A stretch of 47,335 nt of DNA, taken from NCBI GenBank assembly GCA_001818675.1, contig MHJF01000023.1:1-47335 (forward strand). The letters are read 5' to 3'. Positions 1 to 47,335 of this stretch are shown in pieces. How positions within the stretch are numbered: position 1 is the first letter of the stretch; the number at the start of each line of letters is the position of its first letter. This DNA comes from Candidatus Harrisonbacteria bacterium RIFCSPHIGHO2_02_FULL_40_20. Its GTDB lineage: Bacteria > Patescibacteriota > Minisyncoccia > UBA6257 > WO2-44-18. The notes below the pieces were generated by a model. That model ran no database searches, had not been told where the DNA came from, and saw only the letters and a program-made list of their open reading frames with translations. A program made the position numbers and the translations under genes.

Positions 1-348
1 AAAATTGAAAACGGTCGTATTTATATTAACGCTTCCTTTAACAATACGATCATTTCCATTACTGATGATAAGGGTAATGCTTTGGCTTGGAGTTCGGCTG
101 GTACCTTGGGTTTTGCTGGACCAAAGAAAGCTACGCCTTTTGCCGCCTCTAAAGTAGTTGCGGCTTTGGCGGAAAAATTGAGAAATGCCGGCCCAGTGAA
201 TGTCGCAGTTTTTCTCAATGGAGTGAGCAGCGCCCGGGATTCCGCTTTGCGTTCGTTAAGTAATCACGGATTTAATATAATCAGCATTAAAGATGTTACG
301 CCCGTGCCTCATAATGGTCCAAGGCCGGCAAAAGTTCGAAGGGTGTAA
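1..348 (+). CDS. rpsK: 30S ribosomal protein S11 (5' end cut by window edge)
   Basis: Frame-1 translation from nt 1 reads KIENGRIYINASFNNTIISITDDKGNALAWSSAGTLGFAGPKKATPFAA...PRPAKVRRV, the conserved S11 core. It is followed by S4-rpoA-L17. Confidence 0.95.
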   Translation, partial: KIENGRIYINASFNNTIISITDDKGNALAWSSAGTLGFAGPKKATPFAASKVVAALAEKLRNAGPVNVAVFLNGVSSARDSALRSLSNHGFNIISIKDVTPVPHNGPRPAKVRRV

Positions 349-403
349 GGGCTTAGTTGAAAAATTTAAGCCAAATGCGTAGAATTTTTCAGTATCAAAC
401 TTT

Positions 404-509
404 ATCGAGCACATAAAATCATGAAAATATTAAATCAAAACTTAGAAAATCTGTGGAATTTAAATCGTTATAATCGCAACGGTCGTTACTTTAATTTTAT
501 GTGCTCGAT
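404..509. repeat. 16-bp perfect inverted repeat enclosing 74 nt in the S11-S4 spacer
   Basis: ATCGAGCACATAAAAT at 404-419 and ATTTTATGTGCTCGAT at 494-509. Confidence 0.85.
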
Positions 510-572
510 GCTTGGTTTTGTAGCTAAATTGTCTTCGCTACAGACGAGCTCAAAAATTTAGACAAAAACGGT

Positions 573-1187
573 ATGTTTCCTACTAAAGAAAAAAAAGAGA
601 GATCGTTAGGCGTGAAGCTTTTTTTGAAGCCGGAGCGTTGTAATTCTCCGAAATGCGTTACGGTTCGTCGTCCGCAGCATCCGGGTTTGCATGGAAAAAT
701 GTTTCGCAGGCAACTTTCTGAATTCGGTTTGCAGCTTAAAGAAAAACAAAAAATTCGGTTTACTTACGGGATTCGTGAGCGTCATTTTAGAAAAATTTTC
801 CAATCGGCAGCCAAAAATCCCGGAGTTACTGGGCAGATGATTTTTCATATTTTAGAAAAACGCTTGGATAATGTTGTTTACCGATTGGGACTAGCGCCCT
901 CTCGTTCCGTCGCTCGGCAATTAGTAGGGCATGGTCACATTATGGTTAATAATCGCAAGGTGACAATTCCTTCCTTTCAGGTAAAAGTCGGAGAACTTAT
1001 TTCTATAAGGCAACAGTCTAAGGAACACCCTGCTTTTAAGGAATTAGCGAATAGTTTAAAGAAGTATGATCCGCCGATTTGGCTGGCGATGGATTCGGAG
1101 AAATTTCAAGGTAAGGTTCTTTCGGAGCCTAAAGATTTAGAGATTCCATTTGACGTAAACTTAGTAGTAGACTATTATTCAAAATAA
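573..1187 (+). CDS. rpsD: 30S ribosomal protein S4
   Basis: 204-aa ORF with the S4 RNA-binding domain RLDNVVYRLGLAPSRSVARQLVGHGHIMVNNRKV. It lies between S11 and rpoA. Confidence 0.95.
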   Translation: MFPTKEKKERSLGVKLFLKPERCNSPKCVTVRRPQHPGLHGKMFRRQLSEFGLQLKEKQKIRFTYGIRERHFRKIFQSAAKNPGVTGQMIFHILEKRLDNVVYRLGLAPSRSVARQLVGHGHIMVNNRKVTIPSFQVKVGELISIRQQSKEHPAFKELANSLKKYDPPIWLAMDSEKFQGKVLSEPKDLEIPFDVNLVVDYYSK

Positions 1188-1193
1188 AAATTT

Positions 1194-1955
1194 ATGATTT
1201 ACCAATATTTAAGTGAATCAGTTAATATAAAAAAAATTTCGGAAACTTCTACGGAAGGAGTTTTTGAAGTAGAGGGTCTTTATACCGGCTATGGTTTAAC
1301 CATTGGTAACGCCTTGAGGCGGGTTTTATTATCTTCGCTTCCGGGAGCCGCCATAACCAAGTTTAAGATTAAGACTGTCGGACATCAGTTTAGCACGGTG
1401 CCTGGCGTGATGGAGGATGTGGTAGAAATAGGATTAAATCTAAAAAAGATTAGATTTCAAATCTTTAGCGACGAGCCGCAAATTTTAACTTTAAAGGTTA
1501 AAGGAGCGCGCGCGGTTACTGCTTCGGATATTGAGACTAACGATCAGGTTGAGTTAGTGACTCCGGACGCCCATATCGCGACTTTGGCGGAGAAAGGCGC
1601 GGAGCTGGAGATGGAATTGACCGTAGAAAAGGGTTTAGGCTATATACCAGCGGAAGCTTTAAAGAAAGATAAGCTGCCGATTGGAGAAATCGCTTTAGAT
1701 GCTTTATTTTCTCCGGTTATCAATGTTAATTTTTCTGTGGAAAATATGCGTGTTGGCGACCGGACTGATTTTAATCGGCTGCGTTTACATATTAAAACTG
1801 ACGGCACTATTGCTCCCTCCTCGGCTTTAAGAAAATCCAGCAATATTTTACAAGACCACTTTACTAAGATTTCTCAGCTTGAAGTAATGGAGGTTGAAGT
1901 TCCGAATAAGGATGCCAAAGAAAAAAAGACTAAGGCTAAGAAAAAGAAGGAGTAA
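1194..1955 (+). CDS. rpoA: DNA-directed RNA polymerase alpha subunit, N-terminal domain only
   Basis: 253 aa with alpha-NTD motifs GYGLTIGNALRRVLLSSLPGAAIT and MRVGDRTDFNRLRLHI. It ends in a Lys-rich tail. It lies between S4 and L17. Confidence 0.9.
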   Translation: MIYQYLSESVNIKKISETSTEGVFEVEGLYTGYGLTIGNALRRVLLSSLPGAAITKFKIKTVGHQFSTVPGVMEDVVEIGLNLKKIRFQIFSDEPQILTLKVKGARAVTASDIETNDQVELVTPDAHIATLAEKGAELEMELTVEKGLGYIPAEALKKDKLPIGEIALDALFSPVINVNFSVENMRVGDRTDFNRLRLHIKTDGTIAPSSALRKSSNILQDHFTKISQLEVMEVEVPNKDAKEKKTKAKKKKE

Positions 1956-1960
1956 TTTTT

Positions 1961-2299
1961 ATGAGGAAATTTCATCGCAAACGCGGTATGCGGAAATCTT
2001 TTTTCCAAGGACTAGCGAATAATTTAATTATGAAAGAGAAGATTGAGACTACTGTAGCGCGAGCCAAAGAAATTCGTCCTATGGTAGAGCGTTTTGTTTC
2101 TATTGCCCAGAAAAAGCAGCAATTAACTGCTTTGCGATTTTTGCTTGCCCGTTTGCCTAAGCAAGCAGCTCAAAAATTAGTTTATGAAATTGGCCCTCGT
2201 TATAAAGAGCGCCGAGGTGGCTATTTACGGATAATTAAAGGAGCTAAATCCAGAATGCGAGATGGCGCAGATTTAGCAAAAATAGAGTTTATTAAATAA
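1961..2299 (+). CDS. rplQ: 50S ribosomal protein L17
   Basis: 112-aa basic ORF directly after rpoA. L17-like sequence: ETTVARAKEIRPMVERF, RRGGYLRIIK. Confidence 0.9.
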   Translation: MRKFHRKRGMRKSFFQGLANNLIMKEKIETTVARAKEIRPMVERFVSIAQKKQQLTALRFLLARLPKQAAQKLVYEIGPRYKERRGGYLRIIKGAKSRMRDGADLAKIEFIK

Positions 2300-2303
2300 A
2301 GAC

Positions 2304-2645
2304 ATGGAACACACTATTGACGCCACAGGCCAAAAATTAGGAAGATTAGCATCGCAGATTGCCCATATTCTCCAGGGCAAATTAAGCCCGTCTTATAATC
2401 CGCGTTTATCTGGCAATGATAAGGTTGTTGTGACCAACCTTTCCAAGGTTGCCATTACTGGCCGTAAAGCTACCCAGAAAGTTTATTATCGGCATACCGG
2501 ATATATGGGCCATTTGAAAGAGAGAATTTATAAAGAATTTTTTGAAAAATCTCCAGAAAAGATTTTGTTGTTAGCTATTAAAAGAATGTTGCCTCAAAAT
2601 AGCCTGCGTGATAAAAGATTAAGAAGGTTAGAAATTCAAAAATAA
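2304..2645 (+). CDS. rplM: 50S ribosomal protein L13
   Basis: 113 aa with GQKLGRLASQIAHILQGK, VVVTNLSKVAITGRK and YYRHTGYMGHLK. It is followed by S9. Confidence 0.9.
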   Translation: MEHTIDATGQKLGRLASQIAHILQGKLSPSYNPRLSGNDKVVVTNLSKVAITGRKATQKVYYRHTGYMGHLKERIYKEFFEKSPEKILLLAIKRMLPQNSLRDKRLRRLEIQK

Positions 2646-2653
2646 AATTTTAT

Positions 2654-3103
2654 ATGGTTATTTCTAAAACTTCAAAAGCCGCAAAAACTTCAGAAATTTC
2701 CAAGGTTTCAGCTAGGGAGCGTTATTTTTATGCTACCGGCGGGAGAAAAACTGCCCAGGCCTTGGTTAGATTAAGAATGAAAAGGGGATCTTTTACCGTT
2801 AACGGGAAAGAATATGCCCAATATTTTCGGCTGCCCAATCATCAATCTACCGCTGTTTCTCCGTTAATCTTAACCAAACTTTTTGATGAGGCGTCAGCGG
2901 AAATTAAAGTTAAGGGCGGGGGACTGCACGCTCAGGCAGAGGCTGTGCGAAATGCCATTGCTAAAGCTTTAGTAAAGTTTAAGCAAGATTTAAAAAAGTC
3001 TCTTCGTCGCGAAGGATTTATTACTCGTGATTCCCGGATGGTGGAACGCAAAAAGTACGGCTTGAAAAAAGCTCGCCGAGCTCCTCAGTGGGCCAAGAGA
3101 TAG
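2654..3103 (+). CDS. rpsI: 30S ribosomal protein S9
   Basis: 149 aa ending in the S9 C-terminal signature RDSRMVERKKYGLKKARRAPQWAKR. Confidence 0.93.
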   Translation: MVISKTSKAAKTSEISKVSARERYFYATGGRKTAQALVRLRMKRGSFTVNGKEYAQYFRLPNHQSTAVSPLILTKLFDEASAEIKVKGGGLHAQAEAVRNAIAKALVKFKQDLKKSLRREGFITRDSRMVERKKYGLKKARRAPQWAKR

Positions 3104-3505
3104 ATGCGCCTCATCTTTTCCGCCTATTTTCTTATAATTTTTATTCCTTTAGTGGTGGTATCGGTAGGGTATGCCACTTTTACGGGGTTATCTTTACATA
3201 ATCTTTGGATTGATCGCGTTGCTCATTTTGCAGGCGGTTTTTGGGCGGCGGTTTTATTTCTTTATATATTTAGGGAATATTCAGAGTTAAAAAGATTTTC
3301 GGAATTTTTAGAAAGCTGGATTTTGGTTTTAGTTTTTACTTTAGGATTTGTGGCTTTAATTGGGGTGTTGTGGGAGGTATTTGAGTTTACTACGCATAAT
3401 ATTGGGACCTTAGGAGATACTATTGAAGATCTTAGTTTAGATTTAGTTGGGGCAGCCGTGGCGGTAATTCTGAGTTTTTTCTATAAAAAAATAGATAAAA
3501 AGTGA
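3104..3505 (+). CDS. hypothetical integral membrane protein
   Basis: 133-aa ORF whose ATG abuts the rpsI stop. Several long hydrophobic segments. No family recognised. Confidence 0.6.
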   Translation: MRLIFSAYFLIIFIPLVVVSVGYATFTGLSLHNLWIDRVAHFAGGFWAAVLFLYIFREYSELKRFSEFLESWILVLVFTLGFVALIGVLWEVFEFTTHNIGTLGDTIEDLSLDLVGAAVAVILSFFYKKIDKK

Positions 3506-3520
3506 TATAATATAAGCGCA

Positions 3521-4813
3521 ATGCAGTTTATTATTAACGGAGGAAGAAAATTACAAGGAGAAATCCAGCTTGCCGGAGCAAAAAATGCGGCCACCAAAAT
3601 GATGGTGGCTTCGCTTTTGACTGAAGAACCGTGCGTTCTGGAGAACTTTCCTTTAATCGGTGATACTCAAATAACCGCGGAGCTTTGTCAGGCCCTTGGC
3701 AGTAAAGTAAGCCTGCGGGGATCTGTTTTAGAAATTCATACTCCAGAGATTATCAATCATAAAGTGGCTTCTTTAAGCCGGAGGAATCGGATTCCAATTT
3801 TAACTTTAGGACCTTTGCTTTCTAGGGTTGGAAAGGCGGAGGTGCCAATTTTAGGGGGAGATAAGATTGGCCCCCGGCCGGTAGATTTGCATTTGAACGC
3901 GCTTATTAAAATGGGAGCTAAAATTGAAGTTTCCGGAGAAAGTTATATTGCGTCTGTAAAAGATGGTTTGCGGGGCGCTTTAATTGAAATGGAATTTCCT
4001 AGCGTTGGAGCTACGGAAAATATTATTTTAGCTGCAGTTTTAGCTAGGGGGAAAACCGTTATTCATAATGCGGCAACTGAACCAGAAGTTATTGAGCTTA
4101 TTAAGATGCTTCAAAAAATGGGAGCTATTATTGAGTTAGGCGCTAATCGGTTAATTGAAATTGAAGGCGTGAAAAAATTGCGCGGCGTGGTCCATCGTAT
4201 TTTGCCGGATCGCAACGAAGCTGTTTCTTTTGGTTGTTTGGCGGTTGCGACTAACGGGAGTATTTTAGTTAAGGAGGCGCGCCAACAAGATCTCATTACT
4301 TTTTTGAACGCCCTTAGAAAGATTGGCGGAGAGTACGAAGTTACTAAGGAGGGGATACGATTTTATCGAGAGCGCAGTCTGACGGGTTTGAAAATTGAAA
4401 CTGATACCCATCCTGGTTTTATGACTGACTGGCAGCAGCCTTTTGTAGTTTTATTAACCCAATCTCAAGGAGAGTCTGTTCTTCACGAAACTATTTACGA
4501 AGATCGTTTTGGTTATACGCAAGACTTGAATTTAGTCGGCGCAAAGATTAAACTTTCCTCAAAGTGTCTTGGAGATTTGAAGTGTCGCTTTAAGGTAGAG
4601 ACCTACATACATAGTGCTATAGTAAGTGGGCCGACTCCGTTAGCCGGAGGGAATTTTCAAGTTAAGGATTTACGTTCGGGAATTGCTCATATCATAGCGG
4701 CTTTAATTGCTAATGGGCAGTCTACAATTCAAGGAGTGGAAGAAATTGACCGCGGTTACGAAAGAATTGATGAAAGGCTAAGAGAGCTGGGAGCGGACAT
4801 CCGGCGTATATGA
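3521..4813 (+). CDS. murA: UDP-N-acetylglucosamine 1-carboxyvinyltransferase
   Basis: 430 aa. N-terminus GGRKLQGEIQLAGAKNAATKMM. Active-site loop GGDKIGPRPVDLH, with Asp at the position of the usual Cys. C-terminus IDRGYERIDERLRELGA. Confidence 0.93.
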   Translation: MQFIINGGRKLQGEIQLAGAKNAATKMMVASLLTEEPCVLENFPLIGDTQITAELCQALGSKVSLRGSVLEIHTPEIINHKVASLSRRNRIPILTLGPLLSRVGKAEVPILGGDKIGPRPVDLHLNALIKMGAKIEVSGESYIASVKDGLRGALIEMEFPSVGATENIILAAVLARGKTVIHNAATEPEVIELIKMLQKMGAIIELGANRLIEIEGVKKLRGVVHRILPDRNEAVSFGCLAVATNGSILVKEARQQDLITFLNALRKIGGEYEVTKEGIRFYRERSLTGLKIETDTHPGFMTDWQQPFVVLLTQSQGESVLHETIYEDRFGYTQDLNLVGAKIKLSSKCLGDLKCRFKVETYIHSAIVSGPTPLAGGNFQVKDLRSGIAHIIAALIANGQSTIQGVEEIDRGYERIDERLRELGADIRRI

Positions 4814-4814
4814 A

Positions 4815-4862
4815 TCAAAAGTCAAAATTCAAAAATCAAAATTACAATTCAAAAATAAAAAG
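4815..4862. repeat. heptanucleotide tandem array (TCAAAAN x7)
   Basis: TCAAAAG TCAAAAT TCAAAAA TCAAAAT TACAAT TCAAAAA TAAAAAG, followed at 4863-4898 by a T-rich array that is roughly complementary (TTTTNNN units). Confidence 0.8.
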
Positions 4863-4898
4863 TTTTAACTTTTGCCTTTTAAATTTTGAATTTTCATC

Positions 4899-5909
4899 AT
4901 GTTTACTCGTAAAATAGGAATAGACTTAGGAACTGCGAATACGATTGTTTACACGCCATCGCATGGATTTTTAATTAATGAACCGACCATTGTCGCCTTA
5001 AGTTCTCCAGATAATTTTGTGCTTGCGGTAGGCAGGGAGGCGAAAGAAATGATTGGCCGCACCCCGGCAGATATCGTTGCTTATCGTCCTCTCAAAGATG
5101 GCGTGATTGCCGATTATTACATTACTAAGGCAATGCTGGGTTATTTTATTGCCAAGGCAATTGGCTCTATGAATTTTTTTAAGCCCGATGTTGTGCTTTC
5201 GGTTCCGGCCGGCATTACTCCTACAGAACGTCGGGCAGTTGTGAATGCCGCTAAGGAAGCTGGAGCTAAAGACGCTTTTGTGGTGAAAGAACCGATTCTC
5301 GCGGCTCTAGGCGCGGGCATACCTATTAATTCTTCTTACGGCAATCTGATTATTAATATTGGAGGAGGCACTTCTGAAGTAGCAGTAGTTTCTTTAGGCA
5401 ACATTGTTTCTTGGGCGAGTTTGCGTGTGGCCGGAAATAAATTTGATCAGGCGATTACCGATTATATTAAAAAGAAGTATTCTTTGGATATTGGAGAACA
5501 GATGGCCGAAGCTGTAAAAATTGAGATTGGTTCCGCTTTGCCGATGAAGGATAAATTAGAAATGAAAATTCGGGGGCGCGATTTGATCACCGGGTTGCCT
5601 CAAGATTTAGTCTTCAATTCTAATGAAGTCGCGGAAGCTATTCATTCCCATCTTTTAGATATTGCCGCGTCTGTTCAAAATGTTTTTAATAATACGCCAC
5701 CAGAACTAGTCGCGGATATTATGGAGCGGGGGATCATTGTTTCTGGCGGCGGCGGTAACTTGCGCAACATTGATGAATTCTTTAAAAGAATGACCGGCGT
5801 GCATACCTATGTAGCGGAAGACCCCTTGTTTTGCGTGGCTAAGGGCACAGGATTGATTTTGAATCACCTCGATGTCTACAAACGAACTCTTCTTAATAAA
5901 AGGATTTAA
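4899..5909 (+). CDS. mreB: MreB-like actin homolog (paralog 1, stand-alone)
   Basis: 336 aa with actin-fold motifs IGIDLGTANT, NIGGGTSEVAV and IVSGGGGNL. Confidence 0.9.
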   Translation: MFTRKIGIDLGTANTIVYTPSHGFLINEPTIVALSSPDNFVLAVGREAKEMIGRTPADIVAYRPLKDGVIADYYITKAMLGYFIAKAIGSMNFFKPDVVLSVPAGITPTERRAVVNAAKEAGAKDAFVVKEPILAALGAGIPINSSYGNLIINIGGGTSEVAVVSLGNIVSWASLRVAGNKFDQAITDYIKKKYSLDIGEQMAEAVKIEIGSALPMKDKLEMKIRGRDLITGLPQDLVFNSNEVAEAIHSHLLDIAASVQNVFNNTPPELVADIMERGIIVSGGGGNLRNIDEFFKRMTGVHTYVAEDPLFCVAKGTGLILNHLDVYKRTLLNKRI

Positions 5910-6564
5910 GAAGCTCATTAAAGAGGGCAGATTGGCGCAGAGCTATCTTTTTTTCGGGCCGGATTCCGCAGGCCTTTTAGAATTCAGCCGAGGTTTGGCG
6001 GGGTTTTTAGAATATGGAAAGTGGGCGGAAGCAGAAAAGCCTTTTTTGGATACTTTATTTTTAAATCCTGAGGATTATCGGGACGTAAAACATTTTTTAT
6101 GGCAGAAACCAGTGCAATCTCCAAGAAAGACTATTATTATTCCTGCCGCTCAAAAGTTGAGCGCCCAGGCGCAAAATACTATTTTAAAAATTTCAGAAGA
6201 GCCACCGGCTAACGCGATGATTATTTTATTAGTGAATGATCCGGATTCTTTAATTCCGACTTTAGCTTCCAGATTGCAAAAGGTATATTTCAATAATCCT
6301 CAGCCCGCTGTCGCAGGCGTGCAAAAATCTTTAGTGGAGGAATTTTTGAAAGCCACTACTGTGCGGCGTAAAGAAATCATTAAAGAAACAGTGGAAGATG
6401 ATCAAGTTTTGGAAGGATTTGTAAGGGGCTTAATAAAAGATCTTAGCCGTGATAAGATAAAAAACTGGAAGGCATTGAAAGAGTTATCGCATCGCTGGTC
6501 GTTGATTAATCGGTATAACGTAAATAAGAAGCTGCAGTTAGAAGCAGCGTTGATATATTTATAA
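5872..6564 (+). CDS. holB: DNA polymerase III delta-prime-like clamp-loader subunit
   Basis: 230 aa with LAQSYLFFGP and ILKISEEPPANAMIILLVNDPDSLIPTLASR, which resemble delta-prime boxes. The Walker A is degenerate. The start is uncertain and overlaps the mreB end by 38 nt. Confidence 0.5.
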   Translation: MSTNELFLIKGFKKLIKEGRLAQSYLFFGPDSAGLLEFSRGLAGFLEYGKWAEAEKPFLDTLFLNPEDYRDVKHFLWQKPVQSPRKTIIIPAAQKLSAQAQNTILKISEEPPANAMIILLVNDPDSLIPTLASRLQKVYFNNPQPAVAGVQKSLVEEFLKATTVRRKEIIKETVEDDQVLEGFVRGLIKDLSRDKIKNWKALKELSHRWSLINRYNVNKKLQLEAALIYL

Positions 6565-6572
6565 AAATGGTT

Positions 6573-6702
6573 ATGGATCCCGTTAGAGGCAACCCATCTA
6601 TGATTTTTGAAAGATTTCTTGATTTTAGGTATAAAAGTCGATTGCCGTTAAAACGGCCGAGTTACGATTGTCTAAAGACAATCTGTCTCTAACGGGATGG
6701 AT
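6573..6702 (+). repeat. Element-1 copy 1: 130-nt cassette bounded by inverted repeats, ending in an ATG
   Basis: 5' ATGGATCCCGTTAGAGGCA pairs with 3' TGTCTCTAACGGGAT. Internal TTGAAA-N17-TATAAA at 6607-6635. Hairpins at 6644-6657 and 6666-6683. Confidence 0.8.
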
Positions 6703-6780
6703 AAAGCATTTAGTTTATTTTTATTAATAATTTTTGCCGGCATTTTGCTGTATTTTTTGCCGTTAGTTTGTAAGCCCTAA
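6697..6780 (+). CDS. possible 27-aa hydrophobic peptide (MDKAFSLFLLIIFAGILLYFLPLVCKP)
   Basis: Its ATG is the terminal ATGGAT of Element-1 copy 1, the same arrangement as the frr and pheS starts. One TM-like segment. The stop lies 4 nt before copy 2. Confidence 0.3.
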   Translation: MDKAFSLFLLIIFAGILLYFLPLVCKP

Positions 6781-6784
6781 GGAT

Positions 6785-6914
6785 ATGGATCCCGTTAGAG
6801 GCAACCCATCTATGATTTTTGAAAGATTTCTTGATTTTAGGTATAAAAGTCGATTGCCATTAAAATGGCCGAGTTACGATTGTCTAAAGACAATCTGTCT
6901 CTAACGGGATGGAT
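6785..6914 (+). repeat. Element-1 copy 2; its terminal ATGGAT is the frr start
   Basis: Identical to copy 1 except G>A at 6859 and C>T at 6866, which are the two partners of one hairpin base pair. Confidence 0.85.
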
Positions 6915-7457
6915 TTTGTAAAAGAGTTAGAACAAAAACTTAAAGCGATTGTTGATTCCTTTAAGCAGGAATTATTTGGTATACGCGCTAATCGTCCGAG
7001 TGCTAAGTTGGTGGAAGATATAAGAGTAGATTATACTGGGCAGTCATTGATGATTAAACAGTTGGGTTCTATTAGTATTGTTCCTCCTAAAGAAATTGAT
7101 ATCAATGTTTGGGACTCTAGCGCGGTGGCTTCGGTGGCTAAGGCGCTAGAGTCTTCTAAGCTTGGTCTTTCTGCGAACATTGACGGCAATCTTATTAGGA
7201 TTAATCTTCCTTCCTTGACTCAAGAACGGCGCGATGAGCTGGCAAAATTAGTAAAGTCTATTGCGGAACAGAATCGCATTAAAATTAGGGCTGGCCGCGA
7301 TGATGCCAATAAAAAGATTGAACAAATATTTAAAGAGAAAAAAATCAGCGAAGACCAAAAATTTAAAGATAGAAAGAAAATTCAGGAGGCGGTGGATAAG
7401 GTGAACAATGGAATAGAGGCCTTGTTAGCTGACAAGATTAAAGAAATAAATGAATGA
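6909..7457 (+). CDS. frr: ribosome recycling factor
   Basis: 182 aa with FGIRANRPSAKLVEDIRVDYTGQ and LPSLTQERRDELAKLVK. Full-length compared with known RRF proteins. Confidence 0.93.
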   Translation: MDFVKELEQKLKAIVDSFKQELFGIRANRPSAKLVEDIRVDYTGQSLMIKQLGSISIVPPKEIDINVWDSSAVASVAKALESSKLGLSANIDGNLIRINLPSLTQERRDELAKLVKSIAEQNRIKIRAGRDDANKKIEQIFKEKKISEDQKFKDRKKIQEAVDKVNNGIEALLADKIKEINE

Positions 7458-7465
7458 TTAAGTAA

Positions 7466-7536
7466 TTAGCGACTAGTGCCTAGCGACTAGTCCGCCGAAG
7501 GCGGAATAAACTAGTGGCTAGTGGCTAGTGGCTAGT
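7466..7536. repeat. ACTAGT-type palindromic intergenic repeat (REP-like), site 1
   Basis: TTAGCGACTAGTGCCTAGCGACTAGT, hairpin CCGCCGAAGGCGG, then ACTAGTGGCTAGTGGCTAGTGGCTAGT. Confidence 0.8.
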
Positions 7537-7539
7537 CTA

Positions 7540-8565
7540 ATGATTATCGTATTAGTAATAATTGCCATTTCTATTTTAATTCTTGTTCATGAACTAGGGC
7601 ATTTTTTAGTTGCCAAGAAATTCGGCCTTTTAGTAGAAGAGTTCGGTATTGGTTTTCCGCCAAGATTATTTTCTAAAAAAATCGGCGAAACGGTTTATAG
7701 CGTAAATCTTTTGCCTTTTGGGGGATTTGTAAAAATTTATGGAGAAAATCTAGAAACGGATAGCGCAGATTTGGAAAAAAACAGCCGGGCTTTTTATAAT
7801 CAAAAATCATGGCGGCGATTATTAGTAATTATCGCCGGGGTAGTAATGAATTTTTTTCTTGGTTGGCTGGTAATGTCTGTTATTTTTATGATTGGCGCTC
7901 CGCAATCTTTAGTCATTACTGATGTTGTCGCGGATTCTCCGGCAGTTTTGGCTGGTTTTCAACCGGGCGACCAATTAGCTGGTTTTAAAAAATCCGTCGA
8001 GTTTATAAACTTTATTGATGTTAATAAGGGCAAGGAAATTACATTAGATGTCATTCGCGCAGGCGAAAATTTATCTATTCAGGTGGTGCCGAGGGTTTCG
8101 TCTCCAGTGGGACAAGGGGCATTGGGGATTGCGTTTGCCGAAGCAGGGTTAGAGAAAATGCCTTTTTTCACCAGTCTTTGGACAGGATTAAAAGCATCTG
8201 TGGGAATAGTAGCAATGATTTTCGTTTCCTTATTTCAGCTTTTATTTTCATTATTTACCGAAGGCCGGATTTTAGAGGGATTCGTCGGGCCAATTGGTAT
8301 TTTTGGAGTTGCCAGCCAAGCCGCTGGATTGGGCGTGGTTTATTTGATGCAGTTGATAGGTTTAATTTCATTAAATCTTTTTGTCTTAAACATTTTGCCG
8401 TTTCCGGCTTTAGACGGCGGCCGAATGTTTTTCATTTTGTTAGAAAAAATTAAAGGCAAGCCCCTATCTGTTAATTTTGAACGATCTGCCAATGCTATTG
8501 GCTTTCTAGTTTTATTATTTCTGATGATTGCTGTGACAGTCAGGGATATTATTAAATTATTTTAG
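7540..8565 (+). CDS. rseP: RIP metalloprotease RseP (site-2 protease, M50)
   Basis: HELGHF zinc motif, a central PDZ-like segment, and a C-terminal PALDGGRM motif. I prefer the ATG at 7540 to the GTG at 7528, which lies inside a repeat. Confidence 0.9.
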   Translation: MIIVLVIIAISILILVHELGHFLVAKKFGLLVEEFGIGFPPRLFSKKIGETVYSVNLLPFGGFVKIYGENLETDSADLEKNSRAFYNQKSWRRLLVIIAGVVMNFFLGWLVMSVIFMIGAPQSLVITDVVADSPAVLAGFQPGDQLAGFKKSVEFINFIDVNKGKEITLDVIRAGENLSIQVVPRVSSPVGQGALGIAFAEAGLEKMPFFTSLWTGLKASVGIVAMIFVSLFQLLFSLFTEGRILEGFVGPIGIFGVASQAAGLGVVYLMQLIGLISLNLFVLNILPFPALDGGRMFFILLEKIKGKPLSVNFERSANAIGFLVLLFLMIAVTVRDIIKLF

Positions 8566-8653
8566 CAATATATTCTTTATTGTAGTGTTTTACATCCAGA
8601 TAATAAGTCGTGGTTTATTATCTTAGTGTTGAGGTGGTGAGCTCGTGAAGGAT

Positions 8654-8681
8654 TTGTAGTTTTATTATTTTGTTATATAAT
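8654..8681 (+). promoter_or_regulatory. sigma70-like promoter of the cytochrome c gene
   Basis: TTGTAG-N16-TATAAT followed by the shared GTAGCTAG. Confidence 0.55.
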
Positions 8682-8738
8682 GTAGCTAGTTTTTTGATAA
8701 TGCGAAGCGGGTAAATTTCTATTTAAGGAGGGGCGTAA

Positions 8739-9680
8739 ATGAAGCACCTTAAAAGAGTAAAGTTCGCCGGGTTTATGATTTTAGTCGTATTTAGTTTGTT
8801 AGGGTTATTGAAGCTGATTAAATTTTCTGAATTACGAGCTGAATCGGCTGCTCAAGATTCTTGGAAGGCCCCCGAACGTGCTGCTAAAAAGAAAAATCCC
8901 ATAATAAGAGATGATGCGGTTTTATCCGCAGGAAAGAGATTATATATTAAGAATTGTATTGAGTGCCATGGGTCGGCTGGTAGAGGAGACGGTTCAAACG
9001 TGAAGAATCTTGAGAAATTTCCGGGCGATTTTTCTGATGCGGAGGTGGCTGCTCAAACAGATGGGGAGTTATTTTGGAAAATTACTGAAGGCCGAAAGCC
9101 GATGCCCTCATTTAAAAATGATTTGGCAGAAGAGGAGCGATGGAAGATTATACATTATCTTCGGACTTTTGTTCCTCCGCGGGCAGAAGAAATAAGATTA
9201 ATCATTGATCGTGCCGTAACTCCCGTTCTTGATCTTCATCACGGATTTATTTCTGAAAATCTTGATGAAATTAAGAAGGCTGGGACCAAATTGGTAGAAG
9301 CCTTGAAGCAGTCTCCGGATTCGCAAGCATTTCCGCCAGAGTTAGATAAACAGTTAAAAGCCTTAGACGAGGCGGCAATCCGGCTGAAGGCAGCAAGCGA
9401 CTTTGCGGCCGCCAAGGCTGATTTTGCTAAAGTATCTCGGATTGTTGCGGATTGGATCGATTATTATTCTTATAGAGCAAAAGATGATTTATTGATTGTT
9501 ACTTATCATAAAGATAAGGTTGAGGAAGATGAGATTTGGGTTCAACGAGAAGACTATATTAATAATCCCTATCATCAGCCGGGTAAAGATTTATATTCGG
9601 CTAAGCGTTCTGTAAGAAAAGTCAGTATTAAGCCGCCAGATTCTTCGTCAAAACAAGATAATGGAGGGAGTTCCAAATGA
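8739..9680 (+). CDS. membrane-anchored c-type cytochrome domain protein with helical C-terminal domain
   Basis: 313 aa. N-terminal hydrophobic anchor, CIECH haem-binding motif (CxxCH), and a downstream PMPSF Met-ligand region. Strong SD AAGGAGG upstream. Confidence 0.75.
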   Translation: MKHLKRVKFAGFMILVVFSLLGLLKLIKFSELRAESAAQDSWKAPERAAKKKNPIIRDDAVLSAGKRLYIKNCIECHGSAGRGDGSNVKNLEKFPGDFSDAEVAAQTDGELFWKITEGRKPMPSFKNDLAEEERWKIIHYLRTFVPPRAEEIRLIIDRAVTPVLDLHHGFISENLDEIKKAGTKLVEALKQSPDSQAFPPELDKQLKALDEAAIRLKAASDFAAAKADFAKVSRIVADWIDYYSYRAKDDLLIVTYHKDKVEEDEIWVQREDYINNPYHQPGKDLYSAKRSVRKVSIKPPDSSSKQDNGGSSK

Positions 9681-9698
9681 CCAGAATCTTATTTTAAT

Positions 9699-9726
9699 TT
9701 GCTATTATTAAGATTTGTTGTATAAT
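9699..9726 (+). promoter_or_regulatory. sigma70-like promoter of the 55-aa membrane protein gene
   Basis: TTGCTA-N16-TATAAT, with TG at -14/-15, followed by GTAGCCAG. Confidence 0.55.
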
Positions 9727-9778
9727 GTAGCCAGTTTGATTGAAAAGTTAAACCGCGATTTTTGAGAGGAGCAGAATA

Positions 9779-9946
9779 ATGAGCCGTACATTATTGTGTA
9801 TTTTTTTAATGGGTTTGGGATTTATGTTGATGCACGCGCCTAGCGTATTCATTACCTTAATCGGCGTTCTGTTCTTTGTGACAGGCGGTCTTAGCGCGGA
9901 GTTTTTTCTGTTGCATTCTCGTGGTCATTTTAAGAGTCCTCGATAA
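9779..9946 (+). CDS. hypothetical 55-aa membrane protein
   Basis: Below the ORF-track size cut-off. SD GAGAGGAG lies upstream of the ATG. Two hydrophobic segments. Its own promoter and terminator are present. Confidence 0.5.
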   Translation: MSRTLLCIFLMGLGFMLMHAPSVFITLIGVLFFVTGGLSAEFFLLHSRGHFKSPR

Positions 9947-9966
9947 ATATTGGGGGCTTTTTTATT
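9935..9966 (+). terminator. intrinsic terminator
   Basis: AGTCCTC ... GGGGGCT stem (with G-U pairs) followed by TTTTTTATTT. Confidence 0.55.
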
Positions 9967-10073
9967 TGCGCAAAAAAACTTTGTAGACTCGCCAAAATTT
10001 TGCATAGCAAAAATTAGGCGAGTGCTCGATTTTGTGATAAAATTTATGTATTATAAATTTAATTAAAATCGGC

Positions 10074-11342
10074 ATGCGGCAATCGCAACTTTTTACTAAA
10101 ACTTCTAAAACCGCGCCCAAAGATGAGAAAGCGGTTAATGCGAAACTTTTAATTCGGGCTGGATTTGTGCGGAAAATGTCCGCTGGTATTTACGCTTATT
10201 TGCCGCTCGGGTGGCGGGTAATCCAGAAGATTGCCAATATTGTGCGAGAAGAAATGAACGCCATTGGCGGAGAAGAATTATTAATGCCTACGTTAGTCGC
10301 CAAAGAATATTGGGAAAAATCTAAACGCTGGGATAATGATGTTGTTTACAAAACGGAAGAGTCATCTGCTATCGGTCATCAGTCATCGTACGGGCTAGGT
10401 TGGACTCACGAAGAAGTTATTACTTATTTAGCCACTCATTTTATAAATTCTTATAAAGACTTGCCTGCCGTTAGGCATGGTTTGCCGTTGGCCGTTTATC
10501 AAATTCAAAATAAATTCCGCAATGAACCGCGGGCGAAAAATGGGCTTTTGCGCGGGCGAGAGTTTTTAATGAAAGATTTATATAGTTTTCATATTGATAA
10601 AGCTGATTTAGATCAATACTACGAACAAGTTACCGGCGCTTATAAAAAAGTTTTTCAGAGATTGTCTTTGGACACTAAAATTACGGAAGCTGCTGGCGGC
10701 GCTTTTACTCAAGAATATACGCACGAGTTTCAAGTTTTATCGCCGGCTGGCGAAGATGAAATTTTTTATTGCGCGAAATGCGATTTTTCTCAAAATAAAG
10801 AAATCTTTCAGGGTAAGGCGGGGGATAAATGTCAGAAATGCGGCGATAATATTCAACAATCCAATGCCATAGAGGTTGGCAATGTGTTTAAGCTCGGCAC
10901 GCGCTATTCAGAGGCGTTTGACCTTCGGGTTACTAATAAAGAGGGTAAGAAAGATTTAGTCGTAATGGGCTCCTATGGTATTGGTATTACTCGGGCAATG
11001 GCTACTTTGGTAGAGGTTTATAACGATGATAAAGGGATTGTCTGGCCGGAAGCTGTTGCGCCTTTTAAGGTTCATTTAATAGCTCTTGGAGGCAAAGAAA
11101 AATCGAAGATTGAAAAGGAGGCGGATAAGGTTTATAATCAGCTGGAAAAAGCCGGCGTGGAGGTACTGTACGATGATCGGGATGTTTCTGCTGGGGAAAA
11201 GCTAGGTGATGCAGATTTGCTAGGCATGCCCTATCGCGCGGTAATTAGTGAAAAAACTGGAGATAAGATTGAGTTAAAACGGAGAAATAAGGATGGGGTT
11301 CAATCCGTATCTGTGACAGAATTATTAAAATTATTGAAATAA
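10074..11342 (+). CDS. proS: prolyl-tRNA synthetase, bacterial type without INS editing domain
   Basis: 422 aa. N-terminus MRQSQLFTKTSKTAPKDE..LLIRAGFVRKMSAGIYAYLPLGWRV, then FRNEPRAKNGLLRGREF and EVGNVFKLGTRYSEAF. Only about 25 aa lie where the INS domain normally sits. Confidence 0.9.
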   Translation: MRQSQLFTKTSKTAPKDEKAVNAKLLIRAGFVRKMSAGIYAYLPLGWRVIQKIANIVREEMNAIGGEELLMPTLVAKEYWEKSKRWDNDVVYKTEESSAIGHQSSYGLGWTHEEVITYLATHFINSYKDLPAVRHGLPLAVYQIQNKFRNEPRAKNGLLRGREFLMKDLYSFHIDKADLDQYYEQVTGAYKKVFQRLSLDTKITEAAGGAFTQEYTHEFQVLSPAGEDEIFYCAKCDFSQNKEIFQGKAGDKCQKCGDNIQQSNAIEVGNVFKLGTRYSEAFDLRVTNKEGKKDLVVMGSYGIGITRAMATLVEVYNDDKGIVWPEAVAPFKVHLIALGGKEKSKIEKEADKVYNQLEKAGVEVLYDDRDVSAGEKLGDADLLGMPYRAVISEKTGDKIELKRRNKDGVQSVSVTELLKLLK

Positions 11343-11434
11343 CACAAACTATACGAATTGAACACGAATAACACGAAATTAGTTCGCGTCATTCGAATAA
11401 AATTTGCATTGTTTGTATTATATAGCATAAGCGT

Positions 11435-12481
11435 ATGGGACTATTTAATTATTTTACTAAAGGTGTTGGCGTGGATCTGGGCACAGCCAATTTTATTATT
11501 TATGAAGAAGGCCGTGGCATTGTGGTTAATGAGCCTTCAGTGGCGGCGGTTAATAATCGCACTGGCCAAATTTTAGCGGTTGGCCAAGAGGCAAGAAAAA
11601 TGGTGGGCCGCGCGCCCGCGCACGTGAATGTGGTTAGACCTTTAACTAACGGCGTGATATCGGATTTTGAAATGACCCAGGAATTGCTTCGCCATTTTTT
11701 AAAAAGAATGAGCGGGCAAAAATTGATGATGAATTTTAAGAGGGCGGTGGTGGGTGTTCCTAGTAATATTACTGAAGTAGAAAGAAAATCCGTGGAAGAT
11801 GCGGTTACTGGAGTTGGCGTTTCTAAGGTTTATATTGTTGATGAGCCAGTGGCGGCGGCTTTAGGCGCGCGGCTCCCTTTAAATGAACCAACCGCTAATA
11901 TGATTGTGGATATTGGTGGTGGCACTACGGAAATCGCTGTTATTTCTATGGGCGGTGCAGTAACATCCAAGAGTTTGAAAGTCGCAGGCGATAAATTTAC
12001 CGAGGACATTATTCGATTTGTTCGAGATGAGTTTAAATTGGCAATCGGCGAGCCTACCGCTGAAGAGCTGAAAATTAATATTGGGTCCGCCATTCAAATG
12101 GATAAAAAGTTAGAAATGACTGTTCGGGGCAGAGATTTGGCAACCGGTTTGCCCAAAGAAGTCATTATTAAAGATAGCTATGTTCGCGCCGCTATTTCTA
12201 AGTCTTTGAGAAGCATTGTGGATTCGGTAAAGCAGGTGATTGAAATGACTCCGCCTGAATTAACTGGCGACATTTTAAAACGGGGCATTTATCTTTGCGG
12301 CGGCGGCAGTTTGCTCTTGGGTATTGATAAACTTTTAAGCAAGGAATTAACCGTTGCCACAACCTTAGTAGACGATCCTTTGACTTGCGTTGCCCGAGGC
12401 ACGGGAGTTTTATTGGAAAGCTTTGAGGAATATAAAGACTTATTTCATCGCCCCTTTGCTCCTAAAGATATTAAGATGTAG
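11435..12481 (+). CDS. mreB: rod-shape protein MreB (paralog 2, in mreBCD operon)
   Basis: 348 aa with VGVDLGTANF, DIGGGTTEIAV and LCGGGSLL. Followed by mreC and mreD. Confidence 0.93.
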   Translation: MGLFNYFTKGVGVDLGTANFIIYEEGRGIVVNEPSVAAVNNRTGQILAVGQEARKMVGRAPAHVNVVRPLTNGVISDFEMTQELLRHFLKRMSGQKLMMNFKRAVVGVPSNITEVERKSVEDAVTGVGVSKVYIVDEPVAAALGARLPLNEPTANMIVDIGGGTTEIAVISMGGAVTSKSLKVAGDKFTEDIIRFVRDEFKLAIGEPTAEELKINIGSAIQMDKKLEMTVRGRDLATGLPKEVIIKDSYVRAAISKSLRSIVDSVKQVIEMTPPELTGDILKRGIYLCGGGSLLLGIDKLLSKELTVATTLVDDPLTCVARGTGVLLESFEEYKDLFHRPFAPKDIKM

Positions 12482-12490
12482 GGGTGTTCA

Positions 12491-13138
12491 ATGAGAGCCA
12501 CCAGACTTTTGCCCTTAGCCGTGCTTTTAGCGATTTTTTTATTTAGTTCTTTTATTATTCCTAAATTTTTTAGATTTTCTCCTAAGGCGGATCAGCAGAT
12601 TAATGAATTATATTTAGAGAATCAAAGTTTAAAATCTCGGTTAACAGCGAGCTTGCCAGAATTTAGAGGCGACTTTAAATTAGCTAAGGTTTATTCTTCT
12701 TATCCGTTTAATGATAAAAATGAGATTGCTATTAACTTAGGCAGCGCCGATGGCATTAAAGAGTCTTGGCCGGTAGTTCTTGGTTCCGATATCGTATTAG
12801 GAGAAGTTAAAAAAGTTTTTGAACGTTACAGCTTGGTACGGACAATCTTTGATCCGGAATGGCGTTTAGCTGTGCGTATTGGAGAAAATAAAATTAACGC
12901 TCTGTTAGAGGGTGGCGTTGAGCCTTCTTTAACCACTATTGATAAAAATAAAGTCATTAAAGAAGGCGATTTTATTTATGCTGTCGCTAAAGGCTTTCCT
13001 TATGGCGCTTTAATCGGCAAAGTTCAAAATATTTCCAGTTCTCCAAGTTCAATTTTTCAGGAAGCTAGTTTGGCGCTGCCTTATAACTTTAACAATGAGA
13101 TCGTAGAGGTAAAGATTTTAACGGGCTATGGCCTATAA
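12491..13138 (+). CDS. mreC: rod-shape protein MreC
   Basis: 215 aa. N-terminal anchor, coiled segment INELYLENQSLKSRL. Position after mreB. Confidence 0.75.
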   Translation: MRATRLLPLAVLLAIFLFSSFIIPKFFRFSPKADQQINELYLENQSLKSRLTASLPEFRGDFKLAKVYSSYPFNDKNEIAINLGSADGIKESWPVVLGSDIVLGEVKKVFERYSLVRTIFDPEWRLAVRIGENKINALLEGGVEPSLTTIDKNKVIKEGDFIYAVAKGFPYGALIGKVQNISSSPSSIFQEASLALPYNFNNEIVEVKILTGYGL

Positions 13139-13583
13139 AATTATAGGAATTATTTTGTTGGTGGTTGTTGCGGCTTTTCTTCAAGGAGTCAATTTTTATA
13201 TTTTTGGCGTAAAACCTAATTGGGTTTTAGCTGTTTTTTTAGCTTTAGCTTTTGTGGCAGATTTTTGGTTTTACCTTGTAATGGAATTCTCGGCTTTAAT
13301 TGTTCTTCGTTTTCAACCAGCTTTTAGCTGGGAATTAGGGGCTTTAGCGGTAATTATATTTTTGGTTTTTATAGCAGCGCGCCAGTTGCCGTGGAAAGAA
13401 TCTATTAATTTTTTATTTTTAACTTTTGCCTCCCCGACCCTATTTTATTTGTTGGTTAATCCAAAATTTTTGTATTTCCAAATAGGCATTTTCTTAATAG
13501 AATTATTTTACAATCTATTATTAGGATTAACAGTATTTTTTATTTTAAAAAATTATGCCCCAAAATCGAGATTTAGATTTTGA
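13128..13583 (+). CDS. mreD: rod-shape protein MreD
   Basis: 151-aa polytopic hydrophobic ORF overlapping the mreC end, in the canonical position. Confidence 0.65.
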   Translation: MAYKIIGIILLVVVAAFLQGVNFYIFGVKPNWVLAVFLALAFVADFWFYLVMEFSALIVLRFQPAFSWELGALAVIIFLVFIAARQLPWKESINFLFLTFASPTLFYLLVNPKFLYFQIGIFLIELFYNLLLGLTVFFILKNYAPKSRFRF

Positions 13584-15417
13584 AGAATCGGTTTTTGACA
13601 GTTATGCCCAAGACTTGGACCATGTGGAATTTCCGCTTTCTCGGAAGGCCTTTATTTTGATTGTTGGTTTAGCGGGATTTTTACTAGCCATAGCTTTGTT
13701 CCGAGTCGCGGCCCTCAATTTATTTAACGGCGTTTTTTATAAAGCTCGGGCTGAAGCCAATGTTAATCGTGAAGTAATGATTCCGGCCTATCGCGGTATT
13801 ATTGTGGATCGCTATGGCGAATCTTTGGTGGAGAACCAGCCATCTTTTAGCGTCTTTGTTAATTTGGCGGAGATTTTGCGTAATACCGAGAATTTTAATG
13901 GGGCGTTGATTAAGTTAGCTGAAGTTTTGGAGGTTAGCGTTGACGACATTTTTTTTAGAATTAATGAGGCCAGCGTGAATCAGAATCTTATTGCTGTTGG
14001 CCGTAATATTTCTCCAGATCAAATTATTGCTTTGGAGAGCTTAAAAATTAAAGGAGTCACTATTGAGGATGACTACGTCCGTTTTTATAAAACGGGGCCA
14101 GTTTTTTCTCATATTTTAGGTTATCCTGGCGAAGTTGATGTGGGTTTAGAGTCAATTTATGATGATCGTTTGCGCGGCCAGAATGGCATTTCTATAATTT
14201 TTGAAAATGTGAAGGGTGAGGGGATTGATAAGAAAATTCTAAGCGAAGCCGTTTCCGGGAAGGAGCTTCAGTTAACCATTGACGCTGGCTTGCAAGAATT
14301 TTTTTATAATCGACTGAATTCCGCGATTCATTCGCTGGGTAGCAAGGGCGGCGTGGGATTAGCTTTGAATCCCCAGAATGGAGAGGTGCTATCTTTAGTA
14401 AGTTTGCCGAGTTATGACAATAATTTATTTGCCCGTTCTGGTAATAGCCAGCAAAAAATTAAGCTTTTAAATGATGCTTCCCAGCCTCTTTTTAATAGGG
14501 CTGTATCCGGCGTATATAATCCAGGATCCACAATTAAACCATTAGTTGCTTTAGCGGCTTTACGCGAGGGCTTAATCACTCCAGACGCGGAAGTATTTTC
14601 CCGCGGTTATATTGAAATTCCTAATCCATATTTCCCGGATCAGCCAAGCAGGTTTGTGGATTGGAAACCGCATGGTTGGGTGGATGTTCATTCCGCTTTG
14701 GCGCGCTCCAGTAACGTTTATTTTTATACTTTAGGCGGGGGGTTGCCAGTGAGTGAGTCTTTGTTGTTACGGGGTTCAATTGGTATCAAGGGCTTGAGAA
14801 TAGAAAAACTGCGAGCTTATTGGCAGAAGTTTTTATTAGATCAGAAAACTGGTATTGATTTGAGCGCGGAGAATTCTGGGTTTTTGCCGGATCCGGAAGA
14901 AAAAGAGAAGCGTACGGGGCAGATTTGGCGAATCGGCGATACTTACAACGTGAGCATTGGTCAGGGGGATCTTTTAGTTACGCCGTTGGAGCTTTTGAAT
15001 TTTATTAGTTCCATTGCTAATGGAGGGAAAATATATCAGCCGCATCTTATAAGTGAGACACAGCCAAAAGTTTTATTGGATTATTCAGAATGGGCTAACG
15101 AAATTAAAGAAGTGCGGCTGGGAATGGAGGATGCGGTAAGCAAGTGGTACGGCACCGCAAGTCTTTTAAGTTCTTTGCCCATTGTGGCCGCCGCCAAAAC
15201 CGGAACCGCGCAAATTCAGAATAATACCAAGACGAACGCTTTTTTCGTTGGTTATTTGCCCACTGAAGCTTTGGCGAACGCGGGCGCGCCCCTAGATAAG
15301 CAGATAGCTATTTTAGTTTTAGTAGAGAATGCCCGTGAAGGTGGTTTAAACGCAGTTCCGGTCGCGAAGGATGTTTTGGAATGGTATTATTACAATAGGT
15401 TAGCGACTAGTGATTAG
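13555..15417 (+). CDS. mrdA: penicillin-binding protein 2 (transpeptidase)
   Basis: 620 aa with SxxK (GSTIKP), SxN (SSNVYF) and KTG (AKTGTA) motifs. Follows mreD. Confidence 0.9.
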   Translation: MPQNRDLDFEESVFDSYAQDLDHVEFPLSRKAFILIVGLAGFLLAIALFRVAALNLFNGVFYKARAEANVNREVMIPAYRGIIVDRYGESLVENQPSFSVFVNLAEILRNTENFNGALIKLAEVLEVSVDDIFFRINEASVNQNLIAVGRNISPDQIIALESLKIKGVTIEDDYVRFYKTGPVFSHILGYPGEVDVGLESIYDDRLRGQNGISIIFENVKGEGIDKKILSEAVSGKELQLTIDAGLQEFFYNRLNSAIHSLGSKGGVGLALNPQNGEVLSLVSLPSYDNNLFARSGNSQQKIKLLNDASQPLFNRAVSGVYNPGSTIKPLVALAALREGLITPDAEVFSRGYIEIPNPYFPDQPSRFVDWKPHGWVDVHSALARSSNVYFYTLGGGLPVSESLLLRGSIGIKGLRIEKLRAYWQKFLLDQKTGIDLSAENSGFLPDPEEKEKRTGQIWRIGDTYNVSIGQGDLLVTPLELLNFISSIANGGKIYQPHLISETQPKVLLDYSEWANEIKEVRLGMEDAVSKWYGTASLLSSLPIVAAAKTGTAQIQNNTKTNAFFVGYLPTEALANAGAPLDKQIAILVLVENAREGGLNAVPVAKDVLEWYYYNRLATSD

Positions 15418-15485
15418 TGCTTAGCGATTAGTAAATTTAAAATTATTTTTTTACTAGTGGCTAGTTACTAGTGGCTAAACACTAA
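15399..15485. repeat. ACTAGT-type palindromic intergenic repeat, site 2
   Basis: TTAGCGACTAGTGATTAGTGCTTAGCGATTAGT ... ACTAGTGGCTAGTTACTAGTGGCTAA. It overlaps the last codons of mrdA. Confidence 0.8.
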
Positions 15486-15489
15486 TTTT

Positions 15490-16482
15490 ATGAATTCCGA
15501 ATTGAGGCAAGATTTAGTTTCCGGCGATTGGATTGTAGTCGCCCCAGGGCGCGCTTGGCGGCCTAATTTTTTTGTTAAAAACAAATCTAAAAGGAAGCCC
15601 GATCTTATTAAGGGTTGCCCATTTGAGCATCCGCAGTTTTCTAAGAATGGAAAACCGGATTTAATATATCCTAATCATCAGGATTGGGTGGTTCAGGTTT
15701 TTCCTAATAAATATCCGGCGGTGATTCAGAAAAAGAAAAATATTCGCGCTGGGGTTTCTAAGCATGGCCCATACTCAATATTTCCCGGAGTTGGCTATCA
15801 TGATTTAGTAGTTACTCGGGATCATTATAAAAATTTCCCTCGACTTTCTCGTGACAAGGCGAATTTAGTTTTTCGCGCTTTTCAGGATCGGTATTTAGTT
15901 TTAAGCGACCATGATTACATTGACTATGTTTCTATTTTGCATAATTGGGGGCCAACCGCTGGCGCTTCGGTTTTTCACCCGCATTACCAGATTATTTCTA
16001 TCCCGATGGTGCCGCCGGACATTAACCACTCCTTAACTGGTTCAGCGCGCTATTTTAAAAGCCATAGAAAATGCGTGCATTGCGTGATGATTGATTTGGA
16101 GTTGAAAGAAAAAAAAAGAATTATATTTGAGAATGAGAAAGCGGTAGCTTTTGCGCCTTTTGTTTCCCGCGGCCCTTTTGAGGTGCGGGTATTTCCTAAA
16201 AGTCATTTGCCTTATTTTGAGAATACCTACGATGAAGATATGGAGTCGGTGGTGGAGGCGCTTCAGTATTCTTTGAGATCTCTTGAGAAAAATCTAGGAG
16301 ACCCGGATTATAATTTTTTTATTCATACTTCGCCCATTAAAGATAAGGAGAAATATCGCCATTATCATTGGCATATTGAGATTACGCCCGTAATTTCTAT
16401 TCGCGGCGGCTTTGAGTGGGGGACGGGCATTGATATTAATGTGATTGATCCAGATAATGCCGCTAAGATATTGAGAGTTTGA
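15490..16482 (+). CDS. galactose-1-phosphate uridylyltransferase family (HIT superfamily) nucleotidyltransferase
   Basis: 330 aa with FHPHYQI (HxHxQ active site) and a second half-domain HYHWHIEI. Confidence 0.7.
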   Translation: MNSELRQDLVSGDWIVVAPGRAWRPNFFVKNKSKRKPDLIKGCPFEHPQFSKNGKPDLIYPNHQDWVVQVFPNKYPAVIQKKKNIRAGVSKHGPYSIFPGVGYHDLVVTRDHYKNFPRLSRDKANLVFRAFQDRYLVLSDHDYIDYVSILHNWGPTAGASVFHPHYQIISIPMVPPDINHSLTGSARYFKSHRKCVHCVMIDLELKEKKRIIFENEKAVAFAPFVSRGPFEVRVFPKSHLPYFENTYDEDMESVVEALQYSLRSLEKNLGDPDYNFFIHTSPIKDKEKYRHYHWHIEITPVISIRGGFEWGTGIDINVIDPDNAAKILRV

Positions 16483-16484
16483 TT

Positions 16485-16814
16485 ATGCAATTTATTATTC
16501 CTGACCCGGATAAAAAAAGAAATCTTGTTAATTTGCTTCGTGGCGTAGGCTATCATTTTGATGGCAGCAAAGGCAGCGAGTTGGCTTTTTATCATTCTGT
16601 TTCCAGCGGCTTCTTTCCGCGTTTTCATATTTATATTCAATGGGTTGATGGCGGCTGGGCGGCGAATATCCATTTAGACCAGAAAAAGCCGTCGTATGAA
16701 GGCAGCCATGCTCATTCCGGGGAATATGAAGGTGAGATTATAGAAAAAGAAATTGCTCGATTAAAAAAAGCATTATTGCCAGATCTTCTTGCAAATCTTG
16801 AAGATCGATGTTAA
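16485..16814 (+). CDS. hypothetical protein
   Basis: 109 aa from the first ATG. Starts 3 nt after the preceding stop. No family recognised. Confidence 0.55.
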   Translation: MQFIIPDPDKKRNLVNLLRGVGYHFDGSKGSELAFYHSVSSGFFPRFHIYIQWVDGGWAANIHLDQKKPSYEGSHAHSGEYEGEIIEKEIARLKKALLPDLLANLEDRC

Positions 16815-16841
16815 TATAGGCAAGTATTCTTTTACAAATGA

Positions 16842-16913
16842 GAAGGCTAAACCCCGAATTTAAAATTTGGGGTCGCCCGATCAAAACGCAGTTTTGATTT
16901 AGGGAGGTGACAG
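16842..16913 (+). promoter_or_regulatory. Element-2 leader (variant II) upstream of a small-protein operon
   Basis: GAAGGCTAAAC, a variable hairpin, then CGATCAAAAC-GCA-GTTTTGATTTAGGGAGG, then the ATG at 16914. Confidence 0.6.
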
Positions 16914-17093
16914 ATGATGAATGTTATGTTGACGAAGCTGTTGGGATTTTTTCTGCTTCTTACTTTTGTGGTTTCTTTAACTGCCGCGATTTATGTTCCT
17001 TATTGTCGGAATAAATATAAGCCTAAGAAATCAAAAAATAATAAGGATGATGATTGCGGTTGCGGCGATAAAGGAGGTTGTTCTAATGACTGA
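16914..17093 (+). CDS. hypothetical 59-aa membrane protein with basic and Cys-rich tail
   Basis: Below the ORF-track size cut-off. GGGAGG SD lies 6 nt upstream. Sequence: MMNVMLTKLLGFFLLLTFVVSLTAAIYVPYCRNKYKPKKSKNNKDDDCGCGDKGGCSND. Confidence 0.5.
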   Translation: MMNVMLTKLLGFFLLLTFVVSLTAAIYVPYCRNKYKPKKSKNNKDDDCGCGDKGGCSND

Positions 17094-17301
17094 TCAAGAA
17101 GTTGTTAAGCGCGCTACGGACTTTGCTCGATCTTATAAGGGCCAGCCCTACAGTGAATCTGAATTTAATGAGCATTTATATTATGCTTTAGAGTCTTTAG
17201 TCAAAGCTGGCGCCACTGACGAACAGATTAAGCTTTTTAATAAAACGGTTAATAATCTGCCGTTAAAAGGAGGAAGTTTTAATTCGTATAGCGGAGATTA
17301 A
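17086..17301 (+). CDS. hypothetical 71-aa soluble protein
   Basis: ATG preceded by AAAGGAGG. Overlaps the upstream small ORF by 8 nt. Followed by a strong terminator. The ORF-track start at 16993 is upstream and not supported. Confidence 0.55.
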   Translation: MTDQEVVKRATDFARSYKGQPYSESEFNEHLYYALESLVKAGATDEQIKLFNKTVNNLPLKGGSFNSYSGD

Positions 17302-17310
17302 CTAAGATGT

Positions 17311-17340
17311 CCTCCGACGTTACGTCGGAGGGCTTTTTTA
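17311..17340 (+). terminator. intrinsic terminator after the small-protein operon
   Basis: CCTCCGACG-TTA-CGTCGGAGG followed by CTTTTTTATT. Confidence 0.8.
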
Positions 17341-17370
17341 TTGGTCAATAAATTGTTATATTTCTTATTA

Positions 17371-17498
17371 ATGGATCCCGTTAGAGGCAATTAAAATAAT
17401 GATGGCAAACAATACGATTCAATATATTAAAGCGTCGGTGGTTCTTAAAATGGCCGAGTTACGGTCGCCTTTGGCGACCTGCCTCTAACGGGATGGAT
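17371..17498 (+). repeat. Element-1 copy 3; its terminal ATGGAT is the pheS start
   Basis: Same termini (ATGGATCCCGTTAGAGGCA ... TGCCTCTAACGGGATGGAT) and same TTAAAATGGCCGAGTTACG block. The 7-bp hairpin at 17463-17479 has an unrelated sequence but the same position. Confidence 0.8.
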
Positions 17499-18494
17499 TT
17501 TGATGTTTTAAGGCGTAATGTTTTGGAGGCGATTAAGAAAACTCAAGATGTTAAGGGTTTAGAGCAGATTCGTATTAAGTATTTGGGGCGCCAGGATGGC
17601 GAACTTATTAAGATTTTGCGTTCGTTAAAAGATTTATCGGTTGAGGAAAAAAGAAAGCTAGGACCGGCGGCTAATTTTTTGCGTAACGAATTGGAAGCCG
17701 CATTTATAAATAAGCTTGAAAATTTAAAATTAAAAATTAGAAATTCCCAATCTAATTTAGATGTTACTCTGCCCGGAAAGAAGGTTCCGGTTGGCCATTT
17801 ACACCCGCTGACTTTAATGGAAAACCGGATTCGGGAAATTTTTCAAAGTTTAAGTTTTTCCGTAGTGGAAGGCCCGGAAGTAGAAAGCGATTACTATAAT
17901 TTTGATGCTTTAAATATTCCAGCTAATCATCCAGCTCGAGATATGTGGGATACCTTTTGGCTTCGTCAAAAAGTTCAAAGTTCAAAGTTCAAAGTTCAAA
18001 GTCTCTTATTGCGTACCCACACTAGCCCGGTTCAAATTCGTTATATGGAAAAGCATCAGCCGCCGTTTCAAATAATTGTGCCCGGCCGGGTTTTTCGTTA
18101 TGAGGCAACGGATGCCACTCACGAGATTAATTTTCATCAGATTGAGGGTTTGATGGTGGGGGAGGATGTTTCTTTGGCGAATTTTAAATATATTATTGAA
18201 GAGTTTTTAAAGCAATTATTTGGAAAAAATATTCATTTTCGATTTAGGCCCAGTTATTTCCCTTTTACTGAACCCAGTTTAGAAGTAGATATTCAGCTTG
18301 GCGGCAAATGGTTAGAAGTGATGGGCGCTGGAATGGTTCATCCCAAAGTTTTTGACGCTGTGAAATATAATTCAAAAGAAGTTAGGGGATTTGCTTTTGG
18401 CCTTGGTTTGGAAAGATTGGCAATGATTAAATATAAGATTGATGATATCCGATTATTTTATTCAGGTGATTTAAGATTTATAAAACAATTCTGA
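17493..18494 (+). CDS. pheS: phenylalanyl-tRNA synthetase alpha subunit
   Basis: 333 aa with HPARDMWDTFW, LLRTHTSPVQIR, FRPSYFPFTEPS and GFAFGLGLERLAM. Confidence 0.95.
   Translation: MDFDVLRRNVLEAIKKTQDVKGLEQIRIKYLGRQDGELIKILRSLKDLSVEEKRKLGPAANFLRNELEAAFINKLENLKLKIRNSQSNLDVTLPGKKVPVGHLHPLTLMENRIREIFQSLSFSVVEGPEVESDYYNFDALNIPANHPARDMWDTFWLRQKVQSSKFKVQSLLLRTHTSPVQIRYMEKHQPPFQIIVPGRVFRYEATDATHEINFHQIEGLMVGEDVSLANFKYIIEEFLKQLFGKNIHFRFRPSYFPFTEPSLEVDIQLGGKWLEVMGAGMVHPKVFDAVKYNSKEVRGFAFGLGLERLAMIKYKIDDIRLFYSGDLRFIKQF
17970..18002 (+). repeat. heptanucleotide tandem repeat (AAAGTTC x4 plus a partial unit) inside pheS
   Basis: Four perfect 7-nt units at 17970-17997 plus a partial unit. Translated as KVQSSKFKVQS between conserved WDTFW and LLRTHTSP. 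Confidence 0.9.
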
Positions 18495-20428
18495 TGGTTT
18501 TTTCCTATTCTCTATTTAAAAAGATCGTTTCTAAGATTCCTCCTAGGCCGCAGCTTCTGGAGCTTTTAAATTTTAGGATTTTTGAGGCAGAAGGCGAAGG
18601 TAAAAATAATTTAGAAATTTCTATTCCAGCTAATCGTTATTCCGATGCCGTAAGCCATTTCGGTTTAGCGAGGTTGATTTCTGCGGCAACCGGAGCAAAA
18701 TTGATTGATTTAGTATTGGCTTCGGCAAAAAGCCGTTCCGAATCTGATAAATTTCAGATAAAAATTTCCTCTAAAAAGCAGTGCTCTCGTTATAGCGGCC
18801 TTTATGCGGAATTTTCTAATTTAAAATCTTCGCCTCAATGGCTTAAAGATGTTTTGGCGGATTGCGGCTTGCGTTCTATTAATTCCGTGGTGGATGTAAT
18901 GAATTATGTGATGTTAGAAATTGGCCAGCCGCTTCATGCTTTTGACGCGGATTTAATTTCTGGGGCTATTGATGTCCGTCTGGCAAAAAATGGTGAAAAA
19001 ATAACCACCTTAGATGGCGCAGAGCTTAAATTAACTAATCAGGACCTATTAATTGCCGATGATAAGAGGCCGTTAGCCATCGCTGGCATTAAAGGCGGGA
19101 AAACTGCGGAAGTGAATACCCAAACTAAAAGAATTATTGTGGAAGCGGCAAATTTTGATGGCGCTTCAATTTATCGCACTGCTCGCCGTTTGAATTTATT
19201 CACTGACGCGGGCACAAGATTTGCCCATGGCCTAAGCCCTTATTTGGTGGAAAGAGGGATTCGCCGCGCGGCCCAGCTTTTAAAAGAAATTTGCGGCGCA
19301 AAAATAGGCGATTGGGTGGACGTTGATTACAGCAAATTGGACAAAACTGTTTTGAAATTTGATGTTAAAAAGTTTAATGCCCTTACCGGTTTTAATTTAG
19401 AGGAAAAAGTTTGTTTGGAATATTTGAAACGGCTTGGTTTTGAGATTAAGGGCGATTTAGTAACAGCGCCACCGGAGCGTATGGACATTGAATCATTTGA
19501 AGATTTAGCTGAAGAAATTGTTAATCTTCATAGCTATGATGAATTGCCGGCTATCGCGCCGAAGATGATCTTAAAGCCATCGGGTCAAGAAGATTCGGTG
19601 GTGCTGAAGAGTAAAAGCAGGAAGCTTTTAGCGGGTTTGGGATTAAATGAGGTTTATAATTATTCTTTTGTTGCAGGATTAAAAGATCAAAATTTCATTT
19701 GGTATTCCAATAATGCCAAACTTGTAGAGTTAGAAAATCCGATTGCGGAAGATAAAAAATATCTGCGGCCAAGTTTATTGCTGGGGCTTTTGAAAAATGT
19801 GGAAGATAACTGGCGATTTAATGACGAAGTGAGAATTTTTGAGATTGGCAGGGTTTTTGCTGAAGAGAAGGGCGGGCTTTCAGAGAAATTAATGTTGGGA
19901 TTAGCGCTAGGCCTTAAAAAACAGCGGCCATTTTTGGAATTAAAAGGTTCGTTGGATTCATTTTTTAGCGGCGTTGGTTTATTGGAGCACGACTTTGTTC
20001 CGGTTGGCGACAATTTGCGCATAGAGTCCGATCATCATGTTTTGGGTTATGTTCGGGCGGCGCAGGCGGATATTGCGGTTGCGGAAATTGATTTAACTAA
20101 ATTAGTTAGTTTAATCCAGGAAGAAAAAGAATATCGCCCGCTTTCTAAATATCCTTCAATAGTTCGGGATCTTTCATTTATTGTGGACGCGGAAACACGG
20201 GTGGGAGATATTCAAAATATTTTAGAAAATATCAGCAAATTAGTAGAAGATGTGGATTTGGTGGATTGGTTTCAGGATGAACAAAAACTGGGCACTGACA
20301 AAAAAAGCTTAACTTTTCGTTTGGTTTTTCAATCCGAAGAGCGCACGCTTACAGACGAGGAAGTGGGCAAGGAAATGGAGAGGGTAGTTTCAGCCTTAGA
20401 GAAGAAATTTGATATAGAGGTTAGGTAA
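18494..20428 (+). CDS. pheT: phenylalanyl-tRNA synthetase beta subunit (short form)
   Basis: 644 aa. TGATG overlap with pheS. B3/B4, B5 and C-terminal FDX-ACB-like regions are present. The N-terminal OB (tRNA-binding) domain is absent. Confidence 0.9.
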   Translation: MVFSYSLFKKIVSKIPPRPQLLELLNFRIFEAEGEGKNNLEISIPANRYSDAVSHFGLARLISAATGAKLIDLVLASAKSRSESDKFQIKISSKKQCSRYSGLYAEFSNLKSSPQWLKDVLADCGLRSINSVVDVMNYVMLEIGQPLHAFDADLISGAIDVRLAKNGEKITTLDGAELKLTNQDLLIADDKRPLAIAGIKGGKTAEVNTQTKRIIVEAANFDGASIYRTARRLNLFTDAGTRFAHGLSPYLVERGIRRAAQLLKEICGAKIGDWVDVDYSKLDKTVLKFDVKKFNALTGFNLEEKVCLEYLKRLGFEIKGDLVTAPPERMDIESFEDLAEEIVNLHSYDELPAIAPKMILKPSGQEDSVVLKSKSRKLLAGLGLNEVYNYSFVAGLKDQNFIWYSNNAKLVELENPIAEDKKYLRPSLLLGLLKNVEDNWRFNDEVRIFEIGRVFAEEKGGLSEKLMLGLALGLKKQRPFLELKGSLDSFFSGVGLLEHDFVPVGDNLRIESDHHVLGYVRAAQADIAVAEIDLTKLVSLIQEEKEYRPLSKYPSIVRDLSFIVDAETRVGDIQNILENISKLVEDVDLVDWFQDEQKLGTDKKSLTFRLVFQSEERTLTDEEVGKEMERVVSALEKKFDIEVR

Positions 20429-20477
20429 GATTATTTTTCTCATTTTTATCATTGCGATTCGCCAGTTGGCGAATACG

Positions 20478-20501
20478 AAGCCCTGCCTGCCGGCAGGCAG
20501 G
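20478..20501. repeat. GC-rich palindromic 24-mer, intergenic copy
   Basis: AAGCCCTGCCTGCCGGCAGGCAGG. The core 20 bp, CCTGCCTGCCGGCAGGCAGG, is a perfect palindrome. Confidence 0.9.
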
Positions 20502-20517
20502 AATCTTACAATGTAAT

Positions 20518-20544
20518 AAAAAAAGAAGCCCCAGTTGGGGCTTC
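20518..20544 (-). terminator. intrinsic terminator of guaB
   Basis: The minus strand reads GAAGCCCC-AACT-GGGGCTTC followed by a run of seven T. Confidence 0.8.
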
Positions 20545-20589
20545 AGGCAATTTGTTCTTAGTTCAATGTTCAGTGTTTTTCGTTCATTG

Positions 20590-22071
20590 TCAGCTTTTTG
20601 GCATTCCTTCTTCGTGTCCTGCGCGGGTTTGCCAGCGCATTTGGCATTCTCGTAGTTCTGCTAATGTCAGCGCGTTTACGTAACTCATTGCGGAACTTAG
20701 ATTCTTGATTAGCACTTCAATCACTGGGCCAACGCTTCCCTTGTAAGGAACGCGCCGAGGTTCTCCTTCCGGAGCTCTAATATCATCTAGCGATCCTTTT
20801 GCCAGTCGGTCGAGTTGCAGTTCCAGCGATGCGGATCCGCGATACACCTTAAATTTTTGGCCTTTGTCCATTTGTAGTTCGCCCGGAGATTCGTCTGTTC
20901 CCGCTAAAGCGCTGCCGAGCATGACAACACTGGCGCCAGCTGCTAGAGCTTTGGCAAAATCTCCGCCTTTGGCAATGCCGCCATCAGCAATAATTGGGAT
21001 ATCTTCCGCAACCGCAGCGCATTCCGCGATAGCGGTAAGTTGAGGCATTCCTACTCCAGTTTCTTCTCGAGTTTTACACGCAGAGCCCGGACCTATGCCA
21101 ACTTTGACTGCATCAGCTCCCGCGTCAATCAGCAGTCTTGTTCCTTCGGGGTTGTCTACATTCCCAACCACTAACTGTGCTTTAGGAAATTCTTTTTTGA
21201 TTTTTTGAATTGTTTCTTGAACTCGAAGAGCATTGGCTCGGGCAGTGTCTAATAGAATAGCATCGGCTCCCGCGCCACATAATTGCCCAACTTCTTCCAG
21301 GATGTTATCAGGCAAGCCAACTGTAGCTCCTACCAGTAATCTTCCTTTTCGGTCTCTGGCCGCCATTGGGAATTGAGACCGCTTAACTACGTCTTTAGCG
21401 GTAATCAGTCCGACGGGCTGATTCTTTTCGTCTATTAGCGGAAGTTTTTCAATCTTTTTTGCGTCCAGAATTTTGATAGCCTCTTGAATGGTGATCCCCG
21501 GATTAGCTGTTACCAAAGCTTTTGTCATTACATCTTCAACTCGTAAGGATTTTAGAGCTTCGTCAGTTTGATATCTTTTAAATTGCACATCGCGATTGGT
21601 AAGAATGCCGACTAAAACCCCATCGTCATTCACTACTAAAACAGCAGAAGTTTTGTTGAGTTTCATGAAATCCAAAGCTTCTTTAAGCGAGATGCCAGGT
21701 TTTACGCACCAGGGATTTTCAATGATTTCATTGTCGGCTCTTTTGACTTCCCGTACTTGCGATACTCGGTCTTTGATTGGCATGAACTGATGAATAAATC
21801 CTAGGCCGCCTTTTCGAGCAATCGCAATGGCCATGGCTGATTCGGTGACATCGGCCATATTAGAAGAAATAATCGGAATATTCAGCCGCGTTTTTTTTGT
21901 CAGTTGAGTGCGCAAGTTTTCAACAGATCCGCTGATTTCGCTTCGGCTCTTGATTCGGGACGTCCGGTCTACCAAAAAGATATCAGGGAAAGTTACGGCA
22001 ATATGAAGTGGCAGACCTTTGCTTCTTAAGTATTGCCTTACTATTTTTCTTATTTGGGTATTGTGAATCAT
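20590..22071 (-). CDS. guaB: IMP dehydrogenase
   Basis: VTFPDIFLV start region, two CBS segments, catalytic loop [14 protein letters not shown] at 22071 chosen because it forms an ATGA overlap with the gpt stop and has GGGAGG 4 nt upstream. The ORF track extends to 22182. Confidence 0.93.
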
Positions 22072-22490
22072 GGCGCCTCCCATGGGAATTGAACCCAACG
22101 GTCGTCTTTTTCTCTGATCCAGATATCGGGTGTAATAGTGCTTTGAGGATGCTTGAATAGAGTAACAATGAAAGAGCCGCAATTGTTGAAGTTCCAGAGA
22201 GTTTGTCCGGTGTCGGCGATATCGTCCACTACTAAAGTTTTTTCCCAGAATTCTGGCATATAAAATGACATAAAACCAAAATTGTTGGGAAGACCTGGTT
22301 TTCTTTCTCTATCGGGACAAAGAAGATGAGAGAGTTTTACAGCTAGTATGACTCCTCCCCGGGGCGGCCCGTAAATATATTTAAATTTTTTACCCCACGC
22401 TTTTATAGTGTCAGCAATTTTTCGAGCGTCTACCTCAAATTCTTCCCAGGTATAAACCTGAATGCCTGCATTGGGTGGCTGGTTAGCCAT
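22068..22490 (-). CDS. gpt: xanthine-guanine phosphoribosyltransferase-like
   Basis: 140 aa from MANQPP. The layout is collinear with E. coli Gpt: YTWEEFEVDARKIA, PRGGVILA, PRPP motif LVVDDIADTGQTL, and C-terminal DRWVQFPWE. Confidence 0.8.
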   Translation of the reverse strand: MANQPPNAGIQVYTWEEFEVDARKIADTIKAWGKKFKYIYGPPRGGVILAVKLSHLLCPDRERKPGLPNNFGFMSFYMPEFWEKTLVVDDIADTGQTLWNFNNCGSFIVTLFKHPQSTITPDIWIREKDDRWVQFPWEAP

Positions 22491-22588
22491 GTGTTGCCTC
22501 CCTAAATCAAAACGAAGTTTTGATCGGCTATAGCCCGATGGGCTCGCCCATTTAGGTGCGAACAATTTGCAAAGTAAATTGTTTTAGC
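22491..22588 (-). promoter_or_regulatory. Element-2 leader (variant I) upstream of gpt-guaB
   Basis: The reverse complement matches 27282-27377 with 4 substitutions in the shared ~92-nt block. It ends GATCAAAAC-TTC-GTTTTGATTTAGGGAGG before the ATG. Confidence 0.65.
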
Positions 22589-22699
22589 TTTTTCAAATTT
22601 CAACGAACAACGCATTTTAGCGTAGCATTTTTAGTATAGCTTCGCAATAACTTTCTCTTTCTTTTAACTCTCTTTTTTGTTATAATAAAGAAATCTGCA

Positions 22700-24673
22700 A
22701 TGGCAAAATTTAAGGGTAAATCAAAAGAAAAAAAAGCTTCCAAGATAGAGAATAAAGAGCCTTCTTATACCGCTAAAGACATCTATGTTTTAGAGGGTTT
22801 AGAACCGGTGCGTAAGCGCCCGGGAATGTATATCGGTTCAACCAGCGCCGATGGTTTGCATCATTTAATTTGGGAGGTAGTGGACAATAGTATTGACGAG
22901 GCGATGGCTGGTTATGCGAAAAACATCCGCGTGGAAATTTTGCCGGGCAATCGGGTAGCGGTTACGGATGATGGCCGCGGCATTCCGGTGGAAATCCATA
23001 AACAGACCAAAAAATCCGCGTTGGAAACCGTAATGACCACCCTGCATGCCGGAGGAAAATTCGGCGGCGAATCCTATAAAGTTTCCGGAGGCTTGCACGG
23101 CGTAGGCGTTTCTGTTGTTTGCGCGCTTTCTATTTGGATGAAAGTTGAAGTTTCCCGCGATGGCGGTTTATATGAGCAGGAATACAAAATAGGCGTTCCG
23201 CAATACAAAGTTAAGAAAACCGGCAAGAGCGCCAGTACCGGTACTAAAGTTACTTTTGAGCCGGACGCGACAATTTTTACTACTGTAGAATTTGATGTTA
23301 AGCGTGTTATAGATCATTTGCGCCAGCAAGCTTTTTTAACGAAAGGCGTGAAAATTGAGATAATAGACACTCGTAAATCAGAGATGATTGCGGGATACCA
23401 CGCTTTTTATTTTGATGGCGGGCTTTTATCTTTTGTTAAATATTTGAATTCTACGGAAAAAGTTGTGCAAGACACTCCTTTTTATGTTCATAAACAGGAC
23501 GGCAAGGTGGAAGTAGAAGCGGCTTTTTCTTATAACAATGATATTGATACGGAAGAGTTAAGTTTTGCTAATAATATTTACACTCCGGACGGAGGAATGC
23601 ACTTGACTGGGTTTCGTTCCGCCTTAACTCGCTATTTGAATGATTTTGCCAGGCAATATGAATATATTAAAAAAGATGATGATAATTTTACCGGCGATGA
23701 TGTGCGTGAGGGTTTAACTGCGGTTGTGGCGGTTAAAATTCCGGAACCGCAATTTGAAGGTCAGACGAAAGCCAGATTAGGAAGTCCGGAAGCTCGCACA
23801 GCGGTGGAAAGCGTAGTCGGCGAAGCCCTCAAAGATTTTTTAGAAAGAAATTCTGCCGACGCGCGCCGGATAGTAGAAAAATGTTTATTATCGGTTAAGG
23901 CTCGCAAGGCTGCTAAGGCCGCGAAGGAAACTATTTTGCGCAAAGGCGCCCTGGAAGGTATGCTATTGCCGGGTAAATTAGCGGATTGCAGTTCGCGTAA
24001 CCCGGAAGAATCCGAATTATTTATTGTTGAGGGTGATTCTGCAGGCGGCAGCGCCAAACAGGGAAGAGATCGGCGCGTTCAAGCCATTTTGCCTTTACGG
24101 GGTAAGATTTTGAATGTGGAAAAGTCACGCGTGGATAAGATGATTGTTAATAAAGAAATTAAGTCTTTAGTGATGGCTTTGGGGACCGCCATCGCCGAGT
24201 CTTTTGATATTGCTCGATTGCGTTATCACAAAATTATTTTAATGACTGATGCTGACGTGGATGGCGCCCATATTCGCACTTTGCTTTTAACTCTTTTTTA
24301 TCGTTATTTCCGACCGGTGATGGAAAGCGGGCATGTTTTTATTGCCACTCCGCCTTTATTTCGTGTTCAAAAAGGAAAGGATATTCATTATGCCTATAAA
24401 GAAGAAGATAAAGATAAGTTGGTGAAGCAGTTGGGAAGCGGTGATGGCGAGAAGGGGTTGTCTATTAGCCGCTATAAGGGTCTTGGTGAAATGAATCCGG
24501 ATCAACTTTGGGAAACCACCATGAATCCTGACACTCGGCTTTTGAAGAAGGTTAATATTCGTGACGCTCAGGAGACTGATAAACTTTTTGATATTTTAAT
24601 GGGAGAAGAAGTGGAGCCGAGAAAACAATTTATTCAGTCGCAAGCGCAGTTTGTAAAAAACCTAGATGTTTAA
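22700..24673 (+). CDS. gyrB: DNA gyrase subunit B
   Basis: 657 aa with VLEGLEPVRKRPGMYIGST, GGLHGVGVSVV, EGDSAGGSAKQGRDR and PLRGKILNVE. Confidence 0.97.
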   Translation: MAKFKGKSKEKKASKIENKEPSYTAKDIYVLEGLEPVRKRPGMYIGSTSADGLHHLIWEVVDNSIDEAMAGYAKNIRVEILPGNRVAVTDDGRGIPVEIHKQTKKSALETVMTTLHAGGKFGGESYKVSGGLHGVGVSVVCALSIWMKVEVSRDGGLYEQEYKIGVPQYKVKKTGKSASTGTKVTFEPDATIFTTVEFDVKRVIDHLRQQAFLTKGVKIEIIDTRKSEMIAGYHAFYFDGGLLSFVKYLNSTEKVVQDTPFYVHKQDGKVEVEAAFSYNNDIDTEELSFANNIYTPDGGMHLTGFRSALTRYLNDFARQYEYIKKDDDNFTGDDVREGLTAVVAVKIPEPQFEGQTKARLGSPEARTAVESVVGEALKDFLERNSADARRIVEKCLLSVKARKAAKAAKETILRKGALEGMLLPGKLADCSSRNPEESELFIVEGDSAGGSAKQGRDRRVQAILPLRGKILNVEKSRVDKMIVNKEIKSLVMALGTAIAESFDIARLRYHKIILMTDADVDGAHIRTLLLTLFYRYFRPVMESGHVFIATPPLFRVQKGKDIHYAYKEEDKDKLVKQLGSGDGEKGLSISRYKGLGEMNPDQLWETTMNPDTRLLKKVNIRDAQETDKLFDILMGEEVEPRKQFIQSQAQFVKNLDV

Positions 24674-24822
24674 TATGACTTTCATCCTGAGCTTGTCGAA
24701 GGATGAAACCTTGACGTTTAAATTAAGTTGGGTTAAAATAATACAAACCTACGAAAGTATACGAACACCGCGAATAATTTATAATTTTCGCAGTATTCGC
24801 ATACGTTCGCATTGTTAACATT

Positions 24823-25008
24823 ATGTTAAATAAAATTAAATTATTTTTACAAGAGTCACAGCAAGAGTTTAAAAAGGTGAATTGGCCGAGTTCTAGCGAA
24901 ACGGTGCGTTTGACCATGGTAGTTATTATGATGTCTTTAGGGGTTTCGGTTTTTCTCGGCCTTTTAGACTTTATTTTTTCCACGGCGTTACAAAAGCTTT
25001 TAATTTAA
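24823..25008 (+). CDS. secE: preprotein translocase subunit SecE
   Basis: 61 aa with a single C-terminal TM segment. Lies immediately upstream of nusG. Confidence 0.85.
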   Translation: MLNKIKLFLQESQQEFKKVNWPSSSETVRLTMVVIMMSLGVSVFLGLLDFIFSTALQKLLI

Positions 25009-25009
25009 A

Positions 25010-25561
25010 ATGAGCGAAGTTGTGCAAGACAAAAATCGTCATTGGTACGCGATTCACACTTATTCGGGCTACGAAGATGCGGTGGCGCGTTATTTAAAGC
25101 AACGCGTAGATTCGTTAGCGATGAACGATAAAATTTTTAATATTATTGTTCCTAAGGAAACGAAGATTAAAATTAAGAATGGCAAGCGCCGAACTATAGA
25201 AGAAAAAATTTATCCCGGTTATGTATTGGTGGATATGATGTTGACCGATGATTCTTGGTATGTGGTTCGGAATACTCCTCGGGTAACTGGTTTTGTGGGT
25301 TCGGATACCACTACGCCGATTCCTCTTTCTAAAGAAGAAATTGATGCTTTGATGGCTAGAATGGTTGGTGAAGATTCCAAGAAATTTAAAGTTGAACTTT
25401 CAGTGGGAGAATCAGTTAAGATTATTGACGGCCCATTCAAGGAATACCAAGCTAAAGTTATAGAGATTGATGAAGAAAAAGGAAGAGTTAAAGTTGCGGT
25501 TCCGATTTTCAATCGAGATACGATAGTGGAGTTAGATTCCTTGCAAGTACAAAAAATATAA
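25010..25561 (+). CDS. nusG: transcription termination/antitermination factor NusG
   Basis: 183 aa with WYAIHTYSGYE (NGN domain) and a C-terminal KOW (GESVKIIDGPFKEYQAKV). Confidence 0.95.
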   Translation: MSEVVQDKNRHWYAIHTYSGYEDAVARYLKQRVDSLAMNDKIFNIIVPKETKIKIKNGKRRTIEEKIYPGYVLVDMMLTDDSWYVVRNTPRVTGFVGSDTTTPIPLSKEEIDALMARMVGEDSKKFKVELSVGESVKIIDGPFKEYQAKVIEIDEEKGRVKVAVPIFNRDTIVELDSLQVQKI

Positions 25562-25577
25562 AAATAAAGGTGTGGCT

Positions 25578-25727
25578 CCCCGCACTAATTTTGCGGGTAA
25601 TGCTTGGGCGATCCGCTTCGCCCATTAAGGGATGTGTCTATTCGACACACGCGGATCGCGACCTTTACAATAACCATCGTTTAAACTACAATTTATTATA
25701 AATTATCTAGGCAAAATTAGTGCGGGG
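25578..25727. repeat. 17-bp perfect inverted repeat enclosing 116 nt in the nusG-rplK spacer
   Basis: CCCCGCACTAATTTTGC at 25578-25594 and GCAAAATTAGTGCGGGG at 25711-25727. An inner 9-bp helix pairs GCGATCCGC with GCGGATCGC. Confidence 0.85.
25664..25692 (+). promoter_or_regulatory. candidate rplK promoter
   Basis: TTTACA-N17-TACAAT, lying inside the inverted-repeat-bounded spacer element. Confidence 0.5.
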
Positions 25728-25767
25728 TGCTCATTTTTGTAGTCAATCGCTCCGCTCTTGAACAAAA

Positions 25768-26193
25768 ATGGCAAAACCAATCAAAACAACCTTAAAGCTT
25801 CAGATTCCGGCGGGCGCCGCGAACCCGGCTCCTCCGATTGGGCCTGCTTTGGGCCAACACGGCGTGAATATTGCTGAATTTTGTAAGCAGTTTAATGAAG
25901 CCACTAAAACTATGACGGGCGATATTGTTCCTGCGGAAATTACGATTTATGAAGATCGCAGTTTTACTTTTAAATTAAAAACTCCGCCCGCTTCAGCTTT
26001 ATTAAAAAAGGCTGCTGGAATTGAAAAGGGATCAGGCAATCCAATTCTTACTAAAGTTGGCAAGGTTACTAAAGAAGATTTACGTAAAATTGCAGAGCGA
26101 AAGATGCCCGATTTAAATACCGACAATGTTGAGGCAGCGATGCGCATTATTGCTGGCACTGCCAAGAATATGGGAATAGAGGTGATAGAGTAG
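25768..26193 (+). CDS. rplK: 50S ribosomal protein L11
   Basis: 141 aa with [25 protein letters not shown]. Confidence 0.96.
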
Positions 26194-26354
26194 AGGATTT
26201 TGGTATTTTCGGAGATATGCTTTTCGGAACCAGAATAATTAGCTCCAGCGGGCTAATTTTCTTTTCCCTCGGCGATTTTTCGTTCGTTGAAAATTATAAC
26301 GAACGAGCCATGTAAAATCGCCTCCGGGACATTCCGAGCCAGCATACCATCCTC
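26193..26354 (-). ncRNA. Element-3 copy b: candidate structured RNA of unknown class
   Basis: Its reverse complement aligns with 45076-45223. Conserved unpaired blocks and covarying helices. A minus-strand TTAGCT-N16-TATTAT lies at 26394-26367. Confidence 0.45.
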
Positions 26355-26374
26355 AACCAACATCCAATAATATT

Positions 26375-26403
26375 TTGACTTTTTACATAGCTAATGCTAT
26401 TAT
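26375..26403 (+). promoter_or_regulatory. candidate promoter of the Nudix gene and its leader
   Basis: TTGACT-N17-TATTAT, about 22 nt upstream of the Element-2 leader. Confidence 0.6.
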
Positions 26404-26424
26404 CTCTGGGGTTGTTTAAAAATT

Positions 26425-26491
26425 GAAGGCTAAACCTCGAATTTTCGAGGTCGCTCGATCAAAACCTCGTTTTGATTTAGGGAGATGGCAA
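26425..26491 (+). promoter_or_regulatory. Element-2 leader (variant II) upstream of Nudix hydrolase
   Basis: GAAGGCTAAAC, hairpin CCTCGA/TCGAGG, then CGATCAAAAC-CTC-GTTTTGATTTAGGGAG. Lies downstream of the promoter at 26375-26403. Confidence 0.65.
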
Positions 26492-27037
26492 ATGGCCAAA
26501 GTTTGCGATCACACGAGCGTGGGTTTGCTTTTATCATATCAGAATAACAATGATTGGCAGTTACGTTTTTTAATGATAGAGCGGCATAATTATCCTCAAG
26601 CAATAGCTTTGCCAGCTGGGCATTGTGATGGCGACGATTTCTATAAAGCTATACGGCGTGAAGGTAAGGAAGAAGTCGGGATAGATCTCGGAAATTTAAA
26701 TTTGAATTTTGTTGCAAGAATAGATAATCCCTGTAAACGTCAGGATGGATCTCACCATATTTGGGGAATTTTTGAGGGATATTTTTATAGTGGTACTGTA
26801 GCTGCTGGCAGCGATGCTAAAAGATTTTTCTGGGCCACTCTTGACGAGTTAAGAAAATTTTCTCAAAGAACCGAATTTTTTATGAAGAAATATTCTGTTG
26901 ATTGGCAGGACGTTGGTAAGTTGACTAAGGCCATTTTTGGCGATCCACAGAATCCTCAAGTTGATCCGGATTGGCAAAAGGAAATGGGCCTTGAGCCGGT
27001 GTGGTATTATATACTGAAGAAATTGATGTATATTTAG
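26492..27037 (+). CDS. Nudix hydrolase with C-terminal extension
   Basis: Starts at MAKVCDH, after the shared hairpin-SD leader. Nudix box-like GHCDGDDFYKAIRREGKEEVGI. The ORF-track start at 26423 lies inside the leader. Confidence 0.75.
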   Translation: MAKVCDHTSVGLLLSYQNNNDWQLRFLMIERHNYPQAIALPAGHCDGDDFYKAIRREGKEEVGIDLGNLNLNFVARIDNPCKRQDGSHHIWGIFEGYFYSGTVAAGSDAKRFFWATLDELRKFSQRTEFFMKKYSVDWQDVGKLTKAIFGDPQNPQVDPDWQKEMGLEPVWYYILKKLMYI

Positions 27038-27045
27038 TGATTTGA

Positions 27046-27069
27046 CTGCCCTTACGAGGGCGGTTTTTA
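27046..27069 (+). terminator. intrinsic terminator after Nudix gene 1
   Basis: CTGCCCT-TACG-AGGGCGG followed by TTTTTAT. Confidence 0.7.
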
Positions 27070-27122
27070 TATGCCGAATTTTAAAACGAAAACCGGGACT
27101 TTTAGGTCGTGAAAGGACAGTT

Positions 27123-27160
27123 ATATCTAAGTGCTATCCTATAGGATAGCACTTAGATAT
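27123..27160. repeat. 38-bp perfect palindrome
   Basis: ATATCTAAGTGCTATCCTA|TAGGATAGCACTTAGATAT. I verified by hand that it equals its own reverse complement. Confidence 0.95.
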
Positions 27161-27281
27161 TCAGAGTTTGAATTATAAAGAAACCACGGACTTTAGTTCG
27201 TAGAATTTTATTGGTACGGGGTTGCGGAGGCGGTTTTTATTTTCTATAATCTTATTACGTTCTTTTACATAAATAAAAAGA

Positions 27282-27377
27282 CTAAAACAATTTGCTTTGC
27301 AAATTGTTCGCCCCTAAATGGGCGAGCCCATCGGGCTATAGCCGATCAAAACCCCGTTTTGATTTAGGGAGGCATAT
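27282..27377 (+). promoter_or_regulatory. Element-2 leader (variant I) upstream of dCMP deaminase
   Basis: 10-bp hairpin AACAATTTGC/GCAAATTGTT, TCGCCC-CTAAAT-GGGCGA, GATCAAAAC-CCC-GTTTTGATT, then AGGGAGG and the GTG. Confidence 0.65.
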
Positions 27378-27938
27378 GTGGATAAAACCGAACGTCCGCA
27401 GTGGGACGAAATTTTTCTTTTAATGGCCGCGGTGTTTTCATCTCGGGGGTCTTGCGATCGTTTACTGACTTCCTGTTTTTTAGTGAAGAATAAACGGATT
27501 GTTGGAGTTGGTTATAATGGCGCGGTGGCCGGTCTTTCTAATTGTGATGAAGTGGGGCATTTAATGGTTGATAATCATTGCGTTCGGACTATTCATGGCG
27601 AAGATAATGCTGTAAATAATGCCGTTGCTGACTTAGATGGCGCCACGGCTTATGTTATTGCCACTCCTTGTTTAGATTGCGTTAAGAATCTTTTACAAAA
27701 AGGGATTAAGCGCATTGTCTATGTGGGTATTTACGCAAATTCTAAAGGATTAGAGCATATTGAGAGTTTTTGTAAGGAAAAGGCCGTGGTTTTAGATCAT
27801 TTCAGCGATCCAAGAATTCTTCTGTCAATCTTGCGAAAAGTGCTTAATCGTTTGCGTGGTCCGGGGGGAATTTTAAAAGATATTCCCGAAGAAGAAATAT
27901 TTTTATTGTTAAGGGGCAATAATAATTTTTCAACTTAA
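27378..27938 (+). CDS. dCMP deaminase (ComEB/Dcd-type zinc deaminase)
   Basis: GTG start 6 nt after GGGAGG. Contains WDEIFLLMA, HGEDNA and PCLDC zinc motifs. Confidence 0.88.
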   Translation: MDKTERPQWDEIFLLMAAVFSSRGSCDRLLTSCFLVKNKRIVGVGYNGAVAGLSNCDEVGHLMVDNHCVRTIHGEDNAVNNAVADLDGATAYVIATPCLDCVKNLLQKGIKRIVYVGIYANSKGLEHIESFCKEKAVVLDHFSDPRILLSILRKVLNRLRGPGGILKDIPEEEIFLLLRGNNNFST

Positions 27939-27969
27939 TATGATCATTAAAGTGATTATCAAAAATAGT

Positions 27970-27998
27970 ACAGTCCGAAAATTTTCGGACTGTTTTTA
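27970..27998 (+). terminator. intrinsic terminator after dCMP deaminase
   Basis: ACAGTCCGAAAATTTTCGGACTGT followed by TTTTAAT. Confidence 0.75.
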
Positions 27999-28046
27999 AT
28001 TCGTATAACAATTAGTTATCAGGATGATATAATAAAAATAATCAAC

Positions 28047-28658
28047 ATGAAAAAGGGAAAATTTATTGTTTTAGACGGGGTAGATGGATCGGGTAAGGGA
28101 ACTCAATTAGCTAAGCTAGCCGAATTTATTTTTCGGACTGATAAGAGTAAGCAGGTTGTATTAACTAGAGAGCCTTTTAAGTACAATTTAGAAATTAGAA
28201 AAATTCTAAAAAAAGAAAAAAAACCGCAAGCTCAATCTGAGAAATTAACAAGGCTTTTTGTAAAAGATCGGATTTTTCACACTAGCGTCATTAAAAAACT
28301 AACGCTTTTAGGTTTTGATGTTGTTTGCGACCGCTATAAATATTCCACTTTGGCTTATCAGCAAACGCAAGGCATTCCGTTGGCAAAATTGTTAGAGATG
28401 CACAAAGGCATTTTATTGCCTGATTTAGCAATTATTATAGATATTCCGGTTAGGGCGGTCTTAGCTAGGATTCACAAAGATCTTAATAGGAAATTTAAAG
28501 AAATGTTTGAGCAGGAGGAATTTCAAGAAAAATTGCGCCAGAATTTTCTGGCTTTGCCTAAGCAGTTGCCGGATGAAAAAATCGTGATTATAGACGGCAA
28601 TCGTTCTCCGGAAAAAGTTTTTGAATTAATCAAAAAAGAAGTAGATACAATTTTGTGA
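28047..28658 (+). CDS. tmk: thymidylate kinase
   Basis: 203 aa with P-loop LDGVDGSGKGTQ and a DRY-type motif (CDRYKYST). Confidence 0.88.
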   Translation: MKKGKFIVLDGVDGSGKGTQLAKLAEFIFRTDKSKQVVLTREPFKYNLEIRKILKKEKKPQAQSEKLTRLFVKDRIFHTSVIKKLTLLGFDVVCDRYKYSTLAYQQTQGIPLAKLLEMHKGILLPDLAIIIDIPVRAVLARIHKDLNRKFKEMFEQEEFQEKLRQNFLALPKQLPDEKIVIIDGNRSPEKVFELIKKEVDTIL

Positions 28659-28660
28659 TT

Positions 28661-28690
28661 ACCGCGGCCCCACACCGCGGTTTTTTATTT
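28661..28690 (+). terminator. intrinsic terminator after tmk
   Basis: ACCGCGG-CCCCACA-CCGCGGT followed by TTTTTATTTT. Confidence 0.8.
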
Positions 28691-28819
28691 TATTATCCAT
28701 GATTTCGCGCTCTTGCTCTTAGTAAGAGAGTCTGTTATTTTCTAAGTAGTTTGAACCTCACACATAAACGATATGTGTGGAATGAACCTTGAAAATCAAA
28801 GTGAAAGGAGGCGAATTCA

Positions 28820-29323
28820 ATGAGATCATTAGTAATGTGTGGCAGCCGTAAATTCAAAGATTATTTTGACGTTTTTGCTCTTTTCTTTCGAAAACGCAAC
28901 GTTGTGGTTAATTACCCAAATTTTCATTATCAGCGAAAGAAAACTGTTTATATTCCCGAACTTATGTTTGTTCGATCGCCAGCCCAACGGTTAAGGGTTT
29001 CGGGATTAGTTCATACGCATATTCAGAAAATTAGGGAGACTGCAGGTGAAGGCGGAGTTTGTCTGATTGTAAATCCATTGCCTAAATGCGGCCAGAAATT
29101 GCCTTTTGGATATATCGGAGACAACACGATTCTGGAAATTGGAGTTGCTATAACTCTTGGTATGAGAGTGTTGATGTTGCGTCCATTTGATGAGGTAAGT
29201 ATTATGTCAGTGGTGCCCGCGGATGACAAGAGCCGGTTTTTCGTTTTGGTTCATCCGAAATTGGATCCGTGTGATCCGGATGTTGTTTGGCCTTGGCTAA
29301 GGAGGTTTCTCAATGGCTCATAA
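28820..29323 (+). CDS. nucleoside 2-deoxyribosyltransferase / DNPH1-like fold protein
   Basis: 167 aa. N-terminal VMCGSRKF resembles the YFCGSIRG of DNPH1. Candidate catalytic Glu lies in NTILEIGVAITLGMRVLML. Assignment from remembered family motifs only. Confidence 0.5.
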   Translation: MRSLVMCGSRKFKDYFDVFALFFRKRNVVVNYPNFHYQRKKTVYIPELMFVRSPAQRLRVSGLVHTHIQKIRETAGEGGVCLIVNPLPKCGQKLPFGYIGDNTILEIGVAITLGMRVLMLRPFDEVSIMSVVPADDKSRFFVLVHPKLDPCDPDVVWPWLRRFLNGS

Positions 29324-29741
29324 ACCTTGCTGTCAATCTGTTGGCGCGATAATCAAAAATAGCAAAGGGGAATATTTAACTCTTTATCGAAAATTAAAGC
29401 CAATTGGTTTAGGTTTGCCGGCCGGCCATGTGGAATTTGGAGAAACTCCGGAAGAAGCATTTTTAAGAGAAACGCACGAGGAGGTTGGAATTCGGCCTAA
29501 AAAGTATCGGATTGTTTTGAGGGGCGTAATTCCCGGTGTTTGTCGTCGGGGTGCCAAAAAGCATTATTGGACTGTTTTTAGGGTTGAAAAATATTTTGGC
29601 AAACCCCATCGAAAAGAAAAATCCAAGCATGCTAACGTGAAGTTCAAGAGCGTTAAAGAGATTCGGGAATATTTAGATAGCAATGACGTTGATCCTGCTT
29701 GGGTAGAAATTTTCAATCGTTTGAATATTATCAAGAGATGA
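29313..29741 (+). CDS. Nudix hydrolase
   Basis: 142 aa with canonical Nudix box GHVEFGETPEEAFLRETHEEVGI. Overlaps the upstream gene by 11 nt. Confidence 0.85.
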   Translation: MAHKPCCQSVGAIIKNSKGEYLTLYRKLKPIGLGLPAGHVEFGETPEEAFLRETHEEVGIRPKKYRIVLRGVIPGVCRRGAKKHYWTVFRVEKYFGKPHRKEKSKHANVKFKSVKEIREYLDSNDVDPAWVEIFNRLNIIKR

Positions 29742-29763
29742 TTGCCGATAAGCATTAAGCGAT

Positions 29764-29797
29764 AGCCGGGCGCATTTGTTAAGCCCGGCTTTTTTAT
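29764..29797 (+). terminator. intrinsic terminator after Nudix gene 2
   Basis: AGCCGGGC-loop-GCCCGGCT followed by TTTTTTATT. Confidence 0.8.
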
Positions 29798-29843
29798 TGT
29801 ATATTATTCACAGCTTTGATCTTTGATATTTAAAGGGGGTTTT

Positions 29844-30404
29844 ATGAGTTGTCAAAAACGTTGCCTTTATCGGACTTATTTAGCCGGTCCGATGCAAAAT
29901 GTCGCTTACAGTGGCGCTGGTTGGCGCCAAAGATTGGGTATTTTGCTAGAACATTTAAGAATTCGGGTTCAGGATCCCGTTAAAAGCGAATCTGCCAAAA
30001 CCGGACTTCGGCCCGCTAGAACTAAGGTTAGATTGAAAATGCTCACTGCCCTAGCTATTCATGGAGATAAAGAAGCGGAAAAGAAGTTCCGACGGATGAT
30101 TAAAAAAGTGGTTAAGGCCGATTTTTCTTGCGTTCATTCCTCGCATTTTATTATCGCTACCGTTATCGAGAATGTTGTTTCCATTGGCACGACTGCCGAG
30201 ATTATTGAGGCCGCTAGGAAAAAAATTCCGATTTACGTCCTTTATCTTGGCAGAATAGAGAATTTTCCCCATTGGATGCTTTATTATATTTTTCATTCGC
30301 AGGGAAAAATTTTCCCCATGAAACATAAAAGAGATTTTTTAGGCTTGATTGATTTCTTGAAGACTAAATTTGCTTTGAGGAGGCTGGAAAATGAACATTC
30401 CTGA
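29844..30404 (+). CDS. nucleoside 2-deoxyribosyltransferase-like fold protein
   Basis: 186 aa from the ATG after AAAGGGGG. Contains TYLAGPMQ and SIGTTAEIIEAARKKIPIYVL, which resemble NDT-family motifs. Confidence 0.5.
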   Translation: MSCQKRCLYRTYLAGPMQNVAYSGAGWRQRLGILLEHLRIRVQDPVKSESAKTGLRPARTKVRLKMLTALAIHGDKEAEKKFRRMIKKVVKADFSCVHSSHFIIATVIENVVSIGTTAEIIEAARKKIPIYVLYLGRIENFPHWMLYYIFHSQGKIFPMKHKRDFLGLIDFLKTKFALRRLENEHS

Positions 30405-30792
30405 TTTCAAAAAATGGAAATCAATAGCTGTAGAGTCAATCTTTTTAGATATCACTCGATTGAGAATTTATTACCAAGAAGCCGAGCTGGAAGATGAAGG
30501 AGAGATTTATTGGGTTGGTTATCGGATAAGATATTTTGATCCAGATACTTTAGGTCGGGGAACGGCTTTTAATTTTTTTGGAAAGGGCGAGGTTTTAAGG
30601 ATTTGGCGGAGCGGCTCCAAGATGCGCCGGATAACTATTTTCACTCCAAGCGGCTGGAAAGAATTTGATGCCGAGGAGTATTCTCTTAGGCTGATTTGCC
30701 TGCTGAAAGCGCTTAAATTTTCGGTTATTCATATTACCTTACAAGGAAAAGAAGCTTGGCGAGGCCAAGAAGTATTTCGAGTTGTTAAATAA
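30391..30792 (+). CDS. hypothetical protein
   Basis: 133 aa. SD GAGGAGG upstream. Overlaps the upstream gene by 14 nt. No family recognised. Confidence 0.55.
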   Translation: MNIPDFKKWKSIAVESIFLDITRLRIYYQEAELEDEGEIYWVGYRIRYFDPDTLGRGTAFNFFGKGEVLRIWRSGSKMRRITIFTPSGWKEFDAEEYSLRLICLLKALKFSVIHITLQGKEAWRGQEVFRVVK

Positions 30793-30824
30793 TCCCGTGC
30801 ATAAGTTTTATGCGCGGGATTTTG
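30791..30824 (+). terminator. hairpin terminator closing the nucleotide island
   Basis: AATCCCGTGCATAA-GTT-TTATGCGCGGGATT, then TTG. A TATAAT for gatB follows at 30826-30831. Confidence 0.6.
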
Positions 30825-30853
30825 CTATAATATCAATAAGGTTAGATAAATCT

Positions 30854-32353
30854 ATGAATAATTACGTTCTTACAATTGGATTAGAAATTCATGCAGAGTT
30901 AAAAACTCGCACGAAAATGTTTTGCGATTGTTTAAACGATCCTTTGGAAAAACATCCTAACGCGAATGTTTGCGTTGTTTGTTTGGCGCATCCGGGTTCT
31001 TTGCCCGTGATTAATAAAGCCGCGGTGGAAGCGGTTTTGAAAGTTGGGATGGCGTTGAATGGCGATATTCCGCAGTTTTCTAAATTTGACCGGAAAAATT
31101 ATTTTTATCCGGATTTGCCTAAGGGCTATCAAATTTCCCAATATGATTTGCCTTTAGTATTTGGCGGGATGCTGCGTGGAGTTCGTTTGCGCCGTGTGCA
31201 TTTGGAAGAGGATACTGCGAGACTCGCTCACGAGTCGAGTCCCGACAGCGCGTCGGGAGTACACCATAGTAGCTCCGATGCAAAGTCGGAGCGACCAACT
31301 TCGTTGGTCGATTTCAACCGCGCCGGCGTTCCTTTGATGGAATTAGTTACCGAGCCGGATATTAAAAACGCGGATCAAGCTGTGGAGTTTGCTAAGGAAC
31401 TTCAGTTAATTTTGCGGTATTTAGGAGTTTCTGATGCGGATATGGAAAAAGGACAAATGCGGGTAGAGGCGAATGTATCAATTCAACAAATAACAAATGA
31501 CAAATTACAAATAACAAAAGAGCTGGGCACAAAAGTAGAAGTTAAAAATATCAATTCTTTTAAAGCGGTTTATGATGCGATTGAATATGAGCTTAAGCGC
31601 CAAGAGGAAGTTTTGGAAGGAGGCGGAAAAATCCATCAGGAAACTCGCGGGTGGGATGAGAAAAAAGGCGTAACGGTATCGCAAAGAATGAAAGAAGAAG
31701 CTCACGATTACCGCTATTTTCCGGAGCCGGATTTGTCCCAAATGGATTTAAGTAAGTTTGATTGGCAGGCTTTAAAGCTGGCAATTCCTGAATTGCCGCC
31801 CGCAAAACGTTCGCGGTTTTCTAAAGAGTACGGTTTTACGCCAGAGCAAGCGGAAATTTTGATAACCGATAGAAATATGGCGGAGTTTTTTGAAGAAGCC
31901 GCCTCGGAATTAAAAGAGGAATTACCGGACACTAAAGATTATTCGCTTCTTTATAATTATTTAGTGAGTGATCTTCGGGGTTTTTTAATAGAAAAAGGGA
32001 TTGGCTTAAAAGAGTCCAAAATTTCTCCGGAGAATTTTGCGGATTTAATGATTTTAGTTTCGTCAGGAAAGATTAATAGCCGAGTCGCTAAAGATTTATT
32101 GGCGAAGATGGAAGAAACCGGTCTTGATCCGCAGGAGATTGTTAAAAGCGAAGGATTAGAGCAAGTTTCCGGAGAAGGCGAGTTGTTTAAAATTGCTGAA
32201 GAGGTGATGAAAGAAAATCTATCCGCAGTTGAAGATTATAAAAAAGGTAAAGCCCAAGCCTTGCAATTCTTAGTCGGAAAAACTATGGCGCGCTTAAAAG
32301 GCCGCGGCAATCCCACAATTTTGCAGGAGATATTTAAAAAATTGCTTTTATAA
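30854..32353 (+). CDS. gatB: aspartyl/glutamyl-tRNA amidotransferase subunit B
   Basis: Starts MNNYVLTIGLEIHAEL. Contains HLEEDTA, VDFNRAGVPLMELVTEPD and a C-terminal YqeY-like tail. The ORF-track start at 30782 lies upstream of a terminator and a TATAAT. Confidence 0.93.
   Translation: MNNYVLTIGLEIHAELKTRTKMFCDCLNDPLEKHPNANVCVVCLAHPGSLPVINKAAVEAVLKVGMALNGDIPQFSKFDRKNYFYPDLPKGYQISQYDLPLVFGGMLRGVRLRRVHLEEDTARLAHESSPDSASGVHHSSSDAKSERPTSLVDFNRAGVPLMELVTEPDIKNADQAVEFAKELQLILRYLGVSDADMEKGQMRVEANVSIQQITNDKLQITKELGTKVEVKNINSFKAVYDAIEYELKRQEEVLEGGGKIHQETRGWDEKKGVTVSQRMKEEAHDYRYFPEPDLSQMDLSKFDWQALKLAIPELPPAKRSRFSKEYGFTPEQAEILITDRNMAEFFEEAASELKEELPDTKDYSLLYNYLVSDLRGFLIEKGIGLKESKISPENFADLMILVSSGKINSRVAKDLLAKMEETGLDPQEIVKSEGLEQVSGEGELFKIAEEVMKENLSAVEDYKKGKAQALQFLVGKTMARLKGRGNPTILQEIFKKLLL
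31485..31519 (+). repeat. heptanucleotide tandem repeat (NACAAAT x5) inside gatB
   Basis: AACAAAT AACAAAT GACAAAT TACAAAT AACAAAA, translated within QQITNDKLQITKE. Confidence 0.85.
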
Positions 32354-32367
32354 GATTTAAAATTAAT

Positions 32368-32622
32368 ATGGACAAAGAACCAAAAACTGAAAAAAGTTTA
32401 GAAGAAAAATTGCGAGAAGACGGGTTCCGCATTGAGAAAGCCCAGGTAGAGAATGAACCGCGGCAATGTGAGGGGTGCATGAAAGAAGATAATTTTAAAT
32501 TTCATGACAGGGGTTGGTTGTTGGAAGGATCGTTTTATTGCGAAAATCATAAAGCGGGAGCTTTGGAGGTTTTACGGAAAATAAATGAAGATGGGAAAAG
32601 TAATCCATTAACAGGAATTTGA
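32368..32622 (+). CDS. hypothetical small zinc-knuckle protein
   Basis: 84 aa with a C-x2-C-x20-C-x2-H arrangement (CEGC...CENH). Confidence 0.5.
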   Translation: MDKEPKTEKSLEEKLREDGFRIEKAQVENEPRQCEGCMKEDNFKFHDRGWLLEGSFYCENHKAGALEVLRKINEDGKSNPLTGI

Positions 32623-32633
32623 GGCAACCCTTT

Positions 32634-33860
32634 TTAAAAAGTCTTATTTTTAATTTCTGCGAGCAATTTTTTTACTAGATCTTTAACTGGCAGAGTCTGG
32701 GATTCTTTAGTTTTGTAATAACGCGCGCTGACGGTTTTGGCGGCTATTTCTTTTTCGCCGACTATTAAAATATAGGGCACATGGCGAAGTTCGGCTTCGC
32801 GGATTTTTTTACCGATAGTGTCGTTGCCAATATTTAATTTAGTCCTGATGCCTTTGGTGGAAAGTTTTTTTGCTATTTGTTTTGCGTATTTGGCGTGGCT
32901 TTCCGCAATGCTCATTATTTCTGCTTGGACAGGGGAAAGCCACAACGGCAGTCGGCCATCCGTATGCTCTAAAAGCATTCCAATAAATCTCTCAAAAGAC
33001 CCGAAAAAGGCTCGGTGAATGACCCACGGAAGTTTTTTAGAGCCATCTTTGGCGACGTAGTATGTTTCAAATTGTTTAGGAAGCATTACTAGGTCAAGCT
33101 GTTCGGTTGCCATTTGCCAATCGCGTCCCTGTGAGTCAATTAGGTGCGCTTCAATTTTTGGTCCGTAAAAAGCTCCTTCACCCTCGGCAATTTTAAATTC
33201 TTTTCCAGCATCTTTTAGTGCGTCTGATAAAGATTTTTCTGCTTTGTCCCAATCAGATTTTAAGCCGAGAGCCTTTTCTGGCCGGGTGGCAAGAATGTAG
33301 GTAGGTTTAAGATCAAACATCGCATAAAATTTATCAATAACGCCAATAATCGCCACCATTTCTTTTTTAACTTGGTTGGGCATCGCATAAGTATGCGCAT
33401 CATCCATTGTAATTTGGCGTACTCGGAACATTCCTCCTAATGTGCCGGAGAGTTCGTTGCGATGCAGACGACCAATTTCCGCCAGCCGTAATGGCAAGTC
33501 TTTATAGCTGCGAACGCGTGAGTTAAATATATAAGACGACTCCGGACAATTCATTGGTTTTAGAATCATTTTTTCTTTATCATCTCGAGGATTAGTAAAA
33601 TAGAACATATTATCTTTGAAAAATTGCCAATGGCCGGATTTTTCAAAAACTTCTTGTTTAACCATGATTGGTGTGGACACCTCTTCATATCCGGTTCTAT
33701 CCATTTCTTCACGCAGCCATTTTTCTAGCTCTTTAAAGATAATCATTCCGTTGTTATGCCAAAACGGCGCTCCCGGAGCGATTTCTTGAAAAGAGAAGAG
33801 ATCTAGCGCTTGCCCGATTTCCCGGTGGTCACGCATCTTTTTTGGTTCATTAGATTCCAT
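32634..33860 (-). CDS. thrS: threonyl-tRNA synthetase, catalytic core plus anticodon-binding domain only
   Basis: 408 aa starting near RDHREIGQALDLF, the point where the class II core begins in full-length ThrRS. Contains RLHRNELSGTLGGMFRVRQITMDDAH. Confidence 0.9.
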   Translation of the reverse strand: MESNEPKKMRDHREIGQALDLFSFQEIAPGAPFWHNNGMIIFKELEKWLREEMDRTGYEEVSTPIMVKQEVFEKSGHWQFFKDNMFYFTNPRDDKEKMILKPMNCPESSYIFNSRVRSYKDLPLRLAEIGRLHRNELSGTLGGMFRVRQITMDDAHTYAMPNQVKKEMVAIIGVIDKFYAMFDLKPTYILATRPEKALGLKSDWDKAEKSLSDALKDAGKEFKIAEGEGAFYGPKIEAHLIDSQGRDWQMATEQLDLVMLPKQFETYYVAKDGSKKLPWVIHRAFFGSFERFIGMLLEHTDGRLPLWLSPVQAEIMSIAESHAKYAKQIAKKLSTKGIRTKLNIGNDTIGKKIREAELRHVPYILIVGEKEIAAKTVSARYYKTKESQTLPVKDLVKKLLAEIKNKTF

Positions 33861-33884
33861 AAACTATATTGTATAACAGACGGG

Positions 33885-33972
33885 TGGTTAGCGACTAGTG
33901 TTGAGTGACTAACCCGACTAATTATTTATTGTCCGTCGGACTAGTGGCTAACCACTAGTGGCTAGTCGCTGA
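33885..33972. repeat. ACTAGT-type palindromic intergenic repeat, site 3
   Basis: GGTTAGCGACTAGTG ... GGACTAGTGGCTAACCACTAGTGGCTAGTCGCTGA, between thrS and dnaE. Confidence 0.8.
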
Positions 33973-36900
33973 TTAAAGCGCTATTGCTTCTTCGCAAATA
34001 AGCTTGGCTTCACCATCGCGCATAGAAATTTTTCCTCTAATGCAAACTGGCCCATTTTCTATCCAAACAGGGATGCTTCGAGCAAGAGTTTCGGGGAAAA
34101 CTACTATTTCCATCGCATCATTAAAATCTTCTACTTTCGCGAACAACATTGGTTTTCCGGTTTTGGTAATGATTTTTTGCAGTTTAGAAATGACCCCGGC
34201 AATTATTTGATAGCCGCTGGTTTCTGCGCGCACTTCTTTAATGGGCCGCGCTTTTAAGGTTTCTATTTTTTGGCGGTAACTGTTTAAGGGATGGTCGGAG
34301 ATATATAATCCGAGCAGTTCTTTTTCCCAAGTTAATTTTTCTTGGGATGTCGCTGGCGCCACCTTTTTGAGCCTTAAGGATTGCGAATTTGATCCTGTGC
34401 GGCCGAATAATCCGATTTGACTGCTCACAGACTCTTTTTTAAGTGCGCTGTGCCACTTGAGAACTTCTTCTATATTAGAAACTATTTGATTGCGTTCTAT
34501 TCCTAGAGAATCTAAGGCGCCGGATTTTGCCAGGCTTTCCATAGATTTTTTATTGAAGTCTTTATGTTGGACTCGGTTTAATAATTCAGTGAGATTGACA
34601 AATGGCCCGCTTCGTTCTCTCGCTTCAATGATCGCGCCTACTATCGCAGTGCCAATATTTTTAATAGCCGTCAGCCCAAAGCGGATATTATTTTCTTCAC
34701 AGGTAAAGGCGCTGGCGCTTTTGTTGACGTCCGGCGGCAATACTTGAATATTCATTTTTTTGCATTCGCTGATTAAAAAAGCGATACGCTCTACGTCGCC
34801 AGAATCTGCATTCAGCAAGCTAGCCATAAATTCCGAAGGATAATTGGCTCTTAAATAGGCGGTTTGATAGCCAATCATCGCATAACAAGCGGCATGGCTG
34901 CGGTTAAAGCCATAGCGGGCAAAAGGAGGGAAGAGGTCCCAGATGGCTTTAGCCGATTTGGCGTCGATCCCGTTTTTAAGCATTCCGTTAATTAATCTTT
35001 CGCTTTGTTTATCCAGCAGTTCTTTAATTTTTTTACCAATAGCTTTTCGCAGAGTATCGGCTTCCGCCAAAGTAAATCCTGCTAAATCTCTGGCAATGCG
35101 CATCATTTGTTCTTGATAGATTCCTACGCCGTAGGTAGTTTTTAAAATTGGTTCTAATTTTGGATGGACATACTCAATTTTTTCTTTGCCGTGTTTTCTT
35201 TTGATATAGCTTGGGATAAGTTCTATCGGTCCGGGGCGATACAGCGCCACCATCGCGATAATGTCCTCAATTTCGGTAGGCTTTAATTCTTTGAGATATC
35301 TTCTCATACCCGAAGATTCTAATTGAAATACTCCGGTAGTTTCGGCGGCTTGAAGCATAGCAAAAGTTTTTTTGTCATCCAGCGGCAAGCTAGAGATATT
35401 TATTTTTTTACCGGTACGTTCTTGGATTAATCGGAGGGTGTCTTCAATAATTGTTAAGTTTTTTAATCCCAGAAGATCAATTTTTAAGAGGCCAATATCT
35501 TCCACGCTATGCATTTCAAACTGGGTAACAATCACATCTTTGGCTTTTTGGAGCGGTAGGTATTCGGTTAGGTCTTTGGCGGCAATGACAGTGCCACAAG
35601 CATGGACAGAAGCATGGCGGACTACGCCCTCAAAATGTTTGGCTATATCTATAATTTTTTTTGCATCAGCATCACCGTTATAAAGCTTTGTGAATTCCGG
35701 TATTAATTTTAATGCTTCATCAATATCAGTATTAAAGGGAATTAGTTTTGCGATTTTATCGCATAACGCAAGATTAATTCCTAAGGCTCGTCCAACATCA
35801 CGGACAGAAAGCCGCGCCGCCATTGTTCCAAAAGTAATTATGTTGGCAACTCGGTTTTCCCCGTATTTTTCTTTTAAATATCCAAAAACTTCATCGCGCC
35901 GACGGTCAGTAATATCTACGTCAATGTCAGGCATTTGAATGCGATCGGGGTTCAAGAATCTTTCAAAAAGCAGGTCGTATTTTAACGGGTCAATATCAGT
36001 AATGCCGAGTATGTAGGCCAGTAAACTTCCTGCCGCAGATCCTCGGCCCGGACCAACAACGATATTGCGGTCTTTTGCCCAGTTAATAAAGTCTTGAACT
36101 ATTAAGAGATAATCCTCAAATCCGGTTTTTTCAATTACTCCAAGTTCATAATCGAGCCTTTCTTGGATTTTAGGCGTGATTTCAGAGAATCTTTGCCCCA
36201 CTCTTTCTCGAATAAGTTCTTTAAGATAATTGATTCCAGATTGGCCGTTTGGAGTATCAAATTTTGGCAATAGGACTTGGTGAAGTTTTAATTCAACATT
36301 ACATTGGTCAGAGATTTTTGCAGTATTGGCAACCGCTTCTGGAGTATCTTTGAAGAGCTCTGCCATTTCTTCTGGAGACGTCATGGAAAAATCGTCGTCT
36401 TTAAGAGTCAGCCGATCAGTATCCGTAACTTTATTGCCAGTTTGAATGGCGAGAAAAATATCGTGATAAGTCGCGTCTTCTTTTTTTAAATAATGGATAT
36501 CTTGGGTGGCGACAAGGGGGATGTTGGTTTTTTTAGAAATTTGAATCAAACCATTATGGACCTTGATGGTTTCTTTAATTCCGGGATGATGTCCAATTTC
36601 AATGAAAAAATTTCCCGCGCCAAAAATATTTAAGTATTCTAGCGCTACCTCTTCTGCTTTTTGCGCTTTTCCCTGTAGAAGCATTCGGGACACTTCGCCT
36701 GATAAACATCCGGAAAGCGCAATCAATCCTTCCGAATGTTGTTTTAGGATTTCTTTACTCATCTGGGGTTTGTAATAAAAACCGTGCAGATGGCTATGGG
36801 TGACTAATTTTAAAAGATTTTTCCAGCCAGTTTCATTTTTGGCTAAAAGTATAAGATGGAAATATTTATTTTGCGGATCGTCGGACGCGACATAGGCCTC

Positions 36901-37098
36901 AACGCCCAAAATTGGTTTTATGCCTGCGGCTTTTGCTTTTTGATAAAATTCTATTGCTCCATAGAGATTGCCGTGATCAGTGAGCGCGATAGAATCCATT
37001 CCTAGCTCTTTAGTTCTGCTGATTAAGCCATCAATTTTGGCGAGCCCATCTAAGAGGGAATAATGTGAATGGGTGTGAAGATGGGTAAAGTGATGCAT
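33973..37098 (-). CDS. dnaE: DNA polymerase III alpha subunit
   Basis: 1041 aa. PHP domain HLHTHSHYSLLDG, then PDIDVD and a C-terminal OB-like region. Confidence 0.96.
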   Translation of the reverse strand: MHHFTHLHTHSHYSLLDGLAKIDGLISRTKELGMDSIALTDHGNLYGAIEFYQKAKAAGIKPILGVEAYVASDDPQNKYFHLILLAKNETGWKNLLKLVTHSHLHGFYYKPQMSKEILKQHSEGLIALSGCLSGEVSRMLLQGKAQKAEEVALEYLNIFGAGNFFIEIGHHPGIKETIKVHNGLIQISKKTNIPLVATQDIHYLKKEDATYHDIFLAIQTGNKVTDTDRLTLKDDDFSMTSPEEMAELFKDTPEAVANTAKISDQCNVELKLHQVLLPKFDTPNGQSGINYLKELIRERVGQRFSEITPKIQERLDYELGVIEKTGFEDYLLIVQDFINWAKDRNIVVGPGRGSAAGSLLAYILGITDIDPLKYDLLFERFLNPDRIQMPDIDVDITDRRRDEVFGYLKEKYGENRVANIITFGTMAARLSVRDVGRALGINLALCDKIAKLIPFNTDIDEALKLIPEFTKLYNGDADAKKIIDIAKHFEGVVRHASVHACGTVIAAKDLTEYLPLQKAKDVIVTQFEMHSVEDIGLLKIDLLGLKNLTIIEDTLRLIQERTGKKINISSLPLDDKKTFAMLQAAETTGVFQLESSGMRRYLKELKPTEIEDIIAMVALYRPGPIELIPSYIKRKHGKEKIEYVHPKLEPILKTTYGVGIYQEQMMRIARDLAGFTLAEADTLRKAIGKKIKELLDKQSERLINGMLKNGIDAKSAKAIWDLFPPFARYGFNRSHAACYAMIGYQTAYLRANYPSEFMASLLNADSGDVERIAFLISECKKMNIQVLPPDVNKSASAFTCEENNIRFGLTAIKNIGTAIVGAIIEARERSGPFVNLTELLNRVQHKDFNKKSMESLAKSGALDSLGIERNQIVSNIEEVLKWHSALKKESVSSQIGLFGRTGSNSQSLRLKKVAPATSQEKLTWEKELLGLYISDHPLNSYRQKIETLKARPIKEVRAETSGYQIIAGVISKLQKIITKTGKPMLFAKVEDFNDAMEIVVFPETLARSIPVWIENGPVCIRGKISMRDGEAKLICEEAIAL

Positions 37099-37176
37099 AA
37101 TAATTTCATTTTATATTTTTTGATAGTCTTATTGCAAATAAATCCCGCACATAGTTTTTTATGTGCGGGAAAAATT

Positions 37177-38307
37177 CTACTTCTTTTTAAATTTTTTGAG
37201 CTCTTTTTCAAATTCCAGCTCTTTGCTCTCTCGTTTCACTTTAAATTTAATTTTGTCACCGGGATTTTTTTCAAAAAACACGTATTCTTCAATTTCTAGA
37301 GCGTTTTTTGGAGCGCGTCCGTCATAGTTAAGAATAATATCGCCATTTCTTAAATACAGAAGTTCCTCTCCGGAAATCACAATAGAAACATCGTAAACCC
37401 ACCTTACCGCTACGCCTTCCGAACTGTCTACAAGCACTGTTTGGAGATCGGCGTGTTTGACTTCACCTCCAGCCTTCAGTTGCTTATCTAGCCGCTTAAG
37501 GTAATTGACTGGCGTTGCTAAACTACACAGATAGACTCCCAGTTCGTCATTCATCATTAAGACATTGATTCCGACCACTTCCCCCTTATCGTTTAAAAGC
37601 GGCCCGCCGGAATTACCATAATTAATGCGGGCACTATGGACTAATTTATTCAGGTAGGGAATTTGTGTTTTAACAATTATTCCCGTGGTGGGAGCATGAT
37701 CTAAAAATGTGTGAGAATGGCCGATGGTCATTACTGGATCAACCGGTTGGATTAGGGAAGAATCGCCTAGTTTTGCGGCATTGCCGTTAAAAACAAACTT
37801 TTCCTTTTTAAAATTAAGCACCGCCAAGTCGGCCTTAAGGTCGTAGCCAACTAATTCCAGATCCTCATTTGGGAGATTCTTTTTAAAGCTCGCTTCAATG
37901 GCAAAGATTTTATATTGGGGACGATAAATGTGGCCGGCGGTGTAAACGTAGAATTTGCCGTTTTCTTCGTCTTTGGCGACAAACCCTGACATTACAGCTG
38001 GATCAAATTGTTTTTCTTTCTTTTTAACTTCAACCGGTTTTCGAACCACTGTCCCGTTCGGTTGTTTTTGATCTTGCCATTCAGTTACGGTCACTTCGAT
38101 TTCGCGTTCATAAATAATTATCAGAGTAGCGGAATAATCCGCCTGTTCGTAAATTTCTTTAAAAGTTGGCTTTTTTTCTGTTGCCGGCGCAGCCACAGCT
38201 GGCGCTGGGTTTGCTGGCGGTAAAGGGGGATCAGCCGTAGAACTGGTATAGGAAAAAATACCAAGGATCGCAATCAACACGATGCCTAAAGAAGCAGATG
38301 GCCTCAT
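37177..38307 (-). CDS. HtrA/DegP-like trypsin-fold serine protease with PDZ-like tail
   Basis: 376 aa. N-terminal anchor. Triad candidates TAGHIY, DLAVL and GNSGGPLL. Confidence 0.8.
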   Translation of the reverse strand: MRPSASLGIVLIAILGIFSYTSSTADPPLPPANPAPAVAAPATEKKPTFKEIYEQADYSATLIIIYEREIEVTVTEWQDQKQPNGTVVRKPVEVKKKEKQFDPAVMSGFVAKDEENGKFYVYTAGHIYRPQYKIFAIEASFKKNLPNEDLELVGYDLKADLAVLNFKKEKFVFNGNAAKLGDSSLIQPVDPVMTIGHSHTFLDHAPTTGIIVKTQIPYLNKLVHSARINYGNSGGPLLNDKGEVVGINVLMMNDELGVYLCSLATPVNYLKRLDKQLKAGGEVKHADLQTVLVDSSEGVAVRWVYDVSIVISGEELLYLRNGDIILNYDGRAPKNALEIEEYVFFEKNPGDKIKFKVKRESKELEFEKELKKFKKK

Positions 38308-38504
38308 AACAATCCCCCTTCCCCGCGCATAAAATTATTTTTATGTTTGGGAATTGATTATTAAAGTTCAATCAGGAAACTTTTGGTATTATATCACGAA
38401 AAGCAGGAAAATGTAAAGGGATAGGGGCAACTTGTATAATCCAAAAAATTGTTTTAATATAATTGAATAAAGACTAAGAGTTTTCCGATTTTATTTTTTA
38501 ATCT

Positions 38505-38666
38505 ATGGGTGGCGTACCAGTTAAACATCATAGTAAATCAAAAGTTGGCCGTCGGCGGTCGCATTTAGCTTTGAAGAAAACCAATATTTTTGTTTGTAAA
38601 AATTGCCAAGGGCCAACGATGCCGCACAGATCCTGCGCGCAATGCGGAGCGTATAATCAGAAATAA
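38505..38666 (+). CDS. rpmF: 50S ribosomal protein L32
   Basis: 53-aa ORF below the track cut-off: MGGVPVKHHSKSKVGRRRSHLALKKTNIFVCKNCQGPTMPHRSCAQCGAYNQK. It has the L32 layout with CxxC...CxxC. Confidence 0.85.
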   Translation: MGGVPVKHHSKSKVGRRRSHLALKKTNIFVCKNCQGPTMPHRSCAQCGAYNQK

Positions 38667-38789
38667 ACTCAAAACTTAAAATGCGAAATTGCAATTTAAA
38701 AGTAAAAAGTTTTTTTTTAAAAAACAATTTTGCATTTTAACTTATAATTTTGACCTTTGATTTTTAAATTTTGAATTCAACACCAAAGT

Positions 38790-39317
38790 ATGGCCACTCG
38801 TCATTTAGCTCGTTCCGTTGTGCTTCAGTCTCTTTACGAATGGGATTTTTATGGGCGCAAAAATGATTTAACCGTCATTATTGAACGAAATATTTCAGAG
38901 TTTGCTCCGGGCATTGATGAGCCGGAATTTATTTGGAAATTGGTTAAGGGGATAGTGGAGCAAATGGGGAAATTGGATCAAATTATTGTTAAGGCCGCTC
39001 CGGAGTGGCCGGTGGAACAGATCGCCATTATTGACCGCAATGCTTTGCGGTTAGGCTTATATGAGCTTTTATATGCGGATCCTAATGAGGTTCCTCCTAA
39101 AGTGGCTATTAATGAAGCTATTGAGATTGCGAAAAATTATGGCGGCCCGAATTCGGGAAAATTTATTAATGGCGTTTTAGGCACGGTTTATAAAGAAATG
39201 CAGGCTTCGGGACAAATAAAGGAACAGCCGAAAGACGAGAAAAAAGAAGAAAAATCAAAAGAACAATCTTTCGCCGCTAAAGCTAAGGGGGGCAAGGGAA
39301 AAGACGACAAAAAATAA
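38790..39317 (+). CDS. nusB: transcription antitermination factor NusB
   Basis: 175 aa with [17 protein letters not shown] and [12 protein letters not shown]. Has a Lys-rich C-terminal tail. Confidence 0.88.
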
Positions 39318-39326
39318 AATTTATCT

Positions 39327-39393
39327 GCCAATAGGGTTTAGGGCGTAGCCAATAGGTTTACTAGTGGCTATACCTTAGTCGCTAGTGGCTAAT
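39327..39393. repeat. ACTAGT-type intergenic repeat, site 4
   Basis: GCCAATAGGGTTTA / GCCAATAGGTTTA, then ACTAGTGGCTATACCTTAGTCGCTAGTGGCTAA, between nusB and rnc. Confidence 0.7.
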
Positions 39394-39396
39394 CGA

Positions 39397-40077
39397 ATGG
39401 ATTTCTCAAAACTCGAAGAAAAAATTAGTTATAAGTTTAAAGACAGAGATTTGCTTAAAGAATCTTTGACGCACCGCTCGTATCTTAATGAAAATCCTTC
39501 TTGGCATTTGCCTAATAATGAAAGATTGGAATTTTTAGGGGACGCGGTTTTAGAATTGGCTACTACGGAAGAATTGTATAATCGATATCCGGAGTCTCAA
39601 GAGGGAGAGTTGACTAGTTATCGCGCGGCGCTAGTTAATTATCAAATGATGGCTACTATTGCCAAAGAAATTGGCTTAGAAAATTTTGTTTTGTTGTCGC
39701 GTGGAGAAGCTAAAGATATGGGGCGCGCTCGTGATGTGATTTTAGCGAACGCGATGGAAGGATTGATCGGCGCTATTTATTTAGATTCAGATTATTTAGG
39801 GGCTAAAAAATTTGTGAAAGCTTTTGTGCTAAGCCATTTGGCAGAAGTTATAGCTAAGGGATTATATAAAGACGCAAAAAGTTTATTGCAGGAAAAATCT
39901 CAGGCGGATTTGAAGATTACCCCGAATTATAAAGTGATTTCGGAAAAAGGGCCGGATCATTCCAAGATTTTTGAAGTGGGAGTATTTTTAAATGATAAAA
40001 TGGTTGCTATCGGTAGTGGCCAGTCTAAGCAAGACGCGGAAGTTGAGGCGGCCAAGAGGGCGCTGGAAAATTTATAA
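39397..40077 (+). CDS. rnc: ribonuclease III
   Basis: Signature ERLEFLGDAVLE and a C-terminal dsRBD. I prefer the ATG at 39397 to the GTG at 39385, which lies inside a repeat. Confidence 0.93.
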   Translation: MDFSKLEEKISYKFKDRDLLKESLTHRSYLNENPSWHLPNNERLEFLGDAVLELATTEELYNRYPESQEGELTSYRAALVNYQMMATIAKEIGLENFVLLSRGEAKDMGRARDVILANAMEGLIGAIYLDSDYLGAKKFVKAFVLSHLAEVIAKGLYKDAKSLLQEKSQADLKITPNYKVISEKGPDHSKIFEVGVFLNDKMVAIGSGQSKQDAEVEAAKRALENL

Positions 40078-40144
40078 GCTTTATTATATAATCCCAAAAG
40101 CTTTTCATTGACAACTAAAATAGATTGAGAGGAAAGAGGCGCAA

Positions 40145-41962
40145 ATGCAAAAGGCAAAGTTTCCGTGGTTTTGGATCGGTTTTTTGATTTTGATTTTGGT
40201 TTTTATAGATTACAAAAAGATGCAAGCCGTGAAACCCCAGGATTTAAATATTAATCAGCTTTATAAAGATATCAATGGGGGATTAGTAGAGAAAATAAAT
40301 ATTGATCCTGAATCAGGAAATATTGTTGGAAAATTTAAAGACGGCAAGAAATTTAAAAGCCGGGTTATAGATACCGGTGATTTGCAAAGCGTGGCGATGG
40401 AAAGGGGCGTGGAAGTTGATGTTTTGGAGCCGGCGTTTCCTTGGGTGTATCTTTTTGCGCCGACTATTCTTTTTATGGTTCTATTGATTGGCTTTTGGGT
40501 TTGGATGCTCCGTAAAGGAGGAGGCGGAAATATATTAAAATTCCCTGCTAAGTTTCAAGGTACGGGATTGGAAAAAGCGGCTGCTAATCCTACTCGTTTT
40601 AAAGATGTGGCTGGTTGCGACGAGGCTATTGAAGAAGCAAAAGAATTCATGAAGTTTTTTCTTTATCCGGATATTTTTAATCGTTTTGGCATTAATCTTC
40701 CGCGAGGGTTACTGCTCATCGGTCCGCCCGGAACTGGAAAAACTTTATTGGCTAAAGCGATTGCCGGCGAAGCGAAAATGAATTTTATTCCTTTAAGTGG
40801 TTCGGACTTTATAGAAATGTTTGTCGGCGTAGGAGCGCAAAGAGTTCGGGGATTATTTGCCACAGCGAGAAAGAACGCGCCCTGCATTATTTTTATTGAT
40901 GAGATTGATTCGGTTGCTCAACGCCGCGGTAATTACAAAGGTTTTGGCGGCCATGAAGAACGGGAACAGACGCTTAATGCTCTTTTGGCGGAAATGGATG
41001 GTTTTGATGAAAATACGGGCATTTTAATTGTCGCTGCTACTAACAGGCCAGACGTTTTGGATCCTGCTTTACGAAGGCCGGGTAGATTTGATCGAGAGCT
41101 TTTTCTTTCGCTACCCGATGTTGTCGGCCGGGAAGCTATTTTGAAGGCGCACATTAAAAGCCGTGTTTTAGATCAAGGCATCAGTTTAAGAAATATAGCT
41201 AAAATGACAACTGGATTTTCGGGCGCGGACCTTGCGAATTTGATTAATGAGGCGGCGATTTTTGCCAGTCGGCGTTTATTGGAAGAAGAGAAGGTTACAA
41301 AGATGAAATTGAATGCCGTTATTACTTCAAAAGATTTTAATGATGCTTTTGACAAGATTTTGTTGGGGCCGGAGAAAAAATCTCGGGTAGTTTCTGAAAA
41401 GGATAAAATGACCACTGCTTATCATGAAGCTGGCCATGTGATTGCCGCGAGGCATTGTTTGAATGCCGATCCTTTAAGAAAAGTTACTATTATTCCTCGA
41501 GGGCGCATGGGCGGAGCCACTCATTATTTGCCGAATGAAGATCGCCAATATTATAGCGAGAGCTATCTTCTTGATCATTTAGTTTCAATGATGGGCGGCC
41601 GCGTGGCGGAAGTGTTAAAATTTAACGAGAAGACTAGCGGCGCTGGCCACGATCTTGCTCAAGCTTCTAAAATTGCAAGGGCGATGGTTTGTGAATTTGG
41701 CATGAGTGAAGCAGTTGGCAAAGTAATTTATTCCAGGCACGAATCATTTTTAGGCAATGAAGAATTCTTGGATTGCTCTCCGGAAACTAAAGCGATTATC
41801 GATCAAGAAATTAAACGCTTTTTAGAGGAAGCTTATAAGAGGGCTGAAGAGATTTTACGGCAACACAATGATCAATTAGAAAAAGTCGCCCAAGCTCTCT
41901 TGGAAAAAGAGACTTTAGATGCGGAAGAAATCGACACATTGCTGATTGAAGTTGTTGATTAA
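40145..41962 (+). CDS. ftsH: ATP-dependent zinc metalloprotease FtsH
   Basis: 605 aa with Walker A GPPGTGKT, Walker B IIFIDEID, the SRH, and HEAGH. Confidence 0.96.
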
Positions 41963-41969
41963 ATTATGG

Positions 41970-42001
41970 CGGTCCGATACACATCGGGCCGTTTTTATTT
42001 T
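41970..42001 (+). terminator. intrinsic terminator after ftsH
   Basis: CGGTCCGAT-ACAC-ATCGGGCCG followed by TTTTTATTTTT. Confidence 0.8.
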
Positions 42002-42025
42002 TAGGTTTTGTCTTATAATAATGTC

Positions 42026-44248
42026 ATGCACTTAAAGCGTTTGGAAATACTTGGATTTAAGTCTTTTGCGCAAAAAACTGTTTTAGATTTTCCCGCCGGC
42101 ATTTCCGTTGTTGTCGGTCCGAATGGCAGTGGGAAATCCAATATTATTGACGCGATTCGCTGGCTTTTAGGCGAGCGGGAAGCTAAAAATATTCGCGGCG
42201 CTAAAGCTGAAGATTTGATTTTTTCCGGCACGCCTTTGCGGTCTCGAACCAGTATGGCGCAAGTCACGATTATTTTTGATAACACCAGTCGTTTTTTTCC
42301 GGTGGACTATTCGGAAATTTCTATCCGCCGGCAGGTGACTCGCGATGGAATTTCGCAATATTTTTTAAACGATGTAGAAATTCGCCTTAAAGATATTATT
42401 GATTTTTTTGCTAAGGTTCGGTTGGGCACCAAGGGTTTAGCGATCGTCAATCAGGGCGAAAGCGATATTTTTGTTCGGGCTAATCCTAAAGAGCGCCGCA
42501 CGATGATTGAAGAGATTTTGGGTTTAAGGCAGTATCAATTAAAAAAACACGAAGCTGAGCGTAAACTGGAAAGCACCAAGTTTAATTTGGAAAAAACTGA
42601 CGCGATGATTAATGAATTGATGCCGCATTTGCGATTATTGCGCCGGCAGGCGGCTAAATACGGTCGGCAGGCAGAAGTAGAAAAAGAATTGCGGGATTTG
42701 GAAAATAATTATTTTTCCGTAAAGCTGAAAATTATTCAAGAAGATTTTAAGGCTTTGGAGCCAAAAATTATAGACATTGGAGCCAAGATTAAGGATAAAT
42801 TAAAAGATTTAAAAAGCGCGCAAGCGGATTTAAAAAAAGTTGAAGATTCCGCGCCAAAAGGGGATCGAGGTTTTGAGGATTTTAAAAAAAATCAGACCGC
42901 GCTTTTAGGGAGGCGCGCAACTTTACAAAAAGAACTGGGGCGCTTGGAAGGACAATTAGAATTTTTGCTTGCGCAACCGAAAACCGATATTCCCGCGGCG
43001 CAGGCGATCAAACTTTTATCAGAATTAAAATTAGAGATTTCCACGATTACTGCCGGAGGTGATATAGAAAAGATGCGAGGATCTTTACGCGGGCTTTTGG
43101 AAAAAATTGATCGTCTGTTGGATTCTGGCGGAAAAGAAAAAGAATCGCGGTCTAAAGAATTAGAAAAATCTAAAGAGCGTTTATTGGCGGAGCTATTCGG
43201 TTTAGATAAAACTTTAGAAGTATTAAATGAATCAGAATTGAAATTAAATACCGAATTAAAAAATTTTAATGAAACGTTTAAAAAAGTTTTTGAACAGGTA
43301 GAGGCTAAGAAAGATGAGATTTCGCGTTTGGAAAATCAAAAGAATCAGCTGTTGTTTGATAAAGAACGGATAGAAATTCGTAAGCAAGAACTGGCTAATT
43401 TGGCGGCGCAGGCTAGCCGAAAATTAAGTGAGTTTGAGGGCGTGGCAGGTGGCGAGTTGGGGGATTTAGCAGGAGCAGACTTGTCCGCCGTAGCCTTGGC
43501 GGAGGCGGAGAAAAAAATGTTTAAATTGCGTGCGGAACTTGCCGGTATTGGCGAACTAGATCCCGCTTTAATTAAAGAAGCGCAGGAAATTGAAGCTCGG
43601 TATAATTTTTTATCCACGCAAGTGGAAGATTTAAATAAAGCGGTTAAGGACTTAGGGGTTTTAATTGAGGATTTAGATAACAAACTTCATACAGAATTTA
43701 CTAAATCTTTACACGCTATTAATGAGCAATTGAACCATTATTTCCGATTAATGTTTGGCGGCGGCCACGCAAAGTTGCGGTTAGAAAAAATAGAAATTAA
43801 AAAAGAAGAAATTTCTTCCGAAGAAGTAAATTTGGAAAACGCGGGAACGGAAGAAGGAGGTAGCGATGAAGACGCGGAGCACAAAGTTGATCATGGCGGC
43901 ATTGAAATTGACGTGAGTATTCCTAAAAAGAAAATCAGCGGGTTAGATATGTTGTCGGGAGGCGAGCGGAGTTTGGTTTCTATCGCGGCTTTATTTGCTT
44001 TAATTTCTGTAAGCCCACCGCCATTTTTAGTTTTGGATGAGGTGGATGCGGCTTTAGACGAACGGAATGCCCGTAGGTTTGCAGAGATGATTTCCGAATT
44101 TTCTCAAAAAACCCAGTTTTTATTAGTCAGCCATAATCGCGCCACTATGGAAGCCGCGGATATTTTATATGGCGTTACAATGGGTGAGGACGGCACATCC
44201 AAAGTTTTGTCTTTGAAATTAGAATCCGCCGAAGCAGTGAGGCAGTAA
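42026..44248 (+). CDS. smc: SMC-family chromosome partition ATPase, short form
   Basis: 740 aa from MHLKRLEILGFKSF. Contains GPNGSGKSN, a C-terminal LSGGERSL and LVLDEVDAALD. The middle is coiled-coil-like with no recognisable hinge. Confidence 0.85.
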   Translation: MHLKRLEILGFKSFAQKTVLDFPAGISVVVGPNGSGKSNIIDAIRWLLGEREAKNIRGAKAEDLIFSGTPLRSRTSMAQVTIIFDNTSRFFPVDYSEISIRRQVTRDGISQYFLNDVEIRLKDIIDFFAKVRLGTKGLAIVNQGESDIFVRANPKERRTMIEEILGLRQYQLKKHEAERKLESTKFNLEKTDAMINELMPHLRLLRRQAAKYGRQAEVEKELRDLENNYFSVKLKIIQEDFKALEPKIIDIGAKIKDKLKDLKSAQADLKKVEDSAPKGDRGFEDFKKNQTALLGRRATLQKELGRLEGQLEFLLAQPKTDIPAAQAIKLLSELKLEISTITAGGDIEKMRGSLRGLLEKIDRLLDSGGKEKESRSKELEKSKERLLAELFGLDKTLEVLNESELKLNTELKNFNETFKKVFEQVEAKKDEISRLENQKNQLLFDKERIEIRKQELANLAAQASRKLSEFEGVAGGELGDLAGADLSAVALAEAEKKMFKLRAELAGIGELDPALIKEAQEIEARYNFLSTQVEDLNKAVKDLGVLIEDLDNKLHTEFTKSLHAINEQLNHYFRLMFGGGHAKLRLEKIEIKKEEISSEEVNLENAGTEEGGSDEDAEHKVDHGGIEIDVSIPKKKISGLDMLSGGERSLVSIAALFALISVSPPPFLVLDEVDAALDERNARRFAEMISEFSQKTQFLLVSHNRATMEAADILYGVTMGEDGTSKVLSLKLESAEAVRQ

Positions 44249-44253
44249 AAGCA

Positions 44254-44282
44254 TTGACAGATTGCCATAATTGATTTATTAT
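44254..44282 (+). promoter_or_regulatory. consensus-like promoter of the 186-aa membrane protein gene
   Basis: TTGACA-N17-TATTAT followed by GTAGCCAG. Confidence 0.65.
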
Positions 44283-44331
44283 GTAGCCAGCATTTCAGAA
44301 CTTTGAAAACCTTATTTTAAGGAGGTATTTT

Positions 44332-44892
44332 ATGGAGATTCGCCGCGATAGTTTTTTGTACCGCGTGGCTTATTTTTACAAAAATAAGGAAAGTCCACAG
44401 CCTATTGTTACTAATCTTTGTCTGTTCTTTTGGCGTTTTATTCTTGCGTTCCCTGTGGCGTTAGTAGTATTTTCAGCAATCTACGTCGTCGTGACGCTAC
44501 TCTATGTTGTAGCATTTTTATTTGGTAGGTATCTCGAAGATGGAGGGGGTGAGATCATTTTCTGTTCTTATAGAAAATGGCCCAAAATTGGAGATTATAG
44601 AATTTTGCCGATTGGTGTTTTATCTGTTTTACTAGCAGGATTTGGTATTTTTTGGCTAGTCACGGCTATTATAAATTTTTATCGAGAAATCGGCAATTTT
44701 TTACTATCCAACTTTGTCTTACTGAGCGCAGGTATAATTGTATTTTTGGCATTAGCGATATGGGGGATTGTTAAGCTGAAGCAAACAGAATTAGGCAAGA
44801 TGATCGCGGTTTATTTAGTTGCCAAAAAGCAAAAAGTTTGCCCGATTATCCAGTTTGTCGATTCCTCAAAAGAAGAAGAGACAGGATCGTAA
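44332..44892 (+). CDS. hypothetical polytopic membrane protein
   Basis: 186 aa. SD AAGGAGG. Consensus promoter upstream and terminator downstream. Confidence 0.65.
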   Translation: MEIRRDSFLYRVAYFYKNKESPQPIVTNLCLFFWRFILAFPVALVVFSAIYVVVTLLYVVAFLFGRYLEDGGGEIIFCSYRKWPKIGDYRILPIGVLSVLLAGFGIFWLVTAIINFYREIGNFLLSNFVLLSAGIIVFLALAIWGIVKLKQTELGKMIAVYLVAKKQKVCPIIQFVDSSKEEETGS

Positions 44893-44898
44893 ATTCTT

Positions 44899-44936
44899 AA
44901 ATCCGCCTCGGTTAACCCCGAAGCGGATTTTTTATT
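44899..44936 (+). terminator. intrinsic terminator after the 186-aa membrane protein gene
   Basis: AAATCCGCCTCGG-loop-CCGAAGCGGATTT followed by TTTTATTT. Confidence 0.75.
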
Positions 44937-45075
44937 TCCCTGCTTTCATCCTCACTTTTTCTTAGGTTAAATCTTATTTAGGTCAGCCTATTTTTCGCAC
45001 TAGCGTGATGGAGGGGTCGAATTTTTTATCTTCCCACCTCCACTTTTGCTTTGGTACCGCATAAGACAGGCGAAG

Positions 45076-45223
45076 ATCTTGTTTCGCCTTTTCGTAGGGA
45101 ACATCCCGCAGCTTGGCTGAGCTTGGTGCCCGACAAATGTCGGGATCAGCCGAGCGAGGGAGAAGAAATTTTTACCGCTGGAGTAAAAATATTCTGGTTC
45201 CCGTAGAAAAGGCGGGACAAGAT
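45076..45223 (+). ncRNA. Element-3 copy a: candidate structured RNA of unknown class
   Basis: A 27-nt closing helix (45076-45102 with 45197-45223; 24 pairs including 2 G-U) encloses a long arm (45114-45151) and a hairpin with loop CGCTGGA (45169-45189). Confidence 0.45.
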
Positions 45224-45231
45224 TAATTCAT

Positions 45232-45260
45232 TTGACAGGCATCCAAAGAAAAAGTATCAT
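45232..45260 (+). promoter_or_regulatory. candidate rpsP promoter (predicts a leaderless or near-leaderless mRNA)
   Basis: TTGACA-N17-TATCAT. In-frame ATGs lie 8 and 14 nt after the -10. Confidence 0.55.
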
Positions 45261-45273
45261 CTTTCTTATGTTA

Positions 45274-45591
45274 ATGTTAAAGCTTCAACGCACCGGCAAA
45301 AAGCATCAGGCGAGTTTTCGCCTCATTGTTGGAGAAAAAAGGCATAAATTAATTGGTGAACAGACCGAATATTTGGGTTGGTACACTCCGGGCCAACATA
45401 AACACGCATTTGATAAGGAACGGATTCAGCATTGGCTGAAAGTTGGCGCCAAACCCAGCGATACAGTGCATAACCTTTTAGTTGCTGCCGGCATTATTCA
45501 GGGCAAAAAAATTGCTGTACATAAACAGCCCAAAAAGAAAGAGGGCGATGCCGTTAAAGCTGCTCCGGCCGTTGAAAAACCGGCTGCTTAA
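45274..45591 (+). CDS. rpsP: 30S ribosomal protein S16
   Basis: MLKLQRTGKKHQASFRLIV matches the S16 N-terminus. An alternative in-frame ATG lies at 45268. The ORF-track start at 45232 lies inside the promoter. Confidence 0.88.
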   Translation: MLKLQRTGKKHQASFRLIVGEKRHKLIGEQTEYLGWYTPGQHKHAFDKERIQHWLKVGAKPSDTVHNLLVAAGIIQGKKIAVHKQPKKKEGDAVKAAPAVEKPAA

Positions 45592-45667
45592 AAGAGAGGC
45601 TTGACTTTTTTGGAGGGTGTGATATAATACAGAAAATTTGAAAGGTCGCAGACTAACCAGAATTGAT

Positions 45668-45970
45668 ATGGCAACTACTAAAGGAACCGATCATGAGTTC
45701 TTGGAATATGTTGTTAAGTCTATCGTTGATCATCCGGAAGATGTGAAGGTTGATCGTAAGGTAGATGAGATGGGCGTTTTGCTTTCTTTGAAAGTAAATG
45801 CTCAGGACATGGGCCAAGTAGTCGGCAGACAAGGCGCAACCGCCAAGTCTATCCGTTCTCTTTTGAGAATCGTTGGCATTAAGAATAATGCTCGCGTTAA
45901 TCTCAAAATTGAAGAGCCTGAGGGTTCTACGCATGTTCCCCGCGCTCGCAAGGAAGAGTCCGAATACTAA
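45668..45970 (+). CDS. KH-domain RNA-binding protein (YlqC/KhpA-like)
   Basis: 100 aa from MATTKG. KH GxxG loop VVGRQGATAKSIRSLL. Canonical position after rpsP. Confidence 0.85.
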   Translation: MATTKGTDHEFLEYVVKSIVDHPEDVKVDRKVDEMGVLLSLKVNAQDMGQVVGRQGATAKSIRSLLRIVGIKNNARVNLKIEEPEGSTHVPRARKEESEY

Positions 45971-45974
45971 TAAG

Positions 45975-46253
45975 TTAGAACCCATCTTTAAAATACCCCC
46001 CAGTTCGCGTTGCGAGATATTTTCTCATATCCACAAGGCGCGACGAGGAAGTTGTAGCTTAAGCTACAATGACGAAGTCGCAACGCAGAGGGACGAGAAA
46101 ATAGCCGCAACCCACAAGGGATATGGTCAATTTCCGCAATACCATCGTCGACTCCTCCTCAATGTGCTTAAAGCACAATCTCGTCGTCGCTCCTTGGTTT
46201 TACGAAAATTGATCTATATCGCGAGCGGGAGTATTTTAAAGATGGGTTCTAGA
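45975..46253. other. ~280-nt highly structured region closed by a helix of at least 21 bp
   Basis: TTAGAACCCATCTTTAAAATAC at 45975-45996 pairs with GTATTTTAAAGATGGGTTCTA at 46231-46251. Internal hairpins include TTGTAGC-TTAA-GCTACAA and TGTGCTT-AAA-GCACA. Confidence 0.7.
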
Positions 46254-46254
46254 A

Positions 46255-46290
46255 CTAAAATCCCCCTTATTGCTGGGGATTTTAGTTTAT
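46255..46290 (+). terminator. hairpin with short T-run after the structured region
   Basis: CTAAAATCCCC-loop-GGGGATTTTAG followed by TTTAT. Confidence 0.55.
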
Positions 46291-46349
46291 GGTATTATAC
46301 TCGCAGTTCGTTTACTATATTGTTCATCCTTAATCGAAAGGGGGATAGA

Positions 46350-46655
46350 ATGGATATAGGAAGAATCAAAGTGTTTTTGTTGGCGGCCGTGATTTTGATA
46401 CTTCTATTTTTTATTTTGTTGGCAAGATCTGAAACGGTAGTTGCGGAAGGAGATTTTTACGATGTTATTTATCTGGGAGATCCGAAAACTGAATTGCGCG
46501 GAACGTTGGTCTATTTAGTTGGCGGGCGGCAGTATGTGATGGGTGGAGATCATTATGTGATGAATTATCCGCAGGGTACGCGGATTCAGATTGTGAAAGA
46601 TGGGTTGGGTCGGTATAAGATTCGTCCTGTTAACAATATTGAAAAAGTTAATTAA
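46350..46655 (+). CDS. hypothetical secreted or membrane-anchored protein
   Basis: 101 aa from MDIGRIKVFLLAAVILILLFF, preceded by AAAGGGGG. The upstream part of the 260-aa track ORF is rejected. Confidence 0.6.
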   Translation: MDIGRIKVFLLAAVILILLFFILLARSETVVAEGDFYDVIYLGDPKTELRGTLVYLVGGRQYVMGGDHYVMNYPQGTRIQIVKDGLGRYKIRPVNNIEKVN

Positions 46656-46663
46656 AATTTTTT

Positions 46664-46687
46664 AAGGCGCTTCGGCGCCTTTTTTGT
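46664..46687 (+). terminator. intrinsic terminator before trmD
   Basis: AAGGCGC-TTCG-GCGCCTT followed by TTTTTG. Confidence 0.8.
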
Positions 46688-46739
46688 TTGTACAATGTCG
46701 GTTATTATAATGTCATAATCATTGGCCATCGTTAAAAAT

Positions 46740-47335
46740 ATGAAATTTGATATATTAACTATCTTTCCTAATATTTTCCAGTCTTATTTTAACGAATCAA
46801 TTTTAAAACGCGCTCAGAAAAATGGGCTTATTAAAATTGCATCGCACAACTTGCGCAATTTTACCGCAGATAAACATCATAAAGTTGATGACAGCCCTTA
46901 CGGCGGAGGACCAGGAATGGTTATAAAAATTGAACCGATTTTTAAAGCTGTTCAGCATTTAAAAGTTAAAAGCCATAAAGCCCTGCCTGCCGGCAGGCAG
47001 GTAAAAACTAGAGTAATCTTATTTTCAACACGAGGTAAAAAGTTAGATTCCAAAGTTGCTAAAAGGCTTTCTAAATATGATCAGCTGATATTAATTTGCG
47101 GGCGTTATGAGGGCGTAGATGAGCGAGTAGCGCAATACATTGCTGACGAAGAAATTTCTATTGGAGATTATGTATTATCTGGTGGCGAATTGCCGGCAAT
47201 GATTTTAGTTGAAGCGGTTTCCCGTTATCTTCCAGGCGTTTTAGGTAAATATGAATCTCTAGAAGATATTAAGGGTAGTTACCCCGTATATACAAAGCCG
47301 GAGATATTTAAACCAAGAACCCCGCCAAGGGCGAG
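46740..47335 (+). CDS. trmD: tRNA (guanine37-N1)-methyltransferase (3' end cut by window edge)
   Basis: Open to the window end and absent from the ORF track. Contains [36 protein letters not shown] and [15 protein letters not shown]. Confidence 0.92.
46978..47001. repeat. GC-rich palindromic 24-mer, copy inside trmD
   Basis: Identical 24-mer, in frame, encoding KALPAGRQ in a variable TrmD loop. Confidence 0.9.

What the first reader, a model, noticed from the sequence alone, without database searches (positions are those of the whole stretch)
6573..6914. Two copies of a 130-nt inverted-repeat-bounded cassette whose only differences are one compensatory base pair
Copies at 6573-6702 and 6785-6914 are identical except for G>A at 6859 and C>T at 6866. 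These two changes convert a G-C pair of the hairpin GCCGTT-AA-AACGGC into A-T (GCCATT-AA-AATGGC). The flanking sequences are unrelated, so the cassette itself was duplicated rather than the locus. Each copy starts with ATGGATCCCGTTAGAGGCA and ends with TGTCTCTAACGGGATGGAT. The arms pair over about 15 bp, with one G-T position that would be a G-U wobble in RNA. The ATG of the 3' arm is the start codon of the downstream ORF (a 27-aa peptide, then frr). Inside is a near-consensus TTGAAA-N17-TATAAA (6607-6635). Three readings are possible. One is a long-range helix sequestering the start codon in a read-through transcript. Another is a mobile promoter-leader cassette (MITE-like). The third is an invertible promoter flanked by recombinase sites. 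No recombinase gene is in this window.
Basis: seen in the sequence. Interest (0 to 1): 0.75.

Follow-up and report, generated by a model that had tools for sequence, protein, structure and literature searches.

The report
Mobile hairpin cassette at start codons
The duplicated 130-nt cassette is a small mobile-type DNA repeat, common in ultra-small (CPR) bacteria, that sits exactly on gene start codons and rebuilds the ATG it displaces. In other genomes, relatives carry a tiny GIY-YIG nuclease gene between the same inverted ends.

Summary
The two copies differ only at 6647/6859 and 6654/6866, a G-C to A-T pair swap. A third, diverged copy sits at 17376-17493 on the pheS start codon.

It is not a locus-specific regulator. 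The same ends (TCCCGTTAGAG...CTCTAACGGGA) bound 111 distinct elements of 27-280 nt, mostly in Patescibacteria MAGs. 79 of them have a perfect 4-nt direct repeat, usually TGAA, TGGA or TGAG. The element's last A plus the repeat forms an ATG that opens a long ORF in nearly all of the 80 oriented copies. The downstream genes are unrelated to each other (gyrA, infB, prfA, murC, frr, pheS and others).

The only coding cargo found between these ends is an 86-94-aa single-domain GIY-YIG nuclease, similar in size and gene layout to the Ssn family. None lies in this window, but a sister Harrisonbacteria contig carries one next to the same two subfamilies.

Strain contigs lack copy 1, so it is an indel polymorphism. 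The frame from the upstream ATG stays open through 47% of elements and stops 4 nt before, or overlapping, the gene's ATG. This suggests translational coupling.

The riboswitch and invertible-promoter readings are not supported, and the internal promoter is weak. I found no published description.

The parts
6578..6697 (+). Copy 1 of the element proper (T-CCCGTTAGAG ... CTCTAACGGG-A, 120 nt). It is flanked by TGGA at 6574-6577 and 6698-6701.
   Evidence: It is absent from the strain contigs L122, L123, L125, L156, L159, L161 and L162.
6790..6909 (+). Copy 2 of the element proper. It is flanked by TGGA at 6786-6789 and 6910-6913, and its last A is the A of the frr ATG.
   Evidence: It is present in every strain contig that reaches this far.
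17376..17493 (+). Copy 3, a diverged 118-nt subfamily. It is flanked by TGGA at 17372-17375 and 17494-17497, and its last A is the A of the pheS ATG.
   Evidence: The gene spacing matches the window in all 9 places shown.
6577..6591 (+). 5' arm of copy 1. It pairs with 6684-6698. The same arms are at 6789-6803/6896-6910 and 17375-17389/17480-17494.
   Evidence: 14-bp helix, 98.6% of cells paired in 31 elements
6644..6657 (+). Hairpin 1, GCCGTT-AA-AACGGC (copy 2: 6856-6869, GCCATT-AA-AATGGC). This is the site of the compensatory pair.
   Evidence: It is conserved only in the c1-type sublineage and is 52-65% paired across the 31-element alignment.
6666..6683 (+). Hairpin 2, GATTGTC-TAAA-GACAATC, ending 1 nt before the 3' arm (copy 2: 6878-6895; copy 3: 17463-17479, GGTCGCC-TTT-GGCGACC).
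   Evidence: (a stem of at least 6 bp at this fixed offset in 39/69 elements, with 22 different stems)
6573..6692 (+). Open frame from the 5' ATG through copy 1 (39 codons), stopping at the TAA inside the 3' arm, 4 nt before the next ATG (copy 2: 6785-6904).
6697..6780 (+). 27-aa hydrophobic ORF between the two copies. Its ATG is rebuilt by copy 1. In strains without copy 1 it starts ATGGAC directly after TATAAAA.
6909..7457 (+). frr (ribosome recycling factor). Its start codon lies in the 3' end of copy 2.
   Evidence: PF01765
17493..18494 (+). pheS. Its start codon lies in the 3' end of copy 3.
   Evidence: PF02912, PF01409
6607..6635 (+). It is weak and specific to this sublineage.

Best explanation
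The cassette is a non-coding (non-autonomous) member of a large family of small inverted-repeat elements found mainly in Patescibacteria. An element is T-CCCGTTAGAG...CTCTAACGGG-A flanked by a 4-nt direct repeat of the target, mostly TGAA, TGGA or TGAG.

When the element lies on a start codon, the host's A-TG stays on the left. The element's terminal A plus the duplicated TG rebuilds an ATG on the right, so the gene keeps an intact reading frame (shown).

The only protein-coding cargo found between these ends is an 86-94-aa single-domain GIY-YIG nuclease. In most clusters its first and last codons are the arms, and it is read from the host's own ATG. It ends in a TGA that overlaps the rebuilt ATG (ATGA) (shown in other genomes). 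I infer that this nuclease, which resembles the ssDNA-hairpin-specific Ssn enzymes, drives or maintains the family, and that the 118-120-nt elements depend on it in trans.

I also infer how hosts tolerate the element. Ribosomes start at the left ATG, read through the element and so melt the 14-bp helix. They stop at the TAA in the 3' arm (4 nt upstream of the gene's ATG) or at the overlapping TGA, and then restart on the gene's ATG.

In this window, three copies sit on the starts of a 27-aa ORF, frr and pheS. Copy 1 is an indel polymorphism within the population.
For: **Family and ends**
- There are 111 distinct paired elements. The terminal T/A is complementary in 108 of them. The 4-nt direct repeat is perfect in 79, against about 0.5% expected by chance.

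**Start-codon position**
- 80 of 96 paired elements have ATG directly after one arm.
- That ATG opens a long ORF in nearly all of them.
- The downstream proteins align to Pfam profiles from about residue 1-10 and are unrelated: PCRF/RF-1, gyrA, IF-2, LepA, MurG, Mur ligase, TGT and a class II tRNA synthetase.
- In the window, start codons make up only about 12% of tolerable TGRR sites, against 83% of elements observed there.

**Nuclease cargo**
- L098, L080, L056, L005, L034 and L137 carry a PF01541 ORF between the arms.
- Of the 120 best homologue clusters, 80 start M-x-PVR and 105 end LTG, both encoded by the arms.
- The residues I take to be catalytic (Y, Y, R, H, E, N) are conserved.
- No IS-sized element with these arms was found in about 130 loci.
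- A sister Harrisonbacteria contig carries this gene together with c1-type and c3-type elements that are 82-88% identical to the window's, although the rest of the contig does not align.

**Polymorphism**
- Seven contigs, from six different assemblies, lack copy 1.

**Coupling**
- The frame from the 5' ATG is open in 20 of 43 elements, against 2 and 0 in the other frames and 12% in shuffles (p = 2e-8).
- The stops fall at -7 or +1.
- There is no Shine-Dalgarno sequence upstream of the 5' ATG (1 of 57).

**Orientation**
- The 3' hairpin lies next to the gene-proximal arm in 38 elements and next to the distal arm in 2.
Against: - No nuclease gene lies in this 47-kb window, and its presence elsewhere in this genome is unknown.
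- GIY-YIG enzymes are hydrolytic nucleases, not known transposases, so the link between the nuclease and mobility is associative only.
- The interior of the 118-nt elements shows no detectable homology to the nuclease ORF.
- The one natural filled/empty pair is not clean. The indel is 130 nt bounded by ATGG...ATGG, with 6 extra nt (TGGTTA) and one SNP. It could be an insertion or a repeat-mediated deletion.
- The published Ssn repeat motif does not match the window.
- Translational coupling rests on reading-frame statistics only, and 53% of elements carry premature stops.
Confidence: 0.7

Rival explanations
1. A classical MITE that is mobilised in trans by an unlinked DDE-type transposase recognising the TCCCGTTAGAG ends. 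Under this reading, the GIY-YIG gene is merely one passenger that landed between the arms.
For: Terminal inverted repeats plus a short fixed-length target duplication (4 nt in 79/111) are what I would expect of DDE transposons. GIY-YIG nucleases are not known to perform strand transfer. The MITE interior is not homologous to the GIY ORF.
Against: No longer element with these ends was found in about 130 loci; every arm pair 330-4000 nt apart is simply two separate elements. The nuclease ORF fills the space between the arms exactly. In 75 of 120 homologue clusters, both termini are arm-encoded. The strong orientation bias (38:2) is not what symmetric ends alone would predict.
Confidence: 0.13
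2. A cis-regulatory 5' leader RNA (riboswitch, thermosensor or protein-binding leader) whose long-range helix sequesters the start codon of translation-related genes such as frr and pheS.
For: The fold is stable (-45 to -51 kcal/mol, z = -5 to -6.4). The arms and hairpin 2 covary. The AUG lies in the helix. Copy 3 follows a terminator and a promoter-like extended -10 element, so the whole element would be transcribed.
Against: - There is no Rfam match.
- The downstream genes are functionally unrelated.
- Copy 1 is absent in sister strains.
- Elements carry 4-nt target repeats, tandem and nested copies, and versions from 27 to 280 nt.
- The same ends bound a nuclease ORF, and some elements sit at -35-like boxes rather than at an ATG.
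- Both DNA strands fold equally well, and there is no G-T versus A-C strand bias.
Confidence: 0.06
3. A mobile promoter cassette, in which the internal TTGAAA-N17-TATAAA drives the downstream gene and makes it independent of upstream transcription.
For: The motif is present in copies 1 and 2. It is partly kept in c1-type relatives as TTGAAA/CTGAAA ... TATAAA/CATAAA.
Against: The -10 hexamer lacks the final T, and the scan does not call it. It is absent from copy 3 and from other subfamilies. Those relatives are close, so the conservation is uninformative. Promoter-like extended -10 elements lie upstream of copies 1 and 3 instead.
Confidence: 0.08
4. An invertible promoter switch bounded by recombinase sites.
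For: Only the inverted repeats and a promoter-like motif between them.
Against: More than 30 independent assemblies of the frr and pheS loci show one orientation. Orientation relative to the gene is fixed family-wide. No recombinase lies in the window. The arms are coding ends of a nuclease gene elsewhere.
Confidence: 0.02

Closest known systems
Ssn nucleases and their hairpin repeats (NTS/SRM), Chenal et al. 2025, PMC11893778
   Same: Both involve a single-domain GIY-YIG protein of about 94 aa. In both, the gene is bracketed on both sides by inverted copies of a repeat that is also dispersed in many copies through the genome. Both repeats form hairpins. That paper itself compares the repeat-gene-repeat layout to an IS and to REP/RAYT systems. 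The motif TCAT followed by a CCCG stem start appears in both: NTS has GTCAT-TCCCGCG, and the bottom strand here has TTCAT-CCCGTTAGAG.
   Different: The published SRM search motif finds nothing in the window. Here the two arms lie 27-280 nt apart and enclose cargo, rather than forming a compact 28-nt hairpin. In most clusters the arms encode the protein's first and last residues. The elements carry 4-nt direct repeats and sit on start codons. That paper's main text mentions neither Patescibacteria nor start codons. Membership of the CPR protein in cd10448 could not be tested; its nearest solved structures are UPF0213 proteins.
REPIN / RAYT systems (REP doublets with a REP-associated tyrosine transposase)
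   Same: Both are short non-autonomous hairpin-forming repeat pairs that are dispersed in the genome. In both, a single small enzyme gene is flanked by the same repeats in inverted orientation.
   Different: The enzyme here is a GIY-YIG nuclease (PF01541), not a Y1 transposase. REPINs are described as extragenic and, as far as I know, have no fixed relation to start codons.
Neisseria Correia elements (CREE) and NIMEs/dRS3
   Same: These are elements of roughly 100-150 bp with terminal inverted repeats and short target duplications. They lie next to genes and are co-transcribed. Their paired ends can form a long RNA helix, and some copies carry promoters (from my own knowledge).
   Different: The end sequence is different. 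From my own knowledge, Correia elements duplicate TA, whereas this family has a 4-nt TGRR repeat. Correia elements have no known protein-coding partner and do not sit exactly on start codons.
IS200/IS605 family and its palindrome-associated miniature derivatives
   Same: A strand- and orientation-specific lifestyle is plausible for both, given the 38:2 orientation bias here. Hairpins matter more than sequence: hairpin 2 has 22 different stems at one fixed offset. Both insert next to a short specific target.
   Different: From my own knowledge, that family makes no target duplication and uses a Y1 HUH transposase with subterminal, not terminal, hairpins. Here there are true terminal inverted repeats and a 4-nt direct repeat.
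Free-standing and intron-borne GIY-YIG homing endonuclease genes
   Same: Both are selfish GIY-YIG genes inserted so that the host gene remains functional.
   Different: From my own knowledge, homing enzymes carry DNA-binding domains, target one long site and have no inverted ends or miniature derivatives. This family has a bare catalytic domain, many target genes and inverted ends.

Membership tests
MITE (miniature inverted-repeat transposable element) | Terminal inverted repeats | tested here: met
   A 14-bp terminal helix (RT-CCCGTTAGAG-RC / GY-CTCTAACGGG-AT). The terminal T/A is complementary in 108/111 elements.
MITE (miniature inverted-repeat transposable element) | Short direct repeat of the target at both ends | tested here: met
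   The 4-nt repeat is perfect in 79/111 and matches 3 of 4 positions in 7 more, against about 0.5% expected by chance. The window copies all have TGGA.
MITE (miniature inverted-repeat transposable element) | Small, non-coding, multi-copy within a genome | tested here: met
   There are 3 copies of 118-120 nt in the 47-kb window. Sister Harrisonbacteria contigs carry at least 8. The ORF through the element is not conserved at the amino-acid level.
MITE (miniature inverted-repeat transposable element) | Presence/absence polymorphism at a locus | tested here: met
   Copy 1 is absent from 7 contigs drawn from six assemblies. The direction (insertion or deletion) is unresolved, and the junction is not a clean 4-nt duplication.
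MITE (miniature inverted-repeat transposable element) | An autonomous partner with the same ends that encodes a transposase | tested here: inconclusive
   The only coding partner is a GIY-YIG nuclease. No DDE-type element has these ends. Whether the nuclease mobilises anything is untested.
Ssn / SRM system (PMC11893778) | Single-domain GIY-YIG protein of about 94 aa | tested here: met
   The proteins are 86-94 aa with PF01541 as the only domain and conserved putative active-site residues. This holds in related genomes; none is in the window.
Ssn / SRM system (PMC11893778) | Protein belongs to CDD family cd10448 | not testable with these tools
   No CDD search and no SsnA sequence were available. 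The nearest PDB chains are UPF0213 proteins (1zg2, E = 1.5e-10). A plasmid search returned only YazA-type genes.
Ssn / SRM system (PMC11893778) | Repeats match the SRM motif HGTCWYN(0-2)YYVSBRHN(0-5)WNVSBRGN(0-2)RNCYNB | tested here: not met
   There are 0 matches on either strand of the window or in copies 1 and 3. The regex does match the NTS consensus.
Ssn / SRM system (PMC11893778) | Nuclease gene flanked on both sides by the repeat | tested here: met
   Six loci have the arms at both gene ends. 75 of 120 clusters have both termini arm-encoded.
Ssn / SRM system (PMC11893778) | Site-specific cleavage of ssDNA only | not testable with these tools
   This needs biochemistry.
REPIN / RAYT | Associated Y1 (RAYT) transposase flanked by the repeats | tested here: not met
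   The ORFs enclosed by the arms hit GIY-YIG PF01541 only.
Known structured RNA families (Rfam 15) | Covariance-model match at or near the gathering score | tested here: not met
   There is no hit in the window at gathering threshold. Only chance-level hits (E of at least 1) occur in 6400-7100.
Invertible promoter switch | Both orientations present in a population, with a nearby recombinase | tested here: not met
   All assemblies show one orientation, and the window has no recombinase. Raw reads were not examined.

The most novel reading that the evidence does not exclude
The roughly 280-bp unit (inverted ends plus an 86-94-aa GIY-YIG nuclease) is an autonomous mobile element of a kind not yet described. 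It would be a DNA element whose only protein is a bare GIY-YIG domain. It borrows the host gene's start codon for its own translation and rebuilds that codon for the host from its terminal A plus a 4-nt target duplication. It has spawned 27-120-nt miniature derivatives, including the three in this window, across Patescibacteria and a few other phyla. That would make it among the smallest self-sufficient mobile elements known, and a natural start-codon-seeking parasite.
Probability: 0.3. Interest if true: 0.88.

Novelty: new variant of a known kind. Interest (0 to 1): 0.68.

Why it matters
**Annotation.** Gene callers will mis-place the starts of essential CPR genes, or fuse them to element-encoded peptides such as MDPVRG.... 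They also label the nuclease 'excinuclease ABC subunit C'.

**Biology of streamlined genomes.** CPR genomes are about 1 Mb and thought to be poor in mobile DNA. Yet this family sits on the start codons of genes such as gyrA, infB, prfA, pheS and frr. This implies a way of being harmless (a rebuilt ATG plus a probable translational restart) that could be tested directly.

**Ssn enzymes.** The family links the recently described Ssn-type ssDNA nucleases to a transposon-like anatomy with inverted ends and target repeats. This bears on the open question, raised in the Ssn paper, of whether repeat-gene-repeat units are mobile.

**Population genomics.** The elements cause local structural polymorphism: three alleles exist between holB and frr in one aquifer population. 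They could therefore serve as strain markers.

Tried and rejected
- **Rfam, whole window and sensitive local scan:** nothing relevant. No tRNA or tmRNA either.
- **GIY-YIG gene in the window:** tblastn found none.
- **Deletion-derivative idea.** I tested whether the 118-nt elements are internal-deletion derivatives of the nuclease gene. nhmmer with the gene alignment against element interiors found no hit, so this is not supported beyond the arms.
- **Functional strand.** I tried to infer the functional strand from G-T versus A-C mismatches in the arms. There is no bias (7 versus 10 at the free positions). ssDNA folding is equally good on both strands.
- **Published SRM motif:** no match.
- **Phage carriage.** 28 viral contigs contain the 15-mer, but none has a paired element, so this is chance level.
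- **IS-sized partner with the same ends:** none found.
- **Plasmid collection, to reach bona fide Ssn genes:** only YazA/UPF0213 hits.
- **Orthologues in the window of genes tagged in the sister organism:** none, so no cross-species filled/empty comparison was possible.
- **Single-arm hits in non-CPR genomes** (Polynucleobacter, Flavobacterium, Haemophilus and others) are expected by chance. About 2,200 random matches of the 15-mer are expected in 596 Gb, so I ignored them.
- **Literature.** Searches with the arm sequence, and with CPR/MITE/GIY-YIG/start-codon terms, found no description of this family. This is limited to open-access text.
Full report
**1. Observation**

The two 130-nt copies (6573-6702 and 6785-6914) are real. 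They differ at exactly two positions, 6647G/6859A and 6654C/6866T. These two positions pair in the palindrome GCCGTT-AA-AACGGC / GCCATT-AA-AATGGC. Identity stops 1 nt to the left and 0 nt to the right, so only the cassette is shared.

- Each copy has 15-nt inverted arms with one G-T position.
- Each 3' arm contains the ATG of the next ORF: the 27-aa ORF and frr.
- The arm 12-mer occurs six times in the window, not four. A third, diverged copy lies at 17372-17498, and its 3' ATG is the start of pheS.
- Copy 3 keeps the arms and the segment TTAAAAYGGCCGAGTTACG. It replaces the hairpin GATTGTC-TAAA-GACAATC with GGTCGCC-TTT-GGCGACC, which is three double changes.
- As RNA, each copy folds into a 15-bp outer helix closing a multi-branch loop (-45 to -51 kcal/mol, z = -5 to -6.4). 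As ssDNA, both strands fold equally well.

**2. It is a family, not a local feature**

Rfam gives nothing. About 2,200 chance matches are expected in that collection, so single hits in ordinary bacteria mean nothing. However, most of the listed loci are Patescibacteria MAGs: Saccharibacteria, Paceibacterota, and Yanofsky-, Kaiser-, Wolfe-, Nomura-, Sung- and Jorgensenbacteria, among others. Many carry the arm twice, in inverted orientation.

Allowing one mismatch in a 10-nt core, I collected 96 paired elements, and 111 distinct ones after adding metagenome loci. They range from 27 to about 280 nt, with a strong mode at 114-124 nt. A few lie on long contigs labelled Planctomycetaceae, Phycisphaerae or Gammaproteobacteria.

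**3. Anatomy of the ends**

- The base before CCCG is T in 79 of 79 oriented copies.
- It is complementary to the base after CGGG in 108 of 111 elements.
- The four bases outside these termini form a perfect direct repeat in 79 of 111 elements, against about 0.5% expected by chance. The commonest repeats are TGAA, TGGA and TGAG, followed by TTGA, TAAA, TAAG, TTTA and CTAA.

The unit is therefore T-CCCGTTAGAG...CTCTAACGGG-A with a 4-nt target-type duplication. The element's last A plus the repeat's TG makes an ATG. In the window, all three copies have TGGA.

**4. Position on start codons**

- 80 of 96 elements have ATG directly after exactly one arm.
- That ATG opens a long ORF in nearly all of them. 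The exceptions are mostly followed by another element in tandem.
- Twenty downstream proteins were scanned against Pfam. Sixteen had hits, and these are unrelated, often essential genes whose profile matches begin near residue 1-10: PCRF/RF-1, GyrA, IF-2, LepA, MurG, a Mur ligase, TGT, a class II tRNA synthetase, a beta-CASP nuclease, sugar transferases and others. The window adds frr and pheS.
- In the window, gene starts of the form ATG+AA/GA/AG are only about 12% of the TGRR sites that lie outside coding sequence. In contrast, 83% of elements are on start codons. This is a rough comparison, because the window stands proxy for other genomes. It still suggests more than passive survival of harmless insertions.
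- A minority class sits instead on TTGAC(A/C) boxes that are followed 16-18 nt later by a -10-like hexamer. There the duplication rebuilds a -35-like box.

**5. The coding relative**

In L098, L080, L056, L005, L034 and L137, the space between the same arms (272-275 nt between core ends) is filled by one ORF of 86-94 aa. It hits only PF01541, GIY-YIG. The arms are inside the ORF: ATG-AAT-CCC-GTT-AGA-G.. reads M-N-P-V-R-D/G, and CTG-TCT-CTA-ACG-GGA-TGA reads L-S-L-T-G-stop. That TGA overlaps the ATG of the next gene.

- A search of the protein collection found 3,734 clusters at E < 1e-5. Of the best 120, 80 begin M-x-PVR and 105 end LTG.
- The residues I take to be catalytic (Y, Y, R, H, E, N) are invariant or nearly so.
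- The nearest solved structures are the small UPF0213 proteins.
- No arm pair 330-4000 nt apart encloses anything but two separate elements, so no IS-sized partner was seen.
- nhmmer finds no homology between the interiors of the 118-nt elements and this ORF. The small elements are therefore not simple deletion derivatives.

**6. The same organism group**

The window belongs to a Candidatus Harrisonbacteria population from the Rifle aquifer. It has 40% G+C, positive GC skew throughout, and 40 of 45 genes on the + strand.

A metagenome scan with the conserved interior 18-mer found contigs of another Harrisonbacteria. These carry c1-type and c3-type elements that are 82-88% identical to the window's, on at least eight different gene starts. 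A nuclease gene lies between the same arms at L137 2911-3184. Outside the elements, those contigs show essentially no nucleotide similarity to the window. The elements are thus far better conserved than their surroundings.

**7. Polymorphism**

Contigs that encode the identical or near-identical frr fall into three alleles:

- **Both copies, as in the window:** L121, L155 (the NCBI MAG), L158, L160, L163.
- **No copy 1:** holB is followed by TATAAAAATGGACAAAGC..., then the 27-aa ORF, copy 2 and frr. Contigs L122, L123, L125, L156, L159, L161 and L162, from six assemblies, show this allele together with linked SNPs.
- **A single element and no 27-aa ORF:** L118, L154, L157. This could be recombination between the two copies, or an assembly collapse.

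The indel for copy 1 is exactly 130 nt and is bounded by ATGG...ATGG. Compared with a clean 4-nt duplication, there are six extra bases (TGGTTA) and one C/T difference. I cannot say whether it is an insertion from an unseen donor or a repeat-mediated deletion. Either way, the cassette is dispensable and recently dynamic. Copy 3 is present, with the same gene spacing, in all nine places shown.

**8. The compensatory pair**

The G-C state of hairpin 1 is shared with related elements in other genomes (L094, L136). This suggests the A-T state in copy 2 is derived. Across a 31-element subset of the family, this hairpin is only 52-65% paired, and it is broken or deleted in several c1-type relatives. 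Two symmetric transitions in a perfect palindrome can arise by selection for pairing. They can also arise by templated correction within a quasi-palindrome, and the data do not decide between these.

The strongly conserved features are different ones:

- **The outer helix:** 14 bp, 98.6% of cells paired, with covariation at the three inner pairs.
- **Hairpin 2:** a stem of at least 6 bp ends exactly 1 nt before the 3' arm in 39 of 69 elements, with 22 different stem sequences. At shifted offsets of 2 nt or more, only 3-13 of 69 elements qualify. All 7 pairs show double changes in alignment A3. That alignment was pre-selected for this hairpin, so its 100% pairing is by construction.

**9. How it probably works**

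*Shown.* The element rebuilds the start codon. It is oriented with the gene: hairpin 2 lies next to the gene-proximal arm in 38 elements and next to the distal arm in 2.

The reading frame set by the left ATG is open through the element in 20 of 43 cases. The other two frames are open in 2 and 0 cases, and shuffled interiors in 12% (p = 2e-8). Because of the fixed 3' arm, each frame has a defined end. One frame ends at the TAA 4 nt before the gene's ATG. The second ends at the TGA of ATGA. The third runs in frame into the gene, and the 63-nt elements use it as N-terminal extensions. Copies 1 and 2 are of the TAA type, with 39 codons.

There is no Shine-Dalgarno sequence upstream of the left ATG (1 of 57). 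Extended -10-like TGnTATATT motifs lie 9-13 nt upstream of the left ATG of copies 1 and 3.

*Inferred.* Transcripts start close to the left ATG. Ribosomes translate through the element, opening the helix that would otherwise bury the gene's AUG, and then terminate and restart at the rebuilt AUG. In the coding version, the same arrangement expresses the nuclease from the host's start signal.

*Also inferred.* The nuclease acts on the hairpin formed by the ends, by analogy with Ssn enzymes. Those enzymes bind a hairpin repeat in ssDNA and cut beside it (PMC11893778). How copies are made is unknown.

**10. Comparison with what is known**

The closest described system is Ssn/NTS-SRM. It shares the protein size and single-domain architecture, the repeat-gene-repeat layout and dispersed hairpin repeats. 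That paper itself raises the IS and REP/RAYT analogy.

The differences are substantial:

- The published SRM motif does not match.
- The arms enclose cargo and, in most clusters, encode the protein's termini.
- There is a 4-nt duplication.
- The elements sit on start codons.
- That paper's main text mentions neither Patescibacteria nor start codons.

I could not test membership in cd10448. REPIN/RAYT, Correia elements, NIMEs and IS200/IS605 miniatures are functional analogies only (see the membership table). Searches of open-access text with the arm sequence and with relevant terms found no description of this family.

**11. Verdict**

The MITE-like reading is supported and can be made much more specific. 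The regulatory-helix reading survives only as a likely side effect, the promoter is doubtful, and the invertible switch is rejected.

I rate it a new variant of a known kind: hairpin or MITE-type repeats tied to a small GIY-YIG nuclease. There is a real chance (about 0.3) that the coding version is a new type of autonomous element.

Noticed in passing
window 26217-26335: The intergenic segment just downstream of rplK (25768-26193) is 89% identical over 121 nt to L139 12147-12267, from another Harrisonbacteria contig, although the surrounding DNA does not align. A sensitive Rfam scan finds nothing meaningful. It may be an unannotated leader or small RNA.
   Followed up: partly
L037 6732-6803; L065 3423-3491 and 6835-6902; L083 865-962; L100 3815-3932; L050 317-380: A second class of the same element family sits not on ATG but on TTGAC(A/C) boxes, which are followed 16-18 nt later by a -10-like hexamer. 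The direct repeat (TTGA) rebuilds the -35-like box downstream of the element.
   Followed up: partly
L012 4621-4790: A 62-nt element with CCCGTTAGAAG arms is nested inside a 118-nt-type element, exactly where the 3' hairpin normally sits (after TTACG and before CTGTCTC).
   Followed up: no
window 6551-6559 and 17354-17362: Extended -10-like TGATATATT and TGTTATATT lie 13 and 9 nt upstream of the left ATG of copies 1 and 3. Copy 3 also follows a strong terminator at 17309-17333. Together with the lack of Shine-Dalgarno motifs upstream of 5' ATGs family-wide (1/57), this hints at leaderless or very short-leader mRNAs in these organisms.
   Followed up: partly
L118, L154, L157 (holB-frr interval): A third allele has a single element between holB and frr and no 27-aa ORF. 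It has the left flank of copy 1 and the A-T hairpin of copy 2. It is either a recombination deletion between the two copies or a recurrent assembly collapse of the repeat.
   Followed up: partly
L015 6508-6553: A 46-nt member of the family, flanked by ATAAAT repeats, lies about 60 nt upstream of what looks like the 5' end of a 23S rRNA gene.
   Followed up: no
L039, L099 (Planctomycetaceae MAG), L095 (Phycisphaerae MAG), L056 (Gammaproteobacteria MAG, 360-kb contig): Paired elements, and in L056 a nuclease-bearing one, occur on long contigs that are not labelled Patescibacteria. The family may therefore cross phylum boundaries, unless those bins are contaminated.
   Followed up: no
P0029, P0052, P0127, P0189 (names): Public annotations name several of these 86-94-aa nucleases 'excinuclease ABC subunit C'. 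This looks like an over-annotation from the shared GIY-YIG domain.
   Followed up: no

What the first reader, a model, noticed from the sequence alone, without database searches (positions are those of the whole stretch)
17371..17498. Third, diverged copy of the cassette supplies the pheS start codon and shows whole-helix covariation
Copy 3 keeps both termini, and its arms are now perfectly complementary (GAGGCA / TGCCTC). It also keeps the block TTAAAATGGCCGAGTTACG. The 7-bp hairpin between that block and the 3' arm is entirely different in sequence but identical in position and length: GGTCGCC-TTT-GGCGACC here, against GATTGTC-TAAA-GACAATC in copies 1 and 2. A weaker promoter-like ATGGCA-N17-TATTAA sits at the homologous place. 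In all three copies the downstream protein begins Met-Asp, encoded by the cassette end. Both frr and pheS appear full-length from that ATG.
Basis: seen in the sequence. Interest (0 to 1): 0.65.

Follow-up and report, generated by a model that had tools for sequence, protein, structure and literature searches.

The report
Start-codon-inserting palindromic mobile element
The 128-base cassette in front of pheS is a recent insertion of a small palindromic mobile element that lands exactly on gene start codons and duplicates them. It belongs to a family found across the ultra-small Patescibacteria (CPR) bacteria, and its full-length relatives encode a tiny GIY-YIG nuclease.

Summary
The window holds exactly three copies, at 6573-6702, 6785-6914 and 17371-17498.

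Close relatives give clean empty sites for all three. Each empty site has a single ATGGA(T/C), which is the host gene's own start (pheS, frr and a 27-aa ORF). In the window this hexamer flanks the element on both sides.

The termini CCCGTTAGAG...CTCTAACGGG define a family spread across many Patescibacteria lineages.
- In 72 of 86 elements an ATG that opens a long ORF directly follows the right end.
- The left flank is ATGxyT, and xy matches the right flank in 49 of 51 cases.
- Lengths fall into classes of about 50, 118 and 275 nt.
- The 275-nt class encodes a 94-aa single-domain GIY-YIG nuclease. Its ORF starts at the captured host ATG (MNPVRD...). It ends ...LSLTG, with TGA overlapping the regenerated ATG.

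The closest published system is Ssn/SRM (2025). The published SRM motif does not match, and neither start-codon insertion nor Patescibacteria is described there.

Two things remain inferred: which enzyme moves the element, and how pheS is translated behind copy 3.

The parts
17371..17498 (+). Copy 3 of the element with both flanking ATGGAT hexamers. The core is 17377-17492 (116 nt). It lies between the terminator of the upstream gene and pheS.
   Evidence: The empty site in L124 shows it is an insertion.
17371..17376 (+). Left ATGGAT: the original position of the pheS start, still behind the native promoter. It now opens a 7-codon ORF (MDPVRGN, stop at 17392-17394).
   Evidence: Translation read directly from the sequence; ORF lengths.
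17375..17389 (+). Left terminal inverted repeat ATCCCGTTAGAGGCA.
   Evidence: Family-wide conservation.
17402..17437 (+). Internal promoter-like stretch: ATGGCA (17402-17407), a 17-nt spacer, TATTAA (17425-17430; TATATT at 17423-17428), then the conserved GTCG (17434-17437). Function not shown.
   Evidence: Not reported by the consensus scan. GTCG preceded by an A-rich box recurs in 18 of 37 class-A elements, against 3.1 expected.
17445..17463 (+). Conserved block TTAAAATGGCCGAGTTACG, shared with copies 1 and 2 and with relatives found in metagenomes.
17463..17479 (+). Subterminal hairpin GGTCGCC-TTT-GGCGACC. It has the same position and length as GATTGTC-TAAA-GACAATC in copies 1 and 2.
   Evidence: Covariation count. 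Hairpin variants picked without regard to pairing.
17480..17494 (+). Right terminal inverted repeat TGCCTCTAACGGGAT. Its last two bases are the A and T of the pheS ATG.
17493..18494 (+). pheS (PheS alpha subunit, 333 aa), starting at the right-hand copy of the duplicated ATGGAT.
17354..17362 (+). Native pheS promoter candidate: an extended -10 box TGTTATATT, ending 8 nt before the left ATG. It is conserved in the empty-site relative and implies a leaderless or near-leaderless mRNA.
   Evidence: Sequence (inference).
17309..17333 (+). Intrinsic terminator of the upstream gene. It is also present at the empty site and marks the left limit of the pheS control region.
6573..6702 (+). Copy 1 (core 6579-6696, 118 nt), inserted at the start of a conserved 27-aa ORF (6697-6780). 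A pass-through ORF of 39 codons runs from the left ATG to a TAA in the right repeat, 4 nt before the host ATG.
   Evidence: Empty sites L212 and L213.
6785..6914 (+). Copy 2 (core 6791-6908, 118 nt), inserted at the frr start (6909). It is 98% identical to copy 1. It carries TTGAAA (6819-6824), a 17-nt spacer and TATAAA (6842-6847).
   Evidence: Empty sites L212 and L213.
6567..6572 (+). An extra, degenerate hexamer ATGGTT to the left of copy 1. The matching AGGAT at 6780-6784 lies to the left of copy 2. Both are absent from the empty sites and are unexplained.

Best explanation
Copy 3 is a non-autonomous miniature member (MITE-like) of a palindromic mobile-element family found across Patescibacteria. 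The family inserts exactly at start codons of the form ATG-purine-purine.

**Shown**
- The element is an insertion.
- The host's ATGGA(T) is duplicated, so the gene keeps an ATG at the element's right edge.
- The 10-13-nt termini are conserved across many CPR lineages.
- A subterminal hairpin is maintained through compensatory changes.
- The 272-278-nt members carry one gene, a 94-aa single-domain GIY-YIG nuclease closest to the UPF0213/Slx1 branch. Its reading frame begins at the captured host ATG (M-N-P-V-R-D, which is the left repeat). It ends L-S-L-T-G-stop (the right repeat), with TGA overlapping the regenerated ATG.

**Inferred**
- The miniatures arose from such full-length elements by internal deletion and are moved in trans.
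- The most likely agent is the GIY-YIG nuclease acting on the hairpin or cruciform that the repeats form in single-stranded DNA. The related Ssn nucleases cut single-stranded DNA a few bases 5' of their hairpin repeats.
- Host genes survive because the element is transcribed from the native promoter, which often lies just upstream of the ATG. The host ATG is then reached by translational coupling.
- In full-length elements the coupling signal is the ATGA overlap. In many miniatures it is a pass-through ORF ending TAA-CGGG-ATG.

**Specific to copy 3**
- The pass-through frame is closed after 7 codons.
- So pheS probably depends on the internal -10-like box and GTCG start region, or on the short ORF melting the 15-bp stem that holds the A and U of the pheS AUG.
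- This last step is the least certain.
For: **Insertion and duplication**
- Empty sites exist for all three copies.

**Family-wide regularities**
- 72 of 86 elements are followed directly by an ATG that opens a long ORF.
- 51 of those 72 have an ATG 6 nt before the left end, and the next two bases agree left and right in 49 of 51.
- The flanks are purine-purine in nearly all cases, against 17 of 40 for the window's gene starts in general.
- Tandem elements share one hexamer.

**Distribution**
- The family occurs in Saccharibacteria, Wolfe-, Yanofsky-, Kaiser-, Nomura-, Campbell-, Azam- and Zambryskii-bacteria and in Paceibacterota.
- No paired element was found on viral contigs.

**Link to the GIY-YIG gene**
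- All seven elements of 272-278 nt hold the gene or its remains.
- It matches Pfam PF01541 at E = 1e-16.
- Of the best 120 homologues, 77 start MNPVRD and 90 end FLSLTG.
- The fold is nearest UPF0213 and Slx1.
- An intact 273-nt element lies on the same contig as miniatures of the copy-3 subfamily in a related organism.

**Hairpin and repeats**
- The hairpin covaries.
- The first position beyond the 10-nt core of the terminal repeat is complementary in 78 of 85 elements.

**Coupling**
- Lengths of the form 3n+1 account for 37 of 64 miniatures.
- The frame from the left ATG is open in 24 of 64, against 6 and 1 for the other two frames, and the peptides are not conserved.

**Native signals**
- SD-like sequence upstream of the left ATG occurs in only 7 of 85.
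- A -10-like box ends 5-9 nt before the left ATG in 34 of 84, against 10-19 in control windows.

**Orientation**
- Of the miniatures with the subterminal hairpin, 28 have it next to the host gene's ATG and 0 have it at the far end, in the search that was blind to orientation.

**Precedent**
- PMC11893778 describes 94-aa single-domain GIY-YIG nucleases flanked by hairpin repeats.
Against: - No GIY-YIG gene lies in this window, and the rest of the source genome could not be searched.
- No GIY-YIG enzyme is known to transpose an element with terminal repeats and a target duplication. No nuclease activity was tested here.
- The full-length and miniature elements on one contig do not always share subterminal sequence.
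- A few miniatures sit inverted relative to the host gene. An outward promoter therefore cannot be strictly required.
- Copies 1 and 2 carry an extra degenerate hexamer that a simple duplication does not explain.
- No RNA data exist for these organisms, so every statement about transcription and translation is inference.
- The length and open-frame statistics do not correct for shared descent of the copies.
- The sequences used for the covariation count were chosen because they have a local hairpin.
Confidence: 0.78

Rival explanations
1. An ordinary MITE moved by a conventional transposase (DDE or other) encoded elsewhere in the genome. On this view the small GIY-YIG gene is only a passenger, or an independent user of the same ends.
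For: Terminal inverted repeats plus a short target duplication are the hallmark of transposase-driven elements (established knowledge). The window has no GIY-YIG gene. No GIY-YIG transposase is known.
Against: Every long element with these termini (7 of 7) holds only the GIY-YIG gene. The termini lie inside its coding sequence in most of the 120 best homologues. No other ORF bounded by these repeats was seen in about 120 loci.
Confidence: 0.12
2. A domesticated Ssn-like system. On this view the repeats are host-useful targets of a single-strand-specific GIY-YIG nuclease, for example controlling incoming DNA during natural transformation as in Neisseria. They would be kept at gene starts for that purpose rather than as selfish mobile DNA.
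For: The Ssn precedent: hairpin repeats cluster around genes and the nuclease modulates transformation (PMC11893778). The protein has the same size and single-domain build. The terminal sequence is strongly conserved across CPR lineages.
Against: The three window copies were gained after the split from relatives 87-93% identical in the neighbouring protein. This shows ongoing insertion at new genes. The published SRM motif has no match here. Position exactly on start codons with a duplication is not a feature described for NTS/SRM.
Confidence: 0.2
3. A conserved cis-regulatory RNA leader (riboswitch-like or protein-binding) that pheS, frr and the small ORF share by descent or duplication, and not an insertion.
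For: It folds stably with a closing stem that includes part of the start codon. The helix covaries. It always lies directly 5' of an ORF.
Against: Orthologous sites in close relatives lack it entirely. It precedes unrelated genes in many lineages. No Rfam family matches. Long members are protein-coding.
Confidence: 0.03

Closest known systems
Ssn nucleases with SRM/NTS hairpin repeats (Chenal et al. 2025, Nat Commun, PMC11893778)
   Same: A single-domain GIY-YIG protein of about 94 aa, flanked on both sides by inverted-repeat sequence that also occurs in many ORF-less copies next to genes. The architecture is IS-like. The repeats form hairpins and have a direction.
   Different: - The published degenerate SRM motif has no match in the window or around the full-length CPR elements.
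- Here the two repeats form one split palindrome that encloses the gene and lies inside its coding sequence.
- The elements sit exactly on start codons with an ATGxy duplication.
- The paper's main text does not mention Patescibacteria, start codons or target duplications.
- Whether the CPR protein belongs to the Ssn clade (cd10448) or to UPF0213 could not be tested. The nearest solved structures are UPF0213 and Slx1.
Bacterial MITEs such as the Correia (NEMIS) elements of Neisseria and ERIC/RU elements (from established knowledge; reviews PMC10969869 and PMC2229807 appeared in the search list)
   Same: About 100-150 bp, terminal inverted repeats, a short target duplication and many copies close to gene 5' ends. 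They are co-transcribed, fold into long stems and sometimes carry promoter-like boxes.
   Different: The Correia target is TA and its parent transposase is unknown. None is described as landing on the start codon and regenerating it, or as having a GIY-YIG-encoding full-length form.
REP/REPIN repeats with RAYT transposases, and IS200/IS605
   Same: Hairpin repeats spread by a single small nuclease gene that is itself flanked by the repeats. The chemistry works on single-stranded DNA hairpins, and insertion is strongly orientation-dependent.
   Different: Those enzymes are HUH tyrosine transposases, and IS200/IS605 makes no target duplication and has no terminal inverted repeats. Here the only associated protein is a GIY-YIG nuclease, and a 5-6-bp duplication is seen.
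Free-standing GIY-YIG homing endonuclease genes (phage T4 Seg proteins, I-TevI)
   Same: A selfish GIY-YIG nuclease gene wedged between host genes without destroying them.
   Different: Homing enzymes carry a separate DNA-binding domain and home to one cognate site. The CPR protein is the catalytic domain alone, and the elements sit at many unrelated genes.
Rickettsia palindromic elements, and byp elements of yeast mitochondria (from established knowledge)
   Same: Small palindromic mobile insertions that are compatible with expression of the gene they sit in. Byp elements are flanked by matching codons.
   Different: Those lie inside coding regions and are translated in frame or bypassed. Here the element sits at the first codon. 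No bypass has been shown.

Membership tests
Prokaryotic MITE (non-autonomous element with terminal inverted repeats) | Short, with no complete transposase gene | tested here: met
   116-118-nt cores. Only short, non-conserved ORFs.
Prokaryotic MITE (non-autonomous element with terminal inverted repeats) | Terminal inverted repeats | tested here: met
   A 15-bp perfect repeat in copy 3. The 10-nt core is conserved across the family.
Prokaryotic MITE (non-autonomous element with terminal inverted repeats) | Target-site duplication, shown by comparison with an empty site | tested here: met
   A single ATGGA(T/C) at L124, L212 and L213, against two flanking copies in the window. The left and right flanks agree in 49 of 51 elements.
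Prokaryotic MITE (non-autonomous element with terminal inverted repeats) | Multiple dispersed copies | tested here: met
   Three copies in 47 kb. At least 7 distinct sites in a related organism. Depth over the right end is 30-40 times that of the flanks in groundwater metagenomes.
Prokaryotic MITE (non-autonomous element with terminal inverted repeats) | An autonomous parent with the same ends that encodes the transposase | tested here: inconclusive
   Long members with the same ends exist and encode a GIY-YIG nuclease. Transposase activity is unknown.
Ssn/SRM system (PMC11893778) | A single-domain GIY-YIG protein of about 94 aa | tested here: met
   Lengths of 93-95 aa, with PF01541 only. The predicted fold is the catalytic domain alone. 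This applies to the full-length relatives, not to the window.
Ssn/SRM system (PMC11893778) | Protein falls in the cd10448 clade | not testable with these tools
   No CDD library and no SsnA sequence were available. The nearest solved structures are UPF0213 BH0048 and Slx1. The nearest plasmid-borne genes are YazA-like.
Ssn/SRM system (PMC11893778) | Gene flanked by hairpin-forming repeats that also occur in many ORF-less copies | tested here: met
   The difference is that the two flanks here form one split palindrome.
Ssn/SRM system (PMC11893778) | Repeats match the published SRM degenerate motif | tested here: not met
   No match in the window (0.15 expected in shuffles) and none around four full-length elements.
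Ssn/SRM system (PMC11893778) | Site-specific cleavage of single-stranded DNA only | not testable with these tools
   This is a biochemical assay.
Free-standing GIY-YIG homing endonuclease gene | A nuclease domain plus a separate DNA-binding domain, homing to one cognate site | tested here: not met
   Only 94 aa and a single domain. The elements sit at many unrelated genes.
IS200/IS605 | HUH transposase, subterminal hairpins without terminal repeats, and no target duplication | tested here: not met
   Terminal repeats and a duplication are present. No HUH gene lies within the ends.
Curated RNA family (Rfam 15) | A match at the family's gathering score | tested here: not met
   No hits in the window at gathering thresholds. 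Only sub-threshold hits, mostly to the terminator beside the element, at E up to 10.

The most novel reading that the evidence does not exclude
A previously undescribed class of prokaryotic mobile element whose only protein is a 94-aa catalytic-domain-only GIY-YIG nuclease. On this reading the element captures the first codon, and often the leaderless 5' end, of a host gene for its own expression. It regenerates the host start by a 5-bp duplication and keeps the host gene alive through translational coupling. In miniatures with a closed frame such as copy 3, it would instead rely on RNA processing or ribosome transfer between the two identical AUGGAU sites at the base of the stem.
Probability: 0.3. 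Interest if true: 0.85.

Novelty: new variant of a known kind. Interest (0 to 1): 0.7.

Why it matters
- **Tolerated insertion in tiny genomes.** Patescibacteria have very small, gene-dense genomes. An element that can insert into essential genes such as pheS and frr without killing them shows one way selfish DNA persists there.
- **A clean rule to test.** The family inserts at ATG-purine-purine, duplicates five bases and stays co-oriented with the gene. This can be tested biochemically with a 94-aa protein.
- **A new branch and behaviour for Ssn-like systems.** It would extend the recently described Ssn/hairpin-repeat systems to a new bacterial group and to precise start-codon insertion.
- **An open question on translation.** How is an essential gene translated from an AUG with no Shine-Dalgarno sequence, buried in a -51 kcal/mol stem 122 nt into a probably leaderless mRNA?
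- **Genome annotation.** The elements create spurious upstream ATGs, small ORFs and N-terminal extensions in gene calls.

Tried and rejected
- **Rfam.** Searches at gathering and permissive thresholds found no family. There are no tRNA or tmRNA genes in the window.
- **Viral contigs.** 82 single hits at chance level and no paired element. There is no sign of phage carriage.
- **RNA evidence.** No RNA runs are available for the window or for a Hainich groundwater relative. The metagenome contigs laid on the window showed only that the right end is highly repeated in the community. They were not informative about presence/absence variation.
- **GIY-YIG gene in the window.** None found by tblastn.
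- **Published SRM motif.** No match. The paper's supplements are not held, so Ssn clade membership could not be tested. The plasmid search gave only YazA-like UPF0213 genes.
- **Literature.** Searches for the terminus sequence, for GIY-YIG together with CPR, and for MITEs in Patescibacteria found no description of this element.
- **Regulatory leader.** Considered and rejected because of the empty sites.
- **Specific targeting of leaderless genes.** Considered and set aside. A -10 box close to the ATG is common among this genome's genes in general (9 of 40), so the enrichment at element sites (34 of 84) is modest.

Full report
**1. The observation**

The region 17371-17498 reads ATGGAT-CCCGTTAGAGGCA ... 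TGCCTCTAACGGG-ATGGAT. Two more copies lie at 6573-6702 and 6785-6914. They are 98% identical to each other and about 60-65% identical to copy 3 in the interior.

- The 19-nt block TTAAAATGGCCGAGTTACG occurs three times, against 0.01 expected.
- The termini occur six times with no more than one mismatch.
- A profile HMM finds exactly three copies and no fragments.
- The arms of copy 3 form a perfect 15-bp stem. Copies 1 and 2 have one G-T position.
- The hairpin next to the right arm differs at most positions, yet it keeps its place and its seven pairs.
- As RNA the three copies fold at -45 to -51.5 kcal/mol (z from -5 to -7). As single-stranded DNA they fold at -21 to -26 kcal/mol.
- PheS and Frr are full length from the right-hand ATG.

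**2. It is an insertion, and the hexamer is duplicated host sequence**

The source is a Rifle groundwater CPR genome (GCA_001817995.1). The nearest named relatives of its proteins are Harrisonbacteria.

- **Copy 3.** The closest available relative is L124, with PheS 87% identical. It keeps the upstream terminator and the flank ...AAATTGTTATATTTCTTAGTA, followed by one ATGGAT, which is its pheS start. The window has ...AAATTGTTATATTTCTTATTA-ATGGAT-[116 nt]-ATGGAT. More distant relatives (71-79% identical) also lack the element.
- **Copies 1 and 2.** L212 and L213 (Frr 92-93% identical) show single ATGGAC and ATGGAT hexamers. These are the starts of a conserved 27-aa ORF and of frr.
- **Conclusion.** All three copies were gained recently, each at a start codon that began ATGGA. 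The Met-Asp codons are therefore the host's, not the cassette's.
- **An unexplained detail.** Copies 1 and 2 carry an additional degenerate hexamer on the left (ATGGTT, AGGAT) that the empty sites lack.

**3. The family**

A 14-base pattern is expected to give thousands of chance hits in that collection, and single hits in non-CPR genomes look like chance. Nearly all loci with paired, opposed termini are Patescibacteria from many lineages.

Within those loci and the window, 86 elements are bounded by CCCGTTAGAG...CTCTAACGGG. Their lengths cluster near 46-70, 112-124 and 272-278 nt.

- In 72 of the 86, an ATG that opens a long ORF follows the right end directly.
- In 51 of those 72, an ATG lies 6 nt before the left end.
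- The two bases after the ATG agree left and right in 49 of 51. They are AA, GA, AG or GG.
- Only 17 of 40 gene starts in the window are purine-purine at that position.
- The base between the left pentamer and CCCG is T in 98% of elements.
- Tandem elements share one hexamer. This means a regenerated start is itself a target.
- No paired element occurs on viral contigs.

A metagenome scan for the GGCCGAGTTACG block found a related organism. It holds at least seven distinct copy-3-type miniatures in front of different genes, a few inverted copies and a tandem pair.

**4. Link to a GIY-YIG gene**

- All seven elements of 272-278 nt contain a small GIY-YIG gene. Five are intact and two are decayed.
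- The ORF begins at the left-flank ATG and reads M-N-P-V-R-D through the left repeat.
- It ends L-S-L-T-G through the right repeat, with TGA overlapping the host ATG (ATGA).
- The protein matches PF01541 at E = 1e-16.
- It has 2296 database relatives. Of the best 120, 77 start MNPVRD, 90 end FLSLTG, and nearly all are 93-95 aa.
- The nearest solved structures are UPF0213 proteins. A confident model (pLDDT 86) matches UPF0213 first, then the nuclease domain of Slx1, ahead of UvrC and I-TevI.
- One intact 273-nt element lies on the same contig as copy-3-type miniatures in the related organism.
- The window itself has no such gene.

**5. Structure conservation**

Miniatures come in two builds.
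- **Class A**, which includes the window copies, has a compact hairpin just before the right repeat: AC-GG...stem-loop-stem...-TG-YCTCTAACGGG.
- **Class B** splits that inner stem between the two ends.

On 27 class-A right ends the seven-pair helix is 92% paired, against 66% in shuffles and 34-50% when the partners are slid. Six pairs change on both sides, and 56 cells do so against 19 expected. One caveat applies: these sequences were chosen for having a local hairpin.

An unbiased subset, selected only by the neighbouring block, shows four perfect variants: GATTGTC/GACAATC, GGTTGTC/GACAACC, GGTCGCC/GGCGACC and GGTCCCGC/GCGGGACC.

The first position beyond the 10-nt core is complementary in 78 of 85 elements. 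Covariation of the terminal repeats could reflect one protein reading both ends. Covariation of the internal hairpin argues instead for real base pairing, in single-stranded DNA or in RNA.

In the orientation-blind sample, class-A hairpins face the host gene 28 times and face away from it 0 times. Two or three inverted copies exist in one genome.

**6. How host genes stay expressed (inference)**

- SD-like sequence upstream of the left ATG is rare (7 of 85).
- A -10-like box ends 5-9 nt before the left ATG in 34 of 84, against 10-19 in control windows. This arrangement is common in the window's genes generally.
- For pheS an extended -10 box, TGTTATATT, ends 8 nt before the left ATG and is conserved at the empty site. 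The native transcript therefore probably starts at or next to the left ATG and carries the whole element.
- Lengths of the form 3n+1 dominate (37 of 64). The frame from the left ATG is open through the element in 24 of 64, against 6 and 1 for the other frames. It ends at a TAA in the right repeat, 4 nt before the host ATG. The peptides are not conserved.
- Together with the ATGA overlap of the full-length elements, this points to translational coupling. Copies 1 and 2 fit this pattern, each with a 39-codon pass-through ORF.

Copy 3 does not fit. Its frame stops after 7 codons, as it does in its metagenomic relatives. For copy 3 the candidates are:
- an internal start region. A -10-like TATATT/TATTAA is followed by GTCG, a motif present in 18 of 37 class-A elements against 3.1 expected, and usually 29 nt before the hairpin;
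- opening of the stem by ribosomes translating the short ORF;
- RNA processing at the stem base;
- ribosome transfer between the two AUGGAU sites.

No RNA data exist to choose between them.

**7. Comparison with what is known**

No paper in the library holds the terminus sequence or describes such an element in CPR bacteria.

The closest system is the Ssn family (PMC11893778). These are 94-aa single-domain GIY-YIG nucleases that cut single-stranded DNA a few bases 5' of hairpin repeats (NTS/SRM). The repeats flank the gene in an IS-like way and occur in hundreds of copies.

The CPR family shares that architecture but differs in four ways.
- The published SRM motif does not match.
- The two ends form one split palindrome inside the coding sequence.
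- The elements sit on start codons with a duplication.
- Clade membership is untested, and the nearest solved structures are UPF0213 and Slx1.

It behaves like a MITE (all the structural criteria are met) and like REP/RAYT in concept. It is not a homing endonuclease gene in the classical sense, nor an IS200/IS605 element.

**8. Verdict**

The element is a new variant of a known kind: a MITE-like, Ssn-like hairpin repeat. It has an unusually precise and interesting rule of insertion at start codons. Two questions remain open and testable: which enzyme moves it, and how the gene behind it is translated.

Noticed in passing
window 16877-16916 (+), 26456-26499 (+), 27331-27390 (+), 22483-22527 (-); inverted pair 22495-22593 / 27276-27374: A second repeated 5' leader cassette, CGATCAAAAC-NNN-GTTTTGATTTAGGGAGG followed 5-7 nt later by the start codon. 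It precedes four genes, including a NUDIX gene, a dCMP deaminase gene and a phosphoribosyltransferase-like gene. Two of the four share 99 nt at 94% identity. No Rfam match.
   Followed up: partly
window 7466-7553, 15407-15496, 33888-33983, 39357-39403: Short-period CTAGTGGCTAGTGG / TAGCGACTAGTG repeats in intergenic DNA just upstream of several genes. Their function is unknown.
   Followed up: no
window 20478-20501 and 46978-47001; also L125 and L126: An identical perfect palindrome, AAGCCCTGCCTGCCGGCAGGCAGG, after pheT and again near the end of the window. A near-identical copy occurs in a relative. It may be a shared terminator or another small repeat.
   Followed up: no
window 6697-6780: A 27-aa hydrophobic ORF (MDKAFSLFLLIIFAGILLYFLPLVCKP) upstream of frr, conserved in relatives L212-L214. 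In those relatives its stop overlaps the frr start (TAATG). Gene callers are likely to miss this small membrane protein.
   Followed up: partly
window 6567-6572 and 6780-6784; L110 upstream of its element: An extra degenerate copy of the target hexamer to the left of copies 1 and 2 (ATGGTT, AGGAT), absent from the empty sites. L110 shows ATGGAT-CGT-ATGGAT. It could be a footprint of an earlier insertion or co-copied donor flank.
   Followed up: partly
window 17354-17362: An extended -10 box, TGTTATATT, ends 8 nt before the original pheS ATG and is conserved at the empty site (L124). Many genes in the window have a TATAAT-like box 6-12 nt before the ATG and no SD, which suggests frequent leaderless or short-leader mRNAs.
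   Followed up: partly
L056:1203-1477, L062 (three elements), L082:2154-2425: Elements with the same termini, two of them full length with the GIY-YIG gene, on MAG contigs labelled Zetaproteobacteria, Planctomycetaceae and Gammaproteobacteria. This is either transfer out of Patescibacteria or mis-binning.
   Followed up: no
L221:5087-5201: A chimeric miniature. Its left and central part resembles window copies 1 and 2, while its hairpin is the copy-3 type. This suggests recombination between subfamilies.
   Followed up: no
window 4818-4866, 38665-38713, 38735-38777: An A-rich repeat of about 49 nt (AAAGTCAAAATTCAAAAATCAAAATTACAATTCAAAAATAAAAAGTTTT), present twice directly and once inverted, in intergenic DNA.
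   Followed up: no

Follow-up and report, generated by a model that had tools for sequence, protein, structure and literature searches.

Copy B, the hairpin that lies directly after rplK in the window (the whole 47,335-nt stretch of DNA analyzed here), genuinely belongs, with the minus strand as its sense, to a structured RNA family that is uncatalogued and confined to CPR/Patescibacteria. A scan of genome collections combined with a covariance model recovered about 58 further copies, all in CPR/Patescibacteria genomes, and every one of the 49 homologs found by pattern search lies in a Patescibacteria MAG; the family is multi-copy, dispersed and intergenic, and spans several distant CPR classes. 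An earlier note on this DNA had claimed an RNA-like element immediately 3' of the rplK stop codon with the same architecture as a second element at 45076-45223 (copy A), and this was borne out by the predicted fold, by the motifs that the two copies share and by the match to R1, the family covariance model of 124 positions built from 48 sequences including copy B. The coordinates of these features are collected in Table 1.

Table 1. Positions of copy B, its parts and its neighboring signals, and of copy A, in the window
Feature	Position	Strand	Basis or remark
Copy B, whole hairpin (P1 outer stem to P1 outer stem)	26200..26360	-	Fold prediction and sequence
Copy B core, all 124 positions of R1	26216..26346	-	83.1 bits, E 1.8e-23
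Copy B three-way junction	26225..26336	-	Closed by P1b: CGGAAU 26336-26331 with GUUCCG 26230-26225
Copy B P2 arm	26266..26328	-	Fold, model and alignment
Copy B P2 base, CCC/GGG	26328-26326 with 26268-26266	-	Followed by the GGA/GA internal loop
Copy B P2 middle helix, GGCGAUUUU/AAAAUCGCC	26322-26314 with 26279-26271	-	
Copy B P2 bulge, ACAUGGCU	26313-26306	-	Variant of the family GCUUGGU, UGG kept
Copy B P2 distal hairpin, CGUUCGU/ACGAACG		-	
Copy B P3 arm, AGAAAAUUAGC/GCUAAUUAUUCU	26232..26262	-	Conserved loop CCGCUGGA at 26251-26244
rplK (ribosomal protein L11)	25768..26193	+	Pfam Ribosomal_L11_N and Ribosomal_L11
Candidate -35/-10, TTAGCT-N16-TATTAT	26367..26394	-	Upstream of copy B; 8/12 consensus positions, under the scan threshold
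Promoter-like TTGACT-N17-TATTAT, extended TG	26375..26403	+	Nudix gene; back-to-back with the minus-strand candidate
Copy A, whole hairpin	45067..45234	+	R1 core 45088-45211; 120.7 bits

The minus strand of 26190-26360 folds at -64.5 kcal/mol (z -6.6), and copy B aligns to R1 over positions 1-124 with filters off. It carries the family's motif set, in the form of GGA/GA, ACAUGGCU and CCGCUGGA, as well as its helix set, with P1, P1b, P2 and P3 all present and bearing compensated changes relative to other members. Its 3' end lies 0-7 nt from the TAG stop codon of rplK at 26191-26193. An alternative outermost pairing, GAGGAU/AUCCUC, would lengthen the hairpin as far as 26193, where it would meet the stop codon. 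Copy A, for which the plus strand of 45060-45230 folds at -81 kcal/mol (z -9.2), lies downstream of a canonical terminator. The two copies are diverged versions of one structured element: they have in common the sequence GGAAYRTCCCGSAG ... CGAGGGARAAGAAA ... CCGCTGGAG ... ATTCTGGTTCC and agree in 67% of columns, whereas the sequences of P2, the P2 tip, P3 and P1 are unlike each other with pairing kept, so that copy B's P2 (GGCGAUUUU/AAAAUCGCC) and P3 (AAUUAGC/GCUAAUU) differ from those of copy A and yet are paired. Judged from this divergence, both copies are old. The window has exactly two matches to the composite pattern CCGCTGGAG-N(3-12)-ATTCTGGTTCC, compared to none in 100 shuffles, and a scan of the window with R1 returned copies A and B only, the next best match reaching 13.4 bits; by the same scan, the long hairpins of the window at 25575-25730, 45973-46251 and 6569-6914 fall outside the family.

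Members of the family are 120-185 nt long and consist of a closing helix of 25-40 bp with a tandem G-A type internal loop, topped by a three-way junction; in the predicted folds, the paired 5' and 3' ends produce a rod-like RNA. Three unpaired motifs are strongly conserved, namely, an internal loop of GCA/GA (G(C/G)A in variants), a bulge of GCUUGGU and a hairpin loop of CGCUGGA, the last of which was imposed on most members by the search pattern (CGCTGGA) and is usual, if not universal, among members found by R1 alone. True members score 43-133 bits with R1, compared to at most 24 bits for pattern matches outside the CPR. RNAalifold reports 38 pairs, 28 of them compensatory. When 58 sequences are aligned, pairing is kept in 96.9% of cells, both sides have changed in 32 of the 38 pairs, and the covariation score is 0.666, whereas shuffles reach 0.19 and slid partners 0.06-0.14. 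Columns 17 and 114 also covary, which implies, at the level of the alignment, a base pair or triple in the junction. The variants include degenerate, minimal and insertion-bearing copies, one of which has a hairpin inserted into a conserved loop; in another, L064:2919, the GCUUGGU bulge and the CGCUGGA loop are both missing, and their joint absence suggests that the two motifs work together. Pairing of the P3 loop with the UCCCGC strand as a pseudoknot was rejected because a divergent subtype alters this strand while the loop stays unchanged. SNPs between strains near the element are few, too few to gauge selection.

Several family-wide observations bear on which strand is the sense strand. 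It folds more stably than its complement in 52 of 54 members (mean, -77.0 versus -67.4 kcal/mol; Wilcoxon p 2e-10), and the pairing cells read in this sense contain 74 G-U versus 20 A-C (53 versus 20 when the pair of the disputed C/U column is left out). The loops of the sense strand are purine-rich with tandem G-A, features typical of folded RNAs, while those of the complement would be pyrimidine-rich. The minus strand is therefore the better-supported sense for copy B, as the earlier note had proposed together with the opposite orientation of copies A and B; the homologs on which that proposal could have foundered favor the same strand, not the plus strand, as the bearer of the conserved fold. 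One argument made for it has lost much of its force, however. At the inner end of the closing helix, copy A has C-G (GGGAAC/GUUCCC) where copy B has U-G (CGGAAU/GUUCCG), and the U-G had been taken as evidence of strand, but this C/U column shows Watson-Crick covariation with a purine of the junction (C-G 32 times and U-A 21 times, with 4 exceptions). Wobble pairs are scarce in P3 in both senses (1 G-U and 4 A-C in 744 cells), so the complementary strand could matter too. Tetraloops of the GNRA or UNCG type at the P2 tip are uninformative as a strand marker, because the common C-GAA-G mirrors to C-UUC-G.

The family has no counterpart among catalogued RNAs. None of the 4,227 models of Rfam 15—a set that covers riboswitches, ribozymes, 6S, SRP, RNase P, tmRNA, Y RNA, T-box and ribosomal protein leaders—reached its gathering score in the window or in four member loci, and at E values up to 5-10 both copies and six member loci gave only scattered chance matches, to miRNA and snoRNA precursors and, at 15 bits, to one group II domain-5 fragment; no model of a known self-cleaving ribozyme class matched either. 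tRNA and tmRNA are absent from the window and from the vicinity of members, save for an unrelated tmRNA in L016. Our search of the full-text literature on non-coding RNAs of CPR, Patescibacteria, Parcubacteria and Saccharibacteria found no description of the element, which is absence of evidence only. A riboswitch or other 5' leader does not fit, as the downstream neighbor is co-oriented in only 13 of 50 members and the neighbors are unrelated. Nor is the element an integron attC site: GGGAAC...GTTCCC (RRRAAC/GTTYYY) has the wrong purine/pyrimidine pattern on both strands compared to RYYYAAC...GTTRRRY, and the flanking genes are rplK, Nudix and rpsP rather than cassettes. The dispersed, multi-copy, intergenic layout is shared with MITE and REP-type mobile repeats, but neither common terminal inverted repeats nor an excess of target-site duplications was found (mean longest shared flank word, 4.78 versus 4.72 in controls), and no transposase, reverse transcriptase or recombinase recurs within 2.5 kb of members.

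The element was compared with the known systems nearest to it. Like REP/BIME, ERIC (IRU) and BOX, it is multi-copy and intergenic, favors gene 3' ends and convergent gene pairs, is predicted to form stable transcript hairpins, varies in copy number between lineages while remaining homogeneous within a genome and can stand in a terminator's place. The conservation of those repeats is limited to a genus or family, and they are essentially simple or imperfect palindromes, whereas the CPR element keeps, across distant CPR classes, a three-way junction that is not palindromic, about 45 conserved unpaired or junction nucleotides and compensated stems, its ends are not conserved, and no RAYT-type transposase lies within 2.5 kb of members. 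With orphan RNA motifs of the Breaker/Weinberg type (raiA, HEARO, MDR-NUDIX) it shares being known from conserved sequence and covariation in uncultured lineages, but it has no match in Rfam 15, is not a 5' leader and is tied to no gene class or adjacent protein gene. MDR-NUDIX, suggested by the adjacent Nudix gene, is absent among the Rfam matches, and the sense of copy B is opposite to that gene. Bidirectional intrinsic terminators of convergent genes resemble it as stable hairpins between transcription units that fold on both strands, at the site where relatives have a terminator; unlike them, the CPR element lacks a U- or A-tract and has, within its 120-185 nt, an ornate conserved junction unneeded for termination. 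Finally, T-box leaders, a comparison drawn by analogy, are also multi-copy per genome with UGGN in a bulge or loop, of which the CPR element has two (GCUUGGU and CGCUGGA), but it has no Rfam T-box match, specifier loop, antiterminator or 5'-leader position.

The placement of the copies is regular. In 37 of 50 members, a convergent gene ends with its stop codon right beside the 3' end of the hairpin (median gap, 22 nt), and on the 5' side the median gaps are 111-176 nt, leaving a spacer of 100-200 nt; the tail-to-tail arrangement of copy B with rplK is thus the family norm, and downstream of copy B in the minus sense there is no minus-strand gene. Seven members lie between co-directional genes, in the sense orientation. 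Several copies are wedged so closely between two stop codons that a promoter has no room, as in L050, where the gaps are -3 and -3 nt. The neighboring genes are unrelated housekeeping genes (RuvC, YebC, EF-P, S9, S16, L11, L19, IF-3, SerRS, HolA, Mfd, PBP1A, MurB, UvrB, GreA and others), and no protein family recurs among them.

Neither a conserved sigma-70-like promoter nor a U-tract is seen in the family. Sigma-70-like sites are not enriched upstream of members (mean score, 6.57 in sense versus 6.50 in antisense), and the positional -10 profile rises only mildly in A/T immediately ahead of P1, although some copies have decent sites ending about 7 nt before P1, such as TTGATT-16-AATAAT in L019. 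This bears on the promoter that the earlier note had assigned to copy B: TTAGCT-N16-TATTAT is present where it was described, at 26394-26367, but its agreement with the consensus is at chance level, and the family lends it no support by enrichment. The plus-strand TTGACT-N17-TATTAT described as lying back-to-back with it was found in place. On neither strand of family members does a U-tract or A-tract flank the closing helix, so copy B, whose closing helix has no U-rich tail on either strand, was rejected as an intrinsic (Rho-independent) terminator, and termination by the hairpin is a conjecture.

The suggestion that related genomes might carry the element at the 3' end of rplK met with a mostly negative answer. 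Near-identical strains have copy B unchanged, but among the rplK loci of 80 relatives (328 kb in total) the element is present in 1 and absent in 79. The sister species with identical L11 (L004/L010) has a plain hairpin and U-tract terminator directly after rplK and no element, and the closest other relative, L129 (88% identity), has an ordinary hairpin with a U-tract at the same place. At the one positive locus, L140, the stop codon of rplK is immediately followed by a diverged element, again antisense, which is an independent occurrence.

Given these data, we tentatively favor, while granting it somewhat less than an even chance, that the copies are dispersed RNA elements of gene ends that act in cis and have a putative factor-binding junction, each copy acting locally and at the RNA level. 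Transcription running leftward from the rplK-Nudix spacer, starting at the weak TTAGCT/TATTAT site or in the back-to-back Nudix promoter region, would fold into the copy B hairpin, whose very stable closing helix would define and protect the transcript end just before rplK; by ending the leftward transcript there, the helix would keep antisense transcription out of rplK. The same DNA would supply the rplK mRNA with a stable 3' hairpin, replacing the canonical terminator of relatives, and the conserved junction and the two GCU(U)GG motifs might dock a putative conserved CPR factor. Action in cis is favored by the dispersal of the family (often at least 8 copies in a single MAG, about 26 extra copies per Mb in element-bearing 8-kb blocks and 2 copies in the 47-kb window), by the unrelated housekeeping genes beside the copies and by the degenerate, minimal and insertion-bearing variants. 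The regular placement next to convergent stop codons fits a role at gene ends, and the plain terminators after rplK in L004/L010 and L129, together with the antisense element in L140, fit the replacement of a terminator. Several observations run against this model. The family shows no sigma-70-like promoter signal and no U-tract after the hairpin; the geometry of stop codon, hairpin and spacer of about 100 nt fits a plus-strand 3' UTR or terminator equally; 20 A-C cells are present, and P3 avoids wobble in both senses; and the patchy distribution and within-genome homogeneity also fit a selfish repeat.

Possible, although we think it less probable than a cis-acting element, is that the copies are stand-alone genes for trans-acting sRNAs with their own promoters, which would yield a rod-shaped RNA whose junction binds a protein or ligand, as in the 6S, Y and SRP ribonucleoproteins, the closing helix merely doubling as an end signal shared with the convergent gene. 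The conservation of about 45 unpaired or junction nucleotides across distant CPR classes, the rod-like shape given by the paired ends, the promoter room in the 5' spacer, the sites shortly before P1 in copies such as that of L019 and the lack of a tie to any gene function are all consistent with this idea. On the other hand, a density of tens of copies per Mb, the existence of degenerate and minimal variants and the copy with a hairpin inserted into a conserved loop are unusual for a trans-acting housekeeping RNA, the family as a whole has no promoter signal, copies such as that of L050 have no promoter room between their stop codons, and the element is missing from most close relatives at rplK.

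We consider it unlikely that the element is a selfish dispersed repeat without host function, mobilized in trans by an enzyme that would recognize the folded junction as RNA or single-stranded DNA, with copies gathering at gene ends in the orientation least harmful to the host. Its distribution is multi-copy and patchy, and many copies are on short contigs or at contig ends, as is usual for repeats. Some MAGs are dense with the element, the rplK loci of the 80 relatives hold a single copy, presence differs even between species with identical L11, and the site after rplK was occupied independently in L140. Moreover, copies within one genome have P2 and P3 sequences in common, and orthologous positions elsewhere carry different ones. 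Against mobility, the outer stems of P1 are not alike in copies A and B, nor from member to member, leaving no conserved terminal inverted repeats; target-site duplications are not in excess; no mobility gene recurs nearby; and neither a pattern scan of viral contigs nor BLASTN found anything in phage and plasmid collections. The loops and junction, conserved across CPR classes, and the fully compensated stems exceed what mobility through a DNA enzyme would need, and the copies in the window are old and diverged.

Quite improbable, in our judgment, is a reading in which the plus strand is the functional one, so that the hairpin would be a 3'-UTR structure of rplK (a terminator, a stabilizer or a stop-proximal regulator) and the minus-strand fold its mirror image. 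The element does begin 0-10 nt after the rplK stop codon, where relatives carry a terminator; the abutting gene runs opposite to the inferred sense in 37 of 50 members, the layout expected of a sense 3'-UTR element; and the plus strand of copy B also folds well (-58.3 kcal/mol, z -4.9), with few wobble pairs in P3 in either sense. However, the minus-sense fold is more stable in all but two of the 54 members, by 9.6 kcal/mol on average, and the excess of G-U over A-C and the tandem G-A and purine-rich loops point to the same strand. On the plus strand no real U-tract follows the whole hairpin, only the internal P3 complement followed by UUCUUUUCCC being flagged as terminator-like, and both the seven members in sense between co-directional genes and the position of copy A 3' of a canonical terminator are at odds with a 3'-UTR role. 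That the family is catalytic or senses a ligand, for example as a new self-cleaving ribozyme or aptamer (or, more speculatively and by analogy with T-box RNAs, as a sensor whose two UGGN motifs would pair with the 3'-NCCA ends of tRNAs), is very improbable: the compact three-way junction, in which junction and loop nucleotides are invariant and the stems covary fully, the pair or triple implied by columns 17 and 114 and the loss of both bulge and loop in L064:2919 would suit it, but no ribozyme or riboswitch model matches, the position is unlike that of a 5' leader, and the neighboring genes are functionally incoherent.

We are skeptical toward a bolder proposal, in which the family would be a new CPR-specific RNA class, a high-copy, orientation-dependent gene-boundary module whose junction would recruit a putative factor to end, cleave or sense transcripts, or would itself be catalytic or bind tRNA 3' ends via the two UGGN motifs. 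If this were true, it would be a kind of genome punctuation that cultured bacteria are not known to have.

Much of bacterial diversity belongs to the CPR/Patescibacteria, which are almost entirely uncultured, and to our knowledge hardly any of their non-coding RNAs beyond the universal ones have been described. The present work adds a family of elements about 150 nt long with strong covariation, which reaches tens of copies per Mb in some genomes, occurs in several CPR classes and matches no model of Rfam 15. The R1 covariance model allows immediate annotation of elements that break CPR assemblies, and the family offers experimental targets in the few culturable Saccharibacteria. Should it be a selfish repeat, it would be of an unusual kind, constrained at the level of the RNA fold; should it serve as a functional module at gene ends or as the RNA part of a ribonucleoprotein, we would learn how these minimal genomes delimit their transcription units or be led to a new RNA-protein machine. 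The element points to a piece of CPR biology that is undescribed and probably important.

The two related elements of the window, copy B just past the rplK stop codon and copy A, belong to a real, CPR-wide family of multi-copy and strongly covarying RNA elements. Both copies adopt the same fold and share the motif GGAAYRUCCCGSAG as well as CGAGGGARAAGAAA, CCGCUGGAG, and AUUCUGGUUCC, and their P1, P2, P2 tip, and P3 are unlike in sequence with the pairing kept. Moreover, the composite CCGCTGGAG-N(3-12)-ATTCTGGTTCC occurs in the window only at these two copies and in 0 of 100 shuffles. Shared motifs, compensated stems, and shuffles together show that the earlier note was correct in seeing an RNA-like element after rplK akin to that at 45076-45223, and that the likeness is not due to chance.

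Features of the window and parts of the element
Feature	Position or size	Strand	Character
rplK (L11)	25768-26193	+	Pfam Ribosomal_L11_N and Ribosomal_L11; TAG stop at 26191-26193
Copy B	26200-26360	-	Long closing helix and three-way junction cap (26360-26200); MFE -64.5 kcal/mol, z = -6.6 (dinucleotide shuffles)
Nudix hydrolase gene, next + gene after rplK	26375-26403 (promoter-like)	+	Good promoter-like site, TTGACT-N17-TATTAT
Copy A	45067-45234	+	Same fold (45060-45230), -81 kcal/mol, z = -9.2
P1 (closing helix)	25-40 bp		Non-Watson-Crick internal loop 5-6 pairs below junction, mostly tandem GA/GA or GUA/GUA
Junction strands	2, 3, 1 nt
P2 (junction arm)			G(C/G)A / GA internal loop, covarying stem, 7-8 nt bulge (GCUUGGU), variable tip hairpin
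P3 (junction arm)			Strictly Watson-Crick stem; loop CGCUGGA
nusG-rplK gap hairpin	25575-25730	+	Unrelated; 20-nt arms, 95% complementary; -73.6 kcal/mol, z -6.8; holds rplK promoter-like sites; spacer only 70 nt in sister species; 10-nt indel (25632-25641) among strains
Hairpin from KH-domain gene to next rpsP-trmD cluster gene	45973-46251		~280 nt; 25-nt arms, 96% complementary; -118 kcal/mol, z -11.5 (+), -125 kcal/mol (-); inserted in conserved ribosomal operon; outside R1 family
Other structured repeat, ~134 nt	6569-6702, 6781-6914, 17367-17502		Arms GGATCCCGTTAGAGGC / GCCTCTAACGGGATGG; two copies 212 nt apart
5'-leader motif	16866-16925, 26444-26503, 27331-27390		GATCAAAAC-NNNN-GTTTTGATTTAGGGAGG; hairpin fused to Shine-Dalgarno, directly before start codons of three genes, including mutually flanking Nudix and dCMP-deaminase; possibly an element of translational control common to the three genes
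CTAGTGGCTAGT-type short-repeat arrays	7466-7553, 15407-15496, 33888-33983, 39357-39403		Four intergenic sites; look like operator sites of one DNA-binding regulator
rpsP promoter-like site	45232-45274		TTGACA-N17-TATCAT (11/12 consensus), ends 7 nt before ATG at 45268; no Shine-Dalgarno; rpsP appears leaderless; copy A 3' boundary right at -35 box
Palindrome AAGCCCTGCCTGCCGGCAGGCAGG	20478-20501, 46978-47001		Identical, 24 nt, G+C-rich, at two distant gene ends; looks like a terminator
Perfect 38-bp palindrome	27123-27160		Separate from AAGCCCTGCCTGCCGGCAGGCAGG

The pattern GGGANAAGAAN{4,20}CGCTGGAN{4,20}TTCTGG, searched in one genome per species, matched at least 117 loci. Among the matches listed, about half are chance hits within coding sequence of unrelated bacteria, and 47 have the complete architecture; all 47 lie in CPR/Patescibacteria MAGs (Yanofsky-, Colwell-, Kerfeld-, and Brennerbacteria, Paceibacterota, Saccharibacteria, and “Patescibacteria group”/“Parcubacteria group”). 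The RNAalifold consensus of a 48-sequence alignment has 38 pairs, with compensatory changes in 28, and R1, the covariance model built from this alignment, scored members at 43 to 133 bits compared to at most 24 bits for chance pattern matches and recovered extra copies outside the search pattern. In a 58-sequence alignment, standard pairs make up 96.9% of the cells (71% when shuffled), both sides change in 32 of the 38 pairs, and covariation scores 0.666, compared with 0.19 in shuffled alignments and 0.06 to 0.14 with partners slid by 1 to 3 columns. The invariance of GGGA.AAGAA, CGCTGGA, and TTCTGG is partly an artifact of the search, because the pattern forced them in most members; the 5' half (AUCCCGCAG, GCUUGGU, and CGA), which was not forced, is equally conserved.

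Full hairpins of family members measure 117 to 184 nt (median, ∼150). In a mutual-information scan, covariation of Watson-Crick type emerged between the final base of the 5' strand of P1b, the inner closing helix, and the central purine of the junction: C goes with G in 32 members and U with A in 21, with 4 exceptions. The two positions are columns 17 and 114 of alignment A3, in copy B the U at position 26331 and, near 26264, the central A of GGGA-A-AAG. This covariation points to a base pair or triple within the junction, outside the nested secondary structure. Among members found by the model only, one subtype has UGC/GCA at the base of P2 and AGAU/AUCG at the base of P3, both changes being compensated. 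Individual copies vary further, from a minimal version (L037:7599) to one whose P3 loop contains an inserted hairpin (L101:1459); a third (L064:2919) lacks the GCUUGGU bulge as well as the CGCUGGA loop, a joint absence that hints that the two may work together.

Copies are intergenic and numerous, with at least eight each in the Kerfeldbacteria MAG JACPGL01 and the Yanofskybacteria MAG MGJF01, and 8 extra copies in ∼311 kb (∼26 per Mb, in blocks each fetched for one copy). Three lie within 2 kb lacking a long open reading frame in MAG binchicken_co38_350 (L101, 1-2070), two of them back-to-back; members also cluster in four blocks of MGJF01 (L018, L020, L037, and L120), and several 8-kb blocks hold a standard and a divergent-subtype copy together. 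Short contigs and contig ends hold many of the copies. P2 and P3 sequences are alike among the copies of one genome, and at a shared syntenic position a second genome has its own version, as after a PD-(D/E)XK-like gene (L067 and L094). No recurrent neighboring protein family was found, the neighbors being unrelated housekeeping genes. In 37 of 50 cases the gene flanking the 3' side converges on the element; the gaps there have a median of 22 nt, and 14 of them are 7 nt or less, whereas 5'-side gaps have medians of 111 to 176 nt. Where the flanking genes are co-directional, the element lies antisense to them in 18 cases and sense in 7 (23 versus 8 with shorter open reading frames allowed). All these ratios are indicative only, as members are not independent. 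The layout of copy B, with rplK and the element converging and the Nudix gene pointing away, is the commonest in the family.

Four properties point to local action of each copy and away from a housekeeping RNA that works in trans: high copy number, degenerate variants, the absence of any tie to gene function, and the orientation bias toward gene ends. Stand-alone trans-acting small RNAs or ribonucleoprotein RNAs are a reading we consider rather doubtful. In its genomic behavior the element resembles dispersed intergenic repeats, and a selfish repeat constrained at the level of the fold is an unlikely explanation as well. Among known classes, a MITE was rejected (ends not conserved, target-site duplications not in excess), as were an attC site (wrong core-site pattern), a 5' leader (gene placement), and a canonical terminator (no U-tract after the hairpin on either strand). 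Copies A and B and ten member loci had no match in Rfam 15, no tRNA or tmRNA was found in the window or beside members (apart from an unrelated tmRNA in L016), viral contigs and phage and plasmid records gave no match, and no published description of the family was found in the searched literature.

The earlier note took the U-G at the inner closing pair of copy B to be tolerated in minus-strand sense only. Across the family this pair is C-G in 35 members and U-G in 21, and because the last base of P1b covaries with the junction purine, it is not clean evidence of strand. Minus-strand sense itself is favored by family-wide features: full hairpins folded in both senses are more stable in the sense orientation in 52 of 54 cases (means, -77.0 versus -67.4 kcal/mol; Wilcoxon P = 2e-10), G-U cells are more frequent than A-C cells (74 versus 20; 53 versus 20 without the disputed pair), and tandem G-A pairs and purine-rich loops lie on the sense strand. 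We regard the minus strand as probably the sense strand of copy B, with some restraint because the A-C cells are too many to ignore, wobble pairs are avoided in P3 whichever sense is read (1 G-U and 4 A-C in 744 cells), and the complementary strand also folds strongly; that the element works as a plus-strand 3'-UTR element is improbable. The RNA-level conservation lies on a strand that usually points into the 3' end of a gene, which suggests action on transcripts heading into that end.

Copy B had also been given a minus-strand promoter of its own, TTAGCT-N16-TATTAT. It is located as claimed and would start transcription at the first paired bases, but only 8 of its 12 positions agree with the consensus, and the promoter scan did not list it. 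Family-wide, the best σ70-like site within 60 nt upstream scores on average 6.57 in sense and 6.50 in antisense (three sites of at least 9 on each side), -10 box matches do not cluster immediately before P1, and the last ∼12 nt before P1 are mildly A/T enriched. Copy B may initiate transcription independently. Such initiation cannot be general in the family, since some members lie so tightly between two stop codons that a promoter would not fit.

At the 3' end of rplK in related genomes, the element is mostly absent. In eight contigs of near-identical strains, copy B is unchanged, with too few SNPs nearby to test selection. Two sister-species contigs with an identical L11 protein have a plain hairpin and U-tract terminator after rplK and no element, and the same holds for the closest other relative (L129; 88% L11 identity). 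R1 matched in 1 of 80 metagenomic rplK loci (64 to 88% identity; 328 kb in total), namely L140 (49.5 bits), where a diverged, antisense element begins 10 nt past the stop codon; genes downstream of rplK are highly variable in this lineage. As only L140 and the near-identical strains have one there, the element is not a conserved partner of rplK; it sits in the terminator slot of the relatives, where it landed, or was kept, at least twice.

We tentatively favor a cis-acting gene-boundary module. Leftward transcripts from the rplK-Nudix spacer would fold into the hairpin, whose closing helix would set and protect the transcript end just short of rplK; the complement of this helix would provide the rplK mRNA with a stable 3' hairpin in place of the lost terminator, and a conserved CPR factor may dock at the junction, which is itself conserved and has two GCU(U)GG motifs. 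In conservation the element is like a riboswitch-grade structured RNA. A new ribozyme or aptamer is very improbable. The chance that the family represents a categorically new functional class is, in our view, small. The finding exceeds a two-copy curiosity: with neither a match in Rfam 15 nor a description that we could find, it exposes a family of RNA elements that extends across the CPR.

Follow-up and report, generated by a model that had tools for sequence, protein, structure and literature searches.

What is the short structured sequence that lies between a putative promoter and the start codon of a Nudix hydrolase gene in Candidatus Harrisonbacteria, and why does it recur before other genes close by? 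The window that we analysed, a stretch of 47,335 nucleotides, is core chromosome of Parcubacteria type and carries genes for ribosomal proteins, RpoA, MreB/C, PheST, GyrB, NusG, L11, DnaE and FtsH; NCBI assembly GCA_001817995.1 contains this DNA as well. An earlier note, made from the sequence alone, had read the Nudix leader at 26425-26491 as one of four copies of an RNA leader that suggest a real regulon. Our comparative analysis leads us to a different answer: the Nudix leader probably represents one copy of a short mobile repeat (about 53-90 nt) that is not autonomous and occurs widely among Patescibacteria. We base this view on empty orthologous sites, a relic of insertion in rplK, sequence identity of copies that ends where the flanks begin, the diversity of genomic contexts, covarying hairpins and a match between the centre of the element and its flanks.

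The leaders at 26425-26491 and 16842-16913 have the order of parts that the earlier note gave, namely GAAGG-CTAAAC, a hairpin, TCGC[C/T]C, GATCAAAAC-NNN-GTTTTGAT, TTAGGGAG and ATG. In the Nudix leader the first hairpin is CCTCGAATTTTCGAGG and the centre TCGCTC, after which GATCAAAAC-CTC-GTTTTGAT and TTAGGGAG lead to the ATG at 26492; in the leader at 16842-16913 the first hairpin is CCCCGAATTTAAAATTTGGGG, the centre TCGCCC and the start codon the ATG at 16914. The compensatory change proposed for the first hairpin of these two short-form copies is present (CCCCGAA../..TTTGGGG versus CCTCGAA/TTCGAGG). Equally real are the four copies of the module GATCAAAAC-N3-GTTTTGAT within 11 kb, found at 16879 (plus strand), 22525-22506 (minus strand), 26457 (plus) and 27344 (plus), for which shuffled sequences give an expectation of 0.05 by chance; a count of four was reached in 0/100 shuffles. 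The stem is invariant within the window while the 3-nt loop differs from copy to copy (GCA, TTC, CTC and CCC). A covariance-model search of the window with filters off returned the same four copies and no others in 47 kb, and the model found no further copy in ~20 kb more of the same genome on both sides, which gives a density of four clustered copies in ~67 kb. A search of Rfam 15 gave no match to the element, either at the gathering threshold or with E relaxed to 10.

On the plus strand, the short-form copy before the Nudix gene extends over 26430..26482 (53 nt; covariance model 68.5 bits) and comprises CTAAA (26430-34), hairpin P2 (26435-50), the centre TCG-CT-C (26451-56), hairpin P3 (26457-77), TTTAG (26476-80) and a terminal GG (26481-82), with a left flanking GG at 26428-29. 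The ribosome-binding site GGAG (26481-84) is made up of this terminal GG and a native AG, and together with the ATG at 26492 it occupies 26481..26494. The second short-form copy, at 16847..16904 on the plus strand (62.7 bits), precedes a small ORF of 59 aa and contains CTAAA (16847-51), P2 (16852-72), TCGCCC (16873-78), P3 (16879-99), TTTAG (16898-902) and GG (16903-04), flanked on the left by GG (16845-46) and followed downstream by a GGAGG site and the ATG at 16914. The covariance model placed two long-form copies, the 'variant I' of the earlier note, before the dCMP deaminase gene (27282..27369, plus strand; GTG at 27378) and before the phosphoribosyltransferase (PRT)-IMP dehydrogenase operon (22500..22587, minus strand; ATG at 22490).

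The promoter-like site that had been named, a sigma-70-like TTGACT-17-TATTAT motif, is found at 26375..26403 on the plus strand and has a TG extension in addition; a transcript from this putative promoter would begin about 15-20 nt before the element. The TTGACT and TATTAT hexamers can also be read by eye upstream of the Nudix gene of a relative (L049), and all four window copies have a promoter-like site on one side and a start codon on the other, although as a class such sites are in no excess over chance in the region (27 vs 23 expected). Public gene calls start the Nudix gene at TTG 26423 (26423-27037, 204 aa), so that the element is translated through; the correct start is likely to be ATG 26492, which yields a protein of 181 aa, 23 aa shorter than the public call.

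A GTTCTTTGAAA-like motif that resembles the rRNA antitermination boxA occurs at 22610-22598 (minus strand) and 27259-27270, as well as at 5796-5807 in L047 and 1927-1940 in L048; many leaders of the clade have it 5-25 nt before the ribosome-binding site, whether the element is present or absent. Because the motif is also found in element-free leaders, and hence is independent of the element, we rejected processive (nut-like) antitermination through it as an explanation. Between the small ORFs and pheS, positions 17231-17342 resemble the PyrR binding site of Rfam below threshold (36 bits vs a gathering score of 54), and the match ends in a strong terminator-like hairpin (17309-17333). Just upstream of pheS, a non-coding stretch of 128 nt (17371-17498) with a long-range stem, GGATCCCGTTAGAGGCA...TGCCTCTAACGGGATGG, shares 84-88% identity with L020 7931-8058 and with two places in L021, although the surrounding genomes cannot be aligned; it matches no Rfam family at threshold and may be another conserved leader or repeat.

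What the copies have in common becomes apparent in a wider sample. Two pattern scans recovered the motif from many Patescibacteria assemblies and metagenome contigs, and 17 distinct short forms, in which P3 was fixed by the search pattern, were aligned for the analysis of covariation. The element has the architecture RR-CTAAA-hairpin P2-TCG-YY-CGA-hairpin P3-TTTAG-RR, with CTAAA, TCG..CGA and TTTAG as its invariant pieces and CTAAA...TTTAG as terminal inverted repeats. In other words, it consists of two inverted 'CTAAA-hairpin-TCG' units around a joining dinucleotide, and the opposite strand fits the same template. Among the 17 short forms, 7/8 pairs of P2 have changed on both sides and 94% of cells are paired, while divergent covariance-model matches supply compensatory variants of P3 (GAACAAAAC/GTTTTGTT, GATCCACC/GGTGGAT, GAACATTTATT/AATAAATGTT, GAACTACC/GGTAGTT and GATCTTTGC/GCAAAGAT). 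Since the sequences of both hairpins vary and yet stay paired, it is pairing and not sequence that is under conservation. The folds are also more stable than those of shuffled sequence (z -2.4 to -3.1).

Both the RR outside CTAAA and the RR after TTTAG are complementary to the central YY. Alignment columns 42-44 and 72-74 are paired in 100% of cells (C-G in 11, U-A in 6) and columns 11-13 and 41-43 in 96%, and the covariation score of each whole structure tested was reached by 0/500 shuffles. Flank, centre and flank occur in three states, GG/CC/GG, GA/TC/GA and AG/CT/AG, and by hand count a perfect three-way match with the same RR on both sides is seen in 22/26 listed copies; the Nudix copy is GG/CT/GG, that is, it contains one G-T wobble. 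In both pairings the boundary of the element falls immediately 3' of the purine that is paired with the same central base.

This architecture also clarifies the relation between the two variants of the earlier note, which had raised the question of whether they are sub-classes of one family and had distinguished them by a different 5' module. They do belong to one family, but the notion of a different module has to be replaced by a nested 30-nt insertion and a different sequence of the first hairpin. 'Variant I' is a short form, with P2 as in the short copies of L020 and L035, that carries a clean 30-nt indel at the central dinucleotide, while 'variant II' is a short form with a different P2 sequence. 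In the deaminase long form the nested mini-element lies at 27312..27341 on the minus strand, as delimited by the 30-nt indel relative to short forms with the same P2. Its plus strand reads CC-CTAAAT-GGGCGA-GCCCATCGGGC-TATAG-(CC) and its minus strand GG-CTATA-hairpin-TCGCCC-A-TTTAG-GG; it is flanked by CC on both sides and occurs inside long forms only. From this layout we infer that the insert may be an element without P3, placed in inverse orientation at the central dinucleotide of its host element, so that landing in the centre of another copy would produce 'variant I'.

The expectation that the leader is conserved with its genes failed in every case, because 4/4 sites are empty in syntenic relatives (L044, L047, L048, L049 and L051). 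These relatives were obtained via the PRT and Nudix proteins. Gene order is kept in L047 (L11-NusG-GyrB, PRT-IMPDH and PheT-PheS-small ORFs), in L049 (NusG-L11-Nudix) and in L051 (GyrB-NusG-L11-...-Nudix-deaminase-Tmk), and the element is absent from all three at any of the four window positions. The PRT leader, which carries the long form in the window, is empty in L047 (TTGTTCTTTAAATAAAGGAGGTGTTGCCATG), L048 (...TTTTTAAGGAGGTGGCCAATG) and L044, the empty site reading ...AAATAAAGGAGGTGTTGCCATG or ...TTTTTAAGGAGGTGGCCAATG. At the small-ORF site, ...CAATAAGGAGGTGATTATG in L047 corresponds to ...GAGAAGG[element]GGAGGTGACAGATG in the window. The Nudix leader is empty in L049 (GTAATGAAAGGAAGCGGCAGATG) and in L051, with ...AATGAAAGGAAGCGGCAGATG and ...GAGAAAGGAAGTCACATG in the relatives in place of ...TTGAAGG[element]GGAGATGGCAAATG, and the deaminase site, filled by a long form in the window, reads ...GAAAAAGGATATTTATG in L051. 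L048 shares 86% identity with the window across gyrB, yet its PRT leader is without the element. When the element and one GG are taken out, an ordinary ribosome-binding site, AAGGAG(G), is restored. In both the Nudix and the PRT leader the start codon then stands 9 nt away, as it does natively, and the spacing from GG to ATG of the Nudix gene is the same in the empty L049 site. Formally, a gain read from this pattern of empty and filled sites would be inseparable from a precise loss.

A copy inside a coding region is found in two of these relatives. In L047 (2245-2324, minus strand) and L049 (1808-1886) the element lies in the 3' end of rplK, with the junction AATATGGGA[CTAGAA..TTTAGGG]GATAGAGGTGATTGAGTAG. 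As a consequence, the C-terminus of L11 now reads GLEITE*, of which the last five residues, LEITE, are encoded by the element, and the original end of the gene, GATAGAGGTGATTGAGTAG (IEVIE*), persists downstream of it. The L11 proteins of the window and of L051 have the uninterrupted end ...NMGIEVIE*.

The earlier note had stated that the regulatory reading would be refuted by a dispersed repeat that also occurs in non-leader positions, and in related genomes the element is such a repeat. Besides the coding region of rplK, it abuts the first base of a tRNA-Ala at the 5' end, lies about 450 nt upstream of a 23S rRNA and stands between convergent genes in L018 and L033; it also precedes genes for GlyRS, FtsA, MraZ and RNase III. 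In other lineages it is found in the loops of AT-rich hairpins (...TTTGC-GA[element]GA-A-GCAAA...), and the same loci contain many empty hairpins (stems of 9-14 bp) of the types GC-GAA-GC, GC-GGA-GC and GC-AGA-GC. Tandem arrays in L001 and L004 consist of adjacent units with a single common GG, which is expected if the element's own end is a target. Finally, copies in different genomes share 90-97% identity over about 95-125 nt while their flanks cannot be aligned, and the sole other segment of those contigs that aligns to the window is the unrelated 128 nt at 17371-17498.

Some observations on these loci stand apart from the argument. The AT-rich GC-GAA-GC (or GGA/AGA) hairpins occur at several sites each in L008, L011, L014, L032, L033 and L038, and some of those in L033 fall inside the stretch that matches the 23S rRNA gene. 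These hairpins may represent either a second family of repeats or a local type of terminator; outside the lineage of the window, the element lands in them by preference. In L042 (1534-1748) the element and about 17-27 nt of upstream flank are common to the PRT leader of the window (22498-22610), while past the element L042 has the same following gene as L034 2871-3078 (DUF7768-guanylate kinase); this arrangement reflects either copies acting as recombination points or a mobile unit that carries some of the upstream leader. Of L011 and L013, one contig is labelled Candidatus Oleincola secundus (Atribacterota) and is identical, in the region read, to the other, labelled 'Bacterium isolate M50B90'; it contains the Patescibacteria-type element, possibly a binning error. 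Several hits of the two large scans that showed no upstream element by eye, and hence were chance matches (L002, L003, L005, L006, L009, L012, L019, L023, L025, L028, L030, L036 and L041 among them) were set aside, as were 43 stretches of viral contigs that fit the pattern CTAAAAC-N(9-30)-GTTCGCCCGA; 0 of these were confirmed by the covariance model, and we regard them as chance.

Taken as a mobile repeat, the element enters at a purine dinucleotide, which afterwards stands on either side of it. Within the lineage of the window the target is the ribosome-binding site, AAGG^AGG, and because the end of the element (...TTTAG-GG) rebuilds GGAGG at the native distance, the gene survives. Other targets are GAA/GGA/AGA hairpin loops, the 5' end of a tRNA, the end or centre of another copy and, once, the end of rplK. 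We propose that the element probably moves as single-stranded DNA and that a trans-acting enzyme would recognise both hairpins. The cut sites would be set by the central YY(C), a putative guide that could pair with the RR of either boundary, following the logic of IS200/IS605 and REP/RAYT systems. If the element affects expression of the Nudix, deaminase or phosphoribosyltransferase genes at all, we would take this for a by-product or for co-option at a later stage. Neither gene content nor Pfam revealed a transposase in the 47-kb window, and a crude motif search of about 0.44 Mb of fetched loci found no Y1/HUH motif. A stronger version of this model is conceivable, albeit unlikely in our judgement: a miniature mobile element of an undescribed class, programmed by a 2-3 nt guide that chooses purine dinucleotides in exposed single strands (ribosome-binding sites, triloops, tRNA 5' ends) and rebuilds what was interrupted, and that has been co-opted in Parcubacteria as a portable translational control wiring nucleotide-salvage genes together. 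Our literature search returned no relevant description of an RNA motif, ribozyme or repeat of this kind in Patescibacteria.

The presence of the same RR on both sides would fit a 2-bp crossover or a target duplication by another type of recombinase equally well. Mobility might thus proceed through double-stranded DNA, by a recombinase with a 2-bp core (IS607-type serine or IS110-type) or by a DDE enzyme with a 2-bp duplication, the hairpins being incidental palindromes. The short terminal inverted repeats CTAAA/TTTAG are in line with such a route, and both the TTTAG-RR-CTAAA junction and the TCG-YY-CGA centre resemble inverted half-sites around a 2-bp core. However, hairpins that vary freely and yet stay paired imply that a single strand folds, the centre tracks the flanking dinucleotide across three states, which is more than a 2-bp crossover by itself demands, and there is no recombinase nearby in the window; we give this route a small chance. 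The perfect 9-3-9 palindrome with a variable centre, GATCAAAAC-N3-GTTTTGATC, which is invariant in the four window copies, might suggest instead a DNA operator bound by a dimeric transcription factor between promoter and start codon. Outside the window this 'invariant' stem covaries (GAACAAAAC/GTTTTGTT, GATCCACC/GGTGGAT, GAACATTTATT/AATAAATGTT, GATCTTTGC/GCAAAGAT), and compensatory change of this sort led us to reject a double-stranded operator as very improbable. Hardly any weight falls on a small self-cleaving or reverse-splicing RNA whose guide is paired to both cleavage sites: the architecture does resemble a three-way junction with invariant junction nucleotides, and the guide pairs at both boundaries in the same register, but no known ribozyme family in Rfam matches, no reverse transcriptase is in view, and the opposite strand is equally well formed, which suggests constraints at the level of DNA. 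An integron attC site (RYYYAAC...GTTRRRY, one bulged hairpin) is rejected, given flanks that are direct RR/RR, two hairpins and no integrase in view; so are TIGR/CRISPR guide arrays, since the copies occur singly at scattered places and neither a box C/D motif nor a Tas/Cas gene is present. A REP sensu stricto lacks support as well, since GTAG is missing 5' of the palindrome and the motifs here are CTAAA and TCG/CGA.

The reading as a cis-regulatory RNA leader, a riboswitch or protein-binding element that co-regulates nucleotide-salvage genes, deserves separate consideration. In this reading an on/off switch would arise from two alternatives for the central CCC, which would either mask the GGG of the ribosome-binding site or bind the GG(C) that lies upstream. 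The copies are indeed structured and fold better than shuffled sequence, all four in the window are placed between a promoter-like site and a start codon, and the two pairings of the centre are mutually exclusive and both supported by covariation. Moreover, nucleotide-related genes are over-represented downstream of the element in this lineage, at 7/13 (Nudix, two deaminases, phosphoribosyltransferase-IMP dehydrogenase, UMP kinase, DeoC and a guanylate kinase fusion). These observations stand, whereas conservation with the genes does not: orthologous leaders of the same genes are without the element in relatives. Its contexts elsewhere, before tRNA-Ala, 23S rRNA, GlyRS, FtsA, MraZ and RNase III, between convergent genes and inside rplK, also speak against this reading. 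The remaining 6/13 downstream genes are unrelated to nucleotides (acyl-CoA dehydrogenase, aldehyde dehydrogenase, an aminotransferase, a Cys/Met PLP enzyme and two unknowns), and Rfam offers no match. Predicted accessibility of the ribosome-binding site is alike in filled and in reconstructed empty leaders for the two leaders completed (0.40 vs 0.40; 0.43 vs 0.37), a prediction that speaks against sequestration of the site. Overall, we regard a cis-regulatory leader as improbable. Nucleotide-gene enrichment nevertheless counts against a purely selfish element, which would not predict it unless selection filters the surviving insertions. The enrichment could reflect co-option, or could equally arise if insertions survive only before dispensable metabolic genes; a regulatory role is thus a minority possibility and a secondary one.

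As a mobile repeat, the element shares properties with several known systems. Like REP/BIME/REPIN-RAYT repeats, it is short, multi-copy, hairpin-forming and non-coding, it forms clusters in alternating orientation, and it has a short conserved motif beside the foot of the hairpin. The working unit of a REPIN is two inverted hairpin units (PMC3337134), a layout that the inverted doublet of our element recalls. REP sequences depend on the RAYT enzyme in trans, and the same is proposed here. Unlike REP/RAYT systems, the element has a dinucleotide complementary from centre to flank, can land in a ribosome-binding site, a hairpin loop or even the end of a coding region, and has Patescibacteria as its host; we found no RAYT gene. 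Its subterminal hairpins, kept by structure, recall the ends of IS200/IS605 and palindrome-associated transposable elements. In IS608, a short guide on the 5' side of each hairpin foot pairs with the sequence to be cut: on the right this lies within the element, a few nt beyond the 3' side of the hairpin, and on the left it is the target in the flank. The element goes in 3' of its target, and its excision leaves a seamless donor joint (PMC3201880). The right end of our element fits this layout, and by analogy its pairs may take part in cleavage; the left pairing, in contrast, uses a guide 3' of P2 and not 5'. Further differences from IS200/IS605 are a single guide of 2-3 nt for both ends instead of two 4-nt guides, far shorter distances, and TnpA/TnpB, which we did not find for the element.

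Bacterial MITEs such as Correia/NEMIS, RUP and the Rickettsia palindromic elements end in inverted repeats beside which a short piece of the target is directly repeated, vary in presence and absence among relatives and are tolerated beside or within genes, all of which applies to the element described here. In this broad sense it behaves as a MITE: presence and absence are precise, terminal inverted repeats are accompanied by a short direct repeat, and the copies are more alike than their genomes. It differs from MITEs in that it is much smaller, its arms are defined by structure rather than by sequence, its target follows an internal complementary dinucleotide, and the interrupted ribosome-binding site is regenerated. 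With translational riboswitches it shares a structured 5' UTR that ends at the ribosome-binding site and one segment with two alternative pairings; unlike them, it is not conserved with its genes, precedes a mixed gene set and suggests no candidate ligand.

The candidate phyla radiation has tiny genomes, which are regarded as poor in repetitive and mobile DNA. A structured repeat that occurs across Saccharibacteria-like and Parcubacteria-like genomes would therefore be a new handle on their genome dynamics. At a practical level, the element misleads gene callers, as in the Nudix protein predicted with 23 surplus aa and in the replaced rplK C-terminus of two relatives, and comparative screens may take it for a riboswitch. 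If the internal dinucleotide is a true guide, this could be the smallest such system and, in principle, a reprogrammable one. Insertion into a ribosome-binding site that is regenerated in the process represents an unusual route to tolerance in gene-dense genomes, and such insertions could alter the translation of metabolic genes.

Follow-up and report, generated by a model that had tools for sequence, protein, structure and literature searches.

CPR bacteria (Patescibacteria) have streamlined genomes of about 1 Mb that are usually called poor in mobile DNA. Classical MITEs are defined by conserved terminal inverted repeats (TIRs) and target-site duplications (TSDs). For the Rickettsia palindromic elements (RPEs), we know of no transposase. 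RPEs are hairpin-forming repeats of about 150 bp that occur between genes and, with unusual frequency, in frame inside unrelated housekeeping genes at fold-compatible positions, and each RPE family is reported to encode a conserved peptide (PMC10969869). REPINs are rod-like, non-autonomous repeats that are long-lived in their lineages and are believed to work as single strands in folded form (PMC3116915, PMC3337134).

We analyzed a contig of Candidatus Harrisonbacteria bacterium RIFCSPHIGHO2_02_FULL_40_20 (MHJF01000023.1, the whole stretch of 47,335 nucleotides, hereafter the window), which carries two copies of a folded repeat. Copy a, at 45076-45223 on the plus strand, aligns with the reverse complement of 26193-26354 (copy b), identical long blocks alternating with differing segments. 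The blocks GGAAYRTCCCG, CGAGGGARAAGAAA, CCGCTGGAG and ATTCTGGTTCC are common to both copies, and pattern searches place each of them at these two window sites only, in agreement with an initial annotation that had reported two related copies with shared conserved blocks at these positions. Both copies adopt one architecture, a rod capped by a three-way junction, with folding energies of -81 kcal/mol for copy a (z = -8.1 versus shuffled sequence) and -64.5 kcal/mol for copy b (z = -6.3 versus shuffled sequence). The complementary strands are less stable (-67.3 and -58.5 kcal/mol, respectively). In the family unit, a long closing helix of arbitrary sequence (P1) leads through a symmetric, purine-rich internal loop to a compact three-way junction at the apex. 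The features of the two window copies are as follows.

45072-45229, plus strand: copy a, whole rod (minimum-energy fold; covariance model match of 132.6 bits at 45084-45215)
45075-45093, plus strand: copy a, 5′ strand of P1, pairing with 45206-45224 in 19 contiguous bp, three of them G-T; its sequence is variable across the family
45206-45224, plus strand: copy a, 3′ strand of P1 (fold)
45097-45107, plus strand: copy a, 5′ core GGGAAC-A-TCCC, made of the 5′ strands of P2 (with 45197-45202) and P3 (with 45158-45161)
45108-45110, plus strand: copy a, junction GCA, directly 3′ of the 5′ core (fold)
45111-45155, plus strand: copy a, variable long arm, in which P4a pairs 45111-45120 with 45146-45155 (10 bp)
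45121-45128, plus strand: copy a, conserved bulge GCTTGGTG; the GCTTGGT bulge is kept across the family
45129-45134 with 45139-45144, plus strand: copy a, P4b hairpin with loop AAAT
45156-45202, plus strand: copy a, 3′ core, made of GA-GGGA-GA-AGAA, then the P5 hairpin, then TATTCT-G-GTTCCC
45168-45175 with 45183-45190, plus strand: copy a, P5 stem, with the loop CCGCTGGAG around 45176-45182
26195-26365, minus strand: copy b, whole rod (fold; covariance model match of 90.2 bits at 26212-26350)
26224-26337, minus strand: copy b, conserved apical domain (fold)
26331-26337 with 26224-26230, and 26326-26329 with 26265-26268, minus strand: copy b, P2 and P3 (fold)
26314-26322 with 26271-26279, and 26298-26306 with 26280-26288, minus strand: copy b, P4a and P4b (fold)
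26252-26262 with 26232-26243, minus strand: copy b, P5, with the loop CCGCTGGAG

In copy a, a 3x3 internal loop (GTA/GTA) separates P1 from the 6-bp P2, and the conserved helices are P2 (GGGAAC/GTTCCC), P3 (TCCC/GGGA) and the base of P5 (AGAA/TTCT). Among the conserved sequences, what stays unpaired in the fold is limited to the junction bases, the GCTTGGT bulge and the CCGCTGGAG loop. Several details of the initial annotation are revised by this structure. The four conserved blocks had all been taken as single-stranded, but three of them pair with each other (P2, P3 and the P5 base), and a closing helix of 24 pairs within 27 nt, two of them G-U, gives way in copy a to the 19 contiguous pairs with three G-T listed above, followed by the 3x3 loop. 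The element of about 150 nt is present, although the ends initially assigned to it were slightly short of the rods. The hairpin GGCGAA/TTCGCC at 45069-45088, proposed to compete with the closing helix, exists in the sequence but is not used in the minimum-energy fold. The helices that had been listed as different in the two copies yet complementary in each do fit the same plan: GGCTGA/TCAGCC and CCCGAC/GTCGGG in copy a correspond to GGCGATTTT/AAAATCGCC and TCGTTCGTT/AACGAACGA in copy b, and the stem of the loop hairpin is TTTTTAC/GTAAAAA in copy a and AATTAGC/GCTAATT in copy b. The bulge of copy b is a variant, ACATGGC in place of GCTTGGT, and CAUGG is also found in one subtype of the family. 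A 51-aa open reading frame at 45051-45206 (plus strand) across copy a is the element read in one open frame and is spurious; such a frame recurs at other copies (e.g., L001:240-473), and its mis-annotation as a gene is possible.

Relatives of the two copies were collected by pattern searches and then with a covariance model. Scanning one genome for each GTDB species with a three-block pattern gave 19 loci, all in Patescibacteria MAGs and at most three per MAG, the MAGs being labeled Colwell-, Yanofsky- or Harrisonbacteria, Paceibacterota or 'Saccharibacteria'. In metagenomes, a looser two-block pattern yielded at least 116 loci, mostly from groundwater; some eight metagenome pattern matches were rejected as chance matches in GC-rich coding DNA (L037, L064, L077, L094, L122, L123, L129 and L141). 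A covariance model built from 21 copies and searched against the collected genome and metagenome loci gave 164 matches, with 118 distinct strong copies and some divergent subtypes that the patterns had overlooked. The homologues with covariation that the initial annotation proposed to seek with such a model were thereby recovered. Nearly all relatives come from Patescibacteria MAGs or groundwater metagenomes. Rods measure 98 to 202 nt (median, 145.5; 100 rods). The density in the window is about one copy per 20 kb, and clusters occur elsewhere, with up to three or four copies within a few kilobases of a contig and up to three strong copies within 5 to 7 kb.

Rfam 15 had zero matches in the whole window at the gathering threshold, and searches at E ≤ 10 around both copies and at E ≤ 0.5 at four other loci returned chance-level matches only (LhrC, mir-250, and group II D5 at 15 bits), consistent with the initial view that the element matches no known RNA family. 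ARAGORN detected no tRNA or tmRNA in the window. A strict pattern had no matches in viral contigs, so that a phage origin is without any sign. A literature search, limited in reach, returned no description of the element in CPR bacteria. The family is previously uncatalogued, having neither an Rfam entry nor a description in the literature searched, with the proviso that absence from a search is no proof.

The alignment of the family supports the predicted helices. In 99 distinct sequences, 96.3% of the cells form standard pairs, compared with 70% for shuffled partners and about 47% for slid partners, and double changes occur in 38 of the 39 pairs. The helices that appeared to covary between the two window copies therefore reflect a real structural constraint, as had been proposed. 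P2, P3 and the P5 base are identical between the window copies, but in divergent subtypes they covary as well, and what stays fixed there is the unpaired sequence, i.e., CGCAG, the GCUUGGU bulge, CGAG and the CCGCUGGAG loop. This agrees with the initial argument from conserved loops and covarying stems. At syntenic loci in diverged genomes, most differences between copies are double compensatory changes, and broken pairs are few. The copy upstream of rpsP in L085 shows 12 double changes, one single pair-keeping change and no broken pair relative to copy a, and the syntenic copies of L084 and L106 differ by 17 double and two single changes, again with no broken pair. This compensatory pattern could mean that resident copies are under selection and useful to the host; it could equally result from replacement by conversion.

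G-U or U-G pairs outnumber A-C or C-A pairs in the family (141 versus 32), indicating that the strand given initially (plus for copy a, minus for copy b) is the one that folds. The forward fold is the more stable one in 18 of 21 copies. When copies were sorted by orientation relative to host genes, the G-U:A-C ratios were 29:4 for sense copies, 50:14 for antisense copies and 111:22 for the rest. As the wobble bias is alike in sense and antisense copies, it is not imposed by host transcripts. At the arm tips, triloops make up 33 of the 93 loops; C(GAA)G was found 10 times, C(GTA)G four times and a GNRA loop once. C(GNA)G is well known as the extra-stable mini-hairpin of DNA; the loops favored by RNA hairpins are GNRA and UNCG. 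The triloop-rich arm tips give a hint towards a DNA form of the folded strand; the conserved three-way junction, by contrast, is more typical of RNA.

Copies that are 93 to 97% identical occupy unrelated flanks, and their similarity stops symmetrically at the rod base, which identifies the whole rod, including P1, as the repeated unit. P1 falls into a small number of types, found again and again at unrelated loci; rod ends are otherwise wholly different between subfamilies, with complementarity kept. Copies that are otherwise nearly the same can differ by a whole P4 arm, swapped like a cassette, a sign of recombination among copies. In one case an intact copy interrupts a decaying one. No conserved flank motif, direct repeat (TSD), or terminal sequence or TIR was detected around 100 rods, where the sole flank signal was a weak R-A preference at positions -2 and -1. 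Rod lengths show no preference for multiples of three, the three remainder classes counting 34, 32 and 34. The 720 flanking open reading frames held no common neighbor gene and no enrichment in transposases or reverse transcriptases. Searches for cargo-carrying copies with split 5′ and 3′ cores found none, and joined-flank BLAST among the collected loci found no occupied/empty site pairs.

We considered whether P1 arises from host flanks by inverted duplication and rejected this as a general rule, since the same P1 types recur at unrelated loci. In the rod within iscS of L019, the outermost 13 bp (GTAAAAAGTTTTG/CAAAACTTTTTAC; 7225-7250 and 7060-7085) include host coding sequence, AVKSF, that aligns with homologues, which suggests that a palindrome can grow outwards by copying a flank inverted. 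Other tiny perfect palindromes sit in the bulge or loop of the element (L070:2668-2828, L055:209-340, L015:1455-1613, L038:946-1114 and L120:3842-3979), for example CCCCGTTACTCAACTAGTTGAGTAACGGGG within GCTTG^CTTGG, where CTTG may have been duplicated. Additional mini-hairpin repeat families that target unpaired DNA seem to be present in these genomes. Family members less than 100 nt apart always lie head to head, with their 5′ ends facing, at five of five distinct loci where one in four would be expected for each (L082:7644-7988, L015:1298-1613, L073:2603-2912, L039:1486-1778 and L006:7596-7865); such pairs usually combine one canonical copy and one divergent subtype.

Nine copies are located within long open reading frames, in sense and antisense orientations and in different frames, and all of them keep the host frame open. 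In the IscS/NifS genes of L002, L014, L019 and L098, the element is antisense and the frame runs on into the rest of the enzyme; the IscS insert is 57 aa long at a place where solved homologues (PDB) have about 6 residues. In MnmA, the same variable loop is occupied by a sense copy in L016 and by an antisense copy in L059, and homologues without the element have a short variable loop; these are independent insertions at a tolerated site. The N-terminal linker of ParB carries the element in L007 and L117, and one membrane protein also has an in-frame element. Because the reading frames differ among these copies, there is no element-encoded conserved peptide. That none of the frames is closed argues for translation through the element and against its removal by splicing. 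The IscS gene of L014 has a second insertion at 3378-3512 (residues from about 227), with a weak sense-oriented model match of 20 bits, which may be a degraded or distant family member.

This dispersed behavior, with mixed orientations, unrelated flanks and copies inside genes, argues for selfish mobile DNA and against an RNA gene of the ordinary kind. We therefore consider it probable that the window copies belong to a large family of selfish, non-autonomous repeats of Parcubacteria-type CPR bacteria that spread via a folded single strand, and we hold any specific chemistry of propagation with far less confidence. The initial annotation had described a functional structured RNA and not a recent MITE; the strand-specific fold and the non-MITE ends agree with this, and the dispersed-repeat behavior goes against it. 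Mobility, recognition of the apical domain and structure-defined ends are what we infer from these data. The element would multiply through a folded single strand, DNA or RNA, of its forward strand, and the apical junction would be the module recognized in trans. The stems would need only to pair, and the rod base, not a terminal sequence, would set the ends. Copies would exchange parts by recombination or gene conversion and would persist where they are harmless, in intergenic gaps, often right behind a stop codon, or in surface loops where a protein tolerates them, being translated there in any frame that happens to be open. Among the loci analyzed, we found no transposition event, no exact-end occupied/empty pair and no mobilizing enzyme.

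So complex a junction, nearly invariant across several candidate phyla, would be more usual in a functional RNA than in the DNA hairpins that known transposases use. Possibly, though we put this forward only tentatively, the family represents a structure-defined replicator, with a rod of about 145 nt, an apical junction read in the folded strand, sequence-independent ends and machinery outside the known transposable-element classes, or else the junction is the RNA partner of a CPR protein. Either way, this would involve a long co-evolution with Parcubacteria.

The genomic context of the two window copies is as follows. Copy a lies between a terminator-like hairpin of a 186-aa gene on its 5′ side (around 44900-44935) and an rpsP promoter-like site on its 3′ side. 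This site, TTGACA-17-TATCAT at 45232-45260, is strong in a promoter scan, and the initial placement of copy a upstream of the rpsP promoter holds. Judging from the surrounding sequence, copy a is not obviously transcribed. All same-species contigs contain both window copies with zero differences. By S16, the nearest named relatives of the window are Harrisonbacteria. A relative with a 70% identical S16 has smc directly followed by rpsP and lacks the element, one Harrisonbacteria genome has a Y1 (IS200-like) transposase gene between smc and rpsP, and in L085, from another organism, rpsP is preceded by a different member of the family. In a population variant of the window locus (L152:1-1195), an rve-family integrase (IS) gene precedes the 186-aa gene; the first bases of the contig already belong to an additional copy of the element, showing that the repeat breaks assemblies.

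The 3′ end of copy b begins 2 nt past the rplK stop codon (26191-26193). The copy is antisense to rplK and to a NUDIX gene, and it has no downstream gene on its own strand. In L023 and L029, whose L11 is identical, copy b and the adjacent NUDIX gene are absent, and a terminator-like hairpin with a T-run follows rplK. The gene order there (L023:3426-3521, and L029) is rplK, the terminator-like hairpin, then the dCMP deaminase gene, with the NUDIX gene further downstream; in the window, by comparison, an insertion at 26195-27300 separates rplK from dCMP deaminase and comprises copy b, the NUDIX gene and some 340 nt of repeats. The spacer between the NUDIX and dCMP deaminase genes contains a perfect 38-nt palindrome at 27123-27160 (ATATCTAAGTGCTATCCTA/TAGGATAGCACTTAGATAT), flanked by two terminator-like GGCGGTTTTTAT motifs at 27052-27070 and 27222-27240, and looks like the scar of an inserted cassette. 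A second window repeat, GATCAAAAC-NNN-GTTTTGAT-TTAGGGAG, is present at 16879-16906 (plus strand), 22498-22525 (minus strand), 26457-26484 (plus strand) and 27344-27371 (plus strand), four copies where none would be expected by chance. In it, an 8-bp hairpin is joined to a GGGAG that resembles a Shine-Dalgarno sequence, and at two sites the repeat closely precedes a start codon, those of the NUDIX and dCMP deaminase genes. It may act as a common translation-leader hairpin, or it may be one more small repeat.

That the element acts as a host-exapted cis element, as proposed for REP/BIME, ERIC and SPRITE, serving as a 3′-end stabilizer, terminator or insulator when read antisense, is compatible with a selfish origin but seems unlikely to us. 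Many copies adjoin the stop codon of a convergent gene, copy b at rplK included, and on the 3′ side 52 copies face a convergent gene and 30 a co-directional one, the copies not all being independent. Copy b stands in place of the terminator-like hairpin found behind rplK in relatives, and its reverse complement contains a terminator-like match, the P5 hairpin followed by TTCTTTTCCC. Nevertheless, the forward strand is constrained even where host genes transcribe the reverse complement (50:14), the reverse-strand hairpin is A/U-rich and has a poor U-tract, and neither the in-gene copies nor copy a, between a terminator and a promoter, can work in this manner.

The copies might instead be host-functional, trans-acting structured RNAs, each one an RNA gene with a junction that binds a protein or a ligand. 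Unpaired nucleotides are conserved while all helices covary, the constraint is strand specific, no Rfam family accounts for the element, and syntenic copies are retained with compensatory change. We nonetheless think this quite unlikely. Neither window copy gave a forward-strand promoter or terminator in consensus scans, a method of low reliability in CPR bacteria; as far as such scans can tell, the element does not carry these signals, and its flanks are not conserved. Orientations are mixed, with 24 antisense and 9 sense copies between co-directional genes, an excess that is suggestive only, as the copies are not all independent. Copies in both orientations lie in frame within coding sequences, near-identical copies occur at unrelated loci, and some head-to-head pairs are only about 9 to 30 nt apart, leaving no room for promoters.

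The possibility that the rods are REPINs of the clade's Y1 (IS200-like, RAYT-like) transposase, moved as single-stranded DNA by the PF01797 protein, was also weighed, and it appears improbable. Y1_Tnp (PF01797) proteins of 230 to 250 aa are conserved and very widespread in Parcubacteria, with 6,091 matches, the best 120 of which are 59 to 100% identical to the query. Y1 genes are found on contigs that also bear the element (L102, L108 and L165), and the strand-specific fold and the absence of TIRs and TSDs fit what is generally known of HUH/Y1 biology, as does the triloop hint. The Y1_Tnp genes are positioned at L161/L162:2182-2892, L163-L165:10001-10750 and L108:2971-3633. However, at the five Y1_Tnp loci examined the gene is flanked not by the element but by 20- to 30-nt hairpins of its own, with a TTGCGAT-type loop and unrelated to the element. 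The stems of these hairpins differ between genomes, their loop is approximately TTGCGAT, and they are found almost only beside the Y1 gene; the window contains no TTGCGAT-loop hairpin. The L161 locus has the Y1 gene and lacks the element, and the sole resemblance, between the L108 hairpin AGGACTT...AAGTCCT and the P1 base of one subfamily, is weak. The Y1 gene with its hairpins looks like a separate system, single-copy and of IS200 or RAYT type. As these hairpins are unrelated to the element and not dispersed, the Y1 link remains a candidate only.

An intron-like or self-cleaving RNA, removed from or cutting host transcripts, would fit the compact conserved junction, the long closing helix that would join the flanks and the copies inside genes, but it is extremely improbable, since all nine in-gene copies keep the frame open in sense and antisense orientations and in different frames, which would be needless if they were spliced, a self-cleaving sense copy would destroy its mRNA, and no Rfam ribozyme or intron matched even at E ≤ 10. 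A riboswitch or leader function was rejected, the downstream gene being on the same strand in 30 cases and on the opposite strand in 52, with no same-strand gene downstream of copy b.

Taken as a family of selfish repeats spreading through a folded strand, the element has practical consequences. With over 100 members and strong covariation, the alignment could go into Rfam or Dfam as it stands. Because the element breaks contigs, it affects MAG assembly, and inserts of about 50 residues would confuse protein annotation and structure prediction. We know of no transposition chemistry that would combine a near-invariant three-way junction with freely varying termini, so that this family provides a defined substrate with which to look for the factor reading it.

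The element shares features with four kinds of known systems. Like structured noncoding RNAs such as riboswitches, ribozymes and the RNAs of ribonucleoproteins, it has conserved unpaired nucleotides, covarying helices, a compact junction and strand specificity; unlike them, it is dispersed, stands in no consistent relation to a downstream gene, matches no Rfam family and showed no transcription signals in our scans. It resembles classical MITEs (Correia, ERIC and Nezha) in being small, multi-copy, non-coding and foldable, in lying between and occasionally within genes and in having near-identical copies at unrelated sites, but both conserved TIRs and TSDs are absent from it. With the REPIN-RAYT system it has in common a rod-like form, the lack of classical TIRs and TSDs and a clade with a conserved single-copy Y1 transposase. 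REPIN rods, however, are made of conserved REP sequences that flank the RAYT gene, whereas the CPR Y1 genes are flanked by unrelated hairpins, and REPINs are extragenic whereas the CPR element is also found inside genes. Compared with RPEs, the CPR element is read in different frames and both orientations and has no conserved peptide; it conserves its apical junction while stems and termini vary, its sequence is unrelated, and its hosts are CPR bacteria, not Alphaproteobacteria. Like RPEs, it is an approximately 150-nt hairpin repeat of a host lineage with reduced genomes, inserted in frame into unrelated genes at tolerated positions, and in reaching essential genes (iscS, mnmA and parB) it offers a convergent parallel to the Rickettsia palindromic elements.
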